Shown here: positions 1 to 64,000 of the stretch, piece after piece
Layout of the letters: every line of letters starts with the position of its first letter
Numbering within the stretch: position 1 is the stretch's first letter
Assembly (NCBI RefSeq): GCF_000027125.1
Contig: NC_017626.1
Length of the DNA stretch: 64,000 nt
Reading direction: 5' to 3' (one strand)
Source of the DNA: Escherichia coli 042
Lineage (GTDB): Bacteria; Pseudomonadota; Gammaproteobacteria; Enterobacterales; Enterobacteriaceae
Made by a program: the position numbers and the translations under genes
The notes under the pieces: generated by a model
Told to the model about the DNA's origin: nothing
Databases searched by the model: none
The model's input: the letters and a program-made list of their open reading frames with translations, nothing else

Positions 1-1
1 G

Positions 2-259
<258 letters not shown>

Positions 260-312
260 TAACATCCAGGCGGCGTCCGAACGCGCCGCCGCTCATCGTC
301 TAAGGAGTACTT

Positions 313-537
313 ATGAGCGCGCTATTTCTGGCTATTCCGTTAACCATTTTTGTGCTGTTTGTTTTACCGATCTGGTTATGGCTGCATTACAGCAATCGTT
401 CTGGTCGCAGTGAATTGTCGCAAAGTGAGCAGCAGCGATTAGCGCAACTGGCTGATGAAGCAAAACGGATGCGCGAACGTATTCAGGCGCTGGAATCTAT
501 TCTTGATGCAGAACATCCGAACTGGAGGGATCGCTAA
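313..537 (+). CDS. pspB: Phage shock protein B
   Basis: 74 aa, MSALFLAIPLTIFVLFVLPIWLWLHY..., single TM; position after pspA. Confidence 0.9.
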   Translation: MSALFLAIPLTIFVLFVLPIWLWLHYSNRSGRSELSQSEQQRLAQLADEAKRMRERIQALESILDAEHPNWRDR

Positions 538-896
538 TGGCGGGCATTAATCTCAATAAAAAATTATGGCGTATTCCACAGCAGGGCATGGTCCGTGGCG
601 TCTGCGCCGGGATTGCCAACTATTTTGATGTACCAGTAAAACTGGTGCGTATCCTGGTGGTGCTGTCGATTTTCTTCGGTCTGGCGCTGTTTACCCTGGT
701 TGCTTACATCATTTTGTCATTTGCGCTTGATCCAATGCCGGACAACATGGCCTTTGGTGAGCAGCTACCTTCCAGCAGTGAATTGCTGGATGAAGTCGAC
801 CGTGAACTGGCGGCAAGTGAAACGCGTTTACGCGAGATGGAACGTTATGTCACTTCCGATACTTTCACGTTACGTAGCCGTTTCCGTCAACTGTGA
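537..896 (+). CDS. pspC: Phage shock protein C
   Basis: 119 aa, start overlaps pspB stop (ATGG/TAATG coupling); recognised PspC sequence. Confidence 0.9.
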
Positions 897-904
897 GGGA
901 AGTT

Positions 905-1126
905 ATGAATACTCGCTGGCAACAGGCCGGGCAAAAGGTGAAGCCTGGTTTCAAATTAGCAGGCAAGCTGGTACTTCTTACCGCACTGCGCTATGGCCCG
1001 GCGGGTGTAGCTGGCTGGGCGATAAAATCAGTTGCTCGCCGACCACTGAAAATGTTGCTGGCCGTGGCGCTGGAACCGCTGTTAAGCCGGGCAGCCAATA
1101 AACTGGCGCAGCGTTATAAAAGGTGA
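905..1126 (+). CDS. pspD: Phage shock protein D
   Basis: ATG at 905 gives [16 protein letters not shown]..., 73 aa; ORF track shows longer frame from 893. Confidence 0.85.
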
Positions 1127-1200
1127 GGGGAGTTTCGCAAAAATTGTTAAAGCTAAGGCATATTATGGATGGCAATTTTCATCCATAGAAGGACGCTTAC

Positions 1201-1515
1201 ATGTTTAAAAAAGGCTTACTTGCTCTGACACTGGTGTTTTCACTGCCCGTTTTCGCCGCTGAACACTGGATCGATGTTCGTGTTCCAGAGCAGTATCAGC
1301 AAGAGCACGTTCAGGGAGCCATCAATATTCCCCTGAAGGAAGTGAAAGAGCGCATTGCCACCGCCGTTCCGGATAAAAACGACACCGTGAAAGTGTATTG
1401 CAATGCCGGACGCCAGTCAGGGCAGGCAAAAGAGATCCTTAGCGAGATGGGATATACCCACGTTGAGAACGCCGGCGGCCTGAAAGACATCGCAATGCCG
1501 AAGGTCAAAGGTTAA
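1201..1515 (+). CDS. pspE: Thiosulfate sulfurtransferase (periplasmic rhodanese) PspE
   Basis: 104 aa with signal peptide and rhodanese active-site Cys (VYCNAGRQS). Confidence 0.9.
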   Translation: MFKKGLLALTLVFSLPVFAAEHWIDVRVPEQYQQEHVQGAINIPLKEVKERIATAVPDKNDTVKVYCNAGRQSGQAKEILSEMGYTHVENAGGLKDIAMPKVKG

Positions 1516-1633
1516 CAAATTACTTATTGAGCGGTGTAAACAACGCCGCTTATTCATTTGATAAATCAAAATTAACCCACATTATTATCTCCAGTATCTA
1601 ATCCTTTCTACAGCTTTCTGGCACAGGACAGCA

Positions 1634-3031
1634 ATGAAGCGACTTAAAAATGAACTCAATGCGCTGGTGAATCGGGGTGTCGACAGACATCTGCGCCTCG
1701 CTGTAACCGGACTTAGCCGCAGCGGCAAAACAGCGTTTATCACCGCGATGGTTAATCAGTTGCTCAATATTCATGCCGGAGCACGTTTGCCGCTTTTAAG
1801 TGCGGTGCGTGAAGAGCGCCTGCTGGGCGTAAAACGCATTCCCCAGCGTGACTTTGGCATTCCGCGCTTCACCTATGATGAAGGGCTGGCGCAGTTATAT
1901 GGCGATCCTCCCGCCTGGCCAACGCCAACGCGCGGCGTCAGTGAAATCCGCCTGGCGCTACGTTTTAAATCGAACGATTCGCTGCTACGCCACTTCAAGG
2001 ACACCTCCACGCTGTATCTGGAGATTGTGGATTATCCCGGCGAATGGCTGCTCGATCTGCCGATGCTGGCGCAGGACTATTTAAGCTGGTCGCGCCAGAT
2101 GACGGGCTTACTTAATGGTCAGCGCGGCGAATGGTCGGCGAAATGGCGAATGATGTGCGAAGGGCTGGATCCGCTAGCGCCTGCCGACGAAAACCGGCTG
2201 GCAGACATTGCCGCCGCGTGGACCGATTATCTCCACCACTGTAAACAGCAGGGGCTGCACTTTATTCAGCCTGGGCGCTTTGTCTTGCCGGGAGATATGG
2301 CAGGTGCGCCCGCGCTGCAATTCTTCCCGTGGCCGGATGTCGATGCCTGGGGTGAGTCCAAACTGGCGCAGGCCGATAAGCATACCAATGCCGGAATGCT
2401 GCGCGAGCGGTTTAATTATTACTGCGAGAAAGTGGTGAAGGGGTTCTATAAGAATCATTTTCTGCGCTTTGACCGCCAGATTGTGCTGGTGGATTGCCTG
2501 CAGCCTCTCAACAGTGGGCCACAGGCATTTAATGATATGCGTCTGGCGCTGACGCAGCTGATGCAAAGTTTCCACTACGGGCAGCGAACCCTGTTCCGGC
2601 GTTTGTTTTCGCCGGTTATCGATAAGCTATTGTTTGCTGCCACTAAAGCAGACCATGTGACCATCGATCAGCACGCCAATATGGTTTCATTACTGCAACA
2701 ACTAATTCAGGATGCCTGGCAAAATGCGGCGTTCGAAGGGATCAGCATGGACTGCCTGGGGCTGGCGTCAGTTCAGGCGACCACCAGCGGCATTATTGAT
2801 GTTAACGGTGAGAAAATCCCGGCGCTGCGCGGTAATCGACTCAGTGATGGCGCACCGCTCACTGTTTATCCTGGCGAAGTTCCCGCACGTTTGCCTGGTC
2901 AGGCGTTCTGGGATAAGCAAGGCTTCCAGTTTGAGGCGTTTCGTCCGCAGGTGATGGATGTCGACAAACCGCTGCCGCATATTCGTCTTGATGCTGCGCT
3001 GGAATTTTTAATAGGAGATAAATTGCGATGA
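1634..3031 (+). CDS. ycjX: YcjX family P-loop NTPase
   Basis: 465 aa, Walker A GLSRSGKT; synteny after psp operon. Confidence 0.85.
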
Positions 3032-4089
3032 CCGAACCGTTAAAACCACGTATTGATTTCGACGGTCCACTGGAGGTTGATCAGAATTCAAAATTCAGGG
3101 CGCAACAGACCTTTGACGAAAATCAGGCGCAAAATTTTGCCCCGGCCACGCTCGACGAAGCGCAGGAAGAAGAGGGGCAAGTTGAAGCGGTGATGGACGC
3201 AGCGTTACGTCCGAAACGCAGCCTGTGGCGCAAAATGGTGATGGGCGGGTTGGCTCTGTTTGGCGCAAGCGTTGTCGGGCAGGGCGTGCAGTGGACAATG
3301 AACGCCTGGCAAACTCAGGATTGGGTAGCGCTGGGTGGATGTGCCGCTGGGGCATTGATTATCGGCGCTGGCGTAGGTTCTGTGGTAACAGAGTGGCGGC
3401 GCTTATGGCGCTTGCGACAGCGCGCCCATGAACGCGACGAAGCGCGCGATTTGTTGCACAGTCACGGCACGGGTAAAGGCCGCGCATTTTGCGAAAAACT
3501 GGCGCAGCAGGCGGGCATCGACCAGTCGCATCCGGCACTGCAACGCTGGTATGCCTCAATCCATGAAACGCAGAACGATCGTGAAGTGGTCAGCCTGTAT
3601 GCTCATCTGGTCCAGCCGGTTTTAGATGCCCAGGCGCGGCGCGAAATCAGCCGTTCGGCAGCGGAATCAACGTTAATGATCGCCGTTAGCCCGCTGGCGC
3701 TGGTGGATATGGCATTTATCGCCTGGCGCAATCTGCGTTTGATCAATCGCATCGCCACGCTGTATGGCATTGAACTGGGATATTACAGCCGTTTGCGCCT
3801 GTTTAAGCTGGTATTGCTGAATATCGCTTTCGCCGGAGCCAGCGAATTGGTGCGCGAAGTGGGGATGGACTGGATGTCGCAAGATCTCGCTGCGCGTTTG
3901 TCTACCCGGGCAGCTCAGGGGATTGGTGCAGGACTTCTGACGGCACGACTGGGGATTAAAGCTATGGAGCTTTGCCGCCCTCTGCCGTGGATTGACGATG
4001 ACAAACCTCGCCTCGGGGATTTCCGTCGTCGGCTTATCGGTCAGGTGAAAGAGACGCTGCAAAAAGGCAAAACGCCCAGCGAAAAATAA
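3028..4089 (+). CDS. ycjF: YcjF family inner membrane protein (DUF697-like)
   Basis: 353 aa, 4-nt overlap with ycjX stop, hydrophobic segments. Confidence 0.85.
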
Positions 4090-4148
4090 TGCAATATCGG
4101 GTGCTGACCGGATATCTTTACGCCGAAGTGCCCGTTTTTCCGTCTTTG

Positions 4149-4166
4149 TGTCAATGATTGTTGACA
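4149..4166. promoter_or_regulatory. TyrR box (TGTCAA-N6-TTGACA) upstream of tyrR, likely autoregulatory operator
   Basis: Palindrome TGTCAATGATTGTTGACA matches TGTAAA-N6-TTTACA consensus, about 70 bp upstream of tyrR start. Confidence 0.5.
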
Positions 4167-4236
4167 GAAACCTTCCTGCTATCCAAATAGTGTCATATCA
4201 TCATATTAATTGTTCTTTTTTCAGGTGAAGGTTCCC

Positions 4237-5778
4237 ATGCGTCTGGAAGTCTTTTGTGAAGACCGACTCGGTCTGACCCGCGAATTACTCGATCTACTCG
4301 TGCTAAGAGGCATTGATTTACGCGGTATTGAGATTGACCCCATTGGGCGAATCTACCTCAATTTTGCTGAACTGGAGTTTGAGAGTTTCAGCAGTCTGAT
4401 GGCCGAAATACGCCGTATTGCAGGTGTTACCGATGTGCGTACTGTCCCGTGGATGCCTTCTGAACGTGAGCATCTGGCGTTGAGCGCGTTACTGGAAGCG
4501 TTGCCTGAACCTGTGCTCTCTGTCGATATGAAAAGCAAAGTGGATATGGCGAACCCGGCGAGCTGTCAGCTTTTTGGGCAAAAATTGGATCGCCTGCGCA
4601 ACCATACCGCCGCACAATTGATTAACGGCTTTAATTTTTTACGCTGGCTGGAAAGCGAACCGCAGGATTCCCATAACGAGCATGTCGTTATTAATGGACA
4701 GAATTTCCTGATGGAGATTACGCCTGTTTATCTTCAGGATGAAAATGATCAACACGTCCTGACCGGTGCGGTGGTGATGCTGCGATCAACGATTCGTATG
4801 GGCCGTCAGTTGCAAAATGTCGCCGCCCAGGACGTCAGCGCCTTTAGTCAAATTGTCGCCGTCAGCCCGAAAATGAAGCATGTTGTCGAACAGGCGCAGA
4901 AACTGGCGATGCTAAGCGCGCCGCTGCTGATAACCGGTGATACCGGCACCGGAAAAGATCTCTTTGCGTATGCCTGTCATCAGGCAAGCCCACGCGCGGG
5001 CAAACCCTATCTGGCGCTGAACTGTGCTTCTATCCCGGAAGATGCGGTCGAGAGTGAATTGTTTGGTCATGCCCCGGAAGGGAAGAAAGGGTTCTTTGAG
5101 CAGGCGAACGGTGGTTCGGTACTGCTGGATGAAATAGGTGAGATGTCACCACGGATGCAGGCGAAATTACTGCGTTTCCTTAATGATGGCACTTTCCGTC
5201 GGGTTGGCGAAGACCATGAGGTGCATGTCGATGTGCGGGTGATTTGCGCTACGCAGAAGAATCTTGTCGAACTGGTGCAAAAAGGCGTGTTCCGTGAAGA
5301 TCTCTATTATCGTCTGAACGTGTTGACGCTCAATCTGCCGCCGCTACGTGACTGTCCGCAGGACATCATGCCGTTAACCGAGCTGTTCGTCGCCCGCTTT
5401 GCCGACGAGCAGGGCGTGCCGCGTCCGAAACTGGCCGCTGACCTGAATACTGTACTTACGCGTTATGCGTGGCCGGGAAATGTGCGGCAGTTAAAGAACG
5501 CTATTTATCGCGCACTGACACAACTGGACGGTTATGAGCTGCGTCCACAGGATATTTTGTTACCGGATTATGACGCCGCAACGGTAGCCGTGGGCGAAGA
5601 TGCGATGGAAGGTTCGCTGGACGAAATCACCAGCCGTTTTGAACGCTCGGTATTAACCCAGCTTTATCGCAATTATCCCAGCACGCGCAAACTGGCAAAA
5701 CGCCTGGGCGTTTCGCATACCGCGATTGCCAATAAGTTGCGGGAATATGGTCTGAGTCAGAAGAAGAACGAAGAGTAA
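4237..5778 (+). CDS. tyrR: Transcriptional regulator TyrR (sigma54-type AAA+ domain, C-terminal HTH)
   Basis: ATG at 4237 gives MRLEVFCEDRLGLTRELLDLL..., 513 aa; GDTGTGK Walker A, GAFTGA-like region. Confidence 0.9.
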   Translation: MRLEVFCEDRLGLTRELLDLLVLRGIDLRGIEIDPIGRIYLNFAELEFESFSSLMAEIRRIAGVTDVRTVPWMPSEREHLALSALLEALPEPVLSVDMKSKVDMANPASCQLFGQKLDRLRNHTAAQLINGFNFLRWLESEPQDSHNEHVVINGQNFLMEITPVYLQDENDQHVLTGAVVMLRSTIRMGRQLQNVAAQDVSAFSQIVAVSPKMKHVVEQAQKLAMLSAPLLITGDTGTGKDLFAYACHQASPRAGKPYLALNCASIPEDAVESELFGHAPEGKKGFFEQANGGSVLLDEIGEMSPRMQAKLLRFLNDGTFRRVGEDHEVHVDVRVICATQKNLVELVQKGVFREDLYYRLNVLTLNLPPLRDCPQDIMPLTELFVARFADEQGVPRPKLAADLNTVLTRYAWPGNVRQLKNAIYRALTQLDGYELRPQDILLPDYDAATVAVGEDAMEGSLDEITSRFERSVLTQLYRNYPSTRKLAKRLGVSHTAIANKLREYGLSQKKNEE

Positions 5779-5783
5779 GCGCG

Positions 5784-5818
5784 AATATGCCTGATGGTGC
5801 AACACCATCAGGCATATT
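5784..5818. terminator. Bidirectional rho-independent terminator between convergent tyrR and tpx
   Basis: Perfect 15-bp inverted repeat AATATGCCTGATGGT / ACCATCAGGCATATT with 5-nt loop. Confidence 0.55.
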
Positions 5819-5821
5819 AAC

Positions 5822-6328
5822 TTATGCTTTCAGTACAGCCAGAGCTGCTTCGTAATCCGGCTCGGTGGTGATTTCATCCACCAGCTGGCTGAAAATCACA
5901 TTGTCATTTTCATCAATAACCACAACGGCACGCGCTGCCAGACCTTTCAGTGGGCCATCAGCAATTGCCACACCGTAGGCTTGCAGGAATTCAGCGTTAC
6001 GGAAAGTGGAGAGGGTGATAACGTTGTTCAGACCTTCTGCGCCGCAGAAACGAGACTGGGCGAACGGCAGATCGGCAGAGATACACAGCACAACGGTGTT
6101 GTCGATCTCGGTTGCCAGTTGGTTAAACTTACGTACTGATGCGGCGCAAACACCGGTATCAATACTCGGGAAAATGTTCAGCACTTTGCGTTTACCCGCA
6201 AACTGACCGAGGGTGACGTCAGACAGATCTTTTGCCACGAGAGTAAAAGTCTGCGCTTTGCTACCCGCCTGCGGGATGGAATTGGCGACTGTAACCGAGT
6301 TGCCCTGGAAATGAACGGTTTGTGACAT
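5822..6328 (-). CDS. tpx: Thiol peroxidase Tpx
   Basis: 168 aa, recognised Tpx sequence ([22 protein letters not shown]...). Confidence 0.9.
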
Positions 6329-6436
6329 GATTATCTTTCCTGTTTACATATAGTTAACGTCACACCTAGTTTATGCTAACTGTCAATAACACAGCAAACG
6401 CTATTTGCGCTTAATCCGCAGACCACCGCGACAACA

Positions 6437-7386
<950 letters not shown>

Positions 7387-7412
<26 letters not shown>

Positions 7413-8115
7413 GATGCCAGCGCAGCAAGTTTGCCATCGCAAAGATATATTTTTCGCTGGCTTCGTCGGAGGAGATGGGCGGAAACTCTGCGGTGATGCA
7501 ATGCAGGTTGAGATCCGCACACCAACTACCGAAAGAGCCAGGCGTTTCATAACCGACGCTGGTTACCAGAGGCAATTCAAACGCCTGGGCCAGCCATTCA
7601 CCTAATTCGCTGTGTCTGGGATCTTCAATACAGGCCAGCGGATCGTGGAATGAGACCACCCAGGCAGGTTGAATGCGGTGTATAAGCTGGCACAGCGCCT
7701 GGGTTTCAGGTTCGGAGCCAGGTTTGTCACCTGTCAGCAATACGACATCACGTTCTTCAGCGGCGCTGTTCCAGCGATAAACGGTTTCACCTTCCTTCCA
7801 GTTCGCCGCCGGAAAGTTTCTGTTTAAATCCACACCATTAGCATTGGCCCGTAACCCCAACTGGCAGCCGTCAGGATTCACACACAGCACCACATGATGA
7901 CGGCGCAAAGAAGGTGTCAACGTCCGCAGAGCACAGGAGAGCGTGACGACCGAAGAGTTTTCATCACCGTGAGTGCCAGCCAGAATCAAACCACTTTCGC
8001 GGCTGGCTGCAGGGGCAGGAAACCAGATTAACGGCGCGCCCAATAATGAACGTCCGTAATGTTCTGTTCCGGGCGGAAATGCGCCGCGTTCGGCGCGTGG
8101 GCGAGTTACGGTCAT
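7387..8115 (-). CDS. mpaA: Murein peptide amidase A (gamma-D-Glu-Dap amidase)
   Basis: Start taken at internal Met (MTVTRPRAERGAF..., 242 aa); zinc carboxypeptidase-like HGDE motif; convergent overlap with ycjG 3' end. Confidence 0.85.
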
Positions 8116-8405
8116 GATCGTCTCTGGTTCAGGAAGTATTACAGGCAGTGTTGTGCAAATTTTGCGGATTATCAAATCCTTTTCTTCAACGCTATGTCAT
8201 CGATCTTGTATCACTTTTTTGCCGGAAGTTGTTTGCATTTTCATTGATGTGCAGATATTAGAATTGTCGTAATGTTATATACATGGCGTATTTTATTCTT
8301 ACTGGTTCTACACATGTTAATCGCATCTGATTGATCAGTTCACCTTAATAAGTTTAATAAATCGTACTGCACATAGTACAGTACGATGGTAGCTATATAA
8401 TTGAT

Positions 8406-9044
8406 TTACATGAAGAATGGCTTATCGCCATCAGTCCCGGGTTGATTGATGCCTATATTCTCACCAATGTGTTTCTCAGGTTTATCGATGATATCTGTAA
8501 TTAATGCTGCGACACTCTTACGTGATACGATCGTACCTTTGAATGGTTCATTGCGTGAGGTAAGCTCATAATCAATAATATCTTCATCAGTCAGCCAGGC
8601 AGGGCGAAGAATTGTATATTCCAGTCCAGAAGCCTCAATTGCATCCGCAGCCCTGCGGAATGGTTTTAGGGGCTCACCAATAACTGCATTATTCCATTCG
8701 CCAAATTTTCCTGGAACTTCATCATAAATACCGAGGGAAAGAACAAAGATCAGACGTTTAACATCACAGGCTTTCATCGCAGCGATCACTGAATTTGCCT
8801 GAATATCTAAATCTTCCCCCGTAAGGTTGGCATACACAACATCCTGTCCCTGCATGGCCTGCTTCAGTGCTGCATGATTCAGTACATCCCCCATAATAAT
8901 CTTGCTATTAGTTGGATAGGGTTTGTGGATTTTTGCTGGCTGACGGGCAAATAAAGTTTGTTTAATGGTTTGTTTATCTGCCAGTTGATTAATCACATGG
9001 CGGGCTATCTGACCGCCAGCACCAAGAATCAGTACATTTTTCAT
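8406..9044 (-). CDS. NAD(P)-binding oxidoreductase, NmrA/atypical-SDR-like, apparently intact (K-12 carries only ymjC/ymjD remnants here, from memory)
   Basis: 212 aa, N-terminal Rossmann motif ILGAGGQIARHV. Confidence 0.6.
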   Translation of the reverse strand: MKNVLILGAGGQIARHVINQLADKQTIKQTLFARQPAKIHKPYPTNSKIIMGDVLNHAALKQAMQGQDVVYANLTGEDLDIQANSVIAAMKACDVKRLIFVLSLGIYDEVPGKFGEWNNAVIGEPLKPFRRAADAIEASGLEYTILRPAWLTDEDIIDYELTSRNEPFKGTIVSRKSVAALITDIIDKPEKHIGENIGINQPGTDGDKPFFM

Positions 9045-9114
9045 GAAACTTTTCCCAGATTATTGGCAGCAATATGCCAGGCCATATCACTATTACGGAT
9101 TTGAATATGTTTCA

Positions 9115-10035
9115 TTACAGAGTTTCCTCAAAGAACGGCGCTAATACTGAAATTGCTTCAGCCACATAGACTTTGCCGTCATAAAGAACCATATGGTTTG
9201 CGCCTTCAACAATGTGATAGCGTTTATCCTGGCTTGATGCTCGATCGTACAGGTCGTCACTCATCCATTTGCTCCCTGCCTGGCTGCCCGCCACAATCTG
9301 TATCGGCTGAGTCAGGTACACTTCCGCCATATGGTAAGCATCATAGGTAATAATCTGGTTAAGGCTGCGCAAAGTAGCGTAACCCGGTGCTGTTGGATAC
9401 TGCGCGCGAGGGGTGTGGTAATACTCCCAGGCCTGACGCAGTTCTTCGTTCGGCGCATCGGACTCCTTCATTGGTGCCAGTGGCATGGTGGCGTATTCTC
9501 CGCTGCTAATATCGCTGGTTCGGGCGTTTGAACCCGCGTCAACGTATGGTAGGGCATCAATAGATTTCACATTGTTTTCCCAACCATTACGGAACATCGA
9601 ACCAATATTGACCGCACTAACAGTACCGATGGCCTTGATGCGGCGATCCTGAATTGCAGCATTGGCTGTATATCCTGCACCGGCACAAATTCCCATCGCA
9701 CCAATTCGGCTATTGTCGACATAAGAAAGCGTTGTCAGATAATCAATCACGGCACTGACGTCTTCAGTACGAATGTATGGGTTTTCTAACTGACGCGGCT
9801 CGCCGCCGCTTTCACCTTGATAAGATGCGTCATAAGCAATAGTGACAAATCCCTTTTCCGCCAGTTTTTCGGCATAGGTTCCAGCCGTTTGCTCTTTAAC
9901 GCCCCCACCTGGGTGAGATACCACAATTGCCGGATACTGACGGGTTTCATCAAATTTTGGAGGGAAATAGATCACTGCAGACAAAGAGATGGTTGGATTA
10001 TTGCTGTTAGTGAAGCTGACTTTATTATTCATCAT
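9115..10035 (-). CDS. ycjY: Alpha/beta hydrolase family protein YcjY
   Basis: 306 aa from MMNNKVSF...; hydrolase-type GxCxG nucleophile elbow (GICAGAG). Confidence 0.8.
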   Translation of the reverse strand: MMNNKVSFTNSNNPTISLSAVIYFPPKFDETRQYPAIVVSHPGGGVKEQTAGTYAEKLAEKGFVTIAYDASYQGESGGEPRQLENPYIRTEDVSAVIDYLTTLSYVDNSRIGAMGICAGAGYTANAAIQDRRIKAIGTVSAVNIGSMFRNGWENNVKSIDALPYVDAGSNARTSDISSGEYATMPLAPMKESDAPNEELRQAWEYYHTPRAQYPTAPGYATLRSLNQIITYDAYHMAEVYLTQPIQIVAGSQAGSKWMSDDLYDRASSQDKRYHIVEGANHMVLYDGKVYVAEAISVLAPFFEETL

Positions 10036-10172
10036 TCCGTTCCTCATGGAGTTGTCGGTTCGTTTTAACGGTTGGTGATATCACTATAGATATTGATCAT
10101 TAAGTTGATTAGACCCAAAATCATGATTAGACCTATCATTTAAATGATTAATAGATTGTATGGAGATACTGA

Positions 10173-11072
10173 ATGAAGCGTGAAGAAATCGCTGATCTGA
10201 TGGCGTTTGTCGTCGTTGCAGAGGAGCGTAGCTTCACTCGCGCAGCAGCCCGCCTGAGCATGGCGCAGTCAGCTTTAAGCCAGATAGTGCGCCGTATAGA
10301 AGAACGATTGGGATTGCGGCTTCTGACACGAACCACGCGCAGCGTTGTACCCACTGAAGCGGGCGAGCATCTTTTGTCTGTTCTTGGCCCTATGTTGCAT
10401 GACATAGATTCTGCCCTGACATCCCTGAGCGATCTGCAGAACCGCCCATCCGGGACAATACGTATTACTACTGTAGAACATGCAGCAAAAACGATATTGT
10501 TACCAGCTATGCGCACATTCCTGAAATCGCATCCTGAAATTGATATCCAGCTTACCATTGATTATGGTTTGACCGATGTCGTTTCTGAACGTTTTGATGC
10601 AGGCGTCCGTCTGGGTGGGGAGATGGATAAAGATATGATCGCCATTCGAATCGGGCCAGATATACCAATGGCTATTGTTGGCTCACCGGATTATTTTTCT
10701 CGTCGAAGTGCTCCAACGTCAGTGTCACAATTAATAGATCATCAGGCAATTAATTTGTATCTTCCCACATCGGGTACAGCAAATCGCTGGAGATTAATAC
10801 GCGGTGGACGTGAAGTTCGTGTTCGCATGGAAGGTCAGCTTTTACTGAATACGATAGACCTGATCATTGATGCTGCAATTGATGGGCATGGATTGGCGTA
10901 TCTACCTTATGATCAGGTTGAGCGGGCTATTAAAGAAAAAAAACTGATACGTGTTTTGGATAAATTCACACCAGATTTACCCGGTTATCACCTGTACTAT
11001 CCACACCGTCGACATGCTGGCTCGGCATTCTCATTATTTATAGATAGGCTGAAGTATAAAGGTGCTGTTTAG
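10173..11072 (+). CDS. ycjZ: LysR-family transcriptional regulator
   Basis: 299 aa, N-terminal HTH (FTRAAARLSMAQSALSQ), divergent from ycjY. Confidence 0.85.
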   Translation: MKREEIADLMAFVVVAEERSFTRAAARLSMAQSALSQIVRRIEERLGLRLLTRTTRSVVPTEAGEHLLSVLGPMLHDIDSALTSLSDLQNRPSGTIRITTVEHAAKTILLPAMRTFLKSHPEIDIQLTIDYGLTDVVSERFDAGVRLGGEMDKDMIAIRIGPDIPMAIVGSPDYFSRRSAPTSVSQLIDHQAINLYLPTSGTANRWRLIRGGREVRVRMEGQLLLNTIDLIIDAAIDGHGLAYLPYDQVERAIKEKKLIRVLDKFTPDLPGYHLYYPHRRHAGSAFSLFIDRLKYKGAV

Positions 11073-11408
11073 CACTACTTGCTGATACATTAATTTAATT
11101 CTTCTCTTAACGTATTCTCAGTTCCTTTCAACGTTTTGGTCATTTTTTATTCTTCGTACAATGGCGACAGATGCTGATTATGATACCGAAAACGGGTTTG
11201 AACGTGCGAAGCCCGAACGTAGTGTTCGGAGTTCTATGTGCTTTACCGCATTTTGGAGACTATTATTTACACTAAATCTGATTTGATATATTGATACTTA
11301 AAACATTTGATGCTTCCTTTGTCACTTTTTTGATGGAAGTTGTTTGCATTTCTTTAAGGCGAAACAAATAATTACGCATCAATTTTAATGTCGGTTAGAG
11401 GGAAACTT

Positions 11409-13022
11409 ATGAAGCACTCTGTTTCAGTCACGTGTTGTGCGCTGTTGGTCAGCAGCATTTCTCTTTCGTATGCTGCAGAAGTTCCGAGCGGCACAGTACT
11501 GGCAGAGAAGCAGGAGCTGGTGCGCCACATTAAAGATGAGCCTGCGTCGCTGGATCCCGCTAAAGCCGTGGGCCTGCCAGAGATTCAGGTCATTCGCGAT
11601 CTGTTTGAAGGACTGGTGAATCAGAACGAGAAAGGGGAGATTGTCCCCGGCGTTGCGACTCAGTGGAAAAGTAATGACAACCGTATCTGGACATTTACCT
11701 TGCGCGATAACGCAAAATGGGCGGATGGCACACCGGTAACGGCGCAAGATTTTGTCTACAGCTGGCAACGTCTGGTGGCCCCAAAAACATTGTCGCCATT
11801 TGCATGGTTTGCCGCGCTGGCGGGAATCAACAACGCACAGGCGATTATTGATGGTAAAGCCACGCCTGACCAGCTTGGCGTCACCGCAGTTGATGCCCAT
11901 ACTTTGAAAATCCAGCTTGATAAACCGTTGCCGTGGTTTGTGAATTTAACCGCTAACTTTGCCTTCTTCCCGGTGCAAAAAGCCAACGTAGAAAGTAGTA
12001 AAGAGTGGACGAAACCCGGAAAACTGATCGGTAATGGCGCTTATGTTCTTAAAGAGCGCGTAGTCAATGAAAAACTGGTCGTGGTACCGAATACCCATTA
12101 TTGGGATAACGCCAAAACGGTGCTGCAAAAAGTGACCTTCCTGCCAATTAATCAGGAATCCGCAGCCACTAAGCGTTATCTCGCGGGGGATATTGATATC
12201 ACCGAATCCTTCCCGAAAAATATGTATCAGAAGCTGTTGAAGGATATTCCGGGGCAGGTTTATACGCCGCCGCAGCTCGGGACCTATTATTATGCGTTTA
12301 ACACGCAAAAAGGGCCGACGGCCGATCAGCGTGTTCGCCTGGCATTAAGTATGACGATAGATCGCCGCCTGATGACCGAAAAAGTGTTGGGGACGGGGGA
12401 AAAGCCAGCGTGGCATTTTACACCAGATGTTACTGCCGGTTTTACGCCGGAGCCTTCGCCGTTTGAACAAATGAGTCAGGAAGAACTGAATGCGCAGGCA
12501 AAAACTTTGTTGAGCGCAGCTGGTTATGGTCCGCAAAAACCGCTGAAGCTGACGCTTTTGTATAACACTTCAGAAAACCATCAAAAAATTGCGATTGCTG
12601 TAGCATCGATGTGGAAAAAGAACCTTGGCGTAGATGTTAAATTGCAGAATCAGGAATGGAAAACCTATATCGATAGCCGTAACACCGGCAATTTTGATGT
12701 TATCCGCGCCTCATGGGTAGGGGATTATAATGAACCCTCCACTTTCCTTACGTTGTTAACGTCAACGCATTCAGGGAATATTTCACGCTTTAACAATCCG
12801 GCATACGACAAAGTACTGGCCCAGGCATCAACGGAAAATACCGTTAAAGCGCGTAATGCCGATTACAATGCGGCAGAAAAAATCCTCATGGAGCAAGCAC
12901 CGATTGCACCAATTTATCAATATACCAATGGACGATTAATCAAGCCGTGGCTGAGAGGTTATCCCATTAATAACCCGGAAGATGTGGCGTACAGTCGGAC
13001 TATGTATATTGTGAAGCATTGA
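11409..13022 (+). CDS. mppA: Periplasmic murein tripeptide-binding protein MppA (SBP family 5)
   Basis: ATG at 11409 gives MKHSVSVTCCALLVSSISLSYA..., 537 aa with signal peptide. Confidence 0.9.
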   Translation: MKHSVSVTCCALLVSSISLSYAAEVPSGTVLAEKQELVRHIKDEPASLDPAKAVGLPEIQVIRDLFEGLVNQNEKGEIVPGVATQWKSNDNRIWTFTLRDNAKWADGTPVTAQDFVYSWQRLVAPKTLSPFAWFAALAGINNAQAIIDGKATPDQLGVTAVDAHTLKIQLDKPLPWFVNLTANFAFFPVQKANVESSKEWTKPGKLIGNGAYVLKERVVNEKLVVVPNTHYWDNAKTVLQKVTFLPINQESAATKRYLAGDIDITESFPKNMYQKLLKDIPGQVYTPPQLGTYYYAFNTQKGPTADQRVRLALSMTIDRRLMTEKVLGTGEKPAWHFTPDVTAGFTPEPSPFEQMSQEELNAQAKTLLSAAGYGPQKPLKLTLLYNTSENHQKIAIAVASMWKKNLGVDVKLQNQEWKTYIDSRNTGNFDVIRASWVGDYNEPSTFLTLLTSTHSGNISRFNNPAYDKVLAQASTENTVKARNADYNAAEKILMEQAPIAPIYQYTNGRLIKPWLRGYPINNPEDVAYSRTMYIVKH

Positions 13023-13072
13023 TGTGATGGGAATTGGCGTTACCCTTGTGGATAACGCCAGTGATGTCTGAT

Positions 13073-14104
13073 TTAGCGACCCTGGTCCGGCGGTGTAATG
13101 TTATCCATATACAGCGTCTGGCTGGGGAAGGCAAAGTCCGCGCTGTGTGACTGTACAATATCGATAATCTTCAAATAAACGTCTTGCTGTGCAGCAAGCC
13201 ATTCAGCCCATACCGTGGTTTTGGTAAAGCAATAAACCATAATATTCAATGAGGAGTCAGCAAACTGGTTGAAATAAACCAGTAAGGTTTGTCGCTGGTC
13301 AATGGCCGGGTGATTTTTCAGCATCTCACGTACGGCTTCGACAATAACGCCCACTTTTGCCGCATCCTCATAACGTAAACCAATGGTCGTGGTAATGCGC
13401 CGGTTGGTCATTCGTCCTGGGTTTTCTACGCTGATTGACGAAAACAGCGAGTTCGGTACGTACAACGGACGATTATCAAAAGTCGTAATCTTGGTAATTC
13501 GCCAGCCAATTTCCGCTACTGTACCTTCGATATTTCTGTCCGGTGAACGGATCCAGTCGCCAATACTAAAAGGACGGTCGAAATAGAGCATAATCCCGGA
13601 AAAGAAGTTACTCAGAATATCTTTACCGGCCATACCGACAGCCAGACCACCAATACCACCAAAGGTCAACAAGCCAGAAAGGCTCATGCCGAAATGTTCG
13701 CCATAAAGCAGAACAAGCACAACAATAATGGTGATTTTGATGATACGCGACATAATCCGCGCACTGGTGATATCGCGACCTTTTTTAATCTGCTGTTTTT
13801 CAAACTGATTTATCAGCAGAAATAGTTTAATCGTCAGAATAACCGCAATCAGGGACGTACAGATAAAATCGATAACGCCTGGGGTGATAAATTTGAGTTT
13901 ATAGTTTTCTATAACATAATTAATGATGCTACCAACAGCACTGATAATTATGGTGTAGATTAAAAATTGCACCGCATGGAATAAAAATCCTTTTCTTTTA
14001 CGATTTCCGCGGCGAAACCAAAAGCTCATCAGAATCAATGCTGCGCAGCTACCGAAAATAATGACCAGATTAAGCGCATTATTTGTAAACAGTTCAGCGA
14101 TCAT
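13073..14104 (-). CDS. ynaI: Small-conductance mechanosensitive channel, MscS family
   Basis: 343 aa, multiple TM helices plus MscS-like C-terminal domain. Confidence 0.85.
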
Positions 14105-14347
14105 TGTTTTATCAGGCTCCTCCAGATAATTGTCGTCATGCCGGAAACCCCTGGCGGGGCTATTTTACCGCGACAATTCATTCAGATCATCAATAGTCAG
14201 GGAAGGAAGTAGCAACATTAGCTAACTAATCAATGCGTTGATTGTAAATCCAGCTAAGAGGTGAGGTTTTCAGAGCAGACAACGGTAAAATGTCATGGTA
14301 TTGTTATGTTTAGGTAACAAGAAATTTGTCTGCACAAGGATTACATC

Positions 14348-14605
14348 ATGATTATGGCGAAACTGAAGTCAGCGAAAGGGAAGAAATTTCTCTTTGGTTT
14401 GTTGGCGGTTTTCATTATTGCGGCGTCGGTTGTGACTCGCGCGACCATCGGCGGCGTGATAGAACAGTACAATATTCCGCTGTCTGAGTGGACGACATCA
14501 ATGTATGTGATTCAGTCATCGATGATTTTTGTTTATAGCCTGGTCTTTACTGTGTTACTGGCAATCCCGTTGGGAATTTATTTCCTTGGCGGCGAAGAGC
14601 AGTAA
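14348..14605 (+). CDS. ynaJ: Small inner-membrane protein YnaJ
   Basis: 85 aa, two hydrophobic segments; conserved position before uspE. Confidence 0.8.
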   Translation: MIMAKLKSAKGKKFLFGLLAVFIIAASVVTRATIGGVIEQYNIPLSEWTTSMYVIQSSMIFVYSLVFTVLLAIPLGIYFLGGEEQ

Positions 14606-14617
14606 GTAAATAAATAT

Positions 14618-14641
14618 CCTCCGGCATAGCCGGAGGTTTTT
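14618..14641 (+). terminator. Rho-independent terminator after ynaJ
   Basis: CCTCCGGC-ATA-GCCGGAGG hairpin followed by T5. Confidence 0.5.
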
Positions 14642-15330
14642 CAAATGCGCCTATAAGGCTCTCTTACCAGCCGCGCCCTAACAGGCGCACACGATCTGAC
14701 ATTTGCATCCAACTTCGTTACTTACGGCCCGTAAACGGGCTGCCCGGATAGGGAATCGATAACTGCTCTCCCATTTTATCCTCTTCAAGCTGGTGCTTTA
14801 TGTAATCCTGTATCTTCGCCGTGTTCTTACCCACCGTATCGACGTAATACCCTCTGCACCAGAACTCCCTGTTCCTGTATTTGAATTTCAAATCACCAAA
14901 CTGCTCGTAAAGCATCAGACTGCTTTTCCCTTTCAGATATCCCATAAAGCCTGATACGCTCATTTTGGGCGGGATCTCCACAAGCATATGGATATGATCT
15001 GCACAGCATTCAGCTTCCAGAATCCGTACACTTTTCCACTCACACAGCTTTCTCAAAATACAGCCTATTGCTCTACGCTTCTCTCTGTAGAACACCTGTC
15101 TTCGGTATTTTGGCGCAAATACTATGTGATATTTACAGTTCCATCGGGTGTGCGCTAAGCTCTTTTCGTTCCCCATTGGGACCCCCTTTTGATTTCTTGT
15201 TTGACACTTGCAGTTGCCAGACCGCAAGGTGTTTTAACAAATCAAAAGGGGTTTTAATAACTGGCTCAAAGCTGAAAGCTTTCCGGAACCCCCAGCCTAG
15301 CTGGGGGTTTTCTGTGCACAAAAAATAGGC
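14640..15330 (-). mobile_element. IS200-like insertion sequence (IS200/IS605 family); boundaries approximate
   Basis: About 690 bp between ynaJ and uspE terminators containing a Y1 transposase gene and a terminal hairpin CCCCCAGCCTAGCTGGGGG (about 15287..15305). Confidence 0.55.
14718..15176 (-). CDS. tnpA: IS200-type Y1 (HuH) transposase TnpA
   Basis: Start at internal Met with RBS: MGNEKSLAHTRWNCKYHIVFAPKYRRQVFY..., 152 aa; HuH motif HIHML and catalytic Tyr region. Confidence 0.8.
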   Translation of the reverse strand: MGNEKSLAHTRWNCKYHIVFAPKYRRQVFYREKRRAIGCILRKLCEWKSVRILEAECCADHIHMLVEIPPKMSVSGFMGYLKGKSSLMLYEQFGDLKFKYRNREFWCRGYYVDTVGKNTAKIQDYIKHQLEEDKMGEQLSIPYPGSPFTGRK

Positions 15331-15366
15331 CCGTTAACTCGGGCCTTGTCAGTTATTGAAGAGTCG

Positions 15367-16317
15367 TTAATCGTCTTCTTCGTCATCCAGTTCAACGGGT
15401 GTCTGATATTGGTCAGGTTTAATGACCAGCAGGTCGCAGCGAAGATGATCAATCACCTGTTCCGCCGTGTTGCCGAGGAATGCTGCTGAAATACCGGTGC
15501 GTCCGACCGTGCCCAGAACCACAATCCCCGCCTGTAAATGCTCCGCCAAATCAGGAATCACCTCTTCTGGCAGACCTTTTTCTACGTGCGTCATGTTTTC
15601 ATTAATGCCGAATTTCTGCCGCAGGGCTTTCATTGCCAGCAAATGTTGCCCACGAATGGCATCGTTATAAACGCTCGGATCAAATTCCGGCAGTTCAATC
15701 GCGATATTAATTGGCGTTACCGGATAAGCGCCAACCAGATGAACTTCGGTATGGTTGACTTGTTCCGCCAGTTCGATCGTCTCTTTGACCAGTTTTTCAT
15801 TGAGCGCATTATGGTACGGCTCTTCACTGGCGAGATTCACCGCCACCAGCGCCTTACCCCCTTCCGGCCACGGCTGGTCTTTCACCATCCACACCGGGCT
15901 TGGGCATTTGCGTAACAGATGCCAGTCCGTTGGCGTAAAAATCACCGCTTCCAGACGGTCATGTTGGTGCGCCATTTTTAGCACCAAATCGTGCCCGCCG
16001 CTGATCACTTCCTGAATGATGGCTTCGAAAGGACGGTTATGCCAGACCACTTTAATTTCAATGGGAACGCCAGCATTGAGATAATATTTTGCCTGCTCGT
16101 GGATCCAGGCTGTACGCTGGCTGATGACGCCCTGACGCATAGCGGTACGTTCGTCCGGAGAGAGCAGGGTGGTCATTTCGTATGAGAAGTCATAGATCGG
16201 CAAAAAGGCTTTAATTTTGCCACCAATCCGTTGATGTAAATAAACAGCTCGCCGCAATGCTGGTTGGTCGTCCTGGTTAGGATCGATAACAACGAGCATG
16301 TTCTGATACATAGCCAT
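15367..16317 (-). CDS. uspE: Universal stress protein E (tandem Usp domains)
   Basis: 316 aa from [17 protein letters not shown]... Confidence 0.9.
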
Positions 16318-16468
16318 ACAGGGTCTCCTTACAACAACTGTCAACGCAGTTTGTAATTAAAAGATTAACCCATATCTGGTGAATGAAACAGTGATGAACC
16401 TTCTGTCAGATCAATAAATCAGAAAAATTTAATGATATGACAGAAGGATAGTGAGTTATGCGGAAAAA

Positions 16469-17221
16469 TCAGGCAACGTTACGCGTATGACCAGCAAGCT
16501 GGGCCAGCGCATCGTTATTTTCGATGGTGATGTATTTACCTTTGACTGCCAGCATACCGCTTTTCTGGAAGCGACCCAGCAGACGGCTGATGGTTTCTAC
16601 CGTCAGGCCCAGATAGTTACCGATATCGCCACGAGTCATCGTCAGGCGGAATTCACGAGGGGAGAAGCCGCGTTGGGCAAAACGACGGGACAGGTTGTAG
16701 ATGAATGCAGCCAGACGTTCCTCGGCATTTTTCTTCGACAACAGCAGGATCATGTCCTGATCGCCTTTGATTTCACCGCTCATCAGACGCATCATCTGCT
16801 GACGCAGATTCGGCATTTTACCAGACAAATCGTCCAGCGTTTCGAACGGGATTTCACATACCATCGAGGTTTCCAGCGCCTGCGCGAAGCTCGGGTGATG
16901 ACCGCTGCCGATAGCGTCAAATCCCACCAGGTCGCCTGCTAAATGGAAACCAGTGATTTGCTCGTCGCCTTGCTCAGTGATGGTATAACTTTTAATCGTA
17001 CCGGAGCGGATGGCATAAAGCGATTTAAGTTCATCTCCAGCCTTAAACAGCGTCTGGCCTTTCTGAATAGGCTTCTTCCGCTCAATGATATTATCAAGCT
17101 GATCAAGCTCATGTTCGTTGAGTGTGAACGGGATGCAAAGCTGGCTGATGCTGCAATCCTGGCAATGGATAGCACAACCGCCAGACTGAATGCGCCGTAT
17201 AATTCGCTTTTCCGGGATCAT
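16469..17221 (-). CDS. fnr: Global anaerobic regulator FNR (CRP/FNR family)
   Basis: 250 aa from [32 protein letters not shown]... with N-terminal Cys cluster and C-terminal HTH. Confidence 0.9.
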
Positions 17222-17415
17222 AGGTCTGCTCAAGCCGTAATTGATATTTGTCAATTTTAACATCTTTTTAGGGAGCAAGTAAGTCTAAGCAAACCTTAAC
17301 AGCAGAGAATTCCGATATTAGATGTAAATATATGTCTATCTATTTGAAAACCCTTAAGTTGTTAAGGGTAACTTTACATAAAAGTGTGAACAAGCTGGCA
17401 CAAATTGTTTAATGT

Positions 17416-17931
17416 TTACAGCAAAAGATAACCTTCGTGGCGTAATAACCACTCTTTTCGCTGAACTCCGCCTGCATATCCGGTCATGGTACCGTTTCTG
17501 CCAATGACCCGATGACAAGGCACAACAATGCTGATGGGATTCGATCCGTTTGCCGCACCAACGGCACGCGCCGCACCAGGGCGGCCCAATTGTTCAGCCA
17601 GTTGGCCGTAATGCATTACCTGCCCGCAGGGGATTGTGCGTAATGTTTTCCAGACTTCGCGCTGAAATGGCGTCCCCCCCGTGGCAGTGGGAAGCGTATC
17701 AATAATGCTAAGATTACCGGCAAAATATTCACGAAGCTTGTCGCTTAAACCACCTGGGTTGGTGGCAGAAATGCGTTCATAGCCTTCTTTGCGGTAATGG
17801 ATGTCCAGCAGCTGCACCATGCGTTCGCTGTACTCTTCCCATTCAACCGCCCGCAGGCGAAATTGCTCATCGCAAATCACCCACAGTGGACCCAGTGGCG
17901 TGACAATTTTTTCTTCAAGTAATCTCAGCAT
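17416..17931 (-). CDS. ogt: O6-methylguanine-DNA methyltransferase Ogt
   Basis: 171 aa, active-site PCHRV motif. Confidence 0.9.
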
Positions 17932-17941
17932 CCGTTCTCTC

Positions 17942-19468
17942 TTAAGACAAACGTGGGTAAATCCCCGGACCTATCGGCAGACCGACAAGATACCACGCCA
18001 GCAACATCAGCAGCCATACCACCAAAAAGATAAGTGGATAGGGCAAAACTAACGAATAGTAAGTACCCAGTTTCGCGTCTGGTTTGTAACGTTGCAGGAA
18101 TCCAAGAAACAGTGGAACAAAAGGAGATACCGGCGCTAAAGGCAATACGGATGAGTCGGCAATACGAAAGAGGATTTGCGCAAATGCCGGGTGAAAGCCA
18201 AGTAGCATAAACATCGGTACGAAAATGGGGGCCAGAATCGACCAGATTGCGGAACCGCTGGCGATAAACATGCATAAGAAAGAGGAAAGCAACGCCAGAC
18301 CGACAAACGCCGGGATGCCGCTAAGCCCTGAACTTTCCAGTATATCGGTCAGCCCCACGGCGATGAATTTCCCCATGTTGCTCCAGTTAAACATGGCGAC
18401 AAACTGGGCGAGGGGAAAAACCATCACGATAAATCCCGCCATCTCTTTCATCGGTTCAATCATTAAATGCGGTAAATCCGCCTGACGTCGAATTGTGCGG
18501 GTAGCGATGCCATAAGCCAGCGAGACCACAAAGAAAAAAAGAATGATCAGTGGCACGATACCTTTAATAAAGGGGGATGGCATCACGGTGTGATTAATCG
18601 GATCGCGCAATATCCCGTTTTCCGGGATCACCATCAGCGCAATCGCAGCAATAAAAAGTAGCGATACGACACCTGCTATGCGTAAACCAAAACGCTGACT
18701 TTCGGTTAATGTCTGCAGTTTCTCATCGCTGTTTCCCTGCCATTGACCTAAACGTGGCTCAATGATTTTGTCGGTTATCAGGCCGCCAACAATCGTCAGT
18801 ACGACTACGGAGCTGGCCATAAAATACCAGTTATCAATTACACTGACGTGCATTTGCGGATTGAACGCAGCCGCAGCCTCCGTGCTGATCCCCGACAGCA
18901 ACACGTCGGTTGTGACAATCAGTAAATTAGCCGTAAAGCCGCAACCTACGCCTGCAATGGCGGCCAGTAAACCTGCAACTGGATGCCTGCCCACCGCCAG
19001 AAAAATCAGCGCACCCATCGGTGGCATGATCACTAACGCCGCATCGGAAGAAATGTGGCTAAAAAAAGCAATAAACAGCACCATATAACTGGCGTAGCGG
19101 GCATTCACATGCGATGCCATTTTAACCATCAACGCTGGCAGTAAGCCGACGCGCTCCGCCAGACCGGCACCTAAAACCAGCGCCAGGATCGCTCCAAGTG
19201 GAGCAAAACCGCTAAAGTTTTTAATAACATTGGGTAAAAACCAGTGTAATACTTCCACACTGAGCAGGTTTTTCACGACCACCGGCGTACCATCGGTCGG
19301 GTTTTTCGCACTGACGCCAAAGGCCGACAAAATTGCTGTCGTCACCATGAGTACGATAATCAAATAGATAAAGAGCAAAAAAGGATGGGGCACCTTGTTA
19401 CCAATTCTTTCGACCCAGCCATAGAGCTTCCCGGATTGGGAGGACGACGGTATGGATGACATACTCAT
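17942..19468 (-). CDS. abgT: p-Aminobenzoyl-glutamate transporter AbgT
   Basis: 508 aa from MSMSSIPSS..., polytopic membrane protein. Confidence 0.85.
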
Positions 19469-19504
19469 GGGCATTCCTCGTTTGTTGTGTTTGCGTTGTT
19501 GTTG

Positions 19505-20950
19505 TTATTTTAAAGGTGACGGTGTCACGTTTTTCGGGATAGGGCAGTGATACGGTTGCGTGTCCGTAACTTGCTGATGCTCTTGTTGGCATTCTTGCAA
19601 TAGCCCTGAATCAATGAAGAGATTAAGTGTGGTTGCTGCTATAGTTTTCGCCGCCAGCAGCATTCCTTTATGAGCAATAGATGTTCGCCCCTGGCTAACC
19701 AGTTGCCATGTATGTAGCGGGGTACCGACGGCAAAACAGGGACTGAAACACTGGGCAACAGGCAGTTTCCAACTGACGTCGCCGACATCAGTTGATGCCG
19801 CAAGCACGTTATCGGTGGCGGCATATGGAGCGACTTCATTCGCCAGTACCGTTTCACGATGACGTAGTGCAAAAGCCTTGCCGTTTTCGCCACCGGTTGC
19901 AGCGATATTATTCAGACTGTTTTGACGATCGTTGAGGGTGAGCGTAGCCTGAATTTGTTTCGCAAAAGCCAGTTCTTCGCAGTTCCATTCCGGGGTACCA
20001 AAATGGGATAGGGCTCGGTACATGGCATTTTCTAAGGTGCGATTCGGGAGATAACTGGAACAGGCTTTGTCGAAGCGGCATTCAACCGTGGTTTCGGTCA
20101 TCAATGCCGCACCTTCGGCGATTTTGGCGACCCGATCATAAATTTGCTGCACATCGGTCATTTCGGGGGCGCGGATAAGATAAAGCACTTCTGCCTGCGC
20201 CTGGACCACGTTGGGCGAGATCCCGCCGCTATCTGTGATGGCATAGTGTACGCGCGCTTTTTCAATAATATGTTCGTTGAGGAAGTTGGTGCCAGTGGTC
20301 ATCAACGTTACGGCATCAAGGGCGCTGCGTCCCAAATGAGGGGAATTCGCGGCATGTGCTGCGATCCCTTTAAAGCACCATGATGCCTGAATGTTTGCCA
20401 GCGTGCGGGTATTGAACATACCGGCAAAGGCTTCCGGGTGCCAGGTGAGTGCCGCATCCACATCATCAAATACCCCCTCGCGGACCATGAACGTTTTACC
20501 CGAGCCGCCTTCTTCGCCAGGACAACCATAAAAGCGCACCGTGCCGCATTGCCCATATTGTTCCAGCCATTTCTTGACGGCTATTGCTGCGGCAAAGGCG
20601 GCGGTTCCCAGCAAATTGTGTCCGCAACCGTGACCATTTTCACCGGGCGTCGCGGATGTAGGTTGCGCGCAACCTGCTTGCTGACTTAAACCTGCCAGGG
20701 CGTCATATTCCCCCAGCAGGGCGATAACCGGTTTGCCTTGACCAAACGAAGCAATAAAGGCATTTGGGATATTGCCTACGTTGCGGGTAACGGTGAAGCC
20801 TGCAGACTCCAGCGCCGAAGCCAGATGCTCCGCTGACCAGAACTCTTCAAAACGTGTTTCTGGATGATCCCAGATTTGATCGGCAATATCGGTATAACGT
20901 TGGCGATCGGCTTCAATCGCATCGTCGATAAAACGATAGATTTCCTGCAT
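19505..20950 (-). CDS. abgB: p-Aminobenzoyl-glutamate hydrolase subunit B (M20 peptidase)
   Basis: 481 aa, M20 family metal-binding motifs. Confidence 0.85.
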   Translation of the reverse strand: MQEIYRFIDDAIEADRQRYTDIADQIWDHPETRFEEFWSAEHLASALESAGFTVTRNVGNIPNAFIASFGQGKPVIALLGEYDALAGLSQQAGCAQPTSATPGENGHGCGHNLLGTAAFAAAIAVKKWLEQYGQCGTVRFYGCPGEEGGSGKTFMVREGVFDDVDAALTWHPEAFAGMFNTRTLANIQASWCFKGIAAHAANSPHLGRSALDAVTLMTTGTNFLNEHIIEKARVHYAITDSGGISPNVVQAQAEVLYLIRAPEMTDVQQIYDRVAKIAEGAALMTETTVECRFDKACSSYLPNRTLENAMYRALSHFGTPEWNCEELAFAKQIQATLTLNDRQNSLNNIAATGGENGKAFALRHRETVLANEVAPYAATDNVLAASTDVGDVSWKLPVAQCFSPCFAVGTPLHTWQLVSQGRTSIAHKGMLLAAKTIAATTLNLFIDSGLLQECQQEHQQVTDTQPYHCPIPKNVTPSPLK

Positions 20951-22260
20951 CAGATACCTCGCGTCCAGGGAAAATTGAGCGCGGTGCGCGCCAGCGTTTC
21001 GACGGCAATAGCGAGAACCTGCTCGTCAAAATCGAATTTTTCGTTGTGATGACCTGCCGCCAGCTGTGTGCCAAACACCATATAGGAGGCTTGCCCTTGA
21101 TGTTGCTGCACGCGGGCCATCATTAATGTGGCATCTTCGGAACCCGCAGGCGCTTCAACACGTTCAATGGCTTGATTGACCCCCGGGACCTGAGCTGCCT
21201 GACTTTGCAACCATGCGACCCATTGCGGCGAAGGAGAACTGGCGGTAGCTGCACCCATCAGACGAGTTTCAACGCCGACACCATACATGGTTGCTGCGCC
21301 CTGAATCGCTTGTTGTGCACGTTCAAAAACATATTGATTAATGACGTCGCTGGCCCCGCGTGTTTCCACTTTCAGCAACGCTGAGGCGGGAACAACATTA
21401 CGACCGCTTCCTGCCTGCATAACGCCCACGTTTACTCTGGAAGCGCCTTCGCTGTGCGGGGCGATTGCATGCAGTGCAAGAGTTGCTTGTGCTGCCGCCA
21501 ACAAGGCATTGTGACCGTCTTCTGGTTTTGCGCCTGCGTGAGCGGCGGTCCCGGTGAAGTGCGCGTCAAATTTGGTGGTTGCCATAAAATTATCACTGCC
21601 GCACACCACGGTGCCCGCAGGTACGCCAGTGCCAATGTGCACGGCAGTAAAATAATCAACATCATCCACTACACCTGCATCGACCATCGCCCGCGCGCCA
21701 CGCGTACCTTCTTCTGCAGGTTGAAAAATCAGTTTGATGACGCCATGTAGTCCGGACTCGAACTGTTTAAGGGTATGCGCCAGCCCAAGTCCAATGGCGG
21801 TATGTCCATCATGACCACAGGCATGCATCATTCCGGCGTTACATGACGCAAAACCGTCGCGGTAGGGGCGATGGCTGACATCCCGTTCTTCACTGAGATC
21901 CAGCGCGTCCATATCGACACGGAAAGCCATCACCGGACCGGGGCGACCGGTATCCAGGGTAGCGACGATGCCAGTGAAACCGCCTTCAAAAGCCGCAATC
22001 CATTGTTCTAGCGCACCCTGTTGACGAGCGCGCTCGAATTCGCGTTGTAGAGTGAATTCATCAGGTAATCCCATCCGGCTACTTTCATTAACTACTTCGC
22101 GGCCCAGCGCCAGTGAATAACCGAGCTGGTGCAATTCTTCCGCAACAAGGGTGGCAGTGCGGAATTCCACCCAGCCAGACTCTGCATAGTGGTGAAAATC
22201 ACGTCGCCAGTGCGATAATTTTGGGGCAAGCGAATTAATAAATTGATTCAAAGACTCCAT
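20950..22260 (-). CDS. abgA: p-Aminobenzoyl-glutamate hydrolase subunit A (M20 peptidase)
   Basis: 436 aa from MESLNQFINSLAPK...; stop/start overlap with abgB. Confidence 0.85.
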   Translation of the reverse strand: MESLNQFINSLAPKLSHWRRDFHHYAESGWVEFRTATLVAEELHQLGYSLALGREVVNESSRMGLPDEFTLQREFERARQQGALEQWIAAFEGGFTGIVATLDTGRPGPVMAFRVDMDALDLSEERDVSHRPYRDGFASCNAGMMHACGHDGHTAIGLGLAHTLKQFESGLHGVIKLIFQPAEEGTRGARAMVDAGVVDDVDYFTAVHIGTGVPAGTVVCGSDNFMATTKFDAHFTGTAAHAGAKPEDGHNALLAAAQATLALHAIAPHSEGASRVNVGVMQAGSGRNVVPASALLKVETRGASDVINQYVFERAQQAIQGAATMYGVGVETRLMGAATASSPSPQWVAWLQSQAAQVPGVNQAIERVEAPAGSEDATLMMARVQQHQGQASYMVFGTQLAAGHHNEKFDFDEQVLAIAVETLARTALNFPWTRGI

Positions 22261-22435
22261 AACCTTTCCCGTCATCAGTAAAAAGTGTGACCCGGTTCAC
22301 GTAGCGATAGTTTTTACTTATCACTAACTGATTTTTCACAGTTTTAACCGTTCATAAATTACCCTGACACAATCATCTGCATTAAAGTAGATGCCAGTTT
22401 CTTTGGTCTGATAAATAACGGTTATCGGTGGCGTC

Positions 22436-23344
22436 ATGGCTTTTCAGGTAAAAATTCATCAAATTCGGGCTTTTGTTGAAGTGGCTCGTCAGGGCAGCAT
22501 TCGCGGAGCGAGCCGAATGTTGAATATGTCGCAACCGGCACTGAGTAAATCTATTCAGGAGCTGGAAGAAGGGTTGGCGGCACAACTCTTTTTTCGCCGT
22601 AGTAAAGGCGTGACGTTAACTGATGCCGGTGAAAGTTTTTATCAGCACGCCAGTCTTATTCTTGAAGAGCTGCGCGCAGCGCAAGAGGATATTCGCCAAC
22701 GACAAGGGCAACTGGCAGGGCAAATTAATATCGGCATGGGGGCCAGTATTTCCCGCAGTCTGATGCCAGCTGTCATATCTCGTTTTCATCAGCAGCATCC
22801 GCAGGTAAAAGTACGCATTATGGAAGGGCAACTGGTATCGATGATTAATGAATTGCGCCAGGGGGAACTGGATTTCACCATCAATACCTATTATCAGGGA
22901 CCCTACGACCACGAATTTACTTTTGAGAAATTACTGGAAAAGCAATTCGCGATCTTTTGCCGCCCGGGACATCCCGCCATTGGTGCCCGTTCGATCAAAC
23001 AGTTACTGGACTACAGCTGGACAATGCCGACGCCACACGGCAGCTACTACAAACACTTGAGTGAATTGCTTGACGATCAGGCGCAAACGCCACAGGTCGG
23101 CGTAGTCTGCGAGACGTTCTCAGCCTGTATCAGTCTGGTGGCAAAAAGCGATTTTCTCAGCATACTACCTGAAGAAATGGGCTGCGATCCCTTGCACGGA
23201 CAGGGGCTGGTGATGTTGCCGGTTAGCGAAATTTTACCGAAAGCGACCTATTATTTGATTCAGCGGCGTGATAGTCGCCAGACACCACTGACCGCGTCAT
23301 TAATCACGCAATTTCGGCGAGAATGCGGCTATCTGCAAAGTTAA
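22436..23344 (+). CDS. abgR: LysR-family regulator AbgR
   Basis: 302 aa, N-terminal HTH, divergent from abgA. Confidence 0.85.
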   Translation: MAFQVKIHQIRAFVEVARQGSIRGASRMLNMSQPALSKSIQELEEGLAAQLFFRRSKGVTLTDAGESFYQHASLILEELRAAQEDIRQRQGQLAGQINIGMGASISRSLMPAVISRFHQQHPQVKVRIMEGQLVSMINELRQGELDFTINTYYQGPYDHEFTFEKLLEKQFAIFCRPGHPAIGARSIKQLLDYSWTMPTPHGSYYKHLSELLDDQAQTPQVGVVCETFSACISLVAKSDFLSILPEEMGCDPLHGQGLVMLPVSEILPKATYYLIQRRDSRQTPLTASLITQFRRECGYLQS

Positions 23345-23351
23345 AACTGCA

Positions 23352-23446
23352 TAAAAAAATAGAGTCTGTCGACATCCGCCAGACTCTACAGTACACACAG
23401 CAGTGCATCCGCGTCTTAAATCCGGCATGGTCTCCTCTGCGCCGGT
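23352..23446 (-). ncRNA. mcaS: Small regulatory RNA McaS (IsrA)
   Basis: Reverse complement reads ACCGGCGCAGAGGAGACCATGCCGGATTTAAGACGCGGATGCACTGCTGTGTGTACTGTAGAGTCTGGCGGATGTCGACAGACTCTATTTTTTT, matching remembered McaS, in abgR-smrA intergenic region with intrinsic terminator. Confidence 0.7.
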
Positions 23447-23673
23447 GACTGTGTTATAACGGTTTTAACCTTTAGTTGCCAATTTTCTTCAGTGACAGAT
23501 TTCACGAAAATATAAGTTACATTATTAATATCGTGAATGAATAATCATGCATAAGCATTTTGCTTAAAATATCGGCAATATTTGGAACTTATTACTGGAA
23601 ATTTGGGTAATACGTTGTTGGACCGACCCGGTCTGGTTATCATATCGCGCTCTTAATTGCGGGAGGATGTAAC

Positions 23674-24237
23674 ATGAACCTTGACGACAAATCGCTGTTT
23701 CTTGACGCCATGGAAGATGTCCAGCCGCTGAAACGTGCTACAGATGTCCACTGGCATCCAACGCGTAACCAACGTGCGCCGCAGCGTATCGACACGCTGC
23801 AACTTGATAATTTCCTCACCACTGGATTTCTCGACATCATCCCGCTAAGTCAGCCGCTGGAGTTTCGGCGGGAAGGGTTGCAACATGGGGTGCTGGATAA
23901 GCTGCGCAGTGGTAAATATCCGCAACAGGCGAGCCTGAATCTTTTGCGCCAGCCGGTGGAAGAGTGCCGCAAAATGATGTTCAGTTTCATTCAACAAGCC
24001 ATGGCGGATGGTTTGCGTAATGTGCTGATTATTCATGGTAAAGGGCGGGAAGATAAATCGCATGCCAATATTGTCCGCAGCTATGTGGCGCGCTGGCTGA
24101 CCGAATTTGATGATGTTCAGGCATATTGCACCGCGCTACCGCATCATGGCGGCAGCGGGGCGTGTTACGTCGCACTACGTAAAACGGCGCAGGCGAAGCA
24201 AGAAAACTGGGAGCGCCACGCTAAGCGCAGTCGTTGA
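23674..24237 (+). CDS. smrA: Smr-domain DNA endonuclease SmrA
   Basis: 187 aa, C-terminal Smr domain (LIIHGKG). Confidence 0.85.
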   Translation: MNLDDKSLFLDAMEDVQPLKRATDVHWHPTRNQRAPQRIDTLQLDNFLTTGFLDIIPLSQPLEFRREGLQHGVLDKLRSGKYPQQASLNLLRQPVEECRKMMFSFIQQAMADGLRNVLIIHGKGREDKSHANIVRSYVARWLTEFDDVQAYCTALPHHGGSGACYVALRKTAQAKQENWERHAKRSR

Positions 24238-24257
24238 TCTCGAGACGCATCCGCGGC

Positions 24258-25490
24258 TTATGCCGCCAGCACGCGGTTGCGTCCATCATTTTTCGCCCGA
24301 TACAAAGCATCATCAACGCGTTTAAACAGTTCATCGATGCTTTCATTTCCTTCGTGATGCGCCACACCAATGCTGACGGTAAAGCGTGGTAAGCCCGAAA
24401 TACTCACTTTTGCCACGCTTACGCGGATAGTTTCAGCCAGCGAAAGCGCGGTATCCAGTGGGGTTCTTGGTAGCAATAAGACAAACTCTTCGCCTCCCCA
24501 ACGAAACACCAAATCGCCTTTGCGAGCGCAACTTTCGAGGGGGCGGGCGAGGGCGCATAACACCTCATCACCTTTAGAATGCCCATAGAGATCGTTAATG
24601 TGTTTAAAACGATCGGTGTCGATGAGCAATAAGCTGTAATCCTGAGCGATGGCGAGGTGCTGCATTTGGCCTGGCTCGGTAATGTGGTAAAACTGTCGCC
24701 GATTCAGTAATCCGGTCATCGCGTCATGGTGGGCAGCATGTTCCAGCTGCTCCTCCAGCCGTTTTTGCTCAGTAATATCATGCACAATACATAACATGAG
24801 CTTGTCGCCATAAATTTCAATCGGCCCGGCATAGGTCTGCACATGACGAGTCGAACCATCCGCCAGTTTATGAACAAAATTCAAAGGCTTATGGCCACCG
24901 GGTAAATGCGAAATTTCATGCATGATAGGCATGACGCGTCGCCCGAGCATATTTATTTCCCAGGTATGTTTCTGGCACATCGTTTCATGGTTATAACCAT
25001 AGAAATTGAGCGCGGCGAGGTTAGCATCGACGATTTGTCCATCTCGTGACGGGTCAATCAACAACATTGGTGCAGAGTTAGTCAGAAAAAAGCGCGCATA
25101 AAAACCTTGTTTTTTGCGCTGATAATTTGCCGAGCGACTGGCTTTTAAACCCAGCGTTGCCGGTGCTTCGATACCTTCGAAAATAATCACCGGTTCTGCT
25201 TCTGTCAGCTTTCGCAAAACAAGCCGACAGCTCAATGCTGTTTCCTCTTCATTGCGCTGAACGGTGAGGATTTCGATAATATCGTGTTGGTTTTGCAGAT
25301 CGGAGAGGTATTTTGGCAGTTCTTTTTGTGAGGAGACGGAATAGGGACCGGTTCGTAGCTGACTAAACGTGAGGTCTTGCATCAACAGTCGCGCCGCGCT
25401 ATTGGCATAAATTAACTGTTCCTCAAAGGGCGAAACGATCCAGACAGGACTGGTGAGTAAGTCCAGGGTATTGAAGTTGTGCGTAATCAT
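24258..25490 (-). CDS. dgcM: Diguanylate cyclase DgcM (PAS-PAS-GGDEF)
   Basis: 410 aa from MITHNFNTLDLL...; GGEEF motif present (RWGGEEFVLLL). Confidence 0.85.
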   Translation of the reverse strand: MITHNFNTLDLLTSPVWIVSPFEEQLIYANSAARLLMQDLTFSQLRTGPYSVSSQKELPKYLSDLQNQHDIIEILTVQRNEEETALSCRLVLRKLTEAEPVIIFEGIEAPATLGLKASRSANYQRKKQGFYARFFLTNSAPMLLIDPSRDGQIVDANLAALNFYGYNHETMCQKHTWEINMLGRRVMPIMHEISHLPGGHKPLNFVHKLADGSTRHVQTYAGPIEIYGDKLMLCIVHDITEQKRLEEQLEHAAHHDAMTGLLNRRQFYHITEPGQMQHLAIAQDYSLLLIDTDRFKHINDLYGHSKGDEVLCALARPLESCARKGDLVFRWGGEEFVLLLPRTPLDTALSLAETIRVSVAKVSISGLPRFTVSIGVAHHEGNESIDELFKRVDDALYRAKNDGRNRVLAA

Positions 25491-25723
25491 TGAGATCCCG
25501 TTATTTTTATCAATTTTTGTTGCTATCCGATCGCAAAAAAGCCACGTCATATGATCAGATAATTCTGATAATGATAGACGCTATTTAACACTTCACACGG
25601 TTTGTATACGGAAAAGCATTTTGCTTTTTGTATTCAATTTAGACAGAATTTTATTAATCATTTCAGGGTAATGGGGTGATGAGATGTTGCGTAACAGGGC
25701 CAGAAGGCTAGACTACAAAATAA

Positions 25724-26728
<1,005 letters not shown>

Positions 26729-26774
26729 CAAAAGCAATTTTCCCGGCTGTCTGTATACAAAAACGCCGCAAAGT

Positions 26775-26788
26775 TTGAGCGAAGTCAA
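26775..26788. promoter_or_regulatory. FNR binding site (TTGAGCGAAGTCAA) centred about -42 relative to fnrS
   Basis: Matches TTGAT-N4-ATCAA consensus at 10 of 14 positions. Confidence 0.6.
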
Positions 26789-26823
26789 TAAACTCTCTAC
26801 CCATTCAGGGCAATATCTCTCTT

Positions 26824-26945
26824 GCAGGTGAATGCAACGTCAAGCGATGGGCGTTGCGCTCCATATTGTCTTACTTCCTTTTTTGAATTACTGCATAGCA
26901 CAATTGATTCGTACGACGCCGACTTTGATGAGTCGGCTTTTTTTT
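26824..26945 (+). ncRNA. fnrS: FNR-activated small RNA FnrS
   Basis: Sequence GCAGGTGAATGCAACGTCAAGCGATGGGCG... ending in hairpin GCCGACTTTGATGAGTCGGC plus T-run; position between zntB and dbpA. Confidence 0.8.
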
Positions 26946-27002
26946 GCCTGTTATTTATCAGCGTCTACCCTTTAAGAGTCCACCCAATGACCGGAGGGAA
27001 AT

Positions 27003-27176
27003 ATGACGACACTTATTTATTTGCAAATTCCTGTCCCTGAACCGATTCCTGGCGATCCTGTTCCAGTGCCCGATCCGATCCCTCGCCCGCAACCCATGCC
27101 TGACCCACCACCCGACGAAGAACCGATTAAATTGTCGCATCGTGAGCGTAGATCTGCGAGGATACGCGCCTGCTAA
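27003..27176 (+). CDS. Small proline-rich protein, 57 aa (not in the 60-aa ORF track)
   Basis: ATG 27003 preceded by GGAGGG RBS; translation MTTLIYLQIPVPEPIPGDPVPVPDPIPRPQPMPDPPPDEEPIKLSHRERRSARIRAC. Confidence 0.4.
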   Translation: MTTLIYLQIPVPEPIPGDPVPVPDPIPRPQPMPDPPPDEEPIKLSHRERRSARIRAC

Positions 27177-27205
27177 CTTTGCGTCGATGACCACGAGAAT
27201 AGATT

Positions 27206-28579
27206 GTGACCGCTTTTTCTACCCTGAATGTTTTGCCTCCTGCCCAACTCACGAACCTTAATGAGTTGGGTTATTTAACCATGACGCCGGTGCAGGCCGC
27301 CGCGCTTCCGGCGATCCTTGCCGGAAAAGATGTTCGCGTGCAGGCGAAAACCGGCAGCGGCAAAACGGCGGCTTTTGGCCTCGGCTTGTTACAGCAAATT
27401 GATGCGTCGCTATTTCAAACCCAGGCTTTAGTGCTGTGTCCTACGCGTGAACTGGCGGATCAGGTGGCAGGTGAATTGCGTCGGCTGGCGCGTTTTCTAC
27501 CAAATACCAAAATTTTGACGTTGTGCGGTGGTCAACCGTTCGGTATGCAGCGTGATTCGTTGCAACATGCGCCGCATATTATCGTGGCAACGCCGGGCCG
27601 TTTGTTGGATCATCTGCAAAAAGGCACGGTATCACTGGATGCGTTGAATACGCTGGTGATGGATGAGGCCGACCGCATGCTGGATATGGGATTTAGCGAT
27701 GCCATTGATGATGTCATCCGTTTTGCGCCAGCATCTCGACAGACGCTTCTGTTTTCGGCAACCTGGCCGGAAGCCATCGCCGCAATCAGCGGACGAGTGC
27801 AACGCGATCCTTTAGCGATTGAAATTGACTCAACAGATGCTCTGCCACCTATTGAACAACAATTTTATGAGACATCCAGCAAAGGCAAAATTCCGTTGTT
27901 GCAACGGTTATTAAGTTTGCATCAGCCATCCTCTTGCGTGGTGTTTTGCAATACCAAAAAAGATTGCCAGGCTGTCTGCGACGCGCTGAATGAAGTAGGG
28001 CAAAGTGCATTGTCGTTACACGGCAATCTGGAGCAACGTGATCGCGATCAGACCCTGGTACGTTTTGCTAACGGTAGCGCCCGTGTACTGGTTGCGACTG
28101 ATGTTGCTGCGCGAGGTCTGGATATTAAATCGCTTGAGCTGGTGGTGAACTTTGAGCTGGCGTGGGATCCTGAAGTTCATGTACATCGCATCGGTCGTAC
28201 AGCGCGTGCAGGAAATAGCGGTCTGGCGATCAGTTTCTGTGCTCCGGAAGAAGCACAGCGGGCCAATATCATTTCTGACATGTTGCAGATAAAACTTAAC
28301 TGGCAAACGCCGCCAGTTAATAGTTCCATTGTGCCGCTGGAAGCCGAAATGGCAACGTTATGTATCGATGGCGGGAAAAAAGCCAAAATGCGCCCGGGTG
28401 ATGTATTAGGTGCGCTGACAGGAGATATCGGGCTTGATGGCGCAGATATTGGCAAAATCGCCGTGCATCCGGCGCATGTCTATGTCGCGGTGCGTCAGGC
28501 TGTTGCTCATAAAGCATGGAAACAGTTACAGGGCGGGAAGATTAAAGGAAAAACGTGCCGGGTGCGGTTATTAAAATAA
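27206..28579 (+). CDS. dbpA: ATP-dependent RNA helicase DbpA (DEAD-box, 23S rRNA specific)
   Basis: 457 aa, GTG start, motifs AKTGSGKT, DEAD, SAT, HRIGRTAR. Confidence 0.9.
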   Translation: MTAFSTLNVLPPAQLTNLNELGYLTMTPVQAAALPAILAGKDVRVQAKTGSGKTAAFGLGLLQQIDASLFQTQALVLCPTRELADQVAGELRRLARFLPNTKILTLCGGQPFGMQRDSLQHAPHIIVATPGRLLDHLQKGTVSLDALNTLVMDEADRMLDMGFSDAIDDVIRFAPASRQTLLFSATWPEAIAAISGRVQRDPLAIEIDSTDALPPIEQQFYETSSKGKIPLLQRLLSLHQPSSCVVFCNTKKDCQAVCDALNEVGQSALSLHGNLEQRDRDQTLVRFANGSARVLVATDVAARGLDIKSLELVVNFELAWDPEVHVHRIGRTARAGNSGLAISFCAPEEAQRANIISDMLQIKLNWQTPPVNSSIVPLEAEMATLCIDGGKKAKMRPGDVLGALTGDIGLDGADIGKIAVHPAHVYVAVRQAVAHKAWKQLQGGKIKGKTCRVRLLK

Positions 28580-28626
28580 TGAAATGTTGAATCGCAGGGT
28601 GCAAGAGTAAACATCTTCTTCGGGAT

Positions 28627-28662
28627 TGCCGGATGCGACGCTGGCCGCGTCTTCTCCGGCCT
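28627..28662. repeat. REP (repetitive extragenic palindromic) element between convergent dbpA and ttcA
   Basis: GCCGGATGCGACGCTGGCCGCGTCTTCTCCGGC resembles E. coli REP consensus. Confidence 0.5.
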
Positions 28663-28707
28663 CCATAAGAGTAGCCCGATAAGCTTGCGCATCGGGCGCT
28701 ATCCGGG

Positions 28708-29643
28708 TTATTTCACTTCAACCACATTCAGTCGTAACTCATCCAACTGATTTTCATCTTCTTCAGGCTGCCAACCCGCCGGTTGTAGAGGGATCTCTTC
28801 GCGATCAAACGCCAGATCACCCCCGTTAACCACTTCAGAACCGTGGGTAATGCCTTTGAAATCGAACAGGTTGGTATCGCACAGATGCGACGGCACCACA
28901 TTCTGCATCGCGCTGAACATCGTCTCGATACGCCCCGGATAACGTTTATCCCAGTCACGCAACATGTCAGCAATCACCTGACGTTGCAGGTTAGGCTGTG
29001 AACCGCACAGGTTGCACGGAATAATCGGGAACGCTTTTGCATCGGCAAAGCGCTGAATATCTTTCTCGCGGCAGTAGGCCAGCGGGCGAATCACGATATG
29101 TTTGCCATCATCGCTCATCAGTTTCGGAGGCATACCTTTCATCTTGCCGCCGTAGAACATATTTAAGAACAACGTTTGCAGGATATCGTCACGATGGTGA
29201 CCCAGCGCGATCTTCGTCGCTCCCAGTTCCGTTGCGGTACGATAAAGGATACCGCGACGAAGACGAGAACACAGTGAGCAAGTGGTTTTGCCCTCCGGAA
29301 TCTTCTCTTTCACGATACCGTAAGTGTTCTCTTCCACAATCTTGTACTCAACGCCCAGCTTTTCAAGATACTCGGGCAGAACGTGTTCCGGGAAGCCCGG
29401 TTGTTTTTGATCGAGGTTGACAGCCACCAGCGAAAAATTGATTGGCGCGCTTTGCTGCAAATTGCGCAGAATTTCCAGCATGGTATAGCTGTCTTTACCC
29501 CCGGAGAGGCAAACCATGATGCGATCGCCTTCTTCAATCATATTGAAGTCAGCAATGGCTTCGCCCACGTTACGACGCAGACGTTTTTGTAATTTGTTCA
29601 GGTTGTATATCTCTTTCTTCGTATTCTTTTGATTTTCTTGCAT
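28708..29643 (-). CDS. ttcA: tRNA-cytidine(32) 2-sulfurtransferase TtcA
   Basis: 311 aa, PP-loop SGGKDS and CxxC motifs. Confidence 0.9.
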
Positions 29644-29694
29644 TATTTCAGTTCTCTGGTACTAAATGGGGCAAATTGGGGGCAAACTTTGCAA

Positions 29695-30930
29695 CTACGA
29701 TAACCGCGCATTCAACATAGCTACCTGTTCGTCGTTCATGTCATCAATCCACATACCGTAAATTTCATACACCATCTGCGCAGTTTCATGCCCCATCTGG
29801 CTGGCTATAAATGCCGGGTTCGCTCCTGCCGTCAACAGCCAGCAGGCAAAAGTATGTCGCGTATGGTACGGATTACGGCGGCGAATACCAGCACGTTTTA
29901 CTGCTGCATTCCATCTCGCACCCAAACTGCTTACCGAGTAATAAGGTTTCTGTTTTCCGTTACACATCCTGGGCATGAAAACAAAATGCAGTTTGTGCTT
30001 TTCGGTTCTGCCGTACTCCCGATGATAAAAAGTGATTTCGCTTTTGCGATGATGCCCGGTCAGTTTGTATTGCTCCTTCAGTGCTTCAAGAGCTGGCTGT
30101 AGTAGTGTTACCGTCCGGATCCCCGCATTTGTTTTTGGGGGACCGAACATATCAAGTATCGTCAGGTTTCTTCTGACATTCACAATTCCCTTCTCGAAAT
30201 CCACATCCTCCCACGCCAGAGCTGCCAGTTCCCCGTGACGAAGCCCGGAGTAAACGGCAAATTTCCACAAGTTCTGGCTCTGTCCTTTTTCACTTTCCAT
30301 TAATGCATTGAATTCTGTTTTAGATAACGGATCAGGCTTTATTCTGTTTCGCTGTAATTTTTTTACTCCTTCAAATGGTTTGGTTGATATAAATCCCGAC
30401 TGATACGCAAAACGTAACAACGAACAGAGCAGGGCGATATAGTTATCAACTGTGCGCACGGTTCTTCCTTTTTTGTTGGATCTTGGATTATCTAGGTAAA
30501 GTGTTTCTCCATGCAGCAGTTCATTCCGGTAGTTTAAGATATCGCTATAACGAATATGTGATATTGGGGTACTCTCACAAATTATTATCCTGAGTGTTTT
30601 TAATTGTGATTTCGTTTTCTTCATTGTGTTTGTTGTTAACTCTGTCTCTTTAATTTTTGTCCAGATATCACAAAGCTCCCCGAACGTTTTTATGACCCTC
30701 GTTGTCACCATTTTTGCCCCAGTGCTGGACTGGGGAAAACGTCTTAAATACTCAAATTCACCGGAGTTGATTTCATGAACTATCAACGCTCTTAAATTCC
30801 CGGCCTTTTTAATGTTACTGTTAGTAACCTCCCAGCCTTTCAATGTTTCCCGACATCGTTTTCCTCGAAACATGAACCAGATGCGAATGTATTTACCTCG
30901 AATCTCGACACCTGTTGGTAATTTAGACAT
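29695..30930 (-). CDS. intR: Rac-type prophage integrase (tyrosine recombinase)
   Basis: 411 aa; C-terminal R..HxxR..Y catalytic residues (HTRHTFACWL...Y); adjacent to ttcA 5' end. Confidence 0.85.
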   Translation of the reverse strand: MSKLPTGVEIRGKYIRIWFMFRGKRCRETLKGWEVTNSNIKKAGNLRALIVHEINSGEFEYLRRFPQSSTGAKMVTTRVIKTFGELCDIWTKIKETELTTNTMKKTKSQLKTLRIIICESTPISHIRYSDILNYRNELLHGETLYLDNPRSNKKGRTVRTVDNYIALLCSLLRFAYQSGFISTKPFEGVKKLQRNRIKPDPLSKTEFNALMESEKGQSQNLWKFAVYSGLRHGELAALAWEDVDFEKGIVNVRRNLTILDMFGPPKTNAGIRTVTLLQPALEALKEQYKLTGHHRKSEITFYHREYGRTEKHKLHFVFMPRMCNGKQKPYYSVSSLGARWNAAVKRAGIRRRNPYHTRHTFACWLLTAGANPAFIASQMGHETAQMVYEIYGMWIDDMNDEQVAMLNARLS

Positions 30931-30931
30931 A

Positions 30932-31147
30932 TCATGAGTCTTTGATAAACTGATTTATCTTTGGATAGTTGTACCAGATAATCCCTCGCTTACTGTCTGG
31001 TTTCCCTAAAGGAGATACTCGTTTGAAGTGGAAGCCTTCCTCCCAACAGTTCTGACGGTATGCTTCAATTTGTCTGGCCCCCAGACCAGTGCGAAGCATC
31101 AGGCCGTATTCAACCATCCACTCTTCATTAAAGATTACTTGTGCCAT
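30932..31147 (-). CDS. xisR: Prophage excisionase-like protein
   Basis: 71 aa from [10 protein letters not shown]...; immediately upstream of int. Confidence 0.75.
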
Positions 31148-31246
31148 CGCATCACCTCTGGCAGGCGCCAATGTTAGACTGAAATTGACGCCCGATGTTG
31201 ATTATTAATAATCAGCTATGAAGTTTTAATTTGAATACAATGCAAT

Positions 31247-31435
31247 TCACGACGACTGAAGTTTCTCGCAATTAAAATTTATCAGTTTTACTTTCTGCTC
31301 TCTGGAAACGCCTGCTTCTTTTTTACCTGAGAGCATTTTTTCGCATTCTGATTTGGTTAATTTTGTTTTTGAGTACCTTGTCCAGTTAGTAGGAGTGCCA
31401 CCTTCCTTTTCAATAGTGGCGGTAATTTTATACAT
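31247..31435 (-). CDS. ydaC: Rac prophage small protein YdaC-like
   Basis: Start chosen at MYKITATIEK... preceded by GGAGG RBS; start uncertain (in-frame upstream Mets). Confidence 0.55.
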   Translation of the reverse strand: MYKITATIEKEGGTPTNWTRYSKTKLTKSECEKMLSGKKEAGVSREQKVKLINFNCEKLQSS

Positions 31436-31622
31436 GAACACCTCCATTATTATTTCCAGTGGTTCGTTTATTCCATCGTTCGAGTGCTTCTTTTTCACTT
31501 CCACCATAGCCGGTTCGGGATTCGCATCCGTTACACTTCGCGCGGTAATATCCTGAAATGGCTTTCACCGTTACTGATGGACAACCACAAAAAGGGCATG
31601 GTTTGACTTTTTCATACCGCAT
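31428..31622 (-). CDS. lar: Restriction alleviation protein Lar (RalR)
   Basis: 64 aa MRYEKVKPCPFCGCPSVTVKAISGYYRAKCNGCESRTGY..., Cys4 zinc-ribbon-like. Confidence 0.7.
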   Translation of the reverse strand: MRYEKVKPCPFCGCPSVTVKAISGYYRAKCNGCESRTGYGGSEKEALERWNKRTTGNNNGGVHV

Positions 31623-31685
31623 TGTCTTTTCTCTCATAAAATAAAATTTTGTGATGGCGGTGAGGCTACACCGCCAAAGTCAATA

Positions 31686-32789
31686 TCAGGAGCCGATATA
31701 TTCTGGTTTCATATCTGTCAGTGTCGTTTTATACGCCTCATATAATTCACCCAGATGTGGCCGGGCAGCATTCAGCGTATTTTCCAGAGCAGTAAATTTT
31801 TGTTCTGCTTCTGGATCACCTGATGAAGGAAGGTCATTTATCATCTTCTCGATACTGGCAATAGCATTGAGACGGTGATGACGCCGAACCACTTTTCCTT
31901 TAAGCTCGGCAAAGAATTCGCCGATCTGGTTTTTCTGATCCTCTATCTCTTGGCGTAATGCAGTGGTTTCCTCAGTCGTGGCCGCGCTTTCGACACGCTG
32001 CCGGAATTCATCAATCCACGCTTCGTCAATACGCTGTTCGATGGTTTCTGTTCGCTGCTCGCTTACCTCGCTATAATTCTGTACCGGCACAGGATTGATG
32101 ATTTTTTCCTGTGGCTCTTCCAGTTCGTCCGGAGTATACACGCCCAGGATGACGTCAGGACAATAAAGGCGAGCCCAGTATTTCAACGCCAGATAGGCGA
32201 GCTGTTGTTTCGGGTTTGAGGTCCATAAAGGAGAATTACGCGTAATCACGCTGGAAAGAAACACCGGTTCTCCCCAGGTAATCTCACTTTCACCGCGAAG
32301 AACTGCACCAACTCGAACTGATAGACCATACTCATCTTCACTGGTCCAACATGGGATCGTTTCTTTTTTCTCATAGATTCCGCCTCCTTTGGCCGTTTTC
32401 TTAACGGTCTCCACTCGGGTGCGAGAGCATTTCTCCCAGTCTCCCTCGTACTTGTAATGGAAGCGGCCTACAATTGCACTTGAGCTAGAGATCACAGCGT
32501 TAACCAGTTGTGCTTCATAACCCAGAACTCCGTTTACCAGGTGTGTTTTCTGAGCCACAGCGTAGGGGTTCATGCCCCATTGCATGGCTTGCATGATGAT
32601 TGCCATGCAGTCGGCAGGATTTCCGCGAAGGTGATCGGGAACTGTGACGGTGGCCTGTGACATCAACCTGGCTACTGCCTGAAGTTGCGTCAACGCCTGA
32701 ACGTTAAAAATAGTGTTACTGGCAGAAATGGTATTTGGTGTCTGCTCTGTCGTGATGATATTGGTATTTTGCATGGTCAGGTTCTCCAT
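31686..32789 (-). CDS. Phage single-strand annealing recombinase in the recT position, divergent from K-12 RecT
   Basis: 367 aa; sits directly downstream of recE-like gene with ATGA overlap; sequence not matching remembered K-12 RecT. Confidence 0.55.
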   Translation of the reverse strand: MENLTMQNTNIITTEQTPNTISASNTIFNVQALTQLQAVARLMSQATVTVPDHLRGNPADCMAIIMQAMQWGMNPYAVAQKTHLVNGVLGYEAQLVNAVISSSSAIVGRFHYKYEGDWEKCSRTRVETVKKTAKGGGIYEKKETIPCWTSEDEYGLSVRVGAVLRGESEITWGEPVFLSSVITRNSPLWTSNPKQQLAYLALKYWARLYCPDVILGVYTPDELEEPQEKIINPVPVQNYSEVSEQRTETIEQRIDEAWIDEFRQRVESAATTEETTALRQEIEDQKNQIGEFFAELKGKVVRRHHRLNAIASIEKMINDLPSSGDPEAEQKFTALENTLNAARPHLGELYEAYKTTLTDMKPEYIGS

Positions 32790-35700
32790 TAAGCCAGATG
32801 CAGTGCTTCAAGACGACGAAGATCAAAGTCGTTTAATTCGTCGGTATAACTTTCGGTAATCGGTGCTGGCCAGTTGTTTGTCTCCAGGGCTTCGTTTATC
32901 TGGCGTAGCGTCCGGCGATATTCCTGTCGACCAAGTTCCAGGAGTTCCTGCGAGGCTTCCACGACAGCCACCCAGTGATAGCCAGCATCTTTGTTGACGA
33001 AGATCCAGAAAAATTTTTCCAGGTTTGCCACATCGCAATACATTGCGGCGCTGAGGTGATAATCACGCTCAATAATTTCACGGTGCAGGCGATCTTTAAG
33101 TCGTTCCTGCCGCACATAACCGAGGCTGACTGACTTCACGTCGGCGCAAATGCTTTCGTATGGCAGCCGGATTTCGATATCAGGACGGACCCTGATTTCC
33201 AGCCCGGTTTCTTCATCAAACCCGAAATAGCTGATTTCAGATTTGCGATCCGGGTGGTTGAGTAGCCTTGCCGCATCAGTATTGTTTTGCAGTGCCGCGT
33301 GAATATTTTTTGCCTGTTCATACATATCCGGACTGATAAACGTTTTCCCGGCGTTTTCTTCTTGCTGGCGTTTTTGCCAGTCCTCCAGTGTCACCAGTTC
33401 CGGGCGAATTTTCCGTGCGATTTCGGTTAATTGCTCTTTCGTGCCACTGATGTTGTAAGGCAAAGATTTAGCACGTTCTTTTTTTGCCAGTTCTGGGTCT
33501 ACAGTTTCAATTTGATCCAGAAGTTGCTCCCGTGCTCCACTGGTTTTCAACAGAGGAGGGAGGCTTGCGTTGTATTCTTTAATACAGGCTTTCATTGCTG
33601 ATGCTGTGTGTTTTTCCCCCTCAGGGATACGCCGAAATTCCACCGGAAGCGAACCGTAAAGGATGCCTGTTTCTTCGGCCCCAGCACTTACAGACAGTGG
33701 CTGTATAAGAGTGCTGTTGTAGCTTTCGATCCACTCTTTCATCTGCTCTGGTGTCATCAGTGCTGGCAGACTGGCATTGTGTTTTTTAATGATGGCGATC
33801 AGTTCGTTAGAAGTAGTAACCACATATTCAGGAACCGGTACCGGAATGGCATATTCATCAGCGAATTTATCCGTTTCCAGAACATAGCTGTGAATGATCC
33901 TCCCACGCAGCAGTGCATCACTTTCCTCATTCGGAATAGTTCCGGCAATGTGCCGCCCGTGGTAATACATCAGGCTGATACGGGCATCCTTCAGCATCGT
34001 GCTGCTTATTCCGTTGGCGGAGTGATAAACCTCGTTCGGGAGGTTTTCATAGCGGCCTGGCTCGAAATATGACGGCCACATGATTTCAGTTGCTACAGGA
34101 GCTGACGCTTCACCAGTTTGATCACTGCAATCACGATGCGGATCGCTGCCAGCATTCTCATTGTGCGGATGTTCAGCGCCTTCCATTTCCACCGGATCTT
34201 TTTCCTTAGCTTCAACCTGATTCTCTTCATCGAATGTTTCCTGGTATGTTGCGTCGCCCATCACCGCGCCACAGTCAGGGCAGTTACTGCCGCCGGTCTG
34301 ACCGCAGGCGGCGCAGACTTTTTCCGGTTCCTGTTGCGCTTCTGGTTCATTTTGTCGCGAATTTTGGCCGTTTTGTTCCGATTTTCGGTCGTTCTGTTCC
34401 GTTTTTGGCTGATGCTGGTACACAGAATCGCGGGTCTGGATCCCCTTAACCCATTTCGGATCATTCGGGTCGCTAATCCCTTCAACAAATTCTCCGCGAT
34501 AGGCAGCCAGTAATTTGTCTGCATCAACAGAATTTACCTGTGACTGAGCATCCAGCGGCTGCGTGTCCTGATGATGTTCAGTTGCATCCGGTTCCACTGT
34601 TTCAGCCGTTGCCTGTTCATCTGCCATTGCGCCAGATGGTTGCGGTTTTTCTTCATCATTCTGTTTTCCCTCCTCTGTTACACGCTGCGGCATCGGGGCA
34701 GAGGAGCGACCGCAGGCAATATCCACGATTTCCGGATCAGGGTTGGCATGATCGGTTTCAGTCAGTACTTTGTTCAGATATTCTGTGACGTGCGCGGGGA
34801 TGACCTCGATCCCAATTGGTGCTTCTTTCACGGACGCAACCACGATGGCGCGAGAATAATCCAGCCCGCCAGGCATGGTGATGAATTTGTCGCGGAAAAC
34901 AGAAAAGGGCGGTTTATTTTCAGCGATAATTTCCTCAATGCGTTTAGCGTGTGCCGGATGAAGGTTATAGATGTCCACGTCCATTGAACGGGCCAGTACG
35001 CCAGTGGCTACGTCGCGCGCCAGTGACGTAAGATCGTGGACGAAACCTTCGCCGCGATCGGTGAGGTTCCCGCCGCCAGCATTAGCACCGGAAGCCGTGC
35101 GAGTGATGCGTGAAACACGATTACCCTTCATCCACTCTTTTGTCAGCAGTCCTCGATCGGTGTAGTCAGCGTTCAGGTATACTTCGAAAAAAGCAGTTAA
35201 CAGTCCCAAGTCTGAATTACCAGGATTAGGGAAAACTTTGTCAGTGTCACGAACCAGTTTGTGGAGATCGCGAATTTCCAGCGGGTCGAGCAGGCTGGTT
35301 TTGTGGGAAACAGCCAGGGCAGTAACAGCCGGTAGTTCTTCAGCCCGTGCAATGTGTAATGCCTGGAGTTCGCCGCGTGAAACGTGCGTTACCGGTTTTT
35401 CGCTGCCGTGTTGAGCAAGCCAACGAATGGGCAGTTCCTGGCCAGAAATTGGGAGTAGCATATTCTCCTCAATCTCAGTCATGTCTTCGCCGTTGACGTT
35501 GGTATTGCCTTGATAGTGAGCGTTGTCTGGTGCTGCTCCCGGTTTTAGTTCCCATGTCATGGAGTCTTTGCTGAGTTGATAGCGTTCACTCCAGGTAAAA
35601 TCGATCTCACCTTCAGCGGGCAGGTCATTAACGACAGGAAAATTCGTGGCAACAGCTTTAAAATAGCTGCTCAGTTTTTTACCTGACTTAACGATCTGGT

Positions 35701-35812
35701 AGTCCAGAGTGGCACAGGTCGATTCAAAATCGTCACTTGCCCACAGGACGACGTCAGGTTCACCGGATGATTTTTTCGCTTTCCGTAACAGGAAGAGTGG
35801 TTTTGTGCTCAT
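32789..35812 (-). CDS. recE: RecE-like exonuclease VIII: N-terminal region like K-12 RecE, C-terminal nuclease domain divergent
   Basis: 1007 aa; N-terminus [26 protein letters not shown]... matches remembered RecE; C-terminal third differs. Confidence 0.7.
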
Positions 35813-35913
35813 TGTTTTTTAACCTCAACTCAGATTAAAATTCGTTTTGTTCAGTGAATGATCTTGCCGGATACACACTGTTCATAGCCTGCGCCATACG
35901 CAGGCTATTTCTT

Positions 35914-36189
35914 TCAGATTTCACCTTTTAATTTCATTGCAATCAGAGTTGCCAGAAATCCGGCTTTTTTTTCTGCGGGCAGATTCTTTCCGATATGCAC
36001 TAGGCTCATTTTTTTGACACCTTCGTGAAGTGTTTTAACGTTGCCTGATGGACCGTCGATATCAACTACAGTGAATGGGGTTTCTTTATTTTCTGTTTTA
36101 ATCACGTAGCCAATACGCTTTCCTTCCAGATTAACTTCGTGAACAATGTCATCAGTAGTTACAACAGTGGCTTCATAACTGGTAATCAT
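35914..36189 (-). CDS. racC: Rac prophage protein RacC
   Basis: 91 aa from MITSYEATVVTTDDIVHEVNLEGKRIGYV... Confidence 0.75.
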   Translation of the reverse strand: MITSYEATVVTTDDIVHEVNLEGKRIGYVIKTENKETPFTVVDIDGPSGNVKTLHEGVKKMSLVHIGKNLPAEKKAGFLATLIAMKLKGEI

Positions 36190-36263
36190 GTTTTTCTTCT
36201 TAATTAAGGTTGAGCGAATCCCTGCCATTGCTGGCATAAATTCAGTTTCGCATAGTCAGTTAA

Positions 36264-36434
36264 TTAAAGTTCGTGTGCCATCTGGTCTTTTTCGGCACAT
36301 ATTTCGCTACAATATTTTTTCATTTCCGTCGTTGGGATAACTCCACGCATGAAATGAAGTGGTCTTTTAATGCTTTTGCTTTCTTTAACTTCTTTATCGC
36401 AAAGGTGGTAAGCACATTTTATTTTCTTAGTCAT
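36264..36434 (-). CDS. ydaE: Rac prophage small zinc-binding protein YdaE
   Basis: Hand-translated 56 aa [56 protein letters not shown]; below ORF-track size cutoff. Confidence 0.7.
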   Translation of the reverse strand: MTKKIKCAYHLCDKEVKESKSIKRPLHFMRGVIPTTEMKKYCSEICAEKDQMAHEL

Positions 36435-36655
36435 CACCATGACTCCGCCTTTACAGGTAAACCATCACGACCGAGGAAGACTTTAATCATGCAGTCAGTA
36501 ATGCATGTTTTTGTGGTCAGGTTACGAATATAAAGCTTTCGCTTTTTAATATTGTTTGCCGAGGCAATATATGTCCGGCCGTTATGAAGAACATAATCAC
36601 CAGGAGTCACACACTGACGAGGTATTTCATCAGTTCCGAAGTGATGAGCAATCAT
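36434..36655 (-). CDS. kilR: FtsZ inhibitor KilR
   Basis: 73 aa from [35 protein letters not shown]... Confidence 0.8.
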
Positions 36656-37085
36656 AATTATCTCCATTTTCACAAATGAACTTTGTTGATGCGGTGCCTG
36701 GTGCCTCCAGGTGACGTTAACCAGTTAACAATTAACGCCGGATAATCCACCCATAACACTGATGCTTTTAACTGTTCCGCGTGCGCTTAGCCGCATTCAC
36801 CGCATCACAAAATTCACTTTAAAAAGGGCGGACATCAGCCGAACTTCAAGAAAAAACTGATGCCGCCAAGACTACACACAGCAATGTCGTTATTTACAAC
36901 CGGAGGCGCACTCCCACCATTTAAATTTAACAGACAAGACCGACTCTTTATGGATATCGGAAATGCGCCTTCGTGTTGCGCCCAGTTTTATTTCACCACC
37001 TCCGGGCTTCGGTGGTCTCGGCTATACCCCTACAGCGAGAGCTTGTGTTAACATTTCAATACCCTTACAGTTGAGAGTTATTGAT

Positions 37086-37574
37086 ATGTTGGATGTATTT
37101 ACTCCATTGTTGAAACTTTTTGCTAACGAGCCACTCGAAAGACTTATGTATACGATTATCATTTTTGGTCTCACTCTCTGGCTGATACCGAAAGAGTTTA
37201 CTGTCGCATTCAATGCTTATACTGAAATACCTTGGCTCTTTCAGATTATCGTTTTTGCCTTTTCTTTCGTGGTCGCCATTTCCTTCTCAAGATTGCGAGC
37301 ACATATTCAAAAGCATTTTTCATTACTACCAGAGCAACGAGTATTGCTTCGTTTATCTGAGAAAGAAATCGCTGTATTTAAAGATTTCCTTAAAACAGGA
37401 AATCTTATTATCACTTCTCCTTGCCGTAACCCGGTTATGAAAAAATTAGAACGGAAGGGCATCATTCAACATCAGAGTGATAGCGCAAACTGTTCTTATT
37501 ATCTCGTCACCGAAAAATACTCCCATTTTATGAAGTTATTCTGGAACAGCAGGAGTAGACGTTTTAATCGTTAG
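37086..37574 (+). CDS. sieB: Superinfection exclusion protein SieB
   Basis: 162 aa from MLDVFTPLLKLFANEPLERLMYTIIIFGLTLWLIP..., two TM segments. Confidence 0.8.
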   Translation: MLDVFTPLLKLFANEPLERLMYTIIIFGLTLWLIPKEFTVAFNAYTEIPWLFQIIVFAFSFVVAISFSRLRAHIQKHFSLLPEQRVLLRLSEKEIAVFKDFLKTGNLIITSPCRNPVMKKLERKGIIQHQSDSANCSYYLVTEKYSHFMKLFWNSRSRRFNR

Positions 37575-37726
37575 CTTACTGTGTGCTTCTCCAACCATCG
37601 GCGCGCACCAGTTTCGGTTTTAAATGTTTTGCTTTTTGTATACGTCATCGCGGTGAACGTACCGTCCTGGTTGGGAAACACGCCACACACTATGGATTCG
37701 TTGTTGCCGAGGTCGATTTTTTGCAT
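37571..37726 (-). CDS. ydaF: Rac prophage small protein YdaF
   Basis: Hand-translated 51 aa MQKIDLGNNESIVCGVFPNQDGTFTAMTYTKSKTFKTETGARRWLEKHTV; convergent 4-nt overlap with sieB stop. Confidence 0.7.
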   Translation of the reverse strand: MQKIDLGNNESIVCGVFPNQDGTFTAMTYTKSKTFKTETGARRWLEKHTVS

Positions 37727-37737
37727 TTTGGGAACCC

Positions 37738-37872
37738 TCACATCTTGTTGTTACGGATAGAGGCTTCTGCCTGCCAGAGATCCCAGTCGTTGCTGCGTAG
37801 AGCCTGTACAGCCTGGCTGTAAGTGATGCCGCAACAATCCATCAAATACTGAACTACTTCGTAATGCACCAT
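37738..37872 (-). CDS. ydaG: Rac prophage small protein YdaG
   Basis: Hand-translated 44 aa MVHYEVVQYLMDCCGITYSQAVQALRSNDWDLWQAEASIRNNKM. Confidence 0.7.
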   Translation of the reverse strand: MVHYEVVQYLMDCCGITYSQAVQALRSNDWDLWQAEASIRNNKM

Positions 37873-38159
37873 CTTATCTCTCCCCTTAACGCCGGGTGGC
37901 GGAACTAACTGCTGCACTGCAAAATTTGAATCCCGCCGTCATGTTCATACGCCTCGGGCTGGCTACTTAACCCCTGACCACTGCCTGGTAACTCGAAGTA
38001 TTGCCCTGCGTTCTGTGGGGCGGGGTGGGTTGGTAGGTATATGATGTACTTTGTGTTCATTGTTGTAAAGTACTTTAAGTACATTTTGTGTGTAAAAAAA
38101 TGAGATGGGATAAAGTGAAGCACAAACCCGGAGGGGGACGCTACCGGATTTATGCTGGT

Positions 38160-38579
38160 TTAAGAGGCTTTTTGTTTTTTCTTTCGTGCTAACTCTTCGT
38201 AAATTGCATTGTACTTCTGTTTTTTCTCCTCAAGAGTTTTTAAAAGTTCATCTGTCTCACTGTCAGGGAGCTCGTCCAGAAGGTCAATGATGATTTTTTG
38301 TCTTGGATTTAACTCCTGATAGAAACGTACCTGTCCACTTTCTTCTGTATCCTCTCCCAAAAGATAGGTTGGTGTTGTTCCAATGAGTGTTGCTAATTCC
38401 CTTAATTTCTCTCGGCGAGGAATTGTTTCGCCATTAAACCATTTGCTAACCGCTTTTGGTGTTAATTTCATTCGACGGGCAATTTCTGCCTGCCTTCCAT
38501 GTTGTTCATAACCAGCGTTTTCACAGGCTAGCGCAAGCCTACTGGCGAACTCTTTACGCGCTTTATCTTCATGAACCAT
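38160..38579 (-). CDS. racR: Prophage repressor RacR (cI-like HTH)
   Basis: 139 aa with HTH (QAEIARRMKLTPKAVSKWFNGETIP); divergent from ydaS. Confidence 0.75.
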   Translation of the reverse strand: MVHEDKARKEFASRLALACENAGYEQHGRQAEIARRMKLTPKAVSKWFNGETIPRREKLRELATLIGTTPTYLLGEDTEESGQVRFYQELNPRQKIIIDLLDELPDSETDELLKTLEEKKQKYNAIYEELARKKKQKAS

Positions 38580-38658
38580 AAGTTCAATGATATTCGCTCT
38601 TGAATGTACTGTCAGTTCTGTTATAGCATGTACTCAAAGTTCACATTGTGAGGGTGAT
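38580..38658. promoter_or_regulatory. Divergent racR / ydaS promoter-operator region
   Basis: 79-bp intergenic spacer between divergently oriented repressor and cro-like gene; operator sites not resolved. Confidence 0.4.
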
Positions 38659-38913
38659 ATGAACCAGAAAACACTTGAAGATGTAATCAAAACTGTTCGC
38701 GTTTCTGTTGTGGCCGACGTTTGTGGTGTCAGCCAAAGAGCAATCTACAAATGGATGGATAACGGAAAATTGCCTCGCACAGAATATACCGGCGAAACAA
38801 ATTACGCTGAAAAAATCGCTCATGCATCAAACGGATTATTTTCTGCCGATGCAATTTTAACTATTGGCAGAAATAAAACTACTACGAAAAAGCTGATGGG
38901 AGTTGATTCATGA
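38659..38913 (+). CDS. ydaS: Cro-like HTH protein YdaS
   Basis: Start at ATG 38659 (MNQKTLEDVIKTVRVSVVADVCGVSQRAIYKWMDNGKLP); start uncertain. Confidence 0.7.
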   Translation: MNQKTLEDVIKTVRVSVVADVCGVSQRAIYKWMDNGKLPRTEYTGETNYAEKIAHASNGLFSADAILTIGRNKTTTKKLMGVDS

Positions 38914-39332
38914 AAATCAAGCATGAGCACATCGAATCAGTGTTGTTAGCCCTGGCTGCTGAAAAAGGGCAGGCATGGGTAGCCAATGCCATTACTGAAG
39001 AATATCTGCGCCAGGGGGGCGGCGAATTGCCTCTGGTTCCAGGCAAGGACTGGAACAATCAGCAGAATATCTATCACCGTTGGTTGAAAGGTGAAACGAA
39101 AACGCAAAGAGAAAAAATTCAGAAGCTGATCCCAGCAATTCTGGCAATCCTTCCGCGCGAGCTGCGTCACCGACTCTGCATCTTCGATACCTTGGAACGC
39201 CGTGCATTACTGGCGGCGCAGGAAGCGTTAAGTACGGCAATTGATGCGCATGATGATGCTGTCCAGGCCGTTTACCGGAAAGCGCATTTCAGCGGTGGCG
39301 GGTCTTCCGACGATTCTGTCATTGTTCATTAA
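38910..39332 (+). CDS. ydaT: Rac prophage protein YdaT
   Basis: 140 aa, overlaps ydaS stop (ATGA). Confidence 0.75.
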   Translation: MKIKHEHIESVLLALAAEKGQAWVANAITEEYLRQGGGELPLVPGKDWNNQQNIYHRWLKGETKTQREKIQKLIPAILAILPRELRHRLCIFDTLERRALLAAQEALSTAIDAHDDAVQAVYRKAHFSGGGSSDDSVIVH

Positions 39333-39344
39333 GCAAAAGTTTTC

Positions 39345-40202
39345 ATGCTGTTTGTGCTTATTCTAAGCAACCGGACAGCATCATACGGGGCAATTATGGC
39401 CGCATTACCATACATGCAACTGTACATAGCTGATTACTTGGCTGACACCATGCATTTGTCAGCAGAGGAGCACGGTGCGTATTTGTTGCTGATGTTCAAT
39501 TACTGGCAAACAGGAAAGCCAATACCCAAAAACAGGCTGGCAAAAATTGCCCGTCTGACTAACGAGCGATGGGCTGATGTTGAACCATCCTTGCGGGAGT
39601 TTTTTTGCGATAACGGCGAGGAATGGGTGCATCTTCGGATTGAGGAAGATCTGGCATCAGTCAGGGAAAAATTAACCAAAAAATCAGCCGCAGGAAAAGC
39701 ATCTGTTCAGGCCAGAAGAAGCAGAAAGGAAGCAGATGTTCAAACAAAACAAGAGAGAAATTTAACAGGTGTTCAAACAGATGTTGAAGTGGTGTTTGAA
39801 CATGATGCCAACACAAAGGCAACTAATAAAGATACAGATAAAGATCTAAAAACAGATCCCCCCCTAAATCCCCCCCGGGGGAATCGAGGTGTCAAAAAGT
39901 TTGACCCTCTGGATATTGCTTTGCCGAACTGGATTTCTGTCTCGCTTTGGCGTGAGTGGGTTGAATTTCGCCAGGCATTGCGTAAACCGATTCGAACGGA
40001 GCAGGGCGCTAACGGGGCGATACGGGAGCTGGAAAAATTCCGCCAGCAGGGTTTTTCACCTGAGCAGGTGATTCGACACAGCATCGCCAATGAATACCAA
40101 GGCTTGTTCGCGCCAAAAGGTGTTCTACCTGAGACGTTACTCCGACAGGTTAACACCGTCTCGTTACCGGATAGTGCGATCCCGCCAGGCTTCAGGGGGT
40201 AA
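39345..40202 (+). CDS. ydaU: Prophage replication-associated protein YdaU (DUF1376-like)
   Basis: 285 aa, position upstream of DnaC-like gene. Confidence 0.75.
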   Translation: MLFVLILSNRTASYGAIMAALPYMQLYIADYLADTMHLSAEEHGAYLLLMFNYWQTGKPIPKNRLAKIARLTNERWADVEPSLREFFCDNGEEWVHLRIEEDLASVREKLTKKSAAGKASVQARRSRKEADVQTKQERNLTGVQTDVEVVFEHDANTKATNKDTDKDLKTDPPLNPPRGNRGVKKFDPLDIALPNWISVSLWREWVEFRQALRKPIRTEQGANGAIRELEKFRQQGFSPEQVIRHSIANEYQGLFAPKGVLPETLLRQVNTVSLPDSAIPPGFRG

Positions 40203-40208
40203 CTGACC

Positions 40209-40955
40209 ATGAAAAATATTGCGGCAGGCGGCATTCTTGAACGTATCCGCAGACTGGCCCCGCCACATGTAACCGCCCCATTCAAAACGGTAGCGGAGTG
40301 GCGCGAGTGGCAACTTTCCGAAGGCCAGAAACGTTGTGAGGAGATCAACCGTCAGAATCGTCAGTTGCGGGTGGAAAAAATTCTGAATCGCTCTGGCATC
40401 CAGCCATTGCACCGCAAATGCTCGTTTGCGAATTACCAGGTGCAGAACGACGGTCAGCGATACGCGTTGAACCAGGCGAAATCTATCGCTGATGAACTGA
40501 TGACCGGGTGTACAAATTTTGCGTTCAGCGGAAAACCTGGTACCGGAAAAAACCATCTGGCGGCGGCTATCGGGAATCGCCTGCTGAAAGATGGCCAGAC
40601 AGTGATTGTGGTTACCGTGGCTGATGTCATGAGTGCTCTACACGCCAGCTATGACGACGGGCAATCAGGCGAAAAATTTTTGCGGGAACTGTGCCAAGTG
40701 GATCTGCTGGTTCTTGATGAAATTGGCATTCAGCGCGAGACAAAAAACGAGCAGGTGGTGCTGCACCAGATTGTTGATCGCCGGACAGCGTCGATGCGCA
40801 GCGTGGGGATGCTGACAAACCTGAACTATGAGGCCATGAAAACATTGCTCGGCGAGCGGATTATGGATCGCATGACCATGAACGGCGGGCGATGGGTGAA
40901 TTTTAACTGGGAGAGCTGGCGTCCGAATGTCGTCCAGCCAGGAATTGCGAAGTGA
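40209..40955 (+). CDS. ydaV: DnaC-like helicase loader (AAA+)
   Basis: 248 aa, Walker [12 protein letters not shown] and Walker B LLVLDEIG. Confidence 0.8.
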
Positions 40956-40977
40956 TTTTTACCGGGAGGAAATTTTA

Positions 40978-41739
40978 ATGGAAACCGTTTTTGATGCACT
41001 GAAAGCAATGGGAAAAGCCACGTCGGTAGAACTGGCTGCGCGACTTGATATCAGTCGTGAAGAAGTGCTGAACGAGCTGTGGGAACTTAAAAAGGCTGGC
41101 TTCGTTGATAAAAGCGTATACACCTGGCGTGTGGCTGATAACAACGTTCAGCAGGAACAGCCAGAGCAGGCAGAACTGCCGGAAGAAACCACCACGGCAA
41201 CAGTAGCGAAAATCTCAGAGTGCGATTTAACCGCGACGATTGAACAACGTGGCCCACAAACGGCGGATGAACTGGCTACGTTTTTCGGCACCACATCACG
41301 CAAAGTGGCTTCAACGCTGGCAATGGCAATCAGCAAAGGCCGTCTGATTCGCGTTAATCAGAACGGTAAATTTCGTTACTGCATGCCGGGCGATGATTTA
41401 CCAGCAGAGCCGAAAGCTGCATCGGTAACGGAAACTGATGGTAAAGCCTTTCCTCAACCAGCAGGTGTTGCGTTACCGGGACAGGAAGCTGCAACACAGG
41501 AAGATATTAAAACAGAAACTGTGGCGGACATTGTGCAGTCGTTGCCATCGTTTACCGAAACGCGAGCGGATGACCTCGTTCTGCCATCGCTGCATATGGC
41601 AAACCGCGAACTGCGTCGGGCGAAAAATCATGTCCAGAAGTGGGAACGTGTCTGCGCCGCGCTGCGGGAGCTGAACAAGCACCGGGATATTGTTCGACAG
41701 ATTACTGATTCTTCTCGCTGTGTTGCATCGGAAAAGTGA
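40978..41739 (+). CDS. Phage protein YdaW-like, probable winged-helix DNA-binding
   Basis: ATG 40978 with GGAGGA RBS; 253 aa; two WH-like segments. Confidence 0.55.
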
Positions 41740-41754
41740 TTGCCGGAGGCGCTT

Positions 41755-42171
41755 ATGGCAAAAGTATTTACACAAGAAGAGCGGGAAAAAATCAAGGGAC
41801 AGGTTGTTGAGCTAGTACGCCGGAGTGGGCGCGAGACGTTACGGCAACTGGAAGCCAAGACAGGTGCGACAAGATATCTGATGAGCGTTCTCGCCAGAGA
41901 GCTGGTTGCCAGTGGCGATGTATACAACTCTGGCTACGGGTTATTCCCGTCTGAACAGGCTCGTAAGGACTGGCAAAATGCCCGCAAAAAACTATCTAGG
42001 GCAAAGGTGAAGAAACCATCTGTGGTTGATCCGGACCTTATCTGGTCATTACCTGACGGAGAAATACGTCGTTATGACAGGCACCAAAACATAATTTGCT
42101 GTGAGTGCCGGAAGAGCGAAGTTATGCAGCGCATACTGGCATTTTATCAGAGAAATTTTCGTTATTTATAG
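41755..42171 (+). CDS. Hypothetical phage protein
   Basis: ATG 41755 preceded by GGAGG; 138 aa; no recognised motif. Confidence 0.45.
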   Translation: MAKVFTQEEREKIKGQVVELVRRSGRETLRQLEAKTGATRYLMSVLARELVASGDVYNSGYGLFPSEQARKDWQNARKKLSRAKVKKPSVVDPDLIWSLPDGEIRRYDRHQNIICCECRKSEVMQRILAFYQRNFRYL

Positions 42172-42334
42172 ACGTTACTCGATTAAAGAGCATTAGTTCA
42201 GATGTGAATTGACATTTTCACGGCACAGGATTGAGCTAGCGTGGTTGTCTGCTTTGTGTCAAAAGCAGATATTACCAGATTTAGACATCTATTCCCGATA
42301 GCCCTGCTCTGATGCTACACTCTGTGCTATTTTC

Positions 42335-43021
42335 ATGACCCCAATAAAAATATTTATGACTATTGCTGATTTCAAACGGCCTAAATTGGAGCTCCCAAAC
42401 GGGGCAAACAAACTACTACTGCACTCTTGCTGTGCTCCATGTTCCGGTGAAGTGATGGAGGCGCTTCAGGCCTCGGGAATCGACTATACCATCTTTTTCT
42501 ACAACCCGAACATTCATCCTCAGAAAGAGTATTTAATTCGTAAGGATGAGAATATTCGCTTTGCTGAACAACACGGCGTGCCATTTATTGATGCTGATTA
42601 CGACACAGACAACTGGTTTGAACGTGCCAAAGGAATGGAATGGGAGCCCGAGAGGGGGATCCGTTGTACCATGTGTTTTGACATGCGTTTTGAGCGGACA
42701 GCGCTGTACGCTGCTGAAAATGGTTTCAGTGTGATCAGCAGTTCACTGGGCATTTCACGCTGGAAAAATATGCAGCAGGTTAACGACTGTGGGCGGCGAG
42801 CCGTCGCGCATTATCCGGGCATGGTGTACTGGGATTATAACTGGCGCAAGCAGGGCGGCTCGTCCCGCATGATTGAAATCAGCAAGCGCGAAAAATTCTA
42901 TCAGCAGGAATATTGTGGCTGTGTGTATTCTCTGCGCGATACCAATCTACACCGCAAATCTCAGGGACGCCCTCTTATCAAAATTGGTCAACTCCACTAC
43001 GGTAAAGAAGAGAAGGAGTGA
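42335..43021 (+). CDS. DUF208 / epoxyqueuosine reductase QueH-like protein (putative Fe-S enzyme)
   Basis: 228 aa with Cys motifs [14 protein letters not shown] and EYCGCVYS, as remembered for the QueH family. Confidence 0.55.
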
Positions 43022-43258
43022 TTTTATGGAGCACCTTTCTTATTGATTTCATATTGGCGAGGTAGCGGGAGTTAAGTAAAATTGCTGCGGGTGCTTGAGG
43101 CTATCTGCCTCAGGCATGAACACCAAAAGGCAGATAGAGAAAAGCCCCAGTTAACATTACGCGTCCTGCAAGACGCTTAACATTAATCTGAGGCTCAATC
43201 TATGCTGAACACATGTAGGTTAGCCTCTTACGTGCCGAAAGGCAAGGAGAAGCAGGCT

Positions 43259-43414
43259 ATGAAGCAGCAAAAGGCGATGTTAATCGCCCTGATCGTCATC
43301 TGTTTAACCGTCATAGTGACGGCACTGGTAACGAGGAAAGACCTCTGCGAGGTACGAATCCGAACCGGGCAGACGGAGGTCGCTGTCTTCACAGCTTACG
43401 AACCTGAGGAGTAA
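43259..43414 (+). CDS. hokD: Hok-family membrane toxin (type I toxin)
   Basis: 51 aa MKQQKAMLIALIVICLTVIVTALVTRKDLCEVRIRTGQTEVAVFTAYEPEE matches remembered HokD/RelF; in-frame upstream extension from 43202. Confidence 0.8.
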   Translation: MKQQKAMLIALIVICLTVIVTALVTRKDLCEVRIRTGQTEVAVFTAYEPEE

Positions 43415-43880
43415 GAGACCGGGCGAGGGAGAAATCCCTCGCCACCTCTGATGTATTATGCATCCTCAACGCACCCACACTTAACCAGTTTTGGCGAGTT
43501 TATTTTATCTGTAAATATTTTTATAAAAATAATGCCCACGCACAGCATAAAACAAAAAGTATTACAGATAAAAAAGGAGCGTAATGTGCAGATTTGTTGT
43601 TTTCCATATTTACTCACCTTAATATGATTGATCTTGATAGGATTGTTATTTCAGTGGTTTTCAAATGAGATATTATGGTGATCTGGTAGATTTGCATAAC
43701 ATTAAAATTTAATTTGTTTAACCGCTTTTAATAATAAGCGTTGTTTTTATCCCGGCAATCTGTTGTTTGGTTTTTATTCCATTAAGGTGGGGACTTTACA
43801 CTGGAGCCAGTTTATTTATACTTCATACGTCAGCCTGAACAACTGGCATCTGCTGCACTGCGCCATCGAGAGATTGAGAA

Positions 43881-44480
43881 ATGGCGCATATACAACTGGT
43901 CAAACAAACTTCTTCTGGTTTACTTCTCCCGGCGACGCCGGAGAGTTGCGATTTTCTGCATCAAATCAAAATAGGTGAGTGGATACACGCAGACTTTAAG
44001 CGTGTGCGTAACTACGCATTCCACAAGCGTTTTTTCAAACTCCTGCAACTGGGATTCGATTACTGGACTCCGGTCGGTGGGGCGATCACACCTCGCGAAC
44101 GAGAAATGGTGTTCGGCTTCGTTGATTACCTGTGTGAATCAGTAGGCAGGGAACATACGCCAGCTCTGAGTGATGCCGCGGAACAATATCTGAATACCGT
44201 TGCGACACGCAGAACCCGGGATATGGCATTGCTCAAATCATTTGACGCTTTCCGCGAGTGGGTAACCATTCAGGCCGGATTTTACACCGAGCATTTTTAT
44301 CCTGATGGTAGTCGTGGGCGTCGGGCGAAATCCATCGCGTTTGCGAATATGGACGAAACCGAGTTTCAGCAGGTTTATAAATCTGTACTGAATGTGCTGT
44401 GGAACTGGATTCTGTTCCGTAAATTTTCCTCTCCGGAACAAGTCGAAAATGTGGCCGCGCAGCTACTGGAGTTTGCGTAA
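43881..44480 (+). CDS. Hypothetical nin-region phage protein
   Basis: 199 aa, immediately upstream of YbcO-like gene with stop/start overlap. Confidence 0.5.
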   Translation: MAHIQLVKQTSSGLLLPATPESCDFLHQIKIGEWIHADFKRVRNYAFHKRFFKLLQLGFDYWTPVGGAITPREREMVFGFVDYLCESVGREHTPALSDAAEQYLNTVATRRTRDMALLKSFDAFREWVTIQAGFYTEHFYPDGSRGRRAKSIAFANMDETEFQQVYKSVLNVLWNWILFRKFSSPEQVENVAAQLLEFA

Positions 44481-44770
44481 TGGTGGATTTACGTAAAGCG
44501 GCGCGGGGCCAGATGTGCCAGGTCAGAATCCCTGGCTACTGCAATCACAATCCCGAAACTTCTGTGCTGGCGCATTACAGGTTGGCAGGGACGTGCGGAA
44601 CAGCGACAAAACCACACGATATGCAGGCAGCGATTGCCTGTAACTCATGCCACGATTTAATCGACGGGCGGGTAAAAACCAGCGATTACACCAAAGAAGA
44701 ATTACGCCTGATGCATGCAGAAGGTGTTTTTCGCACGCAAGAAATCTGGAGAAAGGAAGGTTATTTATGA
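44480..44770 (+). CDS. YbcO-like protein (DUF1364, Cys-rich putative nuclease)
   Basis: 96 aa MVDLRKAARGQMCQVRIPGYCNHNPETSVLAHYRLAGTCGT...IACNSCHDLIDGR, close to remembered DLP12 YbcO. Confidence 0.75.
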   Translation: MVDLRKAARGQMCQVRIPGYCNHNPETSVLAHYRLAGTCGTATKPHDMQAAIACNSCHDLIDGRVKTSDYTKEELRLMHAEGVFRTQEIWRKEGYL

Positions 44771-45303
44771 TTTACCCAACAAATACAGGCAAAAGCGGGG
44801 AACACCTTCGTCTCACCACGCTGGAAAGTGTCTGGATTCAGGGAAAACTGCGCATGTGGGGGCGCTGGTCGTATATTGGCGGCGGTAAGACGGGGAATAT
44901 GTTTAACCAGTTGCTGGCGTCAAAAAAATTGACGAAAACAGCCATCAATGAAGCCCTGCGCAGAATGAAAAAAGCGGGAATAGAGAAAGCTGAGCTGGAA
45001 GCGTTTTTGCGAGAGATGATCAACGGCAAGCAAAAGAGCTGGCTGGCGCATTGTACTGATGCAGAGGCACTAAAAATTGATAGTGTTATAGGTGAAGTTC
45101 TGGCGGATCATCCAGGACTACTAAATGTCCTGAGTCAGCGTTATGTGGGGCGAGGGATGAGTAAGAGAAGGATGGCCGAGTTATTAAACGAACAGTACCC
45201 AGAGTGGGCGTTGATTACATGCCGACGTCGTGTTGATCAGTGGTTGCGTGTTGCTGAGTTCATTTTGTATTCACCTATGAGAGAAGCGTTCGATTATGCT
45301 TAA
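44767..45303 (+). CDS. Putative late-gene antiterminator Q
   Basis: 178 aa; last nin-region gene, directly upstream of terminator hairpin, tRNAs and lysis cassette; family assignment from memory only. Confidence 0.5.
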   Translation: MIYPTNTGKSGEHLRLTTLESVWIQGKLRMWGRWSYIGGGKTGNMFNQLLASKKLTKTAINEALRRMKKAGIEKAELEAFLREMINGKQKSWLAHCTDAEALKIDSVIGEVLADHPGLLNVLSQRYVGRGMSKRRMAELLNEQYPEWALITCRRRVDQWLRVAEFILYSPMREAFDYA

Positions 45304-45397
45304 AAAATCATTGCAAAATGAGCCACAAACTGCTTCAATTTCGGTACGCTTCGCATAGCTGTATCGCGAGGCAAATTAAGCGCATGAACTTTAATAC

Positions 45398-45425
45398 AAC
45401 CCGCCATTGAGCGGGTTTTGTTGTT
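45398..45425 (+). terminator. Rho-independent terminator downstream of Q (candidate tR')
   Basis: ACCCGC-CATTGA-GCGGGT hairpin followed by TTTGTTGTTT. Confidence 0.45.
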
Positions 45426-45665
45426 TCTGTGGCGTGATATCAGAAACGACATTTAATAATCGCCTTCAAAATAAATTTGTTTATACATTGTCATGTATAT
45501 TTTAAGTGAAAGTGAATTATTCACATAAAATAAAAACACATAAATAAATTTACATAACTTGACGCAAAGTGTTGTTGCGATTGGAATATTAAATCGTATC
45601 ATCGAAAACGGTTCTGAGGGGGAACTCTTCTTTGCTCGGTGATATCGCTCCCCTGAAGAACCAAT

Positions 45666-45741
<76 letters not shown>

Positions 45742-45744
45742 TAT

Positions 45745-45819
<75 letters not shown>

Positions 45820-46182
45820 GCATTTGAAACAAGCCTTATTGTATTGCGGCACTGGCGTATTTTTTTATTACGTGGGAGCAGGTTGTTTTGAAAAAGCATT
45901 CTGTTCTCTGGCTATGATTTGAGGCCGGGTGTAGCCTCAGTGCTGATTTTTTACGGCAGCAGAATGGTGCATTATCGGTGGAGATTTTGTATTTCCTGGC
46001 AGGGTCGGTGATGCATCATTCTGGTGTTGTAAAAGCACCGCAGAGGCGTTCCTCAGGGCGAGGGTGGTTTAAAGAGTCGGTTTAGCGGGAAACCACAGTA
46101 TCCATACGGCACGGAATACTTCGGGAGGCACCCGACGCCTCGGTTTTATAACAATTAAATAATTCATCCCTTAATTGACCAA

Positions 46183-46207
46183 CCGCCGTATCAGGCGGTT
46201 TTTTTTA
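46183..46207 (+). terminator. Rho-independent terminator in the tRNA-holin spacer
   Basis: CCGCC-GTATCA-GGCGG hairpin followed by T9. Confidence 0.5.
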
Positions 46208-46595
46208 TTCCTTTCTCAGGACAAAAAAATACACGAGCATCCAGGAATACTCGTGGGACAACGTCCTTTGGATAGCAATTTGCGAGAGGGTGAAAAGTAG
46301 CGCGGTCGTCGGATTAAGACCGCGGGACAAAGTCCATGAAGAAGAATAAGTATCGGTCTCCTTCCGGAGACGAGTTGATATTACTAAGCTTTAAAAATGG
46401 TTTAAATCCTCAGATCAACCTTAATTTCAGATAAGGTTTATTTCATTTTCTCCGCGTCACATCCGACGCACATCACATCAGATAACACCACACAAAAGGC
46501 ATCTGCGGGTGTCTTTGACGGGGTGTTTTTTACGGGCCGCTGGTGGCCATTTTTTGTTTCCATTACACAGCGCCCGCATCTGCGAGGTGGGGGTT

Positions 46596-46811
46596 ATGAA
46601 ATCCATGGATAAGTTAACAACGGGTGTCGCCTATGGCACCTCCGCAGGCAGTGCTGGCTACTGGTTTTTACAGCTGCTCGATAAAGTCACGCCCTCACAG
46701 TGGGCAGCAATAGGTGTGCTGGGTAGCTTGGTATTTGGCCTGCTGACGTACCTGACAAACCTTTATTTCAAGATTAAAGAAGATAAGCGCAAGGCTGCGA
46801 GAGGTGAATAA
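46596..46811 (+). CDS. S: Class II pinholin (phage 21 S21-like) with dual-start motif
   Basis: 71 aa [71 protein letters not shown]; Met1/Met4 dual start; two TM domains. Confidence 0.85.
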
Positions 46812-47308
46812 TGCCTCCATCATTACGAAAAGCCGTTGCTGCTGCTATTGGTGGCGGAGCAATTGCTATAGCATCAGTGTTAATCACTGGCCCAAGTGGT
46901 AACGATGGTCTGGAAGGTGTCAGCTACATACCATACAAAGATATTGTTGGTGTATGGACTGTATGTCACGGGCATACAGGAAAAGACATCATGCTCGGTA
47001 AAACGTATACCAAAGCAGAATGCAAAGCCCTCCTGAATAAAGACCTTGCCACGGTCGCCAGACAAATTAACCCGTACATAAAAGTTGATATACCGGAAAC
47101 AACGCGCGGCGCTCTTTACTCGTTCGTTTACAACGTGGGCGCTGGCAATTTCAGAACATCGACGCTTCTTCGCAAAATAAACCAGGGCGATATCAAAGGC
47201 GCATGTGATCAGCTACGTCGCTGGACATATGCTGGCGGTAAGCAATGGAAAGGTCTCATGACTCGTCGTGAGATTGAGCGTGAAATCTGTTTGTGGGGTC
47301 AGCAATGA
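46811..47308 (+). CDS. R: SAR (signal-anchor-release) endolysin, lysozyme family (R21-like)
   Basis: 165 aa; Gly/Ala-rich N-terminal SAR domain ([20 protein letters not shown]) then lysozyme-like domain; TAATG overlap with holin. Confidence 0.85.
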
Positions 47309-47769
47309 ACAGAGTAACCGCGATTATCTCCGCTCTGGTTATCTGCATCATCGTCTGCCTGTCATGGGCTGTTAATCATTACCGTGATAATGCCATTACC
47401 TACAAAGCGCAACGCGATAATGTGAAGGAAAAACTCAACCAGGCGACCGCAATCATTACTGACATGCAGATACGCCAGCGTGATGTTGCTGCACTCGATG
47501 CAAAATACCTGAAGGAGTTAGCTGATGCGAAAGCTGAAAATGATGCTCTGCGTGATGATGTTGCCGCTGGTCGTCGTCGGTTGCACATCAAAGCAGTCTG
47601 TCCGTCCGTGCGTGAAGCCACCATCGCCTCCAGCGTGGATAATGCAGTCTCCCCCAGACTGGCAGACACCGCTGAACGGGATTATTTCACCCTCCGGGAA
47701 CGACTGGTAATGATGCAGGCCCAACTTGAAGGTGCTCAGCAATACATAACCGAACAGTGTTTAAAGTAA
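47305..47769 (+). CDS. Rz: Spanin inner-membrane subunit (Rz-like)
   Basis: 154 aa from [21 protein letters not shown]..., N-terminal TM plus coiled-coil; ATGA overlap with endolysin. Confidence 0.75.
47525..47710 (+). CDS. Rz1: Spanin outer-membrane lipoprotein subunit (Rz1-like), embedded in Rz in another frame
   Basis: 61 aa, signal peptide with lipobox VVGC, proline-rich mature region. Confidence 0.65.
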
Positions 47770-47906
47770 AATCTTAACTACAATATGATTCATTTTGATG
47801 ATTGTTTCATAAGGAACAGTGAAGTAAGATCTAAGATGAGTTAAATTTTATACAGTATAATCATAATGTTGCAGCAAGGTGGTTATAATTGAAAGAATAT
47901 TTAGAT

Positions 47907-49364
47907 ATGAATACATCTCATGTAAGAGTTGTTACTCATATGTGTGGGTTCCTGGTTTGGCTCTATAGTCTTTCAATGTTGCCACCAATGGTTGTAGCAT
48001 TGTTTTATAAAGAAAAAAGCCTGTTCGTTTTCTTTATAACTTTCGTTATATTTTTTTGCATTGGTGGCGGAGCGTGGTATACAACTAAGAAATCTGGTAT
48101 TCAATTACGTACCCGTGATGGGTTTATTATAATTGTAATGTTTTGGATTTTGTTTTCTGTTATTAGTGCATTCCCTTTATGGATTGACTCAGAACTTAAT
48201 TTAACGTTTATTGATGCTCTATTTGAAGGGGTTTCTGGAATAACAACAACAGGAGCAACTGTAATTGATGATGTTAGTTCATTACCTCGGGCATATTTGT
48301 ACTATCGGTCACAGTTAAATTTTATAGGTGGCTTAGGAGTTATTGTTCTGGCGGTTGCTGTATTGCCATTATTGGGTATTGGTGGTGCAAAGCTTTATCA
48401 GTCAGAAATGCCAGGGCCATTTAAGGATGACAAACTTACTCCCCGCCTGGCCGATACGTCACGGACACTTTGGATAACTTATTCTTTATTAGGTATTGCT
48501 TGTATTGTCTGTTATAGACTTGCAGGAATGCCTTTGTTTGATGCTATTTGTCACGGGATATCCACAGTTTCGCTTGGTGGTTTCTCAACTCATAGCGAGA
48601 GTATCGGATATTTTAATAACTATTTGGTTGAGCTGGTGGCTGGTTCTTTTTCCCTGCTATCGGCTTTCAACTTCACCCTTTGGTATATTGTTATTAGCAG
48701 GAAAACGTTAAAACCTTTAATCAGAGATATTGAACTTCGTTTCTTTCTGTTAATAGCCTTAGGGGTGATCATTGTTACCTCTTTCCAGGTCTGGCATATA
48801 GGTATGTATGACTTGCCTGGAAGTTTTATTCATTCGTTTTTTCTTGCCAGCTCCATGCTCACTGATAATGGTTTAGCTACGCAGGATTACGCAAACTGGC
48901 CCACGCACACGATAGTGTTTTTGCTGTTGTCAAGTTTCTTTGGGGGATGTATAGGTTCAACTTGTGGTGGAATTAAGTCACTTCGATTTCTTATACTTTT
49001 CAAACAAAGCAAACACGAGATAAACCAGCTTTCTCATCCCAGAGCGTTGTTGAGTGTAAATGTAGGAGGGAAGATAGTTACAGATCGTGTAATGAGGTCT
49101 GTATGGAGTTTCTTTTTTCTTTATACTCTCTTCACGGTGTTTTTTATACTGGTGTTAAATGGTATGGGATATGATTTTCTTACATCATTTGCAACAGTGG
49201 CTGCATGTATTAATAATATGGGATTAGGTTTTGGGGCTACTGCATCGTCATTCGGAGTGCTTAATGACATTGCAAAATATTTAATGTGCATAGCTATGAT
49301 TCTTGGTCGCCTTGAAATTTATCCTGTTATTATATTGTTTTCAGGTTTTTTTTGGCGCTCCTAA
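47907..49364 (+). CDS. trkG: Potassium uptake protein TrkG (TrkH family), prophage moron
   Basis: 485 aa from MNTSHVRVVTHMCGFLVWLYSL...; visibly AT-rich relative to flanks. Confidence 0.9.
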   Translation: MNTSHVRVVTHMCGFLVWLYSLSMLPPMVVALFYKEKSLFVFFITFVIFFCIGGGAWYTTKKSGIQLRTRDGFIIIVMFWILFSVISAFPLWIDSELNLTFIDALFEGVSGITTTGATVIDDVSSLPRAYLYYRSQLNFIGGLGVIVLAVAVLPLLGIGGAKLYQSEMPGPFKDDKLTPRLADTSRTLWITYSLLGIACIVCYRLAGMPLFDAICHGISTVSLGGFSTHSESIGYFNNYLVELVAGSFSLLSAFNFTLWYIVISRKTLKPLIRDIELRFFLLIALGVIIVTSFQVWHIGMYDLPGSFIHSFFLASSMLTDNGLATQDYANWPTHTIVFLLLSSFFGGCIGSTCGGIKSLRFLILFKQSKHEINQLSHPRALLSVNVGGKIVTDRVMRSVWSFFFLYTLFTVFFILVLNGMGYDFLTSFATVAACINNMGLGFGATASSFGVLNDIAKYLMCIAMILGRLEIYPVIILFSGFFWRS

Positions 49365-49501
49365 TATATGGCTGATTTATAATTGTGAGTTTAATATTAT
49401 ATTGACTCACTCATTGATCCAATACCTAACTTTACCAGCAACACCTCCGCCCCCAGTAGCACTGGCTGCTGGGGTGCGTTTTATTCATAAAGCAAGGCTG
49501 T

Positions 49502-50293
49502 ATGAGCGAGAAATTGAAGATCGTCTATCGCCCTTTACAAGAACTGTCTCCGTATGCACACAACGCCAGGACACACAGCCCTGAGCAGGTGGCACAACTG
49601 GTAGAAAGCATTAAGCAATTCGGCTGGACTAATCCGGTGCTGATTGATGAAAAGGGCGAAATTATTGCTGGTCACGGTCGCGTTATGGCGGCTGAAGTGC
49701 TCAAAATGGATTCCATTCCGGTCATCGTTCTGTCTGGTTTGATGGATGATCAGAAAAAGGCGTACCGCCTGGCAGATAATCGCCTGCCGCTGAACGCTGG
49801 CTGGGATGAAGAACTGTTGCGGATGGAGCTGTCGGAGCTAATCAATGCTGATTTTGATATCTCCCTGACAGGATTCAGCCCGACAGAAATTGATGAACTG
49901 TTGACGGATGTTTTGCCAGGTACAGGAAATGAGGAGGAGCCGTACACGACGAAAATTGATACGCCTGTTTATGAGCCGTCGGGCGATAAACCGGACATCA
50001 GTGAGCTGTACGACGATACGAAAACTCAGGAGCTGATCAGCCGGATACGTTCGGCGTCCCTTGAGCCCGATATCGAAAAATTCCTCCTGTGCGCGGCAGA
50101 ACGCCACACGGTGTTTAATTTCAGCAGAATTGCGGACTATTACGCTCACGCCCCCGCTGAAATTCAGTGTTTTTTCGAGGAGTCGGCGCTGGTGATCATT
50201 GATTATCAGCAGGCTATTGAAAATGGATTTGTCCGGATGACGCAGCGCATGGTGGAGATCATGCATGGTGGTGAGGAGGAGGAATATGCGTGA
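49502..50293 (+). CDS. ParB-like nuclease domain protein (apparently full-length counterpart of the K-12 ynaK remnant)
   Basis: 263 aa; N-terminal ParB/Srx-like domain (LSPYAHNARTHSPEQV...GHGRVMAA). Confidence 0.65.
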   Translation: MSEKLKIVYRPLQELSPYAHNARTHSPEQVAQLVESIKQFGWTNPVLIDEKGEIIAGHGRVMAAEVLKMDSIPVIVLSGLMDDQKKAYRLADNRLPLNAGWDEELLRMELSELINADFDISLTGFSPTEIDELLTDVLPGTGNEEEPYTTKIDTPVYEPSGDKPDISELYDDTKTQELISRIRSASLEPDIEKFLLCAAERHTVFNFSRIADYYAHAPAEIQCFFEESALVIIDYQQAIENGFVRMTQRMVEIMHGGEEEEYA

Positions 50294-51218
50294 TGATTTT
50301 TGCGCCTTTATTCTGACTCACGGGCGACCGGACAAAGTTCTGACTTACCGGACGTTGCGTCGTGCTGGCTATACCGGGAAAATTTTTATCGTTGTTGATG
50401 ATGAAGATAAGACACGGCATCAGTACATGGCTGAATTTGGTGAACAGGTGCTGGTGTTTTCCAAAGCCGATATCGCCAGTCGTTTTGACGAAGCCGATAA
50501 TTTCGGTGACCGCCGCTCAATTTTTTACGCCCGTAATGCCTGTTTCGACCTGGCAAAACTGGTCGGGTGTAAATACTTCATTCAGCTCGATGATGATTAT
50601 CACGAGTTCCAGTTTCGGGTGGATCGCAACTATGACCAGGCCTATTTTCCGATAAGGAAACTGGATGCGATCCTTTCTGAAATGCTGGCGTACTACGAAT
50701 CAATACCTGCTCTTTCCATCGCTATGTCGCAGGGCGGGGATTTTCTTGGTGACAATGGCGGCCATGCTTCGTGGGTGAAACGCAAGGCAATGAACAGCTT
50801 TATCTGTTCGGTTGATCGACCGTTCTCATTCATGGGGCGCATTAACGAGGATGTGAATACGTACACGAATCTCGGTCGCTGTGGTGAATTGTTTATGACG
50901 ATCGGTGCTGTCCAGTTAGGGCAGAAACAGACGCAGAAAAACAGCGGCGGAATGACCGAGCTGTATCTGGATTCCGGAACCTACGTTAAAAGTTTTTACT
51001 CCGTCATGTATGCGCCGTCGTGCGTAAAAATCTCACTGATGGGTGCCAGCCATAAACGCATTCACCATCAGGTCACCTGGAACAACGCTGCAGTAAAAAT
51101 CCTTCACGAAAAATACAGGAAGAAGACACCCTGCATATCAATAGGGGTGACAAATGATTCCATATTCGAAAGTCGAGTCTCTGGCAGCGTGCCGGATGAC
51201 TGCACAACAAATCGCTGA
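50286..51218 (+). CDS. Uncharacterised phage protein with DxD-type motif (possible GT-A-fold nucleotide-sugar transferase)
   Basis: ATG 50286 after GAGGAGG RBS; 310 aa; FIQLDDDYHE and N-terminal AFILTHGRPDKV resemble GT-A signatures; assignment tentative. Confidence 0.45.
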   Translation: MRDDFCAFILTHGRPDKVLTYRTLRRAGYTGKIFIVVDDEDKTRHQYMAEFGEQVLVFSKADIASRFDEADNFGDRRSIFYARNACFDLAKLVGCKYFIQLDDDYHEFQFRVDRNYDQAYFPIRKLDAILSEMLAYYESIPALSIAMSQGGDFLGDNGGHASWVKRKAMNSFICSVDRPFSFMGRINEDVNTYTNLGRCGELFMTIGAVQLGQKQTQKNSGGMTELYLDSGTYVKSFYSVMYAPSCVKISLMGASHKRIHHQVTWNNAAVKILHEKYRKKTPCISIGVTNDSIFESRVSGSVPDDCTTNR

Positions 51219-51405
51219 CGTTCTGGATGTTGATCTGAACCGACTGAAAGAAAATCGGGAAGCAATGACAGATTTTTATGCGGCCATCCGTAAGGGCAGA
51301 GCGAAAGGTGAAGCCGAGTTACGAGCGGCATTGTTTAAGCTTGCCAGAAAAGGGGATGCCTTTGCTCTGCGCGAACTACTCAGGGTGGATAAAAATCAGG
51401 ACTAA
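51154..51405 (+). CDS. Small putative DNA-binding protein preceding terminase (start uncertain)
   Basis: 83-aa ORF overlapping 3' end of previous gene; HTH-like MTAQQIADVLDVDLNRLK. Confidence 0.4.
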   Translation: MIPYSKVESLAACRMTAQQIADVLDVDLNRLKENREAMTDFYAAIRKGRAKGEAELRAALFKLARKGDAFALRELLRVDKNQD

Positions 51406-51408
51406 CTG

Positions 51409-52503
51409 ATGAGCAGACCGGACTGGGGGGCGTTGCAGCAGGAGTATATTGCTGAATACACCCGCTCCGGTATATCTCCGGTGGCATGGTGTGAAGCAAG
51501 GGGACTGAATTACGCAACAGCCCGTCGTTACATCAAAAAACCTCCGAAAAATGCGCAGACAGAAATGCGCAAAACTGCGCAAAAAAGTGCGCAGAAAAAA
51601 TCTGCGCAGACTGCACAAAAGCGGAACGAAAAATCTCAGGAAAAAAAGCCAGTATTCGATGCGGGCCTGAATGAGGGCGACGCGGAGGAATTTTCGTTCT
51701 GTCCCGATGAATTCGGCATTTCTGACCAGCAGGCTAAGTTTGCGATGCTTGTTGCTCAGGGGAAAAAGCCGACAGAGGCGTACCGACTAGCCGGTTATGA
51801 GGGGCAAGGTGCGACAGCTAACAGCAACGCCAGTCGTATGCTTAGAAATGCCAGGGTTTTTCGCGCTATCAGCTACTTCCGCAATCAGTACCAGAAACGC
51901 TATACCGCAGACCTGGATTTACTGGTGAGTCAGTTGATGGCCATTGTCCTGGCCGACCCCAATCAGCTTGCACAATTTCGCCGTGTTAACTGCCGTTATT
52001 GCTGGGGCGAGAATCATCTCTACCAGTGGCGCGATATAGCAGAATTCGACAAGGCAGCGGCGCAGGCTTCCAGAGATGGCAAACCCGAACCGGAATATGG
52101 AGGCCTCGGCTTTGTTGATAACGCCATACCCAATCCGGACTGCCCGAAGTGCTGCGGTGAGGGAACGGGACAGCTTTATATGGCTGATACCACTCTGCTT
52201 GATGGGGATGCGCGGCAATTATATGCAGGGGCAAAACTCGGAAAATTCGGCGTTGAGATCCTGCTGGAGGATAAGGCTGCCGCCCGGCGTGAATTGTTGC
52301 GTTTGCTTTCTGCTGGCGGGGCTTTATGTGCAGATAAGCGGCTACAGGAACTGGAAATTGAACGACGCAGAATGGAAAACCAGAAGCTGCGCAAAGAGAT
52401 CGAAACGGTGGAAGATAATGAACATCCCCAGCCTGTGGCGATCAATATTAATGTGGTTGATGCCAGAGTAAGGAGTGATGAAGATGATCTCTCCGACGCT
52501 TAA
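51409..52503 (+). CDS. Terminase small subunit (putative)
   Basis: 364 aa, N-terminal HTH (GISPVAWCEARGLNYATARRYIKK), directly upstream of terminase large subunit. Confidence 0.6.
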   Translation: MSRPDWGALQQEYIAEYTRSGISPVAWCEARGLNYATARRYIKKPPKNAQTEMRKTAQKSAQKKSAQTAQKRNEKSQEKKPVFDAGLNEGDAEEFSFCPDEFGISDQQAKFAMLVAQGKKPTEAYRLAGYEGQGATANSNASRMLRNARVFRAISYFRNQYQKRYTADLDLLVSQLMAIVLADPNQLAQFRRVNCRYCWGENHLYQWRDIAEFDKAAAQASRDGKPEPEYGGLGFVDNAIPNPDCPKCCGEGTGQLYMADTTLLDGDARQLYAGAKLGKFGVEILLEDKAAARRELLRLLSAGGALCADKRLQELEIERRRMENQKLRKEIETVEDNEHPQPVAININVVDARVRSDEDDLSDA

Positions 52504-62186: not shown

Positions 62187-64000
62187 ATGGCAGAGCAAAC
62201 CTCGCGTCTCGCAATAATTATTGATAGCACTGGAGCGAAAAATAATGCTGACAATCTGGCCTCCTCATTAGTCAAAATGACGCAGGCTGGGGAAACTGCT
62301 GCAAATAGCGCAGGGAAAGTGACTAAGGCAACAGAAGATGAGAAGAACGCGCTCGCAAAATTAAAAGCAGCTATTGATCCAGTTGGTGCCGCAATTGATA
62401 CTGTCGGTCGACGCTATTCTGAATTAAAGAAATTTTTCGATAAAGGGCTTATTGATAAAGAAGAATATGAATTTCTTGTCCGTAAACTTAATGAAACCAC
62501 AGAGGAATTGAGCGGGGTTGCGCAAGCGCAGAGAGAAGCCGAGAAGGCCGGAAAACTTGCTGCCGCCCAGCAGGAAGCGCAGGCTCAGGTCTTTCAAAGA
62601 ATGCTGGACAAGATCGACCCTCTGGCTGCGGCGCTAAGAAATCTTGAACAACAGCAGGATGAACTTAATGCTGCGTTTGCATCCGGGAAAATAAATGGTT
62701 CTCAGTTTGAGAATTATAGCCGAAAAATACAGGAAACACGGCGAGAGCTTACCGGAGAGGCTCAGGCAGAGCGAGAAGCAGCAAAAGCACATGATGAACA
62801 GGTTGCTGCTTTGCAACGTCTGATTGCTCAACTTGATCCTGTCGGAACTGCTTTTAATCGTCTGGTAGAACAACAGAAACAGCTCAATGAAGCAAAAGCT
62901 AAGGGGATGCTTTCTCCTGAAATGTATGAGGAGCTTTCTGGAAAACTTCGTGCTATGCGGAGTGAGCTTGAGGTTACTCAATCGCAATTAAGCAAAACCG
63001 GAATGTCGGCAAAACAAACGGCTTTTGCTATGCGCATGTTGCCTGCACAAATGACGGATATTGTTGTTGGGTTGTCCACTGGTCAGTCGCCATTTATGGT
63101 GTTAATGCAGCAGGGCGGCCAGCTAAAAGATATGTTCGGTGGGATTGGCCCGGCGATCAAAGGTGTAGGTTCTTATGTGCTGGGATTAATTAATCCTTTT
63201 ACCCTGGCCGCAGCAGCCGTTGGCGTCTTAGGGCTGGCTTACTATAAAGGCTCTCAGGAGCAGGACGAATTTAATAAATCTCTTATTCTTACCGGAAATC
63301 AGTTGGGGACAACCAGCGGGCAATTGGCCGATATAGCTCAACGTGCCGGGAATGCGGCTGATTCGACAACTGGCGCAGCGGCGGCAGTATTAAACCAGCT
63401 TGTGCGTTCGGGAAAGGTAGCGAGCAGTTCGCTGGAGCAAGTGACGACAGCGATAGTAAAAACGAGCGAAGTAACAGGAATATCAACCGAACAACTGGTT
63501 AATGACTTCAATGAAATTGCAAAGGATCCTGTCAGTGCTATATCAAAACTTAATGATCAGTACCATTTTCTGACACTTGCGACTTATAACCAGATTAAGG
63601 CGCTACAGGATGAAGGGAACCAGCAGGAGGCCGCCCGCATTGCGACAGAAGCATACTCATCCTCAATGATCCAGCGCACCAACCAGATTAAAGAAAATCT
63701 TGGTTATCTTGAGACTGCATGGAAAGCTGTCGCAGACTCCGCAAAATGGGCATGGGATTCCATGCTGGATATTGGCCGTGAGGCCTCCCTTGATCAAAAA
63801 ATCTCAGATGTTCTCCGTCAAATTGATGAAATAGAAAAAAATACCCGACCCGGAGTTTTCGGGTTAGGTGGCATTGGAGATGGCGGAGCTCAAAATAAAA
63901 AGCTGGCACGATTAAAGCAGCAATTGGGCGTACTTCAAGCAGAAAAAATTGCTCAGGACGTACTAAATTCATCAATAAACGATTACAACAAGCGACAACA
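62187..64000 (+). CDS. Tail tape measure protein, N-terminal part (continues beyond window)
   Basis: ATG 62187 ([23 protein letters not shown]...), open to window end; coiled-coil rich, internal hydrophobic block, Gly-rich segments. Confidence 0.75.

Follow-up and report, generated by a model that had tools for sequence, protein, structure and literature searches.

An intact orthologue of K-12 ymjC in Escherichia coli 042, the last gene of a horizontally acquired cassette that has decayed stepwise

The 64,000-nucleotide stretch of Escherichia coli 042 analysed here (contig NC_017626.1; 'the window') carries an intact gene for an atypical short-chain dehydrogenase/reductase (SDR), of which E. 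coli K-12 retains only a truncated form, ymjC. It stands last in a self-regulated cassette, in which pgrR is divergent from ycjY, the hydrolase gene hyd2 and the SDR gene. The cassette was acquired horizontally and inserted into the native divergent mpaA/mppA promoter region. Within E. coli it has decayed by loss of hyd2 followed by truncation of the SDR gene, and the window represents the intermediate. The protein itself is probably an NADPH-dependent reductase. We give this reading as a whole, an ymjC orthologue that acts as an NADPH reductase and belongs to a horizontally acquired, stepwise decaying cassette, a probability of about three in four. The gene is already known: RefSeq annotates it, it is named ymjC as a CDS in O157 Sakai, and a crystal structure exists.

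The intact gene, its K-12 remnants and the order of decay

The features of the mpaA–ycjY interval are as follows.

8406..9044, minus strand: intact NAD(P)H-binding atypical SDR gene, 212 aa, full-length orthologue of K-12 ymjC (ORF and translation, Pfam, PDB, annotation)
8246..8905, no strand: 660-bp segment absent from K-12 MG1655, made up of 500 nt at the 3' end of the SDR gene and the 160 nt that follow, with the hairpin among them (window compared with NC_000913.3 by blastn)
9041..9115, minus strand: ymjD-like 24-codon ORF, in-frame deletion remnant of hyd2 (junction analysis; translation MKHIQIRNSDMAWHIAANNLGKVS, then stop)

The gene order in the window is mpaA (7387-8115, minus strand), SDR, ycjY (9115-10035, minus strand). 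The SDR ORF has an ATG start and 212 codons plus the stop, and its product begins MKNVLILGAGGQIARHV, within which lies the glycine-rich dinucleotide-binding motif G8-A-G-G11-Q-I-A14. Residues 8-189 match the entire Pfam NAD_binding_10 profile (PF13460; positions 1-184 of 184, E = 3e-54, 184.1 bits against a cutoff of 27.2), 209 of the 212 residues are identical to those of PDB entry 3QVO, and RefSeq labels the 100%-identical CDS of strain KK19-02 'SDR family oxidoreductase'. It is therefore not a chance ORF, and the original prediction of a 212-residue protein with an NAD(P)-binding motif, encoded between mpaA and ycjY, is borne out; it named no strand, and the strand is minus.

That prediction also held that K-12 has only pseudogene fragments, ymjC and ymjD, at this position. 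The mpaA–ycjY interval of MG1655 does lack an identical intact gene, the equivalent of window positions 8246-8905 being missing, and contains just ymjC (183 nt; b4525) and ymjD (66 nt; b4673); however, current RefSeq treats both as short CDSs with no pseudogene label, and ymjD derives from hyd2. K-12 ymjC uses the SDR start codon and is identical over the first 46 residues, after which it reads through the 660-bp deletion junction (GCATTTT joined to ATTAGTTGG); of the 212 codons it has lost 166, and its final 14 residues are unrelated. Window positions 8906-9044 are 99.3% identical to K-12 ymjC and the flanks are collinear, as orthology demands. ymjD consists of the first 18 codons of hyd2, a 310-aa hydrolase gene, fused in frame to its last codons, and the window ORF shares its first 18 residues with the undeleted Hyd2 of strain ECO2947. 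The window ORF begins with an ATG that overlaps the stop codon of ycjY (TAATG) and ends with a TGA that overlaps the SDR start codon (ATGA). K-12 ymjD corresponds to window positions 9050-9115 and has 21 codons compared with 24 in the window, where AAA replaces the K-12 TAA. ymjC and ymjD are thus relics of two different genes.

Frequencies were counted in 5426 complete E. coli genomes. The series starts from the full ycjY-hyd2-SDR arrangement, as in O157 Sakai, which is found in about 1270 genomes (hyd2 is carried by 1272-1283). An 867-nt in-frame deletion then converted hyd2 to ymjD, with a 12-nt difference at the SDR start, giving the form seen in the window (about 1650 genomes), and an added 660-bp deletion converted the SDR gene to the ymjC of K-12 (junction in 2293 genomes). 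The ymjD junction is present in 3947 genomes, the SDR region is covered in 2894, and the whole cassette is absent, leaving an empty site, in 166. The K-12 junction is confined to the hyd2-deleted background, and a chimeric query found no true genome among the 5426 that combines it with hyd2. Since the K-12 junction occurs only with the earlier hyd2 deletion, and since full-length orthologues of 211-216 aa exist in many genera, the intact gene is ancestral to the K-12 form. The original suggestion of an ancestral gene therefore stands relative to K-12 and within the history of the cassette in Escherichia; it does not extend to the native enterobacterial site, where mpaA and mppA are adjacent without the SDR gene.

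The SDR gene has been inactivated independently within E. coli by an IS5 insertion, an IS1 insertion, frameshifts and the 660-bp deletion, and the allele clusters include a 171-aa frameshift allele (388 members) and a 162-aa N-truncated allele (332 members). As many lineages have inactivated it independently, the gene may be dispensable in E. coli. Three sequences considered as orthologues from other Escherichia species, P0008 (91% identity), P0004 (92%) and P0071 (86%), were rejected; they are ordinary E. coli alleles (frameshifts or a 36-bp duplication) or come from an error-rich MAG. Overall, gene decay that varies between strains in this way is routine: the gene is truncated in the K-12 lineage and intact in many E. 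coli.

A cassette in the mpaA/mppA promoter region

The remaining parts of the cassette and its boundaries are listed here.

9115..10035, minus strand: ycjY, which opens the cassette operon and encodes an alpha/beta hydrolase of 306 aa whose cysteine nucleophile lies in a GxCxG motif (PDB 5XB6, Pfam)
10173..11072, plus strand: pgrR (ycjZ), LysR-type regulator divergent from ycjY that travels with the cassette (Pfam HTH_1 and LysR_substrate)
10135..10148, no strand: palindrome ATCA-N6-TGAT, ATCATTTAAATGAT, candidate PgrR operator in the ycjY/pgrR divergent region (conservation; unique in the window)
8361..8389, minus strand: hairpin 17 nt past the stop codon of the SDR gene, then a U-rich run (RNA fold, 12-bp stem)
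11170..11256, plus strand: queH-like gene relic within the cassette, at its right end (96.6% identity to annotated copies)
8204..8240, plus strand: left direct-repeat copy flanking the cassette, core 8212-8240 (repeat search)
11315..11351, plus strand: right direct-repeat copy, overlapping the promoter-like -35 element of mppA (repeat search)

The ycjY product aligns from end to end with PDB 5XB6 (E = 2.6e-199), from which it differs at 12 of 306 positions, and matches the Pfam families DLH, Peptidase_S15 and Hydrolase_4. Cys117 of the GxCxG motif and His281 show no variation in 35 homologues. YcjY and Hyd2 are tandem paralogues with 41% identity. A divergent LysR homologue lies beside hydrolase or SDR genes at 17 loci and is 71-87% identical to PgrR in Pseudocitrobacter, Afipia, Mesorhizobium and Hyphomicrobium, and 32-45% identical at the others. 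The ATCA-N6-TGAT palindrome is kept in the cassettes of E. coli, Pseudocitrobacter, Salmonella/K. aerogenes, Afipia, Mesorhizobium and Hyphomicrobium, and the stem of the hairpin is held by compensatory changes in those of Salmonella/K. aerogenes and Pseudocitrobacter. A consensus scan for promoters and terminators gave nothing above shuffled background; a promoter-like TTTGCA-18-AATAAT lies at 11343-11372 (mppA). The queH-like relic is annotated by RefSeq in other strains as 'epoxyqueuosine reductase QueH, incomplete'.

The two copies of the direct repeat (37 nt, 86% identity, spacing 3111) share a 29-nt core that has two matches in the window compared with none expected. The repeat is native sequence, and Citrobacter and the empty-site E. 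coli each have it once. In Citrobacter and another enterobacterium (outgroup sites reached via MpaA homologues) mppA adjoins mpaA with no cassette, and the two genes are likewise adjacent in the 166 empty-site E. coli genomes. Comparison across the Enterobacteriaceae, which had been proposed as a check, shows the cassette in Pseudocitrobacter and in Salmonella/K. aerogenes, and an empty site in Citrobacter. No SDR of another Escherichia, Salmonella or Citrobacter was among the 80 loci listed in a scan of GTDB representatives. Escherichia sp. E4742 is 85-90% identical to the window in the flanking genes and 97-99% in the cassette, a difference that suggests horizontal spread within the genus.

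By these measures, absence from the native site in relatives, flanking direct repeats and other contexts elsewhere, the cassette behaves as an islet, although one without mobility genes of its own. It contains no integrase, transposase or terminal inverted repeats, and the only long ORFs between the repeats are SDR, ycjY and pgrR. A cassette-wide tandem duplication or a transposon was rejected because inverted repeats and mobility genes are lacking.

The LysR/YcjY/Hyd2/SDR set recurs in Alpha-, Beta- and Gammaproteobacteria. In Pseudocitrobacter YcjY, Hyd2 and SDR are 93, 85 and 83% identical respectively, and the set is also found in Afipia, Mesorhizobium, Hyphomicrobium, Stenotrophomonas, Paraburkholderia, Caballeronia and Achromobacter. 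The cassette of Salmonella and K. aerogenes is located near proBA and continues into an adh_short and an Old Yellow Enzyme gene; no traces of these two genes were found at the end of the E. coli cassette. Bacteroidota have Hyd2-SDR with an AraC regulator, and the SDR homologues of Lactobacillaceae have no hydrolase neighbour. Neighbours in other taxa include Oxidored_FMN, Flavodoxin_2, nitroreductase and HxlR genes, a set typical of electrophile or quinone detoxification.

Structure and proposed function of the SDR

The SDR falls in the NAD_binding_10 group of atypical short-chain dehydrogenases/reductases and has the fold of BLVRB and ChuY: it matches the profile over its full length and is a single Rossmann-fold domain of about 200 aa with a glycine-rich motif. 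In a Pfam profile search it gave no adh_short match, which sets it apart from the classical SDRs, and YxxxK is absent from the canonical position, where the segment ahead of the LEYTILRP strand reads PFRRAADAIE. The AlphaFold model (pLDDT 87) has a strand at residues 2-7 and a helix at 12-21, followed by further alternating strands and helices. It superimposes on 3QVO and on the Veillonella SDRs 4IPT, 3R6D and 4HNH with a TM score of 0.88, on ChuY with 0.83 and on BLVRB with about 0.8, and a PDB profile search returned the relatives in the same order.

3QVO (Shigella flexneri, 'Rossmann-fold NAD(P)-binding family protein', 2011) is essentially the same protein. It differs by three substitutions, one of which, G115V in the Shigella protein, is at a family-invariant position; no papers citing the entry code were found in the literature searched. 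The family has 42-43 invariant positions (27-78 homologues, down to 47% identity), including G8, G11, R34, YANL71-74, G105, Y107, E109, GKFG-WN (112-118, with K113), R147-P148, W150-L151 and R175, and the window protein keeps all of them. Arg34 is the same in 78 homologues, and fold relatives have been crystallized with NADP, according to the structure titles. Comparison with other genera gives a dN/dS of 0.04-0.05; within E. coli the value is 0.14, based on just nine differences.

Human BLVRB, the biliverdin-IX-beta/flavin reductase (1HDO, 1HE3), resembles the SDR in being a single domain of ∼ 205 aa of the same Pfam group with an N-terminal NADP(H) site, and it functions without a YxxxK dyad. 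However, identity is only about 20%, and the loop on the substrate side, G112-KFGEWNN-119, is peculiar to the bacterial proteins. The anaerobilin reductase ChuY/ShuY (5FFQ, 5GUY), from the haem-utilization locus of E. coli and Shigella, shares fold and size and is an NADPH-dependent reductase encoded in an accessory operon; it too is only about 20% identical, and is adjoined by haem uptake genes, whereas the SDR is adjoined by hydrolases.

From the fold relatives and gene neighbours, which are the sole basis for both the reductase step and the substrate class, we infer that the SDR is likely to be an NADPH reductase of the BLVRB/ChuY kind. Its partners would be two cysteine hydrolases, and the substrate would be a lactone, an ester or an electrophile. 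NADPH would be held by the N-terminal Rossmann motif and the invariant Arg34, and hydride would pass directly to a bound small molecule without the classical YxxxK dyad. What the enzyme reduces is probably a compound that the two DLH-type hydrolases make or consume, for example an unsaturated keto-acid, quinone or enone freed from a lactone or ester, and PgrR would control the cassette in response to that compound. A similar logic is found in chlorocatechol pathways, where a divergent LysR regulator governs two steps: a DLH-type hydrolase with a cysteine nucleophile acts first, and the unsaturated product of ring opening is then reduced with NAD(P)H. The likeness (dienelactone hydrolase plus maleylacetate reductase) is a functional analogy only; maleylacetate reductases belong to a different protein family, and no catechol dioxygenase or cycloisomerase genes are present. 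In the window the three-enzyme pathway is incomplete, as hyd2 has already been deleted, and the SDR is probably still expressed through translational coupling to ycjY via the 24-codon ymjD' ORF. The literature searched contained no substrate or activity for SDR, YcjY or Hyd2. Lactic-acid resistance has been reported to associate with 'ymjC' (PMC9602453), a link set aside here because the pangenome label could denote either the truncated or the intact gene.

Alternative explanations and implications

It is possible, but on balance doubtful, that the window SDR is intact in sequence while functionally decaying, its role having gone with hyd2, and is a pseudogene-to-be that has not yet been hit. 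The restriction of the 2293 K-12-type deletions to the hyd2-deleted background, the further knock-outs (IS5, IS1, the 171-aa frameshift and 162-aa N-truncated alleles) and the loss of invariant Gly115 in the crystallized Shigella protein all point in this direction. Against it, every family-invariant residue is present in the window protein, translational coupling links its start codon to the ORFs upstream, the E. coli dN/dS stands at 0.14 (on the same nine differences), and the Lactobacillaceae homologues without a hydrolase neighbour imply that the enzyme can work alone.

The original prediction called the protein NmrA-like, as did the depositors of 3QVO ('NmrA family protein'). The depositors' name and the absence of YxxxK from the canonical position would fit a non-catalytic NmrA-type NAD(P) sensor that modulates a transcription factor such as PgrR. 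The NmrA profile (PF05368) does score above threshold (E = 1.3e-10), and NmrA proteins share the Rossmann N-terminal half and the lack of a classical SDR dyad. The label is loose, however, since the match covers only the N-terminal Rossmann part (residues 2-100; profile positions 3-104 of 298, one third of the profile); at 212 aa the SDR is about 100 residues shorter and has no C-terminal NmrA domain, and the family matched at full length is NAD_binding_10. A sensor role is very improbable given also that the nearest folds are the enzymes BLVRB and ChuY, that the non-cofactor loop G112-N119 is strongly conserved and that regulators of three unrelated kinds (LysR, AraC and HxlR) accompany members of the family.

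The name PgrR, like the operon name ycjY-ymjD-ymjC-mpaA used for K-12, would suggest an accessory enzyme of peptidoglycan recycling that acts together with MpaA and MppA; such a role is very improbable. The gene does lie between mpaA and mppA, ycjY-ymjDC-mpaA and ycjG appear in the PgrR regulon as listed in PMC5934670 (citing Shimada 2013), and over-expression of YcjY leads to filamentation (PMC3614548). However, the native mpaA/mppA locus of Citrobacter, another enterobacterium and 166 E. coli has no cassette genes, neither mpaA nor mppA accompanies the cassette in any other genus examined, Salmonella and K. aerogenes with their copies near proBA among them, and its neighbours in other taxa are reductases, not cell-wall enzymes. 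Finally, a ycjY-SDR order as the original state, with the O157-type hyd2 a later tandem duplication of ycjY and ymjD an unrelated ORF, is refuted: the paralogues are indeed in tandem, but they are just 41% identical, the two-hydrolase order is kept as orthologous pairs in Alpha-, Beta- and Gammaproteobacteria, and ymjD has the first 18 and the last codons of hyd2.

The origins of ymjC and ymjD, the order and frequency of the decay steps and the cassette nature of ycjY, pgrR and SDR are of modest value for annotation. We tentatively suggest, as a possibility that we rate below even odds, that the link between PgrR/YcjY and peptidoglycan recycling is an evolutionary accident: a mobile, self-regulated hydrolase-reductase cassette for detoxification or catabolism landed in the mpaA/mppA promoter region, and the 660-bp deletion of the K-12 lineage, by taking the SDR 3' end and the conserved hairpin, would have brought mpaA into one transcription unit with the cassette operon. 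In that case the 'ycjY-ymjD-ymjC-mpaA operon' and the regulation of mpaA by PgrR would be traits of the deleted lineages (42% of genomes) and not of window- or O157-type strains. That ycjY, pgrR and SDR form a horizontally spread cassette inserted in this region makes it less safe to annotate YcjY and PgrR by association as peptidoglycan recycling proteins, and directs experimenters to lactone, ester or electrophile substrates instead.

The SDR gene and its truncation in K-12

The original prediction placed a 212-aa ORF with a glycine-rich NAD(P) motif between mpaA and ycjY. Translation of the window confirmed the ORF (hereafter SDR), its N-terminus MKNVLILGAGGQIARHV forms the glycine-rich dinucleotide-binding motif, and the gene order is tyrR, tpx, ycjG, mpaA, SDR, ycjY, pgrR (ycjZ), mppA.

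8406-9044, minus strand: SDR, 212 codons, ATG start

Pfam NAD_binding_10 matches SDR across its entire profile (E 3e-54, 184 bits). The description 'NmrA-like' holds for the N-terminal Rossmann half, to which the partial NmrA (E 1.3e-10) and Epimerase (E 1.6e-07) matches are confined, but the full-profile family is NAD_binding_10. Other Rossmann families gave weak sub-threshold Pfam matches, and NCBIfam held no specific family for the protein. The gene is already known, having been annotated, named and crystallized: its CDS is called 'SDR family oxidoreductase' in strain KK19-02 (100% identical) and ymjC, 'NAD-dependent epimerase/dehydratase', in O157:H7 Sakai, and 209 of the 212 residues are identical in PDB 3QVO (Foldseek title 'Structure of a Rossmann-fold NAD(P)-binding family protein from Shigella flexneri', released 2011). 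The crystallized Shigella flexneri protein has Val115 where 78/78 aligned homologues have Gly, and the structure may for this reason represent a slightly damaged allele. After KK19-02, the window's nearest relatives are strains at 99.6% identity, among them an isolate of O102:H6, a serotype characteristic of ST405 (phylogroup D).

In K-12 MG1655 the mpaA-ycjY interval contains two short genes and nothing more, ymjC (183 nt) and ymjD (66 nt). By blastn, K-12 and the window are collinear apart from window 8246-8905, which K-12 lacks; these 660 bp comprise the 3' 500 nt of SDR and 160 nt further downstream (K-12 junction GCATTTT/ATTAGTTGG, the slash marking the deletion). K-12 ymjC shares its start codon (ATG) with SDR and retains only residues 1-46, followed by 14 unrelated codons past the junction. 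Because ymjC is truncated across this junction, K-12 carries no intact copy, as had been anticipated. Of the two K-12 fragments named in the prediction, ymjC is indeed the truncated SDR gene, but ymjD is what remains of another gene, hyd2. The truncation is an ordinary lineage-specific deletion, and the original interpretation is supported, with corrections.

Stepwise decay among E. coli genomes

In O157 Sakai and many other strains, window 9045-9057 is replaced by 893 (or 892) extra bases that encode a second alpha/beta hydrolase, hyd2. Sakai has a frameshifted hyd2; in other strains, ECO2947 among them, the CDS is intact (310 aa). The window has a short ORF here.

9041-9115, minus strand: ymjD-like ORF, 24 codons, translation MKHIQIRNSDMAWHIAANNLGKVS followed by a stop

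Its first 18 codons are common to hyd2 and K-12 ymjD, after which both short ORFs run into the last codons of hyd2, giving ...NLG. Since both ends are common to hyd2, ymjD is an 867-nt in-frame deletion product of that gene. The window and K-12 forms also lack 12 nt (ATGAGAAATATT) at the SDR start, which explains the 216-aa forms (MRNIMKNV...) in other genomes. The former TAA stop of ymjD reads AAA in the window, which extends the small ORF to a TGA overlapping the SDR start (ATGA); at its other end, the ATG of the small ORF and the ycjY stop share bases (TAATG). The window thus already represents a partly decayed state.

Forms of the locus among 5426 complete E. coli genomes
At least 80% coverage of the SDR region: 2894 genomes
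hyd2 present: 1272-1283 genomes (about 23%)
K-12-type junction: 2293 genomes
ymjD (hyd2-deletion) junction: 3947 genomes
Empty site, mpaA and mppA adjacent: 166 genomes, ST648 strains among them

Genomes of the window type (hyd2 deleted, no K-12-type junction) number about 1650 (3947 minus 2293). The order of the deletions was tested with a chimeric query, 'K-12 junction plus hyd2', and no more than two genomes attained the 80% coverage threshold: a strain bearing hyd2, where the match is split in two over 865 bp, and a K-12-type strain whose match aligns poorly at its right-hand end (93.7% identity). As we read neither as a true chimera, the K-12 deletion appears to be nested within a hyd2-deleted background, and the events would have run from full cassette (pgrR divergent from ycjY-hyd2-SDR) to window type to K-12 type. 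The predicted 'ancestral intact gene' is therefore ancestral in that the window type precedes the K-12 type, but the cassette was itself inserted at the native mpaA/mppA site. SDR has further been knocked out independently by IS5 and IS1 insertions, in a 171-aa frameshift allele and a 162-aa truncated allele, and by a 36-bp duplication and a double frameshift. Such repeated inactivation makes it a serious, non-exclusive possibility that SDR is intact but dispensable in the window's lineage.

A horizontally distributed cassette at the mpaA/mppA site

Three Citrobacter genomes and another enterobacterium have mppA and mpaA adjacent, divergent and about 184 bp apart, and the 166 empty-site E. coli genomes share this arrangement. 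In the window the cassette is a 3111-bp unit (8241-11351) bounded by an imperfect direct repeat.

8204-8240 and 11315-11351: direct repeat flanking the pgrR-ycjY-ymjD'-SDR block, 37 nt, 86% identity
11170-11256: incomplete QueH (epoxyqueuosine reductase) fragment, 31 codons, between pgrR and the right repeat, from annotation in other strains

The 29-nt repeat core, CACTTTTTTG(CC/AT)GGAAGTTGTTTGCATTT, differs at 2 positions between copies (chance expectation 0 matches). Empty sites and Citrobacter have one homologous copy and the cassettes of other genera have none, which suggests that the repeat is duplicated native sequence. A search of the window's cassette for an integrase, a transposase or terminal inverted repeats found none. 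It was in the native promoter region of mpaA and mppA that the cassette inserted. A full 228-aa QueH/DUF208-like ORF lies at window 42335-43021, 31 kb from the QueH fragment, with which it has 38 nt in common (89% identity).

The divergent lineage Escherichia sp. E4742 (GCA_005781185.1, locus L101, 3729-7897) has the full cassette at the same site. Its flanking genes are 88% (tyrR), 85% (ycjG), 86% (mpaA) and 90% (mppA) identical to the window and its cassette 97-99%, which indicates lateral exchange at one chromosomal site more recently than the lineage split.

Full-length SDR relatives turned up in 80 loci when one genome per prokaryotic species was scanned, and the neighbours in these loci were compared with those of E. 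coli by tblastn.

Identity of cassette proteins to E. coli
Pseudocitrobacter: YcjY 93%, Hyd2 85%, SDR 83%, PgrR 87%
Afipia: YcjY 84%, Hyd2 63%, SDR 69%, PgrR 73%
Mesorhizobium: YcjY 82%, Hyd2 82%, SDR 69%, PgrR 71%

The arrangement LysR / YcjY - Hyd2 - SDR also occurs in Hyphomicrobium, Stenotrophomonas, Paraburkholderia, Caballeronia and Achromobacter; the order is SDR-Hyd2 in Paracoccus, Rhizobium and Shinella, and in Bacteroidota an AraC regulator precedes Hyd2-SDR. Salmonella enterica and Klebsiella aerogenes (loci L088-L091, 4092-9711) have a long cassette near proBA, with LysR, YcjY, Hyd2, SDR, adh_short and Old Yellow Enzyme. These cassettes adjoin variable anti-phage (CBASS-/Pycsar-like) genes, either AGS_C/PycTM or SMODS/SLATT. 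In Lactobacillaceae the homologues (about 50% identity) have no hydrolases beside them and adjoin HxlR regulators, nitroreductases and GNAT genes. The SDR gene thus belongs to a horizontally distributed cassette.

10135-10148: palindrome ATCATTTAAATGAT (ATCA-N6-TGAT), ycjY/pgrR divergent region

This candidate PgrR operator is conserved from E. coli to Alphaproteobacteria, which suggests that the regulator and its likely operator travel with the enzymes. YcjY has been labelled 'putative peptidoglycan degradation' in the literature, by association only. A peptidoglycan-recycling role for SDR is argued against by the cassettes of every other genus examined, which occur without mpaA or mppA, and by the native mpaA/mppA site, which is empty of the cassette.

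Probable function and the mpaA operon

The AlphaFold model of SDR (pLDDT 87) superposes on 3QVO and the Veillonella parvula SDRs 4IPT, 3R6D and 4HNH (TM 0.88), and resembles the anaerobilin reductase ChuY (TM 0.83) and human BLVRB (TM about 0.8); sequence-profile searches ranked the same proteins. Alignments of 27-78 homologues, down to 47% identity, have 42-43 invariant positions, including G8 and G11 of the cofactor motif, Arg34, YANL71-74, G105, Y107, E109, the loop G112-K-F-G-x-W-N118, R147-P148, W150-L151, E160, T162 and R175. Between genera, dN/dS is 0.04-0.05. SDR would bind NADPH, to judge from Arg34, which follows strand 2, and from fold relatives in complex with NADP. Like BLVRB, it may reduce a small molecule through direct transfer of hydride, with no YxxxK dyad. 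A non-catalytic NmrA-type sensor is unlikely, since the match covers just a third of the NmrA profile, the nearest folds are enzymes and the family is paired with three unrelated regulator types.

YcjY (9115-10035; PDB 5XB6) and Hyd2 (3018-3950 in L084, a locus from another genome) share a GxCxG motif in which Cys117 is invariant, as is His281. Dienelactone hydrolases have this nucleophile arrangement, and the two proteins are probably cysteine hydrolases of that type, not serine hydrolases. That hyd2 is a recent duplication of ycjY is refuted by an identity of only 41% between the proteins and by a two-hydrolase order conserved in distant phyla. Recurrent neighbours of the SDR family are cysteine hydrolases, Old Yellow Enzymes, flavodoxin-like reductases and nitroreductases under LysR, AraC or HxlR control, which suggest an unsaturated carbonyl, quinone or similar electrophile as the most likely candidate substrate, possibly released by lactone or ester hydrolysis. 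A literature search for experimental activity of SDR, YcjY or Hyd2 found none.

8361-8389, minus-strand RNA: hairpin with a 12-bp stem, 17 nt past the SDR stop, and a U-rich run behind it

Folding the 111-nt segment around this hairpin gives an unexceptional energy (z -1.5). In the cassettes of Salmonella/K. aerogenes and of Pseudocitrobacter, compensatory substitutions preserve the stem, and the hairpin is followed by adh_short, a gene absent from E. coli; AAGGTGAACTG after the hairpin is the ribosome-binding region of adh_short in those cassettes. K-12 has a published operon, ycjY-ymjD-ymjC-mpaA, under the control of PgrR (PMC5934670). Since the conserved hairpin lies within the 660 bp deleted in K-12, this operon and its PgrR control may be a consequence of the deletion, not ancestral design. 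While revealing no new kind of system, the analysis of the cassette and its insertion refines the annotation of ymjC, ymjD, ycjY and pgrR.

Follow-up and report, generated by a model that had tools for sequence, protein, structure and literature searches.

The spacer between ynaJ and uspE in the stretch of Escherichia coli 042 DNA analysed here (64,000 nucleotides of contig NC_017626.1, referred to below as the window) holds, with a probability that we put at about 90%, a complete copy of the known insertion sequence IS200C (IS200/IS605 family, IS200 group) that is polymorphic among strains, probably competent for transposition and sited at a terminator. The copy is full length, lies on the minus strand and has a conserved core of 711 bp (Table 1). 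IS200C is already catalogued and publicly annotated at this exact position, and the kind of site was known as well; at the identical locus of other strains the RefSeq product is given as 'IS200/IS605-like element IS200C family transposase'. For the locus itself the insertion means little: it is a neutral-looking polymorphic insertion of a catalogued element and serves mainly as a lineage marker. The location of IS200-group elements almost exclusively just behind intrinsic terminators, in many phyla, is a pattern not specific to the window copy; it bears on the choice of safe sites by the smallest autonomous transposons and could be of use for the structure-guided retargeting of HuH transposases.

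Table 1. Features of the ynaJ–uspE region (positions refer to the window)
Feature	Position	Strand	Evidence or remark
ynaI	13073..14104	-	
ynaJ (DUF2534), left flank	14348..14605	+	Pfam DUF2534 4.5e-41, RefSeq
IS200C element	14609..15319	-	left end G1 = 15319, right end T711 = 14609
Right-end subterminal hairpin CCTCCGGC-TAT-GCCGGAGG	14618..14636	.	terminator-like sites on both strands
tnpA, intact 152-aa Y1 (HuH) transposase	14718..15176	-	Pfam Y1_Tnp and NCBIfam transpos_IS200
STnc490 (RF01405; IS200 left end and tnpA 5′UTR)	15186..15309	-	cmscan, full length
Left-end subterminal hairpin AACCCCCAGC-TAG-GCTGGGGGTT	15287..15309	-	element nt 11-33, STnc490 model positions 1-23
Native uspE intrinsic terminator (insertion target)	15320..15346	-	terminator scan
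uspE, right flank	15367..16317	-	NCBIfam UspE equivalog NF008380, 576 bits, 1.1e-173, RefSeq

Identity and limits of the element

The ynaJ–uspE spacer is 761 bp long (14606–15366), and the original prediction had given this whole span to the element. The element does lie inside it, but takes up 14609–15319 only; the other 47 bp (15320–15366) are the native uspE 3′UTR with its terminator. Limits were set by comparison with the empty site and by comparison of multiple copies. The nearest empty allele, that of strain 7/2, agrees with the window at every position of 400 bp of flank to either side, the GTTAAC loop variant among them, and its empty site reads GTAAGT-A6-TAGG (T6 on the other strand). 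Against this allele the insert amounts to 712 bp, as it does in the wider comparison of filled (1601 bp) with empty (889 bp) alleles, which leaves one A/T beyond 711 bp in the window. The junction has a register ambiguity of 1 nt within an A/T run, and the extra A/T falls at either 14608 or 15320; this 712th base could stem from slippage in the T-run or from imprecise cleavage at the junction. The 711-nt core, GTGCAC...GGATATTTATT, is common to the window element and ten IS200C copies at other sites, and the latter have the exact ends GTGCACAG...GGAGGATATTTATT throughout. The two ends (GTGCACAGAAAA... and ...GGATATTTATT) are unrelated and terminal inverted repeats were not found between them, nor did the comparison of the filled with the empty allele reveal a target duplication of 2 bp or more. 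From the ten other copies the window copy differs at 1–9 of 711 nt and at 0–2 amino acids in TnpA, and a 736-bp stretch is 100% identical in another genome.

The only ORF in the 711-bp core with a match to a protein family is tnpA; there is no tnpB. Its product matches Pfam Y1_Tnp (PF01797) over model positions 2–121 of 121 (E 1.7e-37, 128.7 bits, cutoff 23) and NCBIfam transpos_IS200 (NF033573; E 6.7e-43, 145.9 bits, cutoff 55), with H61-I-H63 as the HuH motif and a catalytic-type Tyr125 accompanied by Gln129 (YxxxQ). It aligns end to end with solved structures (2ec2, 1.2e-22), the values for the transposases of IS608 (2a6m) and ISDra2 (2xm3) being 1.1e-18 and 4e-16, respectively. The window protein has Cys39, vs Ser in the commonest IS200C protein (WP_000526135.1), and Leu89, vs Pro in another common variant; none of the variable residues (C39S, L89P and a few others) is catalytic. 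Together with the Rfam match and both end hairpins described below, these family assignments bear out the expectation of a complete IS200-like Y1 (HuH) element in the spacer. A truncated gene or a different element, named in advance as what would speak against that expectation, is ruled out by the full length of the element and its intact ORF, and the few differences from other IS200C copies agree with this. A REP-associated tyrosine transposase (RAYT) was also considered and rejected, as NCBIfam REP_Tyr_transpos scores 31.4 bits vs a cutoff of 80; the location of tnpA inside a multi-copy mobile element disfavours it too.

In a search with the 1,601-bp query spanning the spacer, the filled arrangement turned up in 14 records out of 5,426 complete E. 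coli genomes, and most of the others, among the chromosomal matches listed, show the empty pattern of two pieces totalling 889 bp. This empty-site comparison, which had been proposed as a check on the insertion, gives a ynaJ–uspE spacer of 49 bp in most other E. coli. Copies of IS200C (at least 80% query coverage) are present in 2,056 of the 5,426 genomes, at up to 35 places per genome. A second, independent IS200C in the uspE terminator was found in CFSAN018748: it is another variant of the IS (4 SNPs, Ser39 protein), resides in a different flank haplotype, follows the fifth and not the sixth T, and forms a clean 711-bp insert.

It should be asked whether the window copy might be a dead relic, that is, a passive 0.7-kb spacer insertion with a truncated or inactive transposase. 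IS200 is described as almost dormant and its transposition as extremely rare (PMC4513863), and the window TnpA has the less common residues C39 and L89, all of which a relic would accommodate; yet both ends are present in a full-length element, the ORF is intact with its HuH and Tyr/Gln motifs, the distance from other copies is only 1–9 nt, and IS200C occupies many sites, up to about 35 places per genome. Near-identical copies at many sites imply recent activity of such copies, and according to the literature IS200 copies called 'active' hardly differ from those called 'inactive' (PMC4513863). A relic is thus highly improbable, and we hold to a complete element that is probably capable of transposition.

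uspE, ynaJ and their terminators

The gene uspE is co-oriented with tnpA. On the tnpA strand the uspE stop codon is followed by 20 nt, then by the terminator hairpin AGGCCCGAGTTAACGGGCCT (15327–15346) and its tail ATTTTTT (15320–15326), and IS200C starts at the next base with GTGCACAG.... The insertion therefore begins right after the last T of the terminator, and its placement just downstream of the uspE 3′ end in the original prediction was correct. The accompanying suggestion of an effect on uspE termination finds no support. The hairpin AGGCCCGAGUUAACGGGCCU and the tail AUUUUUU, a complete U-tract, are identical to those of the nearest empty allele and adopt the same fold in the filled and the empty state, and the left-end hairpin of IS200C, itself a terminator, lies 10 nt beyond the uspE terminator; with the native hairpin and tail unchanged and a terminator of the IS only 10 nt further on, the sequence gives no support to disturbed termination. 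The uspE terminator hairpin is polymorphic in its loop (15333–15340), for which the window and strain 7/2 have GTTAAC, and K-12 and the majority of other strains GATAAC; its stem is unaffected.

On the other side of the element, the ynaJ stop codon is 3 nt from the right end of IS200C. Where the site is empty, the convergent genes ynaJ and uspE share a single hairpin, whose T tail on the ynaJ strand is poor (CTTGTCAG). The insertion cuts ynaJ off from this hairpin, and 13 nt after its stop codon the plus strand now presents the terminator-like right-end sequence CCTCCGGCATAGCCGGAGG TTTTT. Judged from these sequences, ynaJ would be the gene whose 3′ end changes, exchanging the shared hairpin for a better-looking one followed by T5.

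Such a change raises the question of whether the insertion matters to the host, through weaker termination of uspE or as a selected regulatory module (the ynaJ terminator, RNAs from the tnpA 5′UTR and art200). The rewiring of the ynaJ 3′ end to the right-end hairpin and T5 would suit a host effect, as would the fact that the uspE terminator was struck twice independently, and RNAs derived from the IS200 5′UTR regulate host genes in Salmonella (PMC5435999). Against it stand the unaltered uspE hairpin with its complete U-tract and the rarity of the insertion, which is filled in so few of the genomes compared and is lacking in a strain whose flanks are identical, so that selection is not suggested; recurrent insertion in the uspE terminator is explained by target preference. 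We consider a host effect improbable and favour a neutral-looking insertion.

Further along the left flank, the spacer between ynaI and ynaJ measures only 243 bp (14105–14347) and carries no IS5, as had been noted from the sequence. The remark that K-12 does have an IS5 at this place was likewise accurate, since one is seen there in DH5alpha; the lack of IS5 agrees with an origin of the window outside the K-12 lineage.

End hairpins, regulatory RNA and related elements

The left-end hairpin is a perfect palindrome of 10 bp that folds at -18.0 kcal/mol; its 19-mer has a single occurrence in the window, where shuffles lead one to expect 0. It is presumed to be the hairpin bound by TnpA, as in IS608. 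In Salmonella IS200 the left-end hairpin is a bidirectional terminator (nt 12–34) that blocks transcription from outside (PMC4513863) and stops about 85% of upstream transcripts (PMC5435999). The right-end hairpin is also perfect, with 8 bp, and folds at -14.8 kcal/mol; on the minus strand it is followed by ATATTTATT, the 3′ end of the element. The left CCCCCAGC-TAG-GCTGGGGG and the right CCTCCGGC-TAT-GCCGGAGG represent one architecture with two compensatory pair changes, and GAAAA(A) precedes both hairpins on their 5′ side.

The left end and the tnpA 5′UTR match the Rfam family STnc490 over the entire model (1–124 of 124; cmscan, 146.4 bits vs a gathering score of 56, E 4.4e-31). A stem-loop in the 5′UTR (15186–15248) sequesters the Shine-Dalgarno sequence GGGGG (15182–15186); in Salmonella IS200 the 5′UTR stem-loop acts as a translational repressor and the antisense RNA art200 represses further (PMC4513863). 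By homology, tnpA in the window would be kept silent by the two terminators in front of it, by sequestration of its ribosome-binding site and by an art200 antisense RNA. A scan of 14200–15500 for sigma-70 promoters gave no match, in keeping with the description of the tnpA promoter of IS200 as weak and undefined (PMC4513863). Two further Rfam matches were rejected: Ysr202, at 29.5 bits vs a gathering score of 315, covers the right-end hairpin only, and a fluoride riboswitch match inside the fnr antisense (16 bits, E 0.68) is noise.

The window copy is the same element as IS200C of E. coli and differs from it only in its allele (C39 and L89 in TnpA) and its site. Salmonella IS200, for which a length of 707 bp is given (PMC4513863), and Yersinia IS1541 share with IS200C a size of about 707–711 bp, a single tnpA, the left-end terminator hairpin at nt 11–34, the stem-loop in the 5′UTR that hides the Shine-Dalgarno sequence, and a full-length STnc490. 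IS1541 has in addition the exact 19-nt left-end hairpin and the position after a hairpin and T-run; its left end begins GTGCCCAG and that of IS200C GTGCACAG, the two being species-specific sequence variants. More distant are IS608 of Helicobacter pylori and ISDra2 of Deinococcus radiodurans, which have in common with IS200C a homologous TnpA, subterminal hairpins at both ends, the lack of inverted repeats and of target duplication, and a left end that abuts a specific target. Unlike them, IS200C has no tnpB and its hairpins are perfect rather than imperfect palindromes. The target also differs, being a T-run behind a hairpin in IS200C, whereas it is TTAC or TTGAT in IS608 and ISDra2; a T-run precedes the left end in all IS200C copies compared. 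Outside this family, group IIC introns resemble IS200C in that they insert immediately after the stem-loops of intrinsic terminators and are oriented like the gene that ends there. They are retroelements with a ribozyme and a reverse transcriptase, in contrast to an element with a HuH DNA transposase, and there is no homology between the two.

The exact 19-nt left-end hairpin, CCCCCAGCTAGGCTGGGGG, is retained in IS200-like elements of many phyla, the carriers belonging to Pseudomonadota, Desulfobacterota, Bacillota, Elusimicrobiota and Saccharibacteria, and the 12 nt that precede it differ. Conservation across phyla points either to a very strong constraint on the hairpin or to recent horizontal spread. 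A solo left-end hairpin was seen in Dickeya undicola (640–760 of the locus taken from contig_9), where it forms part of a longer perfect palindrome, TTTTTTGTCTATAGAAAA-hairpin-TTTTCTATAGACAAAAAAA. It follows a terminator-like hairpin and is not accompanied by an IS body, so it could be what is left of an IS200-like element or a miniature form derived from one. In Ruminococcus MAGs the 19-mer belongs to another multi-copy repeat, …GGGCTTCGCCCGTTAAAGAAATA-hairpin-ATGCTTATT…, which frequently lies at the ends of contigs and is probably the end of another element of the IS200/IS605 family.

Terminators as insertion sites

A GC-rich hairpin with a T-run stands directly 5′ of the left end at all ten distinct E. 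coli sites examined. Nine of these are chromosomal and are the terminators of genes co-oriented with tnpA (uhpT, ydgA, tkt, fabF, carB, galU, plaP, rnb and uspE). At the tenth, on the P1-like plasmid p98200, IS200C splits a phage antirepressor (KilA-N/KilAC) gene; this in-gene copy, too, is located behind an internal hairpin and T-run, ACTATGCAATTCTGCATAGTTTCTTTTT.

The comparison was extended by searching a single genome of each species for the 19-nt left-end hairpin, which gave at least 120 loci in Y. pestis (IS1541), Vibrio, Brenneria, Edwardsiella, Oxalobacter, Mailhella/Desulfovibrio, Bacillota, Peptococcaceae, Elusimicrobia and Saccharibacteria. About 15 of the 124 19-mer matches listed (Ruminococcus, Thioploca and other MAGs) were excluded as lying in an unrelated repeat context. 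Under a strict definition (stem of at least 5 pairs, loop of 3–8 nt, at least 5 T in 8), a hairpin with T-run precedes 89 of 109 distinct IS200-type left-end junctions (82%) among the matches listed, vs 75 of 4,720 random positions in the same loci (1.6%). A preceding hairpin was found for 7% of all runs of at least five T and for 15% of such runs outside ORFs of at least 100 amino acids; relative to the latter figure, the 89 of 109 junctions among the matches listed yield a binomial p of 4e-54, so that a preference for T-runs combined with avoidance of genes does not obviously account for the pattern. Most of the 20 failing junctions among the matches listed have visibly imperfect hairpins.

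In Y. pestis NCTC5923 a tandem arrangement of IS1541 was observed in which one left end directly abuts the right end of another copy (...GGAGGATATTTATT followed at once by GTGCCCAG...). Its junction, ...TTTATT joined to GTGC..., that is ...ATATTTATT joined to GTGCCCAG..., supports the ends assigned to the element. Apparently either the right end, a hairpin with a T-rich tail, served as a target here, or junctions between right and left ends were retained.

The association with terminators is not in itself new. Terminator-like stem-loops were reportedly proposed as hot spots for IS1541 by Odaert et al. in 1998 (J Bacteriol 180:178), and a 2025 preprint found terminator-like sequences to be over-represented upstream of ISs, most strongly for IS200/IS605. 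A demonstration of a mechanism by which terminators are recognised was not found in the searchable literature.

For IS608 a single-strand mechanism and a guide rule for target choice have been described (PMC5934647, PMC5027513). If IS200C behaved like IS608 and ISDra2, a TnpA dimer would bind both hairpins on the single-stranded tnpA-sense ('top') strand, excise this strand as a circle and insert the circle 3′ of a short sequence in a single-stranded target, picked by its pairing with a guide immediately 5′ of the left-end hairpin. We infer such 'peel and paste' transposition for the IS200C TnpA from this analogy. The GAAAA(A) before the hairpins would fit T-rich cleavage sites, namely the target T-run and ...TTATT at the right end, and suggests pairing of an A-rich guide with a T-rich target. 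A GC hairpin before the T-run appears to contribute to a good target; with a target of this kind, IS200C would come to lie behind intrinsic terminators, in a position in which it does no harm and is protected from read-through.

Two accounts of the pattern have to be weighed. According to one, which we advance tentatively and rate as less likely than not, IS200-group transposases would actively recognise terminators as structured single-stranded targets, composed of a GC hairpin and T-run, resembling the right end and read by an A-rich guide. If so, terminators and not a plain short sequence would dictate both the site and the orientation of insertion, and this would explain how a near-dormant element reaches tens of copies without damage to genes and why the 19-nt hairpin is conserved exactly across phyla. 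According to the other, the association would reflect survival only, with integration specific to T-runs and subsequent purifying selection, without recognition of the target structure. In-gene insertions such as hisD984::IS200 (PMC4513863) and the p98200 copy do exist, as this second account requires, and intergenic sites away from terminators may be harmful by holding promoters. On the other hand, only 15% of the T-runs outside long ORFs have a hairpin, vs 82% of the junctions among the matches listed; even the p98200 copy within a gene lies behind a hairpin and T-run; and the tandem IS1541 is found exactly after the right-end hairpin and T-rich tail of another copy. Survival alone is in our view less likely than not as well.

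The hairpin itself might act by mimicking the right end or by making the T-run accessible in folded single-stranded DNA, or it might simply mark the sites that survive selection. The distance from the stem to the insertion point is about 3–7 nt at targets vs 9 nt at the right end, and this mismatch in spacing makes mimicry imperfect and weakens it as a full explanation of targeting.

In 32 of 36 loci of at least 8 kb the GC skew is positive on the tnpA-sense strand, an orientation consistent with single-strand transposition. The plus strand of the window has a GC skew of +0.05 overall and near zero locally, and the window copy would thus belong to the minority orientation, with its top strand probably on the leading-strand template. 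Between 40001 and 64000 the plus-strand skew of the window rises to 0.09–0.13, vs about 0 in the 8–40 kb part, and the GC content of the whole window is only 48%; this segment may have been acquired horizontally, for example as a prophage.

Follow-up and report, generated by a model that had tools for sequence, protein, structure and literature searches.

mcaS, an established small RNA gene, in the abgR-smrA spacer of Escherichia coli 042

The element on the minus strand between abgR and smrA in Escherichia coli 042 is, with a probability of about 0.97, mcaS, the gene of a trans-acting small RNA (sRNA) of ~95 nt with a Rho-independent end, which would be made from its own CRP-activated sigma-70 promoter and act via Hfq and CsrA. 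It lies in a window of 64,000 nt, by which is meant the whole stretch of DNA that was analysed. An Rfam cmscan search of the whole window (Rfam 15) placed the family RF00115 (McaS/IsrA) at 23351..23446 on the minus strand with 117.0 bits (E 3.9e-21), about three times the gathering score of 42 bits, and the match covered model positions 1-96 of 96 with no truncation. A preliminary description made from the letters of the sequence had already proposed McaS here; the Rfam scan, set beforehand as the test that could refute this proposal through a missing McaS match, returned the match, and the identity stands. No evidence contradicting the identification was met in the analysis. Family membership, gene boundaries, complementarity to csgD and the conservation of promoter elements, terminator and GGA motifs are directly supported, and expression of McaS, its binding to Hfq and CsrA and its regulatory outcomes in this strain may be expected from the literature. 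The feature is an already known, well-studied E. coli gene at its usual place and is otherwise ordinary. The gene and its neighbours are as follows.

22436..23344, plus strand: abgR (302 aa), matching NF007307 (AbgR-type LysR equivalog) with 630.8 bits, convergent with mcaS
23351..23446, minus strand: McaS (IsrA/IS061) small RNA gene, from the full-length RF00115 match and the mapping of K-12 mcaS
23674..24237, plus strand: smrA (ydaL; 187 aa), matching NF033154 (SmrA) with 253.3 bits, divergent from mcaS

The predicted transcript, ACCGGCGCAGAGGAGACCAUGCCGGAUUUAAGACGCGGAUGCACUGCUGUGUGUACUGUAGAGUCUGGCGGAUGUCGACAGACUCUAUUUUUUUAU, is read on the minus strand from 23446 down to 23351, with +1 at 23446 and the 3' end within a U tract at 23351-23353. 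The K-12 MG1655 ncRNA mcaS (b4426; 1405658..1405751, minus strand) maps to 23353..23446 of the window when the mapping is anchored on the abgR end common to both. Three sets of boundaries thus stand side by side, with an identical 5' end and with 3' ends at 23352 (preliminary description), 23353 (K-12) and 23351 (Rfam), all inside the U tail; the span of about 95 nt first suggested, 23352..23446, therefore shares its 5' end with K-12 mcaS and is within 1 nt of it at the 3' end. Its placement in the abgR-smrA spacer held as well, both flanking genes being identified by NCBIfam models and by the same abgR-mcaS-smrA order in K-12 MG1655. Compared with K-12 McaS (b4426; RF00115), the window agrees in locus, strand, length, promoter, terminator, GGA motifs and csgD seed and differs by the substitution A18C and by one substitution in the upstream spacer.

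To the left of abgR-mcaS-smrA lies abgA and to the right the diguanylate cyclase gene dgcM. The latter (ydaM; 24258..25550, minus strand) begins just past smrA as seen from mcaS, and its product DgcM (YdaM) is said to act on csgD transcription (PMC3634460), so that two regulators of the curli master regulator csgD stand close together, which is known biology. RefSeq carried no annotation under the McaS match in the 46 E. coli records inspected, K-12 MG1655 apart, and the entry under the match was "none" in all 30 listed E. coli rows annotated by PGAP; elsewhere abgR and smrA were the sole features shown. A scan based on gene tables would therefore see an unexplained conserved spacer at this place in such records. 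Beyond correct annotation, the importance of the identification is little.

The spacer between mcaS and smrA, 227 bp long, is shared by the promoters of the two divergent genes. Upstream of the McaS +1, the following elements were recognised.

23453..23458, minus strand: predicted -10 hexamer TATAAC (-12..-7), its TATA invariant in 15 species
23477..23482, minus strand: predicted -35 hexamer TTGGCA (-36..-31), separated by an 18-nt spacer, its TGG invariant
23491..23506, minus strand: CRP-like site CGTGAaatctgTCACT (-60..-45, centre -52.5), of the form CGTGA-N6-TCACT

In an alignment of the upstream regions of 15 homologues from several genera, the TGG of the -35 and the TATA of the -10 hexamer were invariant, and the half-sites GTGA-N6-TCAC were kept in 12 of the 15 regions while the sequence around them drifts. 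The classical activating positions of CRP are -41.5, -61.5 and -71.5, and the centre of the mcaS site at -52.5 is presumably an unusual one outside these positions. The conserved CRP-like half-sites fit the reported activation of mcaS by cAMP-CRP (PMC3634460; PMC8313858). Generic consensus scans for promoters and terminators missed both the promoter and the terminator of mcaS. The promoter probably escaped because the scan demands a T at position 6 of the -10 element and TATAAC ends in C, and the terminator probably because the scan requires an uninterrupted stem and this one has an interior G/A mismatch. These misses probably reflect the limits of rigid scan rules and are not evidence against mcaS.

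In the Rfam structure, as in the published three-stem model, the RNA has three hairpins; these are listed here with its four GGA motifs, its seed for csgD and the only position at which it departs from K-12 McaS.

23422..23445, minus strand: stem-loop 1 (nt 2-25), with a CCGGCG/UGCCGG stem and a 12-nt loop holding the 5'-most GGA, from the Rfam consensus structure
23395..23414, minus strand: stem-loop 2 (nt 33-52), from the Rfam structure
23359..23389, minus strand: hairpin of the Rho-independent terminator (nt 58-88), its loop holding a GGA, dG -15.8 kcal/mol
23352..23358, minus strand: U7 tail of the terminator, T88-T93 being invariant
23433..23435, minus strand: GGA motif 1 (nt 12-14), in the loop of stem-loop 1
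23421..23423, minus strand: GGA motif 2 (nt 24-26), present in all Escherichia sequences and in Citrobacter amalonaticus S646, the other relatives having no GGA at these exact positions
23408..23410, minus strand: GGA motif 3 (nt 37-39), adjoining the csgD seed and invariant in all relatives
23375..23377, minus strand: GGA motif 4 (nt 70-72), in the terminator loop and invariant
23392..23407, minus strand: csgD seed (nt 40-55, UGCACUGCUGUGUGUA), 16 contiguous Watson-Crick pairs, inside the nearly invariant nt 37-93
23429, minus strand: nt 18, in the loop of stem-loop 1, C here and A in K-12, from the pairwise alignment

The intrinsic terminator proposed from the sequence was recovered as a hairpin of 10 bp, a 1x1 mismatch and 2 bp, followed by UUUUUUU. 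A U tail of this kind behind a hairpin is the usual 3' Hfq-binding element of such sRNAs, and the 3' hairpin and U tail of McaS form a candidate element for this role. The GGA motifs begin at nt 12, 24, 37 and 70, and their number agrees with the four described for McaS (PMC10729762), two of which are reported to bind CsrA.

The stop codon of abgR (TAA, 23342..23344) lies 6-8 nt from the 3' end of McaS, and the terminator hairpin is nearly palindromic and hence also forms on the plus strand, which together lend some plausibility to the reading that the hairpin is merely the terminator or 3' UTR of convergent abgR and that there is no separate RNA gene. On the plus strand, however, an A run stands before the hairpin and CAGUACAC, with no U tract, comes after it. 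All 96 nt fit the covariance model, well beyond the hairpin alone, and where abgR is missing or reduced to a remnant, in other species as in some E. coli lineages, the element persists together with its promoter and conserved 5' part. Given the missing plus-strand U tract and an element that outlasts the loss of abgR, this reading was rejected and is considered extremely improbable. Because the abgR stop is so near and the plus strand has no U tract there, a read-through transcript of abgR would be fully antisense to McaS.

Coding by the same region was judged equally improbable and was likewise rejected. Open reading frames do exist mechanically, namely one of 42 aa at 23300..23428 on the minus strand, whose AUG falls on sRNA nt 19-21 (23426-23428), a nested one of 34 aa at 23304..23408 on the same strand, and one of 41 aa at 23323..23448 on the plus strand; a Shine-Dalgarno-like GAGGAG just upstream of the AUG of the 42-aa frame would suit a small protein. 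The minus-strand frame nevertheless crosses the terminator and reaches no stop codon before the RNA 3' end. In the alignment its AUG is confined to the window and K-12, and AGG stands at that place in the other E. coli alleles. A variable 5' end next to an invariant hairpin and seed is an RNA-like pattern with nothing codon-like in it, and the plus-strand frame overlaps the end of abgR and found no support. The earlier suggestion that no protein-coding feature explains the element is thus borne out, since the minus-strand frames beneath it run through the terminator.

The 96-nt McaS sequence has a match in 5367 of 5426 complete E. coli genomes. A scan of species-representative genomes with the terminator-loop pattern yielded 15 related loci, from E. 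albertii, E. whittamii, other Escherichia, Citrobacter amalonaticus, Pseudescherichia vulneris and other Enterobacteriaceae, and every one of the 15 gave a full-length RF00115 match above threshold (68-109 bits). Sequence alignments showed that nt 37-93 are almost invariant and the 5' third is variable, the loop of stem-loop 1 being the most variable part of McaS across functional-looking homologues. The whole Rfam structure was 86-87% paired, against 33-45% in controls with slid partners. The terminator helix was 100% paired in 18 sequences, and three of its pairs showed compensatory changes; stem-loop 2 had 84% of its cells paired across 17-18 sequences, with one-sided changes only. Every Escherichia sequence forms stem-loop 1, pair 7-20 of which shows compensatory changes. 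The column counts of stem-loop 1 reach only 58-65% because its register differs in distant genera, and a custom covariance model (R1) with realignment for this register barely changed them. In 13 of the 15 relatives smrA stands beside mcaS and divergent from it, the other two loci ending before smrA is visible; abgR is present in only some of them. With the smrA linkage steady and abgR patchy, the conserved unit is therefore mcaS-smrA.

Several E. coli genomes carry other forms of the locus. A second mcaS haplotype is seen as a class of 90-95% identity comprising 1303 genomes. In E. coli ZJ3920 (locus L021, 621..1152), the gene immediately upstream of mcaS encodes an AraC-family regulator and ends ~70 nt before +1; after mcaS come a frameshifted LysR (abgR) remnant and then ogt, so that the abg operon is gone there. 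The allele of E. coli E69 (L009) is of the ZJ3920 type; seven of its nine differences from the window crowd into nt 6-20 of a highly diverged stem-loop 1 region, and it retains the stem, the GGA and the remaining RNA. In E. coli FDAARGOS_943 (L022, 691..900) the McaS match stops at about nt 71, and a transposase gene of the IS4 family comes next; since the sequence diverges inside the terminator loop, the terminator is destroyed, and the locus looks like a natural disruption of mcaS.

Over its 16 nt, the csgD seed is exactly complementary to positions -96..-81 of the K-12 csgD 5' UTR; the pairing was computed against K-12 csgD, the strain's own copy lying outside the window. Only 1 of 300 dinucleotide-shuffled sRNAs equalled or bettered the energy of the McaS-csgD duplex. 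For the 5' UTR of flhD, in which McaS is reported to pair with two regions, a crude search found a duplex energy no better than that of 84 of 300 shuffles and no informative complementary run with McaS; the published pairing is imperfect and can escape such a search.

McaS shares features with two kinds of known sRNA. Like the dedicated CsrA-sponge sRNAs CsrB and CsrC, it binds CsrA via GGA motifs shown in loops, and it has been described as a weaker CsrA sponge of the same kind (PMC10729762). It differs from them in having four such motifs where CsrB has 22, in an additional Hfq-mediated base-pairing with mRNAs that is not known for CsrB or CsrC, and in lying outside their families, its Rfam match being to RF00115 only. 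RprA, GcvB, OmrA/B, RydC and RybB resemble McaS in targeting the csgD leader far upstream of the ribosome-binding site in an Hfq-dependent manner, whereas their sequences, loci and transcriptional inputs are unrelated to it. Within this csgD-leader group, control by CRP sets McaS apart, and no other member is known to titrate CsrA as well.

Pairwise alignment of the window with K-12 McaS gave 95 identical positions of 96. Over the 341 nt from the end of abgR to the smrA start codon there are two differences from K-12, nt 18 and a position in the upstream spacer ~110 nt before +1. The identical 96 nt are carried by at most 362 of the 5367 genomes. In ViennaRNA predictions, C18 gains a pair with G41, and an extended helix then joins the 5' end to the seed region, with a predicted minimum free energy of -33.1 kcal/mol for the window allele as against -30.2 for the canonical two-hairpin fold. 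The predicted probability of stem-loop 1 falls from 0.87 in K-12 to 0.24 in the window, that of the alternative fold rises from 0.12 to 0.76, and the probability that the first G of GGA motif 1 is unpaired drops from 0.71 to 0.12. The sequence in the window can still form both 5' hairpins, though this is not its predicted minimum-energy fold. In K-12 the two folds are nearly isoenergetic, within 0.5 kcal/mol (-30.7 vs -30.2 kcal/mol).

These figures, together with the minority of genomes that carry the identical 96 nt, raise the thought that the A18C allele has decayed or is functionally altered, in that the extended fold would bury GGA motif 1 and the csgD seed and might weaken CsrA binding or csgD pairing. 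Such an effect is rated unlikely, because the fold difference of ~3 kcal/mol is near the error of nearest-neighbour models and because Hfq and CsrA remodel sRNAs in vivo. The near-equal energies of the two folds in K-12 point the same way, as does the variability of the stem-loop 1 loop in homologues that look functional. Across the relatives the alternative helix is 67.5% paired, compared with 58-65% for stem-loop 1 and 84% for stem-loop 2; as far as aligned sequences can tell, the comparative counts favour neither 5' fold, the alternative helix being no better and no worse than the canonical hairpins. The shift of the fold by C18, a purely computational result, is the one mildly new point. 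If the altered-function reading were true, the McaS variant of some E. coli lineages would control curli, PGA and motility more weakly or with a different tuning, and the fold predicted for this allele offers a small lead on how sRNA potency varies in nature.

The window holds further RNA genes and mobile elements. The stretch 14617..15319 (~703 bp) between ynaJ and uspE has no counterpart in K-12 and is a copy of IS200C, tnpA being annotated in identical RefSeq matches. An Rfam match to STnc490 (15186..15309, minus strand, 146 bits) sits at one end of this IS200 and therefore belongs to the insertion sequence rather than marking a separate sRNA gene of the chromosome. The sRNA FnrS (26824..26941, plus strand; RF01796, 134.8 bits) lies downstream of zntB as in K-12 and is a known gene. 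A full-length match to the RalA antitoxin sRNA was found at 31251..31429 on the plus strand (RF02694, 215.4 bits), near which a Rac-type prophage presumably starts. The late region of a lambdoid prophage occupies 42500..47000, where RefSeq matches annotate QueH, DUF1133/1364/1367 proteins and essD; inside it were found a sok antitoxin RNA match (43089..43264, 119.6 bits) and adjacent genes for tRNA-Thr(TGT) and tRNA-Gly(TCC) (45666..45819). Coverage of 80% or more of this 4.5-kb region was reached in only 72 genomes.

The proposed action of McaS has two modes, both of them established in E. coli K-12, and near-identity (99%) suggests that they hold here. The functional claims are drawn from secondary and later papers (PMC6061853, PMC3634460, PMC4098024, PMC4824073). 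In this scheme, minus-strand transcription of mcaS would start at a sigma-70 promoter of its own, which cAMP-CRP would activate under shortage of preferred carbon, and the ~95-nt transcript would end at the Rho-independent terminator. With Hfq, on which McaS action is reported to depend (PMC6061853; PMC4824073), its conserved single-stranded core (nt ~40-55) would pair with the csgD 5' UTR far upstream of the ribosome-binding site, and this pairing would lead to mRNA cleavage and less curli. Pairing with the flhDC leader would increase flagellar synthesis, and McaS has been described as activating flhDC by opening an inhibitory leader structure (PMC3634460). In the other mode, CsrA would be bound by the exposed GGA motifs and thereby titrated off pgaA and other targets, resulting in more of the polysaccharide PGA (poly-beta-1,6-N-acetylglucosamine); binding of CsrA through exposed GGA motifs with relief of pgaA repression has been reported (PMC4098024; PMC10729762). 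McaS also co-purifies with RNA polymerase core, S1, ProQ and PNPase (PMC4824073). McaS is a textbook dual-function sRNA: by Hfq-dependent pairing and CsrA titration it ties the choice between motility and biofilm to carbon status.

Follow-up and report, generated by a model that had tools for sequence, protein, structure and literature searches.

The fnrS small RNA gene of Escherichia coli 042 and its class II FNR promoter

Is the small RNA gene that follows zntB in Escherichia coli 042 fnrS itself, and is it transcribed from a promoter of its own on which FNR acts directly? The question was raised by a sequence-only reading of a 64,000-nucleotide stretch of contig NC_017626.1 (hereafter the window), which recognized an fnrS small RNA (sRNA) gene and, upstream of the inferred transcript start, a class II-type FNR site. 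FnrS and its FNR-dependent promoter were reportedly first described in 2010 by Durand and Storz and by Boysen et al., the papers that are also said to have established the Hfq dependence of the RNA; RydD is an earlier name of FnrS.

Identity and place of the FnrS gene

Nucleotides 26824 to 26945 on the plus strand were identical to the fnrS gene of MG1655 (b4699; NC_000913.3, positions 1409129 to 1409250) at 122 of 122 positions, as determined by an exact-sequence match. The whole window was also scanned against Rfam at gathering thresholds, a check proposed along with the original reading. Family RF01796 (frnS, described in Rfam as "Fumarate/nitrate reductase regulator sRNA") matched positions 26824 to 26941 on the plus strand over the full model (positions 1 to 119 of 119), scoring 134.8 bits (E = 4.4e-24) where the gathering threshold is 60. 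The gene begins with GCAGGTGAATGC at 26824 and finishes at 26945 with a G+C-rich hairpin and eight T residues. The full-length family match and the 100% identity to b4699 bear out the claim that the FnrS sequence is intact. The locus is the FnrS gene proper and not a relative of it, and every family-defining feature of FnrS and of a class II promoter that is open to computation is present.

The surroundings of the gene are also those of K-12. The MG1655 annotation places fnrS between zntB and ynaL/dbpA, and the 15.4 kb around the locus were 98.2% identical to MG1655, a figure that shows the strain to be distinct from K-12. In the window, zntB (ydaN; 645 bits) occupies positions 25745 to 26728 on the same strand as fnrS. 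Directly after the fnrS terminator, positions 27003 to 27176 hold ynaL, the gene for a 57-amino-acid proline-rich small protein whose sole family match, to a TonB proline-rich region, was below threshold (20.8 bits versus a cut-off of 315). The RNA sequence, the place between zntB and ynaL-dbpA, the structure, and the promoter are thus all common to K-12 FnrS and the window locus, with no difference in the RNA or in the core promoter. Of 5426 complete E. coli genomes, 5391 contained the 301 bases around fnrS at a coverage of at least 80%. The matches to the fnrS region in E. coli genomes numbered 5402, and six of them fell on records classed as plasmids; some complete genomes carried two copies of the region. 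Open reading frames that overlap fnrS, such as a 47-codon ATG frame at positions 26832 to 26975, were rejected; they cross the terminator and are without any support.

The gene for the activator is carried by the same window, as the original reading had noted when it placed fnr about 10 kb upstream. The fnr gene lies at positions 16469 to 17221 on the minus strand, opposite to fnrS, and the start-to-start distance is 9.6 kb. The gene is intact: it matched NCBIfam NF008365 over 249 of 250 positions with 529.9 bits (cut-off, 228), and its location agrees with the MG1655 annotation. A box with one mismatch to the FNR consensus, TTGATATTTGTCAA, was observed at positions 17241 to 17254, that is, 20 to 33 bp upstream of the fnr start codon at 17221 on the minus strand. 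The fnr gene is negatively autoregulated, and a box in this place fits that behavior.

Several other features of the window were recorded. About 700 bp between ynaJ and uspE (approximately positions 14617 to 15319) are absent from MG1655 and constitute an IS200C element, identified from tnpA as annotated in other E. coli genomes. An Rfam match to STnc490 at positions 15186 to 15309 on the minus strand is part of this element; MG1655 instead carries IS5F just upstream of ynaJ. Rfam matches were also obtained for McaS (23351 to 23446, minus strand), for the Rac prophage antitoxin RNA RalA (31251 to 31429, plus strand), for a sok antitoxin RNA (43089 to 43264, plus strand), and for two adjacent tRNA genes (45666 to 45816, plus strand). 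These matches indicate that a Rac-like prophage region follows ttcA, as in K-12.

Geometry of the fnrS promoter

The FNR box, TTGAGCGAAGTCAA, occupies positions 26775 to 26788. Its half-sites read as the sequence-only reading had given them, with TTGAG at 26775 to 26779, the spacer CGAA, and GTCAA at 26784 to 26788. The box agrees with the consensus TTGAT-N4-ATCAA at 8 of 10 positions and has an exact TTGA-N6-TCAA core. Its center, at 26781.5, is at -42.5 relative to G26824. The reading had put the box about 42 bp upstream of the start; the figure of -42.5 from the annotated +1 agrees with this and is the same as that published by Myers et al. in 2013, who reported (Table 1) an FNR chromatin immunoprecipitation sequencing (ChIP-seq) peak at fnrS with a single FNR site at -42.5 (PMC3688515).

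The position of the start itself is implied by several sources. Park et al. (2013) listed an ArcA site for fnrS with the sequence CTGTTAGTTGTTCTTATTGGTGGTGTTGCTTTATGGTTGCATCGTAGTAAATGG, extending from -155 to -102 (PMC3798270, supplementary tables). This sequence is found exactly at positions 26669 to 26722 of the window, inside the 3′ end of zntB, and the match places +1 at 26824. The RefSeq annotation and the coordinates of the two agreeing ChIP-seq papers all imply that transcription starts at G26824, and none of them is incompatible with the spacing between the box and the start. The regulatory region as published reaches upstream of 26775, to the ArcA site within the end of zntB.

Downstream of the box, the conserved residues A-12 and T-8 (see below) have the four-position spacing of A2 and T6 in a -10 hexamer, and the hexamer was therefore assigned as CAATAT, at positions 26811 to 26816 on the plus strand (-13 to -8). 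It matches the consensus at only 3 of 6 positions, with the key positions A2 and T6 conserved. The distance from the center of the box to the first base of the hexamer is 29.5 bp, which is the canonical class II distance (-41.5 to -12). The center is at -42.5 rather than at the textbook -41.5 because the annotated start is 7, not 6, bases after the -10 hexamer. A usable -35 hexamer is absent because the FNR box overlaps that position. A scan for sigma-70 promoters that required both hexamers found none in positions 26600 to 27100. This result was not counted against the promoter because activator-dependent class II promoters have no -35 hexamer; it is consistent with activator dependence, the activator being bound across the -35 position. 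In agreement with transcription at this site, sigma-70 occupancy at fnrS was reported to be higher without oxygen (PMC3688515, Table 1). A terminator-like site on the minus strand (26813 to 26797) was taken as a chance occurrence, since it sits in the unconserved promoter spacer.

These features were compared with those of known class II FNR promoters. A single box over the -35 position, a weak -10 hexamer, no -35 hexamer, and the distance of 29.5 bp are common to these promoters and to fnrS. At nrfA, narK, caiF, and bssR the site is at -41.5, in contrast to -42.5 for fnrS, while ydhY, also a class II promoter, has its site at -42.5, as in fnrS (PMC3688515). The E. coli fnrS half-sites, TTGAG and GTCAA, differ from the class II consensus half-sites TTGAT and ATCAA; in many other genera the second half-site of fnrS is ATCAA. 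Among class II FNR promoters, that of fnrS is a standard case. Its geometry, its conservation in orthologues, and the published ChIP-seq site (PMC3688515) agree with the original proposal of a class II-type site consistent with direct activation by FNR.

Conservation in Enterobacterales and alternative readings

The sequence of the box is not by itself statistically unusual in the window. Matches to TTGAT-N4-ATCAA with up to two mismatches numbered 61 against 44.7 expected, and the core TTGA-N6-TCAA occurred 3 times against 1.7 expected, at 17241, 26775, and 62968. The third of these exact cores, TTGAGGTTACTCAA, spans positions 62968 to 62981. Since the motif counts were not significant, comparative evidence was sought.

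A collection of species-representative genomes was scanned with the pattern AAGCGATGNNCGNTGNNNTCCATA, which lies inside the FnrS 5′ hairpin, and yielded at least 120 loci. Of the loci listed, the 114 that combined sufficient flanking sequence with the FnrS 5′ end GCAGGTGAA were kept; matches in a cyanobacterial metagenome-assembled genome (L041) and in Dechloromonas (L060) were chance occurrences of the pattern and were excluded. The set covers Escherichia, Citrobacter, Enterobacter, Klebsiella, Yersinia, Serratia, Erwinia, Pantoea, Pectobacterium, Dickeya, Edwardsiella, Hafnia, Photorhabdus, Arsenophonus, and other genera, and the 114 listed upstream regions all differ from one another. Ninety upstream columns were anchored, gap free, on the RNA 5′ end, and since the promoter is outside the search pattern, conservation of the box is an independent test.

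Three conserved islands were found upstream of the RNA in the 114 listed loci, in columns -64 to -61 (an A-tract), -49 to -36 (the box), and -14 to -8 (GCAatAT). Within the box, T-48 was present in 113 of the 114, G-47 in 110, T-39 and C-38 in 109 each, A-37 in 111, and A-36 in 112. Within the -10 region, A-12 was kept in 111 and T-8 in 110, and the hexamer variants among the listed orthologues were CAATAT, CAAACT, CACTAT, CATGAT, and CATTAT. Columns -30 to -25, by comparison, held at most 0.13 bits in these orthologues; the spacer between the box and the -10 hexamer drifts freely.

The position of the box was equally constant. The TTGA-N6-TCAA core was kept at exactly -49 to -36 in 102 of the 114 listed orthologues. 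When the best match to the FNR consensus was located between -90 and -15, it was centered at -42.5 in 109 of the 114 listed loci; three others had it at -41.5 and one at -43.5. Its score was 8 or 9 of 10 in 112 of the 114, while only 4.8% of shuffled upstream regions reached a score of at least 8 anywhere. By this comparison, it is the position and conservation of the box, and not its sequence alone, that exceed chance. The alignments show selection on the box, the -10 hexamer, and the terminator across the order. In a few species, those of loci L003, L011, and L084 (Yersinia) and of L110 and L118, the box lay one base off its usual distance from the RNA 5′ end (center at -41.5 or -43.5), which suggests either tolerance of small spacer indels or a start that moves along with the box.

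The A-tract, just upstream of the FNR box at positions 26760 to 26763 of the window, had A in 85, 92, 105, and 95 of the 114 listed orthologues at its four columns. Beyond it, most upstream columns were near random, and toward the box there was only a gradual decay. Class II promoters of the CRP/FNR family have the C-terminal domain of the polymerase alpha subunit located immediately upstream of the activator dimer. That the A-tract is a functional promoter element, most plausibly contacted by this domain, is a tentative proposal and on balance a doubtful one. A possible function, which we infer from the orthologue columns, is that of an UP-like contact for the alpha C-terminal domain. Alternatively, the A-tract could belong to a site at which CRP or some other factor acts to modulate fnrS.

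We considered whether the box might be used mainly by CRP, an FNR paralogue that recognizes TGTGA-N6-TCACA, with the FNR dependence being indirect. The inner TGA-N6-TCA is common to both consensus sequences, and CRP has been reported to affect fnrS expression, negatively (PMC8139620; PMC4350180). However, the reported effect is repression and not activation. At the outer positions, which discriminate between the two proteins, the box is of the FNR type in the listed orthologues, with T-48 in 113 of 114, where CRP prefers G, and A-36 in 112 of 114. Because these positions are FNR type and the FNR ChIP-seq peak covers the site (PMC3688515), use of the box mainly by CRP is highly improbable.

A second alternative is that FnrS is released by cleavage from the 3′ end of zntB read-through transcripts and that the box is incidental. 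The gene arrangement offers some grounds for this: zntB ends at 26728, 96 bp upstream of fnrS and on the same strand, the terminator scan found no terminator-like site on that strand between the two genes, and a zntB homologue lies directly upstream in 96 of 103 orthologous loci among the matches listed. Yet the box and the -10 hexamer stand at a fixed distance from the RNA 5′ end in otherwise drifting sequence, which indicates a promoter, and the seven listed loci without zntB upstream retain both elements. Further, sigma-70 occupancy at the fnrS site rises in the absence of oxygen (PMC3688515). We give processing from zntB transcripts as little credence as use of the box by CRP, and a promoter belonging to fnrS itself is the preferred reading. 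Transcripts of zntB may end at the fnrS terminator, and the zntB-fnrS linkage might reflect functional coupling (shared termination, read-through) rather than mere inheritance; on the other side of the gene, dbpA was downstream of fnrS in only 32 of 98 loci among the matches listed.

The least probable reading, that the box is a functionless chance match of a kind that is common in the window (61 with up to two mismatches against 45 expected, 3 exact cores against 1.7), is excluded by the conservation data, since the position is kept in 109 of the 114 listed species at 8 to 9 of 10 when 4.8% of shuffles reach at least 8, and ChIP-seq shows FNR occupancy at the box (PMC3688515).

The RNA downstream of this promoter (26824 to 26945, plus strand) was analyzed in the same orthologues. 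Minimum free energy (MFE) and centroid folds agreed with the Rfam consensus structure in giving a 5′ hairpin, a linker, a middle hairpin, and a terminator. The 5′ hairpin spans nucleotides 10 to 35 (26833 to 26858, plus strand), and the middle hairpin, present in the MFE fold and the Rfam consensus, spans nucleotides 62 to 87 (26885 to 26910, plus strand). Between them, the single-stranded C/U-rich linker UUACUUCCUUUUUU, the target-pairing region (about nucleotides 47 to 61; 26870 to 26884, plus strand), has no pairs in the Rfam consensus and few in the MFE fold, and is kept in the listed orthologues. Pairing at a ribosome binding site was shown for FnrS by the U61A mutation and a compensatory change in yieP (PMC11340327). 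The rho-independent terminator, found by the terminator scan and in the fold, consists of a stem-loop at 26918 to 26937 on the plus strand (8 pairs, including 5 G-C pairs) followed by TTTTTTTT, with the U8 tail at 26938 to 26945.

The fold energy of FnrS gave a z-score of -1.67 against shuffled sequences, only a modest advantage, and covariation in the orthologues was used instead. Among the 93 distinct RNAs in the matches listed, the terminator pair 26922/26933 was GC in 42, AU in 41, and GU in 8, and the pair 26923/26932 was CG in 63 and UA in 28. This covariation argues strongly for the terminator, and these compensatory changes, together with the terminator scan and the RNA fold, agree with the earlier description of the terminator as intact. 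The 5′ hairpin appeared in the RNAalifold consensus of the 93 distinct listed orthologues; it was near invariant, with few changes on both sides, and covariation was uninformative there because the sequence is too conserved. The middle hairpin was absent from the same RNAalifold consensus because the alignment has indels in that region. The first 80 or so nucleotides were near invariant across the 93 distinct FnrS RNAs among the matches listed, conservation that is partly due to sample selection in the part of the RNA around the 5′ hairpin, since the search pattern lies inside it.

Regulation by FNR through FnrS and its significance

We are confident, to the point of near certainty, that fnrS has a class II FNR-dependent sigma-70 promoter of its own and is transcribed from it in the following way; none of the observations speaks against this. 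In the absence of oxygen, dimeric [4Fe-4S] FNR would bind the box at 26775 to 26788. As the box overlaps the -35 position, FNR would stand in for the -35 element and recruit RNA polymerase to the weak -10 hexamer CAATAT (26811 to 26816). Transcription from G26824 to the terminator at 26918 to 26945 would yield a 122-nucleotide RNA. In an Hfq-dependent manner, the conserved 5′ part of FnrS and its C/U-rich linker would pair with ribosome binding regions in mRNAs that encode functions not needed without oxygen, and translation of these targets would be repressed. FNR, an activator at this promoter, would thus repress genes indirectly. Binding of ArcA at -155 to -102 would add to activation, and CRP would lower expression.

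The identity of the RNA, the geometry of the promoter, the conservation of the box, the -10 hexamer, and the terminator, and the presence of fnr come from the present analysis. FNR dependence and target repression were published for the identical K-12 sequence, according to the passages that cite this work in PMC3688515, PMC8139620, and PMC11340327. For fnrS, FNR is described as the main activator, ArcA as an additional activator, and CRP as repressing (review PMC8139620; PMC3798270), and the levels of more than 30 mRNAs, which encode functions that the cell can do without when oxygen is absent, drop after induction of FnrS (PMC8139620, PMC3798270).

The same circuit design is seen with other regulators. 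RyhB with Fur (where the logic is reversed), ArcZ with ArcA, and Spot 42 with CRP resemble FnrS in that an Hfq-dependent base-pairing sRNA gives a transcription factor indirect negative control, although their regulators, signals, and target sets differ from those of FnrS. NarS is, like FnrS, an FNR-dependent sRNA, but it is processed from the 3′ end of narK mRNA, whereas FnrS has its own promoter.

The fnrS gene and its FNR promoter are already known, and finding them here is ordinary; FNR binding at fnrS was confirmed genome-wide in 2013 (PMC3688515). Two minor features, the conserved A-tract and the tight linkage of zntB to fnrS, are the only ones for which no description was found in the literature. 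The sRNA gene, its terminator, and the activator site were recognized correctly from raw sequence, which makes the locus a useful calibration point. In engineered E. coli, the fnrS promoter is used as a switch that is induced anaerobically. The 114 listed species give a clean footprint of this promoter, consisting of the box, the -10 hexamer, and the A-tract, and this footprint could guide the design of minimal promoters.

Follow-up and report, generated by a model that had tools for sequence, protein, structure and literature searches.

Nucleotide-level conservation at the 3′ end of ynaL, a proline-rich small gene upstream of dbpA in Escherichia coli and related Enterobacteriaceae

YnaL of Escherichia coli was among the 36 small proteins detected by immunoblot with a chromosomal 3′ SPA tag by VanOrsdel et al. 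2018, who also noted that it was positive in a tetracycline ribosome-profiling screen and placed it between fnrS and dbpA, with coordinates 1409308–1409481 in K-12 MG1655 (PMC6001520). Neuhaus et al. 2017 reported that the ynaL locus was formerly called the ncRNA C0343, that the C0343 family has been taken out of Rfam, and that C0343/ynaL has a RIBOseq coverage value (RCV) of 2.49 in EHEC; the RNAcode work of Washietl et al. 2011, as cited in the same paper, showed that C0343 encodes a 57-aa protein (PMC5331693). No function, partner or phenotype for YnaL was found in the searchable literature; a 2014 paper containing the term "ynal" was set aside, as the gene meant there is ynaI, which encodes a mechanosensitive channel.

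The leaders mgtP, which precedes mgtCBR in Salmonella, and mgtL, which precedes mgtA, are like ynaL in that they are short ORFs located directly 5′ of a larger gene and carry invariant consecutive proline codons. Leaders of this type are far shorter, their peptides are unconserved past the sensor codons, and they involve mutually exclusive hairpins or Rho. In ynaL, by contrast, purifying selection extends over approximately 25 residues, and the search for a conserved RNA switch at the locus was negative. MgtL is mentioned in 10.1101/2024.04.15.589488. SecM, TnaC, and MifM also resemble ynaL, being encoded by small upstream ORFs with a conserved C-terminal segment near the start of the next gene. 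Unlike in these systems, the C-terminal conservation of ynaL is at the nucleotide level and outlasts upstream stop codons, and the downstream start has no conserved stem-loop.

The locus was examined within a 64,000-nucleotide stretch of the E. coli 042 genome, hereafter the window. On the plus strand, positions 27003 to 27176 contain an ATG-initiated frame of 57 codons plus a TAA stop codon (27174 to 27176), delimited by the ORF list, the RefSeq CDS, and the Pfam match, with the translation MTTLIYLQIPVPEPIPGDPVPVPDPIPRPQPMPDPPPDEEPIKLSHRERRSARIRAC. A Shine-Dalgarno sequence, GGAGGG, read from the DNA at 26993 to 26998 (plus strand), is separated from the ATG by 4 nt, or 5 nt when counted from GGAGG. 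The frame is preceded by fnrS (26824 to 26941) and followed by dbpA (27206 to 28579). Thus, the first-pass annotation was right about the 57-codon frame, its strong ribosome-binding site with a spacing of about 5 nt, and its position between fnrS and dbpA, and the letters of the 28-residue proline stretch that it quoted are correct. Its count of 23 prolines in 57 residues was too high, as a recount gives 16 of 57 (28%), and its description of the frame as unlisted is true of its own ORF track only, since RefSeq carries the gene as ynaL. Among open 57-residue stretches in all six frames of the window, ynaL is the richest in proline. Only five such stretches, which overlap one another and all lie at ynaL, contain 16 to 17 prolines, and the other open ones contain at most 12.

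A 701-nt query around ynaL matched 5392 of 5426 complete E. coli genomes with 95–100% identity. The RefSeq name at the locus is "proline-rich small protein YnaL" (WP_001296046.1), and the RefSeq ynaL CDS occupies the corresponding position in a record that is 100% identical across the 701 nt. The Pfam profile PF23677 (YnaL) scored 136.9 bits against the product (cut-off 27, E = 2.1e-40) in an end-to-end alignment, residues 1–57 falling on profile positions 1–57, and the sequence is 100% identical to the 57-aa YnaL listed in PMC6001520. Comparison with the YnaL family disclosed the same sequence, the same fnrS-dbpA position, and a full-length HMM match, with no difference. Of the two roles suggested in the first-pass annotation, a small protein or a translated regulatory leader for dbpA, the former agrees with the RefSeq gene, the PF23677 match, the SPA-tag detection (PMC6001520), and the published ribosome coverage of 2.49 (PMC5331693). 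Ribosome occupancy, whose absence that annotation would have counted against its proposal, is reported in both papers. We are highly confident that ynaL is a known protein-coding small gene of E. coli and its close Enterobacteriaceae relatives, which has already been annotated and whose protein has been experimentally detected.

A protein search returned 162 YnaL homologues, and all those with an organism name belong to the Enterobacteriaceae (Escherichia, Salmonella, Citrobacter, Enterobacter, Klebsiella, Raoultella, Leclercia, Lelliottia, Kosakonia, and others). A protein alignment was made with 28 of the 162, its members coming from the protein search and not from a DNA pattern. The first ~15 residues are variable in this alignment, while the sequence is near-fixed from approximately residue 18 onward, with 20 invariant columns that include PDPPPD. 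A degenerate pattern for PDPPPDxxPIK, run against a collection with one genome for each species, gave 87 DNA loci, of which 86 have the fnrS-ynaL-dbpA arrangement and the remaining one is a chance hit.

To measure selection on the coding sequence, we used the 15 codons (18–32) just 5′ of the search pattern, which are hence unconstrained by the search. In the true frame, these codons displayed a dN/dS of 0.085 with a dS of 1.41, whereas the same DNA gave a dN/dS of 2.6 (dS 0.14) in frame +1 and 5.5 (dS 0.07) in frame +2. The value in the true frame is similar to that of dbpA codons 2–31 (dN/dS 0.066, dS 1.07). The reading frame is conserved by the dN/dS comparison that the first-pass annotation had proposed. 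Frame 0 is the sole frame open through the core in 78 of 78 aligned species, and the synonymous codon entropy at degenerate codons 17–40 is 0.26–1.96 bits, mostly 0.7–1.9, across the same species. An overlapping gene was also considered, and no other frame on either strand is open over the whole ynaL ORF. The indels examined in the repeat stay in frame, namely an 11-codon deletion at locus L044, from an E. coli, and a duplication of 10 residues in P0053, a protein of Salmonella enterica. A frameshift in one further locus (L062) is the one exception to in-frame length changes.

The substitution pattern across ~80 species demonstrates that purifying selection acts on the YnaL peptide itself; a core of ~25 residues, DPVPxPDPIPRPQPMPDPPPDEEPIK, is kept while third positions drift. 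Selection of this kind implies that what matters is the product, beyond the mere act of translation.

The composition of YnaL changes along its length. Residues 1–9 carry no charge, are mildly hydrophobic, and vary among species. The following acidic X-Pro repeat core, codons 10–41 (27030 to 27125, plus strand), contains 16 Pro, 7 Asp/Glu, and 1 Arg, and residues 42–57 are basic, with 6 Lys/Arg. A likeness to cationic proline-rich antimicrobial peptides with PRP motifs was considered and dropped, as the core of YnaL is acidic. From the family alignment, AlphaFold2 predicted no secondary structure for YnaL (pTM 0.23); the pLDDT is ~90 at residues 21–40, although for a repeat of prolines such a value is no demonstration of structure. 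These features suggest that YnaL is a non-globular, extended polyproline-type rod with, in most species, a short basic tail. The TonB polyproline spacer (PF16031) likewise has alternating X-Pro and charged residues and is expected to form an extended rigid rod. Unlike TonB, YnaL lacks both a transmembrane anchor and the C-terminal domain of TonB. PF16031 scored 11 bits against YnaL (cut-off 33, E = 0.68) and the NCBIfam TonB model 20.8 bits against a cut-off of 315; the match to the TonB spacer is below threshold and reflects composition only.

Within the core, the DPPPD motif at codons 34–38 (27102 to 27116, plus strand) is invariant in the protein alignment and is a predicted EF-P-dependent slow site. 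Without EF-P, ribosomes stall at PPP, and an Asp at −1 is one of the contexts in which the effect is strong (PMC4176338). Given the invariance of DPPPD and these published rules, the ynaL site should need EF-P, and YnaL synthesis is probably dependent on EF-P through this motif.

The last third of ynaL, as the alignment of 78 species indicates, is constrained as nucleotides and not as peptide. Two blocks in this region are conserved as nucleotides. Block 1, CCGATTAAATTGTCGCAT, spans codons 41–46 (27123 to 27140, plus strand) and shows zero synonymous variation at I42, L44, S45, and H46 across the 78 species. Block 2, AGATCTGCGAGGATACGCGCC, spans codons 50–56 (27150 to 27170, plus strand), includes the rare codons AGA, AGG, and ATA, and has a synonymous entropy of zero in six of its seven codons in the same species. 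Codons 42, 44–46, and 50–55 are therefore frozen, with Ile always ATT and Ser always TCG, followed by AGA TCT GCG AGG ATA CGC. Frozen codons make up 10 of 14 in the 3′ part versus 0 of 23 in the core, a difference with a Fisher p of 3e-6 that is uncorrected for phylogeny and so overstates the independence of related species. The dS values follow the same division, falling to 0.078 in block 1 and 0.005 in block 2 compared with 1.06 in the three-codon linker between them and 1.41 in the Pro-rich core.

Natural truncations separate the blocks from the reading frame. In 15 of the 78 species, an in-frame TAG, TAA, or TGA occurs at linker codon 47 or 48; these taxa include the Enterobacter cloacae complex, Lelliottia, several Kosakonia-like taxa, and Huaxiibacter. 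The early-stop forms of YnaL end in ...PIKLSHR or ...PIKLSR, and the block 2 sequence downstream of the stop is unaltered.

A second separation was found in Kluyvera. A metagenome scan for block 2 recovered 110 loci with the usual ynaL ORF and two loci (L139 and L153) in which fnrS, both blocks, and dbpA are present and the proline-rich ORF is missing. L153 encodes a DbpA with the same sequence as the Kluyvera georgiana protein, and the same ORF-less arrangement occurs in loci of K. ascorbata, K. cryocrescens, and K. intermedia, giving four Kluyvera species altogether. The gap is ~145 nt (approximately 26975 to 27117 in the window) and removes the Shine-Dalgarno sequence, the ATG, the N-terminus, and the core. 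What Kluyvera keeps is GATTAnnnTGTCGCATC (block 1), a 9-nt spacer, AGATCTGCGAGGATACGCGCC (block 2), and an intact dbpA. Kluyvera is placed among ynaL-bearing genera in the enterobacterial phylogeny, and with this nesting a secondary deletion is the simpler reading of the ORF absence, as judged from ingroup sequences; the other reading would be that the blocks are older than the proline-rich ORF, which would have been born by 5′ extension. Being absent in Kluyvera, YnaL is evidently dispensable in some lineages, and its tail, which is missing in 15 species, is evidently inessential.

Since the blocks survive both the premature stops and the Kluyvera ORF deletion, they are assigned to the region upstream of dbpA, as a cis element that may be a promoter, an operator, or a 5′UTR site. 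On this comparative evidence, blocks 1 and 2 constitute a conserved cis element that is linked to dbpA and overlapped by the 3′ end of ynaL.

The surroundings of this element are well conserved. The small RNA gene fnrS (26824 to 26941, plus strand) matched Rfam RF01796 over its full length with 134.8 bits against a gathering score of 60, and the terminator scan placed its intrinsic terminator at 26918 to 26946 (plus strand), with an 8-bp stem containing five GC pairs followed by TTTTTTTT. Downstream, dbpA, encoding an ATP-dependent RNA helicase, extends from 27206 to 28579 (plus strand) and begins with GTG according to the ORF list and RefSeq; in the conservation profile, its ribosome-binding region (27195 to 27208, plus strand) shows an invariant GAGA and includes the GTG of 27206. 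The distance from the ynaL stop to this GTG is 29 nt in the present genome. Among the related loci, 81 of 86 carry the fnrS core sequence, nearly always 141–158 nt upstream of the start codon of ynaL, and a GGAG/GAGG motif is found 4–9 nt ahead of the ATG in nearly all loci. From the DPPPD codons to the dbpA start the distance is 97–106 nt in all loci, and from the ynaL stop to the dbpA start it is 14–30 nt in full-length forms and 57–63 nt in early-stop forms. Wherever dbpA could be found, ynaL directly precedes it on the same strand. The fnrS-ynaL-dbpA order, the frame, and the start are kept in ~80 Enterobacteriaceae species.

Transcription signals were searched for in the same interval. 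A candidate sigma-70-like promoter of low confidence for ynaL(-dbpA) lies at 26944 to 26971 (plus strand), immediately behind the fnrS terminator, and has the form TTGCCT-16 nt-TACCCT. It is the best conserved promoter-like site of the interval, with a median score of 7.8 and a minimum of 3.8 by an approximate PWM in 78 species, and its CTACCCT element is almost invariant across the aligned species in the conservation profile. In Kluyvera, the spacing to TTGCC in this candidate is just 9 nt. A stricter consensus promoter scanner returned nothing in the region, blocks 1 and 2 included, and the published Cappable-seq supplements have no entry for the ynaL locus. The terminator scan detected no terminator between ynaL and dbpA. 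If the TTGCCT/TACCCT promoter is real, it would give a ynaL-dbpA bicistron in E. coli, and the two genes are probably on one transcript.

Several identities for the blocks were tried and rejected. A promoter within blocks 1 and 2 was one; besides the negative result of the consensus scanner, the approximate PWM gave weak sites with a median of 3.2. Inspection by eye against the consensus sequences yielded no convincing sigma-E, sigma-32, sigma-28, or sigma-54 match in the blocks. The duplex energy of FnrS with the blocks is equal to that with shuffled targets, and a repeated regulatory motif was ruled out, as the 59-nt 3′ segment, and with it the blocks, is present in a single copy per E. coli genome. 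In a search of Rfam 15 at the locus with E up to 1, fnrS alone was matched. Single-sequence folding gave z = +1.9, worse than shuffled sequences, with a z of 0.38 for the E. coli fold, and RNAalifold on the 78 species returned one consensus helix of 6 invariant bp (−3.7 kcal/mol) with no covariation. A compensatory change from U:A to C:G between the linker and the dbpA ribosome-binding site, proposed from E. coli versus Citrobacter, failed across species.

The likeliest alternative is that ynaL functions mainly as a cis-acting translated leader of dbpA, in which ribosomes slow at DPPPD and thereby tune dbpA expression. The trigger would be a low level of EF-P, of prolyl-tRNA, or of peptidyl-transfer capacity, and the signal would reach dbpA by translational coupling, by exposure of the C-rich, G-poor RNA of the proline codons to Rho, or by the uncovering of blocks 1 and 2. 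The geometry of the locus is consistent with this idea, given the constant position of ynaL just 5′ of dbpA, the fixed distance from PPP to the dbpA start, the short stop-to-start gap, and the weak GAGA Shine-Dalgarno sequence and GTG start of dbpA. The motif itself fits as well, since an invariant PPP flanked by Asp would serve as the sensor codons of an attenuator-type leader such as hisL, and an Asp placed at −1 makes PPP strongly dependent on EF-P (PMC4176338). Nucleotide-conserved blocks lie between PPP and dbpA, and the region is unstructured (z = +1.9), as a Rho loading site would be. However, the alternative hairpins of such a leader are not conserved here, where the one 6-bp helix shows no covariation and the E. 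coli fold has a z of 0.38, and the ynaL-dbpA interval has no terminator. For a leader, the sensor codons would suffice, yet ~25 residues are under a dN/dS of 0.085; in addition, the position of the ynaL stop shifts by ~30 nt among species, and the YnaL protein accumulates to detectable levels (PMC6001520). Finally, comparison among species shows that the four Kluyvera species keep dbpA and the blocks in the absence of the ORF, and dbpA expression would therefore not require ynaL. With neither a conserved RNA switch nor a terminator, and with dbpA retained in ORF-less Kluyvera, it can be argued that ynaL is not an obligatory leader, and we consider a mainly leader-like role unlikely.

A combination of both layers of conservation can also be envisaged, in which the DPPPD peptide tests peptidyl-transfer/EF-P capacity and the progress of the ribosome over blocks 1 and 2 (27123 to 27170) sets the amount of DbpA. 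The DbpA helicase contributes to building the 50S peptidyl-transferase region and remodels the 23S rRNA that forms its centre. Such a two-layer arrangement is speculative, and we assign it a low probability; if it were true, the chemistry of translation would feed back on the assembly of ribosomes.

Less probable still is that YnaL is an arrest peptide of the SecM/TnaC type, whose C-terminal RSARIRAC stalls the ribosome near the stop codon and opens the dbpA start. The C-terminus is near-invariant, lies 14–30 nt before dbpA in most species, and contains the rare codons AGA, AGG, and ATA. Nevertheless, what is conserved there is the nucleotides and not the amino acids, with zero synonymous change. 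In 15 species, moreover, earlier stop codons remove the tail, and in Klebsiella, Raoultella, and some Citrobacter another 2–10 residues follow it. The dbpA start also has no conserved sequestering hairpin that a stalled ribosome would open, and we regard this mechanism as very improbable.

The reading of the locus as a non-coding small RNA with an incidental ORF, which would draw on the historical C0343 listing and on the part of the region conserved as nucleotides, has almost no probability left, since the locus matches no Rfam 15 family of its own with E up to 1, its RNA is less structured than shuffled sequence, and, decisively for the core, where it is refuted, substitutions are codon-periodic (dN/dS 0.085) and both the protein and ribosome footprints have been reported (PMC6001520, PMC5331693).

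We return to YnaL as a selected small protein whose gene overlaps a separate element of dbpA. Our working guess is that YnaL is a small peptide that works in trans, as a binder or a spacer, and perhaps where DbpA meets the ribosome and its RNA.

Neither the frozen 3′ synonymous sites nor the Kluyvera loss of the ORF with retention of the blocks is reported in the searchable literature, and the embedded nucleotide element, together with its persistence after truncation or deletion of the ORF, may be the sole new part of this analysis. The Kluyvera loss and the natural truncations define the minimal conserved YnaL peptide. The 3′ element may be relevant to researchers of small proteins and of DbpA alike; a mutation or tag placed at this end of ynaL, the C-terminal SPA tag already published among them, may interfere with an element that controls dbpA.

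Within the 3' third of ynaL, the gene for the 57-codon proline-rich small protein YnaL (27003–27176, plus strand), two stretches of nucleotides are practically free of synonymous variation across the 78 species aligned: block 1, CCGATTAAATTGTCGCAT, at 27123–27140 (codons 41 to 46; dS 0.078), and block 2, AGATCTGCGAGGATACGCGCC, at 27150–27170 (codons 50 to 56; dS 0.005). The neighbouring core, an X-Pro repeat, has a dS of 1.4. Block 2 contains the rare codons AGA, AGG, and ATA.

Comparison of the loci disclosed that the blocks also occur where they are not translated as part of the usual protein. Four Kluyvera species are missing the ynaL Shine-Dalgarno sequence, the start, and the proline-rich core (approximately 145 nt, equivalent to window positions ~26975–27117); fnrS, blocks 1 and 2, and dbpA are all retained in these species (Kluyvera-type loci L139, L153, L209, L210, and L211). 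The open frame left over in Kluyvera comprises 14 codons, (M/L)SHxxxRSARIRAC, and is not preceded by a Shine-Dalgarno. In 15 other species, codon 47 or 48 (equivalent to 27141–27149) is a stop, either TAG, TAA, or TGA, and YnaL is only 46–50 residues long; block 2 then lies outside the translated frame, yet its sequence is unaltered (loci L005, L013, L016, L018, L020, L031, L032, L037, L039, L050, L063, L066, L069, L071, and L079). These early stops differ in codon and occupy two positions, and therefore have multiple origins. The core of Leclercia adecarboxylata NCTC13032 (L062) is frameshifted by the loss of one base from a run of C, and blocks 1 and 2 are undamaged. This locus may be a pseudogene, or the missing base may be a homopolymer artefact of long-read sequencing.

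Other loci vary in length or sequence. The usual stop is absent in Klebsiella oxytoca, K. michiganensis, and K. grimontii (L022, L029, and L049), where the ynaL frame reaches a length of 84 codons and extends over the start of dbpA, which is read in a different frame. An 11-codon in-frame deletion in the X-Pro repeat of E. coli E69 (L044) yields a 46-aa YnaL, while a 10-residue in-frame duplication in the repeat of the Salmonella enterica homologue (P0053) yields 70 aa; both changes suggest slippage between short X-Pro repeats. Single variants, PHPPPD or PDPSPD, replace an otherwise invariant motif in two E. coli-type metagenome contigs (L092 and L151); either rare polymorphism or misassembly may account for them.

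Directly 3' of the fnrS terminator, the element GCGTCTACCCTTTAAG (26944–26971) is almost invariant. When parsed as TTGCCT-16 nt-TACCCT, this element gives the best-conserved sigma-70-like candidate site in the interval; its predicted -35 would overlap the T tail of the terminator, and the spacing is not conserved in Kluyvera. In Intestinirhabdus alba (L047) and in L085, the ynaL ATG lies 1242 nt and 191 nt, respectively, from the fnrS core, compared with 141–158 nt for nearly every other locus, which suggests that these two have an insertion between fnrS and ynaL.

A search of 5426 complete E. coli genomes placed the zntB-ynaL-dbpA segment on plasmid-labelled records in 6 of the 5393 matches, and one genome carried two copies. 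RefSeq annotates a further very small ORF within the window, the 15-codon gene for YnaN (gene label ydaN; 25684–25731, plus strand), 13 nt upstream of zntB.

Taken at the level of sequence, the near-zero synonymous variation in blocks 1 and 2 against the variable core suggests that the two blocks constitute a putative cis element for dbpA.

Follow-up and report, generated by a model that had tools for sequence, protein, structure and literature searches.

The window (the whole 64,000-nucleotide stretch of DNA analysed here) carries zntB, ynaL, dbpA and ttcA, in this order, followed by a prophage that continues up to the window end (base 64000). On the minus strand, ttcA is an ORF of 311 aa (28708–29643, with its ATG at 29643–29641), whose product scored 513 bits against the TtcA equivalog model NCBIfam NF007972 (cut-off 272). 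Its co-oriented neighbour intR (29695–30930, minus strand; stop codon TAG at 29697–29695) is a 411-aa ORF for a tyrosine integrase with the Pfam domains Arm-DNA-bind_2 (PF12167; aa 5–69, E = 2.2e-26) and Phage_integrase (PF00589; 3e-23), identical to K-12 IntR at 406 of 412 positions (98.5%). The next gene, xisR (ydaQ; 30932–31147, minus strand), encodes a 71-aa excisionase (Pfam DUF1233, putative excisionase, 4e-20) that differs from K-12 XisR by one residue. Beyond xisR there are a DUF1187 gene, a Lar-type gene, recT and recE, and the prophage genes up to base 64000 include those for terminase, capsid and tail; the head and tail genes are intact within the window.

The ttcA start codon and the int stop codon are separated by exactly 51 bp (29644–29694), as had been counted in the preliminary description. 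This segment, which forms the leader of ttcA on the minus strand, is phage-derived and unrelated to the native ttcA upstream sequence; it makes up the outer portion of the P' arm of attP. None of the complete E. coli genomes in the collection searched is identical to the window. The best identity among complete E. coli genomes was 99.7% both for the chromosomal flank (strain 135) and for the late region of the prophage (APEC O1), and the early region was covered to only 89% at best.

In order to delimit the junction, the attL sites of the window, E300010, APEC O1, K56-43-un (K56), strain 135, K-12, SE15, O157, EcPF5 and Rac-SA53 were put in register and compared with the attR sites of K-12, E300010, strain 135 and Rac-SA53; the unoccupied ttcA-uspF locus of strain 2018-02-2CC (L001) served as the attB reference. 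Comparison with the empty site and with attR revealed that bacterium-specific DNA ends at 29593 and that phage-specific DNA begins at 29609 and continues rightwards. In register, the sole stretch identical across attL, attR and attB is the 15-bp sequence TTGTTCAGGTTGTAT (29594–29608), an exact match that corresponds to nt 36–50 of ttcA (codons 12–17). To the left of this core, attL and attB share ...cgtttttgtaat (the body of ttcA) and attR carries ...gatttttgcccttac (the phage P arm). To its right, attB and every attR continue with tgttctttcttactaatttcttgattttgcgaCAT and then native upstream DNA, and the attL of the window with atctctttcttcgtattcttttgattttcttgCAT, then tatttcagttctctgg..., running into int. 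All four attR sites are composed of the P arm, the same 15 bp and the native ttcA 5' end.

The ttcA gene of the window is therefore a hybrid, of which nt 51–936 are bacterial, nt 36–50 form the att core and nt 1–35 are phage-derived. Thus, the segment 29594–29694 is almost certainly the attL of a Rac-like lambdoid prophage integrated in the 5' end of ttcA. The preliminary description had placed the junction in the 5' region of ttcA or directly before it, and the alignments bear this out, with the core lying inside the coding sequence and not upstream of the ATG. The interval proposed there (29600–29700) does overlap the junction, but the core begins 6 bp further to the left, so that 29594–29608 straddles the left edge of that interval.

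When the rest of the window was searched for a second, directly repeated copy of the junction, nothing credible was found (only chance matches of at most 14 bp), because the distal end of the prophage lies outside the window. Since, in addition, there is no identical complete genome, the attR of this prophage was deduced from its relatives. The closest match to its attL is that of E300010, whose prophage is degraded (it contains pseudogenes) and whose attR is clean. A search of the phage collection for a free phage with a contiguous attP found none; the matches were prophage-derived records starting at or spanning the ttcA flank.

It could be argued that the junction lies instead in the 51-bp spacer (29644–29694), that the phage replaces only the promoter and that the N-terminal differences are mere allelic variation of ttcA. 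The spacer is short, the interval of the preliminary description is centred on it, and the megablast matches of non-lysogen genomes seem to extend as far as 29636, near the ATG. However, alignment of the window with the empty site revealed perfect identity up to 29608, patchy similarity between 29609 and 29643 and no similarity beyond 29643; the match over 29609–29636 is merely patchy because the phage arm imitates the gene. Moreover, every lysogen whose right end could be seen has intact native codons 1–12 at its attR, and the N-termini segregate with the neighbouring genes: in the sampled matches, the phage type was always accompanied by an adjacent int and the native type by an adjacent uspF. 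Together with the alignments to the empty site and attR, this division between lysogens and non-lysogens, whose examination had been suggested in the preliminary description, makes a junction in the spacer exceedingly improbable.

Placing the junction at the 15-bp core, the start codon and codons 1–12 (29609–29643, minus strand), the ribosome-binding region and all upstream sequence of the window ttcA are phage DNA. This surrogate 5' end differs from the native one, which encodes MSQNQEISKKEQ in the native gene and in every ttcC' copy. The attL of all nine lysogens examined encodes MQENQ(K/Q)(N/I)TKKE(I/Q), whereas MSQNQEISKKEQ is encoded at the empty site and in all attR copies. The surrogate N-termini in circulation are of at least three kinds: MQENQQITKKEQ in the attL of K-12, SE15, O157 and EcPF5, one common 12-residue version in the window, E300010, APEC O1, K56 and Rac-SA53, and a 12-residue version of its own in strain 135, the strain with the closest chromosomal flank. 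Relative to the native protein, the window allele changes six residues and the K-12 Rac allele four; the swapped residues all precede the PP-loop domain of TtcA, which starts at aa 42.

The P' arm (from 29609 to about 29694) mimics the displaced part of the gene, providing an ATG, a ribosome-binding region and 12 in-frame codons. As the arm carries the in-frame start and these codons, integration rebuilds a full-length ttcA and does not inactivate it. In the relatives, the native ttcA 5' end, a promoter-like site and the uspF terminator are displaced to the distal end of the prophage, as the pseudogene ttcC'. A distal copy of the core with ttcC' beside uspF is present in K-12, E300010, strain 135 and Rac-SA53; APEC O1 and K56 have, in place of the distal ttcC' end, a deletion and an internal P-core-P' site.

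Analysis of complete E. coli genomes revealed that a phage P' arm abuts ttcA in 2907 of 5426 (~54%). The allele found in the window constitutes a minority, with approximately 242 records at ≥99% identity (~4–5% of complete E. coli genomes). Among the sampled matches to the junction query, K-12-type sites displayed ~95% and SE15-type sites ~93.6% identity, and empty sites covered only 55% of the query.

The alleles differ in how far the arm resembles attB. A 26-bp att repeat (29594–29619), as annotated in Rac-SA53, is exact in K-12-type junctions; in the window only 23 of its 26 bases match attB and attR, with ATC instead of TGT at 29609–29611. Judging by these alignments, strand exchange must occur inside the 15-bp core, 29594–29608. 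Alternatively, the integrating phage may have been of the K-12 type, and ATC together with the remaining window-specific substitutions may have been acquired later through mutation or gene conversion; the 15-bp limit would then be uninformative about the crossover. The arm of strain 135 is an intermediate allele (TGT, followed by window-type bases), which indicates that the arm is mosaic and lends this view some support. Against it, the identical ATC occurs in the ~242 records, in varied backgrounds and prophage mosaics (E300010, APEC O1, K56, Rac-SA53), and its counterpart at attR or the internal site is in every case TGT, as would be expected if the phage brought in ATC and the exchange took place left of 29609. 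We therefore consider a post-integration origin very unlikely.

The position of the crossover can also be read from strains that have undergone repeated integration, which represent a natural experiment. In SE15-type strains only a remnant is left beside ttcA, made up of a DUF1627 fragment and a truncated int. In APEC O1 and K56-43-un, a cdt-carrying prophage of the window type (late region 99.3–99.7% identical to that of the window) is located between ttcA and an SE15-type remnant (98.8% identical), which lies downstream of the prophage, and a P-core-P' site separates the two. The right side of this internal site has the allele of the remnant (TGT, K-12 type, with the diagnostic SNPs of the remnant), and the new attL has ATC. 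It follows that the incoming phage recombined with the attL of the remnant, inside the 15 bp; the cdt-carrying prophage of APEC O1-like strains was thus inserted where a remnant was already present. The native attR is deleted in both APEC O1 and K56.

The architecture of the whole attachment site was assessed using a reconstructed attP (615 bp) assembled by joining a K-12 P arm to the core and to the P' arm of the window. It contains seven GGGGCAAA-type repeats, including direct copies at −153, −142, −123 and −112 and an inverted one at −13, directly next to the core; in each attR examined, the P arm shows the same pattern of four direct motifs and one inverted. Two direct repeats in the P' arm (29668–29675 and 29679–29686, plus strand) are, from their sequence pattern, candidate P' arm-type IntR sites. 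Clustering of five exact copies of GGGGCAAA in 615 bp is highly non-random (Poisson P ~2e-10, given the window-wide rate); across the window as a whole the motif is not significantly enriched (6 found vs 3.2 expected), and only the clustering in attP is significant. Five independent P arms adjoining three unrelated cargos, i.e. ynaE (K-12), sitA (E300010 and strain 135) and omptin/cdt (APEC O1 and K56), are homologous only from about −160 to the core, with every copy of GGGGCAAA kept. On this pattern of conservation, the conserved attP is a P arm of ~160 bp, a 15-bp core and a P' arm of ~87 bp, and the GGGGCAAA repeats are candidate arm-type sites of IntR. A literature search on IntR arm-type sites returned nothing relevant.

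Between the core and the P' repeats there is an IHF-like site equivalent to H' (AATCAAAAGAATA; 29622–29634, minus strand), with one mismatch to WATCAANNNNTTR; the versions of this site in K-12 attL and in attB match WATCAANNNNTTR exactly. IHF binding at the equivalent position in K-12 has been reported (PMC8407004).

With these elements, integration may be pictured as follows. IntR possesses the domains typical of a lambda-type heterobivalent integrase and, by analogy with its family, would act as such a recombinase that, together with IHF, recombines the phage attP with the chromosomal attB inside ttcA. The strands would be exchanged within TTGTTCAGGTTGTAT (29594–29608), and XisR would assist in excision.

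Whether this attL still serves as a substrate may be questioned, as the prophage could be grounded and the site a fossil. Many Rac-like elements are degraded (the SE15 remnant, E300010 with its pseudogenes, K-12 Rac), the IHF-like site of the window is mismatched to the consensus, the relatives closest in the late region (APEC O1 and K56) have lost the native attR, and the distal end of the window prophage lies outside the window. On the other hand, int and xis have their full length and hardly differ from the K-12 genes, which are proficient in excision (PMC4632033). The core is intact, as are the two repeats of the P' arm, and the prophage looks complete to base 64000, with intact head and tail genes. 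Even in the APEC O1 layout, the internal P-core-P' site could still act as an excision partner. Loss of function of the attL in the window thus appears unlikely.

The replacement of the ttcA 5' end also has consequences for transcription of the hybrid gene. Upstream of ttcA, the empty site has the uspF terminator and a promoter-like sequence, CTGACA-17-TACCAT. A standard promoter and terminator scan of the window detected neither a sigma-70-like site nor a terminator between int and ttcA. A looser scan alone indicated a weak sigma-70-like candidate, ATGACA-19 nt-TATGTT (29714–29744, minus strand), in the 3' end of int, 71 nt upstream of the ttcA ATG, which must be considered speculative; neither scan found a convincing ttcA promoter in the phage arm. 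Since the native promoter has been displaced to the far end of the prophage, ttcA of the lysogen must be transcribed from phage DNA. The source may be a weak promoter in the 3' end of int or, given that the scan detected no terminator separating int from ttcA, read-through of the co-oriented xis-int transcript. The proposal in the preliminary description that the phage supplies the promoter or the N-terminal codons of ttcA is thus borne out by the alignments for codons 1–12 and the upstream sequence; as regards the promoter, it is the absence of the native one that has been demonstrated.

The Rac/ttcA attachment arrangement is already known from K-12, and the window allele has already been deposited as Rac-SA53. 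The system was described by Liu et al. 2015 (PMC4632033) and reviewed in PMC6379469. In K-12, excision of Rac at the ttcA site changes the N-terminus of TtcA by four residues, XisR binds attR, and the two forms of TtcA differ in carbenicillin fitness (PMC4632033). The same excision, a 23,060-bp deletion, appears in a second paper (PMC11014345), which gives "three base changes, Q6E and T8S" after excision. We interpret these as the aligner counting mismatches before the deletion jump, and consider them compatible with the change of four residues described in PMC4632033.

In NC_000913.3, Rac occupies 1411899–1434958; its left end lies 50 nt inside ttcA, which corresponds to position 29594 of the window, and the distal 51-nt fragment is the pseudogene ttcC (b4638). 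K-12 Rac and the window prophage share the host gene, the left boundary, the first 15 bp of the core, the 51-bp leader, IntR, a near-identical XisR, a hybrid TtcA N-terminus and displacement of the native 5' end to attR. They differ in that the P' arm of K-12 Rac matches attB over 26 bp and that of the window allele over 15 bp, and in that the IHF consensus is exact in K-12, whereas the window allele has one mismatch. Furthermore, K-12 Rac is a 23-kb remnant, whereas the prophage of the window is large, looks complete within the window and has different recET and Lar-type genes.

In Escherichia phage Rac-SA53 (KU052037.1), attL is base-identical to that of the window, including ATC, and the Int DNA is 98.1% identical. 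The annotated 26-bp att of Rac-SA53 starts at the equivalent base, and a matching site is present beside uspF; this distal copy has TGT where attL has ATC, so the repeat matches at 23 of 26 bases and only its first 15 bp are exact. The early region of Rac-SA53 is different and carries ralR. The sites labelled attP and attB by the depositors are in fact attL and attR, the record being a prophage with its flanks. A literature search found no paper on the att site of Rac-SA53.

Prophages that rebuild their target gene are also represented by e14 and phage 21, for which this gene is icd (3' end; summarised in PMC6379469). As in the present case, their arm is a near-copy of the displaced end of the gene, the gene remains intact with few substitutions, and a pseudogene fragment is found at the other end. 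However, e14 and phage 21 replace the 3' end of the gene and the window prophage replaces the 5' end, so here the start codon, the translation signals and the promoter are phage-supplied as well.

The order of elements observed here, i.e. core, IHF-like site, candidate arm sites and int, resembles that of the lambda P' arm. Further common features are an integrase with a separate arm-binding domain, predicted arm repeats flanking a short core, a putative IHF site separating this core from the P' repeats, an excisionase gene adjoining int, and int abutting the P' arm. In contrast, the GGGGCAAA motif and the core are unrelated to those of lambda, and the number and arrangement of the sites are predicted from sequence.

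Our analysis makes minor additions to the literature found: an exchange region of 15 bp (not 26 bp), the six changes in TtcA, the candidate arm sites and the history of tandem integration. These leave the understanding of the Rac/ttcA system unchanged. A more far-reaching joint reading, that the window-type arm is a functionally distinct attP allele and that ttcA of every lysogen is expressed from the int-xis unit, seems to us doubtful and, on balance, unlikely. The distinct-allele part rests on the three extra mismatches after the core, which restrict exchange to 15 bp, on the altered IHF H' site and on the six TtcA changes. If true, a distinct allele could alter the efficiency of excision and integration of cdt- or sit-carrying Rac-like phages, as well as the activity or expression of TtcA; expression from int-xis, if true, would couple an enzyme of tRNA modification to the regulation of prophage excision in more than half of E. 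coli. The locus is a textbook-style example of intragenic integration by a phage that brings a replacement for the displaced piece, and in ~54% of complete E. coli genomes the start and the first dozen codons of TtcA are of phage origin, as its promoter would be.

In strains APEC O1 (locus L005, 20298-22713) and K56-43-un (locus L007), an internal site was found that consists of the core flanked by both phage arms (P-core-P'), and this site is followed by a truncated int remnant, which is 98.8% identical to the remnant present in strain SE15 (locus L010). Moreover, approximately 100 bp have been deleted on the native attR side in both strains. Taken together, the internal site, the SE15-like remnant and the deletion indicate that a cdt-carrying Rac-like phage entered a site which was already occupied.

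The right-end cargo of the Rac-like prophages varies by strain, as was observed for strain 135 (L014, 748-4197), E300010 (L004, 8415-9329), APEC O1 (L005, 14720-19509) and K-12. The cargo types comprise sitABCD, a type IV cdtABC cluster together with hydrolase and omptin genes, and ynaE/pinR (the latter in K-12). This variable cargo abuts a conserved P arm of approximately 160 bp.

The P' arm, which supplies the surrogate 5' end of ttcA, also exists in several forms. The attL of strain 135 (L013, 1201-1250) carries an intermediate allele, with TGT directly after the core and window-type substitutions beyond it; this allele encodes a 12-residue N-terminal stretch (not shown). The intermediate allele shows the surrogate ttcA 5' end to be itself mosaic among phages. 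The GenBank record of Escherichia phage Rac-SA53 (KU052037.1) contains two 26-bp sites (L015, 722-747 and L017, 1162-1187), labelled attP and attB, which differ from each other at 3 of the 26 positions. Since the record represents a prophage flanked by ttcA and uspF, these sites are in fact attL and attR.

In the chromosomal part of the window, a small proline-rich ORF, ynaL (27003-27176, plus strand; PF23677, E = 2e-40), is located between zntB and dbpA.

Within the window prophage, genes for tRNA-Thr (tgt; 45666-45741) and tRNA-Gly (tcc; 45745-45819) lie on the plus strand; these two tRNA genes are also annotated in the Rac-like prophages that E300010 and strain 135 carry. The prophage cargo includes trkG (47889-49364, plus strand), a potassium transporter gene of the TrkH family, which is likewise present in K-12 Rac.

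All the early genes described here lie on the minus strand. A Lar-family restriction-alleviation gene (PF14354; 31428-31637) occupies the position of ralR in the Rac-like prophages of K-12, APEC O1 and K56, and is adjoined and overlapped by a DUF1187 gene (31247-31507). The recT and recE genes (31686-35812; 367 and 1007 aa, respectively) are different alleles from those of K-12 Rac and are longer in the window; RecE contains an Exonuc_VIII domain and a PDDEXK-like DUF3799 domain. The early region is covered to only 82–89% in the best-matching complete genomes, which shows the window prophage to be a mosaic.

Follow-up and report, generated by a model that had tools for sequence, protein, structure and literature searches.

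Three small genes in the Rac early region

Does the minus strand between 36264 and 37872 of the analyzed DNA (the window; 64,000 nucleotides of Escherichia coli 042, contig NC_017626.1) encode the small proteins YdaE, YdaF, and YdaG, although none of them appears in the list of open reading frames (ORFs) supplied with the sequence? A sequence-only reading had recovered them by manual translation and named them after the corresponding genes of the Rac prophage. Our analyses indicate that ydaE, ydaF, and ydaG are very probably genuine genes, conserved and encoding small proteins, in the early-left (lambda PL-like) operon of a Rac-type lambdoid prophage of E. coli. All three lie on the minus strand: ydaE at 36264..36434 (56 aa; K-12 b4526, with the RefSeq product name "zinc-binding protein"), ydaF at 37571..37726 (51 aa; a DUF1391 protein, K-12 b4527, paralogue of Qin ydfA), and ydaG at 37738..37872 (44 aa; K-12 b1355). 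The sizes and strand initially proposed were exact when counted from the conserved ATG starts, and the naming was correct, as RefSeq coding sequences (CDSs) agree in both K-12 MG1655 and NZ_CP196316. In the latter, which is the closest genome (99.3% DNA identity), PGAP calls CDSs at matching coordinates and annotates ydaG as a hypothetical protein.

Over this span the DNA of the window is ~94.5% identical to K-12, and the alignment with the K-12 proteins, suggested beforehand as a check, gave identities of 41/56 for YdaE, 50/51 for YdaF, and 40/44 for YdaG. At 94.3% identity, three phage records contain 80% or more of the region. Agreement of the PGAP and K-12 CDSs, together with HMM E-values of 9e-25 (YdaE, NCBIfam), 1e-28 (DUF1391), and 2e-37 (PHROG 14709), places the identification far beyond chance. 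The three genes are already known, being annotated in K-12 and by the NCBI pipeline, and the assignment is a correct but ordinary annotation. Their absence from the ORF list is explained by the size of the ORFs found mechanically on the minus strand (36264-36440, 58 aa; 37571-37741, 56 aa; 37738-37917, 59 aa), all of which are shorter than the 60 aa that the ORF tool requires by default. Such a cutoff hides real conserved prophage genes, and the longer antisense ORFs in the same place are noise; the value of this observation is one of quality control only.

Both gene junctions described from the sequence were confirmed. The kilR-ydaE overlap TGATG is present, with the stop/start reading GAGTCATGGTGATGACT and the A at 36434 common to TGA and ATG. 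At the convergent junction, sieB and ydaF overlap by 4 nt (37571-37574), with the sieB TAG at 37572-37574 and the ydaF TAA at 37573-37571. The upstream neighbor of ydaE, kilR (36434..36655, minus strand, 73 aa), encodes an FtsZ/cell-division inhibitor and matches the profiles NF008465 (161.6 bits) and PHROG 294 (Kil), while sieB (37086..37574, plus strand, 162 aa) encodes a superinfection exclusion protein belonging to Pfam SieB (PF14163; 108 bits vs. a gathering threshold of 26). Both neighbors are annotated in NZ_CP196316 and K-12.

Conservation and selection across related haplotypes

We gathered 85 distinct related haplotypes by similarity to YdaE and YdaF and aligned them with MAFFT. In this set, where the presence of YdaE and YdaF is ascertainment-biased and ydaG played no part in the selection of haplotypes, intact frames were found in 84/85 haplotypes for ydaE and 81/85 for ydaG; the 51-aa form of ydaF occurred in 67, a form with an alternative C-terminus in 14, and the gene was truly disrupted in only 2. 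The sequence-only reading had named a lack of conservation of these frames among related Rac prophages as the outcome that would speak against the genes; the 85 distinct haplotypes do not show it.

The annotated frames of ydaE, ydaF, and ydaG are under purifying selection. Their dN/dS values over the 85 haplotypes were 0.07 (ydaF), 0.16 (ydaG), and 0.46 (ydaE), next to 0.18 for kilR and 0.26 for sieB. Off-frames gave ratios near or above 1, or contained stops; the exception was the antisense frame whose third positions match those of the sense frame, in which a low ratio was mimicked but stops were present. The lengths of 56, 51, and 44 aa are invariant despite roughly 5-10% nucleotide divergence, which reaches 19% in ydaE (138/171 nucleotides identical between the window and K-12).

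Variable sites of ydaF were distributed over the three codon positions as 5/3/18, and those of ydaE were spread evenly (18/19/19). This even spread and the weak pooled ratio of ydaE result from the existence of two diverged allele classes, which in the central part of the gene differ at 29% of the non-synonymous sites and keep the same four cysteines. For the cysteine-bearing ends, dN/dS was 0.17 vs. 0.46 for the pooled gene. The YdaE of the window, 41/56 identical to that of K-12, represents the second class.

Ratios as low as those of ydaF and ydaG, lengths held constant through nucleotide divergence, and cysteines retained in both ydaE classes are difficult to reconcile with the view that the three genes are decaying relics of a cryptic prophage, annotated by habit and no longer translated or functional. 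A well-spaced Shine-Dalgarno motif at each conserved ATG and the occurrence of the genes in phage genome records, and not just in cryptic remnants, argue in the same direction. We consider such decay very unlikely, even though Rac is cryptic in K-12, its operon is silent in laboratory conditions, and the searchable literature yielded no ribosome-profiling, proteomic, or other direct protein evidence for YdaE, YdaF, or YdaG. The pooled ydaE ratio and a few nonsense or frameshift alleles (ydaG W30* in 2 of the 85 haplotypes and the two disrupted copies of ydaF) would also fit with it.

Start sites and plus-strand ORFs

The conserved ATGs are preceded by the Shine-Dalgarno-like motifs GGCGGAG (ydaE), GAGGG (ydaF), and GGGGAGAG (ydaG), the last of these ~7 nt before ATG 37872. 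These motifs bear on whether the real products are instead the longer ORFs, of 58 aa from ATG 36440, 56 aa from GTG 37741, and 59 aa from GTG 37917. In the case of ydaE, GGAG lies only 2 nt upstream of ATG 36440, compared with a spacing of 8 nt for 36434. GTG 37741 shares nucleotides with the ydaG stop (GTGA), yet the ydaG-ydaF spacer of K-12 is 1 nt shorter and places the equivalent GTG out of frame with ydaF. Some database entries do contain YdaG forms of 59-68 aa and DUF1391 forms of 65-86 aa, and the extended forms are the longest ORFs there in the window; both PGAP and K-12 curation nevertheless chose the short forms, and the family profiles begin at or near the short-form methionine. The longer products are therefore highly improbable, and we retain the 56-, 51-, and 44-aa proteins.

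The plus strand carries an 86-aa ORF (36273..36533, antisense to ydaE/kilR) and a 79-aa ORF (37583..37822, antisense to ydaF/ydaG), and both were rightly suspected to be artefacts. Only 33 of the 85 haplotypes keep the former open and only 6 the latter: K-12-type alleles have two in-frame stops in the 86-aa ORF, and a 1-nt indel between ydaG and ydaF interrupts the 79-aa ORF. The substitution ratio in the 86-aa frame over ydaE was 0.71 vs. 0.46 in the sense frame, and that in the 79-aa frame over ydaF was 1.81 vs. 0.07; a family-model search returned no match for either ORF. Thus, although these ORFs exceed the minus-strand genes in length and are uninterrupted in the window, the chance that they are coding, whether in place of the minus-strand genes or in addition to them, is negligible.

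Protein families and predicted structures

YdaE is a member of its NCBIfam family (NF041288; 86.5 bits, cutoff 35) and matches PHROG 1520 with an E-value of 1.4e-26; 303 YdaE-encoding stretches were confirmed in IMG/VR. The protein contains four cysteines (C7, C12, C42, and C46) with the spacing C-x4-C ... C-x3-C; C12, C42, and C46 occur in all 27 distinct proteins and C7 in 26 of them. We regard YdaE as a putative Cys4 zinc-binding small protein, the zinc being based on the RefSeq product name in K-12 and on the citation of Blindauer et al. (2002). Zinc binding by YdaE is attributed to that study, and in the literature the protein is termed an SmtA-like zinc-binding protein. The cysteine spacing resembles that of Rtr1/RPAP2-type and SmtA-like zinc fingers; in contrast to Rtr1/RPAP2 proteins, YdaE is a stand-alone 56-aa phage protein without phosphatase context. 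Its resemblance to Pfam RPAP2_Rtr1 (PF04181) was marginal and below the level of membership (32.3 bits, E 1.3e-7, gathering threshold 33). The score against prokaryotic metallothionein (PF02069) was 20.1 bits vs. 33, with no stretch passing alone, and a sequence search of the PDB matched designed proteins only, none of them significantly.

YdaF was assigned to Pfam DUF1391 (PF07151) with 99.2 bits vs. a gathering threshold of 27.3, residues 2-48 aligning with positions 1-47 of the 48-position profile, and to PHROG 751 (E 2e-34); 595 encoding stretches were confirmed in IMG/VR. The AF2 model predicts a three-stranded sheet plus a helix (pLDDT 82.5), for which Foldseek gave no PDB match with E < 0.8. 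Nothing significant was found in the PDB by sequence. The top match there was a phage head decoration protein (E 0.2), a resemblance that probably explains the spurious label "head-DNA stabilization protein D" on ydaF homologues in some phage records. The literature searched contained nothing useful on the function of DUF1391.

YdaG matches PHROG 14709 over residues 1-44 (E 2.2e-37) and is similar over its full length to K-12 YdaG, encoded at the matching locus between the repressor gene and ydaF. Its homologues form 18 clusters, all from Escherichia. Three helices are predicted by the AF2 model (pLDDT 73.4), and a three-helix fold was also reported elsewhere (PMC13348028). The score for Pfam UBA_4 (PF14555) was just above gathering (23.4 vs. 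21.8 bits), and UBA domains were the top Foldseek matches of the model in the PDB, none of them significant (best E 0.8); the sequence search of the PDB gave no match. As far as a reading of the sequences shows, YdaG is not a homologue of Qin YdfB or YdfC. Scanning YdaE, YdaF, and YdaG against PADLOC-DB revealed no defence-system match at E ≤ 0.01.

The sieB cassette, KilS, and the kilR leader

Alignment with strain SK6988, which has no sieB and a ydaF of 50 aa, showed an insertion/deletion polymorphism with approximate boundaries at 37043..37590. The segment carries sieB on the plus strand, and its minus strand supplies the final 6 codons of ydaF. sieB is absent from 14/85 haplotypes, and the alternative YdaF C-terminus (14 haplotypes) is found where the segment is absent or different. 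This evidence suggests that sieB came in as a cassette whose insertion rewrote the C-terminus of YdaF.

Between sieB and kilR we identified a homologue of the KilS sRNA (36821..36917, minus strand, 97 nt; K-12 ncRNA kilS, b4833), with two differences from K-12 (one substitution and one deleted T). Its 3′ end shows a strong predicted terminator hairpin followed by UUUUU, and on the basis of its sequence it appears to be a K-12-type KilS; the K-12 RNA was detected by RIL-seq and northern blot (PMC8175672). A simple terminator scan missed the hairpin because its loop is longer than the scan permits. Against Rfam DicF (RF00039) KilS scored 41.1 bits (E 8.3e-7), below the gathering threshold of 48; the similarity to DicF resides mainly in the terminator hairpin, while the 5′ part differs.

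KilS is followed by the conserved 5′ leader of kilR (36641..36824, minus strand), similar to the dicF-dicB spacer of Qin-type prophages. Over the full model length the leader scored 42.6 bits against Rfam STnc100 (RF02076; E 3.8e-7), which is below the gathering threshold of 47. A block at about 36675-36831 has matches in 4645 of 5426 E. coli genomes and in several phages. The sequence-only reading covered the span in which KilS, the conserved kilR leader, and the indel polymorphism of sieB are found, but mentioned none of the three.

A proposed leftward operon

A candidate early-left (PL-like) promoter with operator-like repeats is located at 38037..38085 on the minus strand, ~165 nt upstream of ydaG. 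The promoter candidate itself (38069..38041) consists of a -35 TTTACA, a 17-nt spacer, and a -10 CATCAT, a consensus match of only 9/12, and matches of this kind are not in excess in the region (3 found vs. 4.3 expected in shuffled sequence). The operator-like motif ATGTACT-N5-(A/G)GTTC occurs at 38044-38058 and again, between the repressor gene and cro, at 38604-38618 and 38628-38642; the sequence at 38067-38084 is its inverted partner.

We propose that a leftward transcript would start at a repressor-controlled promoter (about 38041-38069) upstream of ydaG, read ydaG and ydaF, cross the sieB cassette in antisense, and continue through KilS with its terminator, the leader, kilR, ydaE, and racC into recE. 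By analogy with K-12, a RacR-type repressor would hold the operon off in the lysogen, with Rho/NusG also holding kilR off, and all operon genes would rise together once the repressor is lost. In K-12, lowered racR expression increased ydaF, ydaG, ydaE, and racC about 40-fold and kilR more than 70-fold, and the silencing of kilR runs through NusG/Rho. Repressor control and co-transcription are carried over here from K-12 and Qin, whose repressors differ from the 139-aa HTH protein of the window.

Translation of ydaE may occur by termination-reinitiation at the kilR stop within TGATG, and YdaE output would then follow that of KilR. Our best guess is that the three are small proteins with accessory or host-takeover roles that work by binding partners: YdaE would be a Cys4 zinc-finger protein, YdaF a predicted sheet-plus-helix domain retained in the Rac and the Qin module alike, and YdaG a predicted three-helix bundle restricted to Escherichia. 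Their co-induction with KilR upon loss of the Rac repressor makes them relevant to KilR toxicity, to the OxyS-NusG-KilR checkpoint, and to prophage small proteins in general.

Comparison with Rac of K-12, lambda, and Qin

The locus shares with K-12 Rac the order and strands of ydaE, ydaF, ydaG, kilR, kilS, and sieB, the lengths of 56, 51, and 44 aa, the TGATG overlap, and the 4-nt convergent overlap. It differs in the repressor (a 139-aa HTH protein vs. RacR, annotated in K-12 as a 477-nt CDS) and in recE, which encodes 1007 aa with a DUF3799 PDDEXK C-terminal domain in the window.

The PL operon of lambda is a repressed leftward early operon with the order N-ral-sieB-kil-cIII-...-gam-bet-exo. 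It resembles the Rac operon in having a division inhibitor, a superinfection-exclusion gene, and small accessory proteins followed by recombination genes. Unlike lambda, the window has no N gene and its sieB lies on the opposite strand; the Rac Kil sequence is unrelated to lambda Kil, and YdaE, YdaF, and YdaG have no detectable counterparts in lambda.

Closer parallels are seen with the Qin dicBF operon (ydfA-ydfB-ydfC-dicF-dicB-ydfD), which was demonstrated experimentally to form one polycistronic, repressor-controlled transcript from upstream of ydfA (PMC10448788). The Qin-type order of repressor, ydfA (DUF1391), ydfB, ydfC, DicF, and dicB parallels that of the window: in both, the operon lies next to the immunity repressor and includes a DUF1391 gene (ydfA/ydaF), and an sRNA with a DicF-type terminator hairpin is followed by a conserved leader and then a small division inhibitor. 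However, this inhibitor is KilR in Rac and DicB in Qin, and the antisense sieB cassette is present in Rac. ydaG is unrelated to ydfB/ydfC and precedes the DUF1391 gene, whereas ydfB/ydfC come after it. KilS departs from DicF in its 5′ part and may be transcribed from a promoter of its own. YdaF is the only protein of this toxic operon that Rac and Qin have in common.

Shared DNA blocks and synteny between the Rac and Qin modules are evident. That both descend from one ancestral early-left "division-control module" (DUF1391 protein, DicF-type sRNA, conserved structured leader, and small division inhibitor), in which KilR and DicB were swapped and YdaF/YdfA, the hairpin, and the leader were kept, is an idea that we advance only tentatively and consider rather unlikely. 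Part of the Rac/Qin homology was probably noted in the dicF literature of the 1990s. Were such a module real, one might speculate that producing the sRNA and the toxic inhibitor, or gating them, is a conserved task of the DUF1391 protein and the leader, and that YdaE, coupled to KilR by TGATG, modulates KilR. Any functional partnership between KilR and YdaE is not obligatory, since Shigella phage 75/02 Stx has kil but no ydaE. In a Shiga-toxin phage locus, N, kil, and a ydaE-like gene follow each other in that order.

Identification of ydaE, ydaF and ydaG

As shown by the six-frame ORF list, the minus strand contains three short ORFs at 36264-36440 (58 aa), 37571-37741 (56 aa) and 37738-37917 (59 aa), all of them below the 60-aa default cutoff of the ORF tool, which would account for their absence from an ORF track. 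From conserved ATG codons, each preceded by a Shine-Dalgarno-like motif at sensible spacing, they encode YdaE (36264-36434, minus strand, 56 aa), YdaF (37571-37726, minus strand, 51 aa) and YdaG (37738-37872, minus strand, 44 aa), as the sequence-only reading had proposed. The longer mechanical forms find no support in spacer frame, Shine-Dalgarno spacing or curated annotation. The ydaG-ydaF spacer of K-12 is 1 nt shorter than that of the window, so in K-12 the GTG equivalent to 37741 does not share the ydaF frame; GGAG lies only 2 nt from the upstream ydaE ATG at 36440, vs. 8 nt for the ATG at 36434; and the curated annotations (PGAP for NZ_CP196316, and K-12) give the short forms.

The 1609-bp span was matched at least partly by 4645 of 5426 complete E. 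coli genomes, and over at least 80% of its length in 1365 of the 5426. The top match was NZ_CP196316 (99.3%), with K-12-like strains at about 94.5%. At exactly corresponding coordinates, the PGAP annotation of NZ_CP196316 has CDSs for a "YdaE family protein", kilR, sieB, a "YdaF family protein" and a 44-aa hypothetical protein. The K-12 MG1655 annotation has ydaE (b4526, "zinc-binding protein"), kilR, the ncRNA gene kilS (b4833), sieB, ydaF (b4527) and ydaG (b1355), with order and strands unchanged. The encoded proteins share 41/56 (YdaE), 70/73 (KilR), 50/51 (YdaF) and 40/44 (YdaG) residues with their K-12 counterparts. Order, strand and protein identity thus agree with the proposed assignment to Rac ydaE, ydaF and ydaG, and the prophage is Rac-type but distinct from K-12 Rac. 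YdaE scored 86.5 bits against NCBIfam NF041288 (cutoff 35), YdaF 99.2 bits against Pfam DUF1391 (cutoff 27.3), and YdaE, YdaF and YdaG matched PHROGs 1520, 751 and 14709, respectively (E 1e-26 to 2e-37). Both the earlier observation and its interpretation are correct; the finding is nonetheless ordinary, all three genes and the small RNA KilS being already annotated in K-12. The remaining interest lies in what the three proteins do biochemically and in a possible common regulatory logic of the module shared by Rac and Qin.

Conservation of the reading frames

To the 160 IMG/VR loci gathered via YdaE and YdaF we added genome and phage loci, which gave 85 distinct haplotypes spanning the region. 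Loss of the frames in related Rac prophages, named earlier as counter-evidence, was not seen: ydaE is intact in 84 of 85 (56 aa every time; one has no aligned start) and the 51-aa form of ydaF is present in 67, the presence of these two being biased by the selection, while ydaG, which played no part in it, is intact in 81. Two of the remaining ydaG loci have a stop at W30 and two a different gene in its place. For ydaF, 14 haplotypes that lack the sieB cassette or carry a different one have another C-terminus, two have a different gene in place and two are disrupted. Pooled Nei-Gojobori dN/dS in the annotated frames was 0.07 for ydaF, 0.16 for ydaG, 0.18 for kilR, 0.26 for sieB and 0.46 for ydaE. 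The weak ydaE value reflects two allele classes, K-12-type and window-type. Between them, codons 13-40 differ at about 29% of non-synonymous sites, while the ends that carry the cysteines are conserved (dN/dS 0.17). Three of the four YdaE cysteines are invariant; the fourth, C7, is Tyr in one of the 27 distinct proteins.

The plus-strand ORFs antisense to ydaE/kilR (36273-36533, 86 aa) and ydaF/ydaG (37583-37822, 79 aa) had been considered probable artefacts, and the comparison sustains this. The former is open in 33/85 haplotypes, K-12-type alleles having two in-frame stops or a lost stop codon; the latter is open in 6/85, its frame being shifted by the 1-nt indel in the ydaG-ydaF spacer. Pooled Nei-Gojobori substitution ratios in the plus-ORF frames were 1.81 over ydaF and 0.71 over ydaE, and neither ORF matched a family model in Pfam, NCBIfam or PHROGs.

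Gene junctions, the sieB cassette and KilS

Both overlaps described earlier are present. The minus strand at the kilR/ydaE junction reads GAGTCATGGTGATGACT, a TGATG overlap in which base 36434 is common to the kilR TGA and the ydaE ATG; this points to coupling of ydaE to kilR by termination-reinitiation. Shigella phage 75/02 Stx, however, has kil without ydaE, and in an Stx1c phage kil has a 4-nt overlap with a ydaE-like gene. The sieB TAG (37572-37574) and ydaF TAA (37573-37571) form a convergent 4-nt overlap, which exists because the sieB insertion supplies the final ydaF codons. sieB constitutes an indel cassette, about 548 bp long (roughly 37043-37590), which 14/85 haplotypes and strain SK6988 lack; the antisense strand of the cassette encodes the last 6 codons of ydaF (EKHTVS* vs. 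AR*), the protein ending in ...RRWLEKHTVS with the cassette and ...RRWLAR without it. The mechanical sieB ORF (36963-37574, plus strand) reaches 203 aa from an upstream ATG. We excluded this extension from the gene since the cassette boundary at about 37043 falls within it; the annotated, conserved start is at 37086 (162 aa).

The earlier inventory of the span was right for the three small genes, but did not include KilS, the kilR leader or the indel-cassette nature of sieB. A 97-nt KilS homologue with 2 differences from K-12 kilS lies at 36821-36917 (minus strand). KilS was discovered by RIL-seq, with northern-blot confirmation (PMC8175672), in a paper where DicF goes unmentioned; the terminator hairpin of the homologue (36826-36880) scored 41.1 bits against Rfam DicF, below the gathering score of 48. 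Read by eye, an apparent extended -10-like TGtTAAATT stands just 5' of the homologue. The kilR 5' leader (36641-36824, minus strand; core approximately 36675-36831) is a conserved block and the most widespread one of the span, matching 4645/5426 E. coli genomes and phages P7 and D6. It scored 42.6 bits against Rfam STnc100 (gathering score 47), and its core matches the dicF-dicB spacer of Qin-type prophages. The leader might serve in processing, in Rho utilisation or in the control of translation.

Probable early-left operon and immunity region

The three genes likely belong to a leftward early operon adjoining the immunity region. Qin-type elements have an equivalent order of repressor, ydfA (DUF1391), ydfB, ydfC, DicF, dicB, ydfD and exonuclease, and the Qin operon was shown experimentally to be one DicA-repressed transcript starting upstream of ydfA (PMC10448788). 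When racR expression is lowered in K-12, ydaF, ydaG, ydaE and racC rise about 40-fold, and for kilR the increase exceeds 70-fold; K-12 kilR is also silenced via NusG/Rho, from which OxyS releases it.

About 165 nt upstream of ydaG we found a sigma-70-like site (38069..38041, minus strand; TTTACA, 17-nt spacer, CATCAT). Interleaved with it is an operator-like motif, ATGTACT-N5-(A/G)GTTC, at 38044-38058, with an inverted partner at 38067-38084; two further copies of the motif lie at 38604-38618 and 38628-38642 in the repressor/cro intergenic region. Operator-like repeats with inverted partners occupy 38037-38085, overlapping the promoter-like site, and 38604-38642. Judged by consensus matches, promoter and repeats look like an OL/OR arrangement.

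The immunity repressor is a 139-aa HTH_3 protein (38160-38579, minus strand); K-12 racR is annotated as a 477-nt CDS. As the repressor differs from K-12 racR, the immunity region differs from that of K-12 Rac despite common early-left genes. recE (32789-35812, minus strand, 1007 aa) has an Exonuc_VIII N-terminal domain and a DUF3799 PDDEXK-like C-terminal domain, and its nuclease end appears to be a different module from that of K-12 recE (2601-nt CDS, 866 aa).

Properties of the three proteins

Our best guess is that YdaE, YdaF and YdaG are small partner-binding accessory proteins. YdaE, with cysteines spaced C-x4-C ... C-x3-C, scored 32.3 bits against the Rtr1/RPAP2 zinc finger, near but below the cutoff of 33, and weakly matched a metallothionein model; RefSeq names it zinc-binding, for which a later paper credits Blindauer et al. 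(2002). The 278 clusters of the YdaF family come from Escherichia, Shigella and Salmonella, and the AF2 model of YdaF has three strands and a C-terminal helix (pLDDT 82.5). For YdaG there are just 18 clusters, all of them in Escherichia; its AF2 model is a three-helix bundle (pLDDT 73), in agreement with the three-helix fold in PMC13348028 and with a marginal UBA_4 match in the Pfam search. Foldseek gave no significant PDB structure neighbours for the YdaF and YdaG models, no PDB sequence relatives of the three proteins were found, and none matched PADLOC defence-system models.

The phage records H31, H32, H34, H43, H44 and H49 give ydaF/ydfA homologues the label "head-DNA stabilization protein D", probably in error, as the sole support found is an insignificant similarity to a head decoration protein (E 0.2). 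In one database entry, protein P0016, YdaG and YdaE are fused in frame; this implies that ydaF-sieB-kilR was deleted in some E. coli strain.
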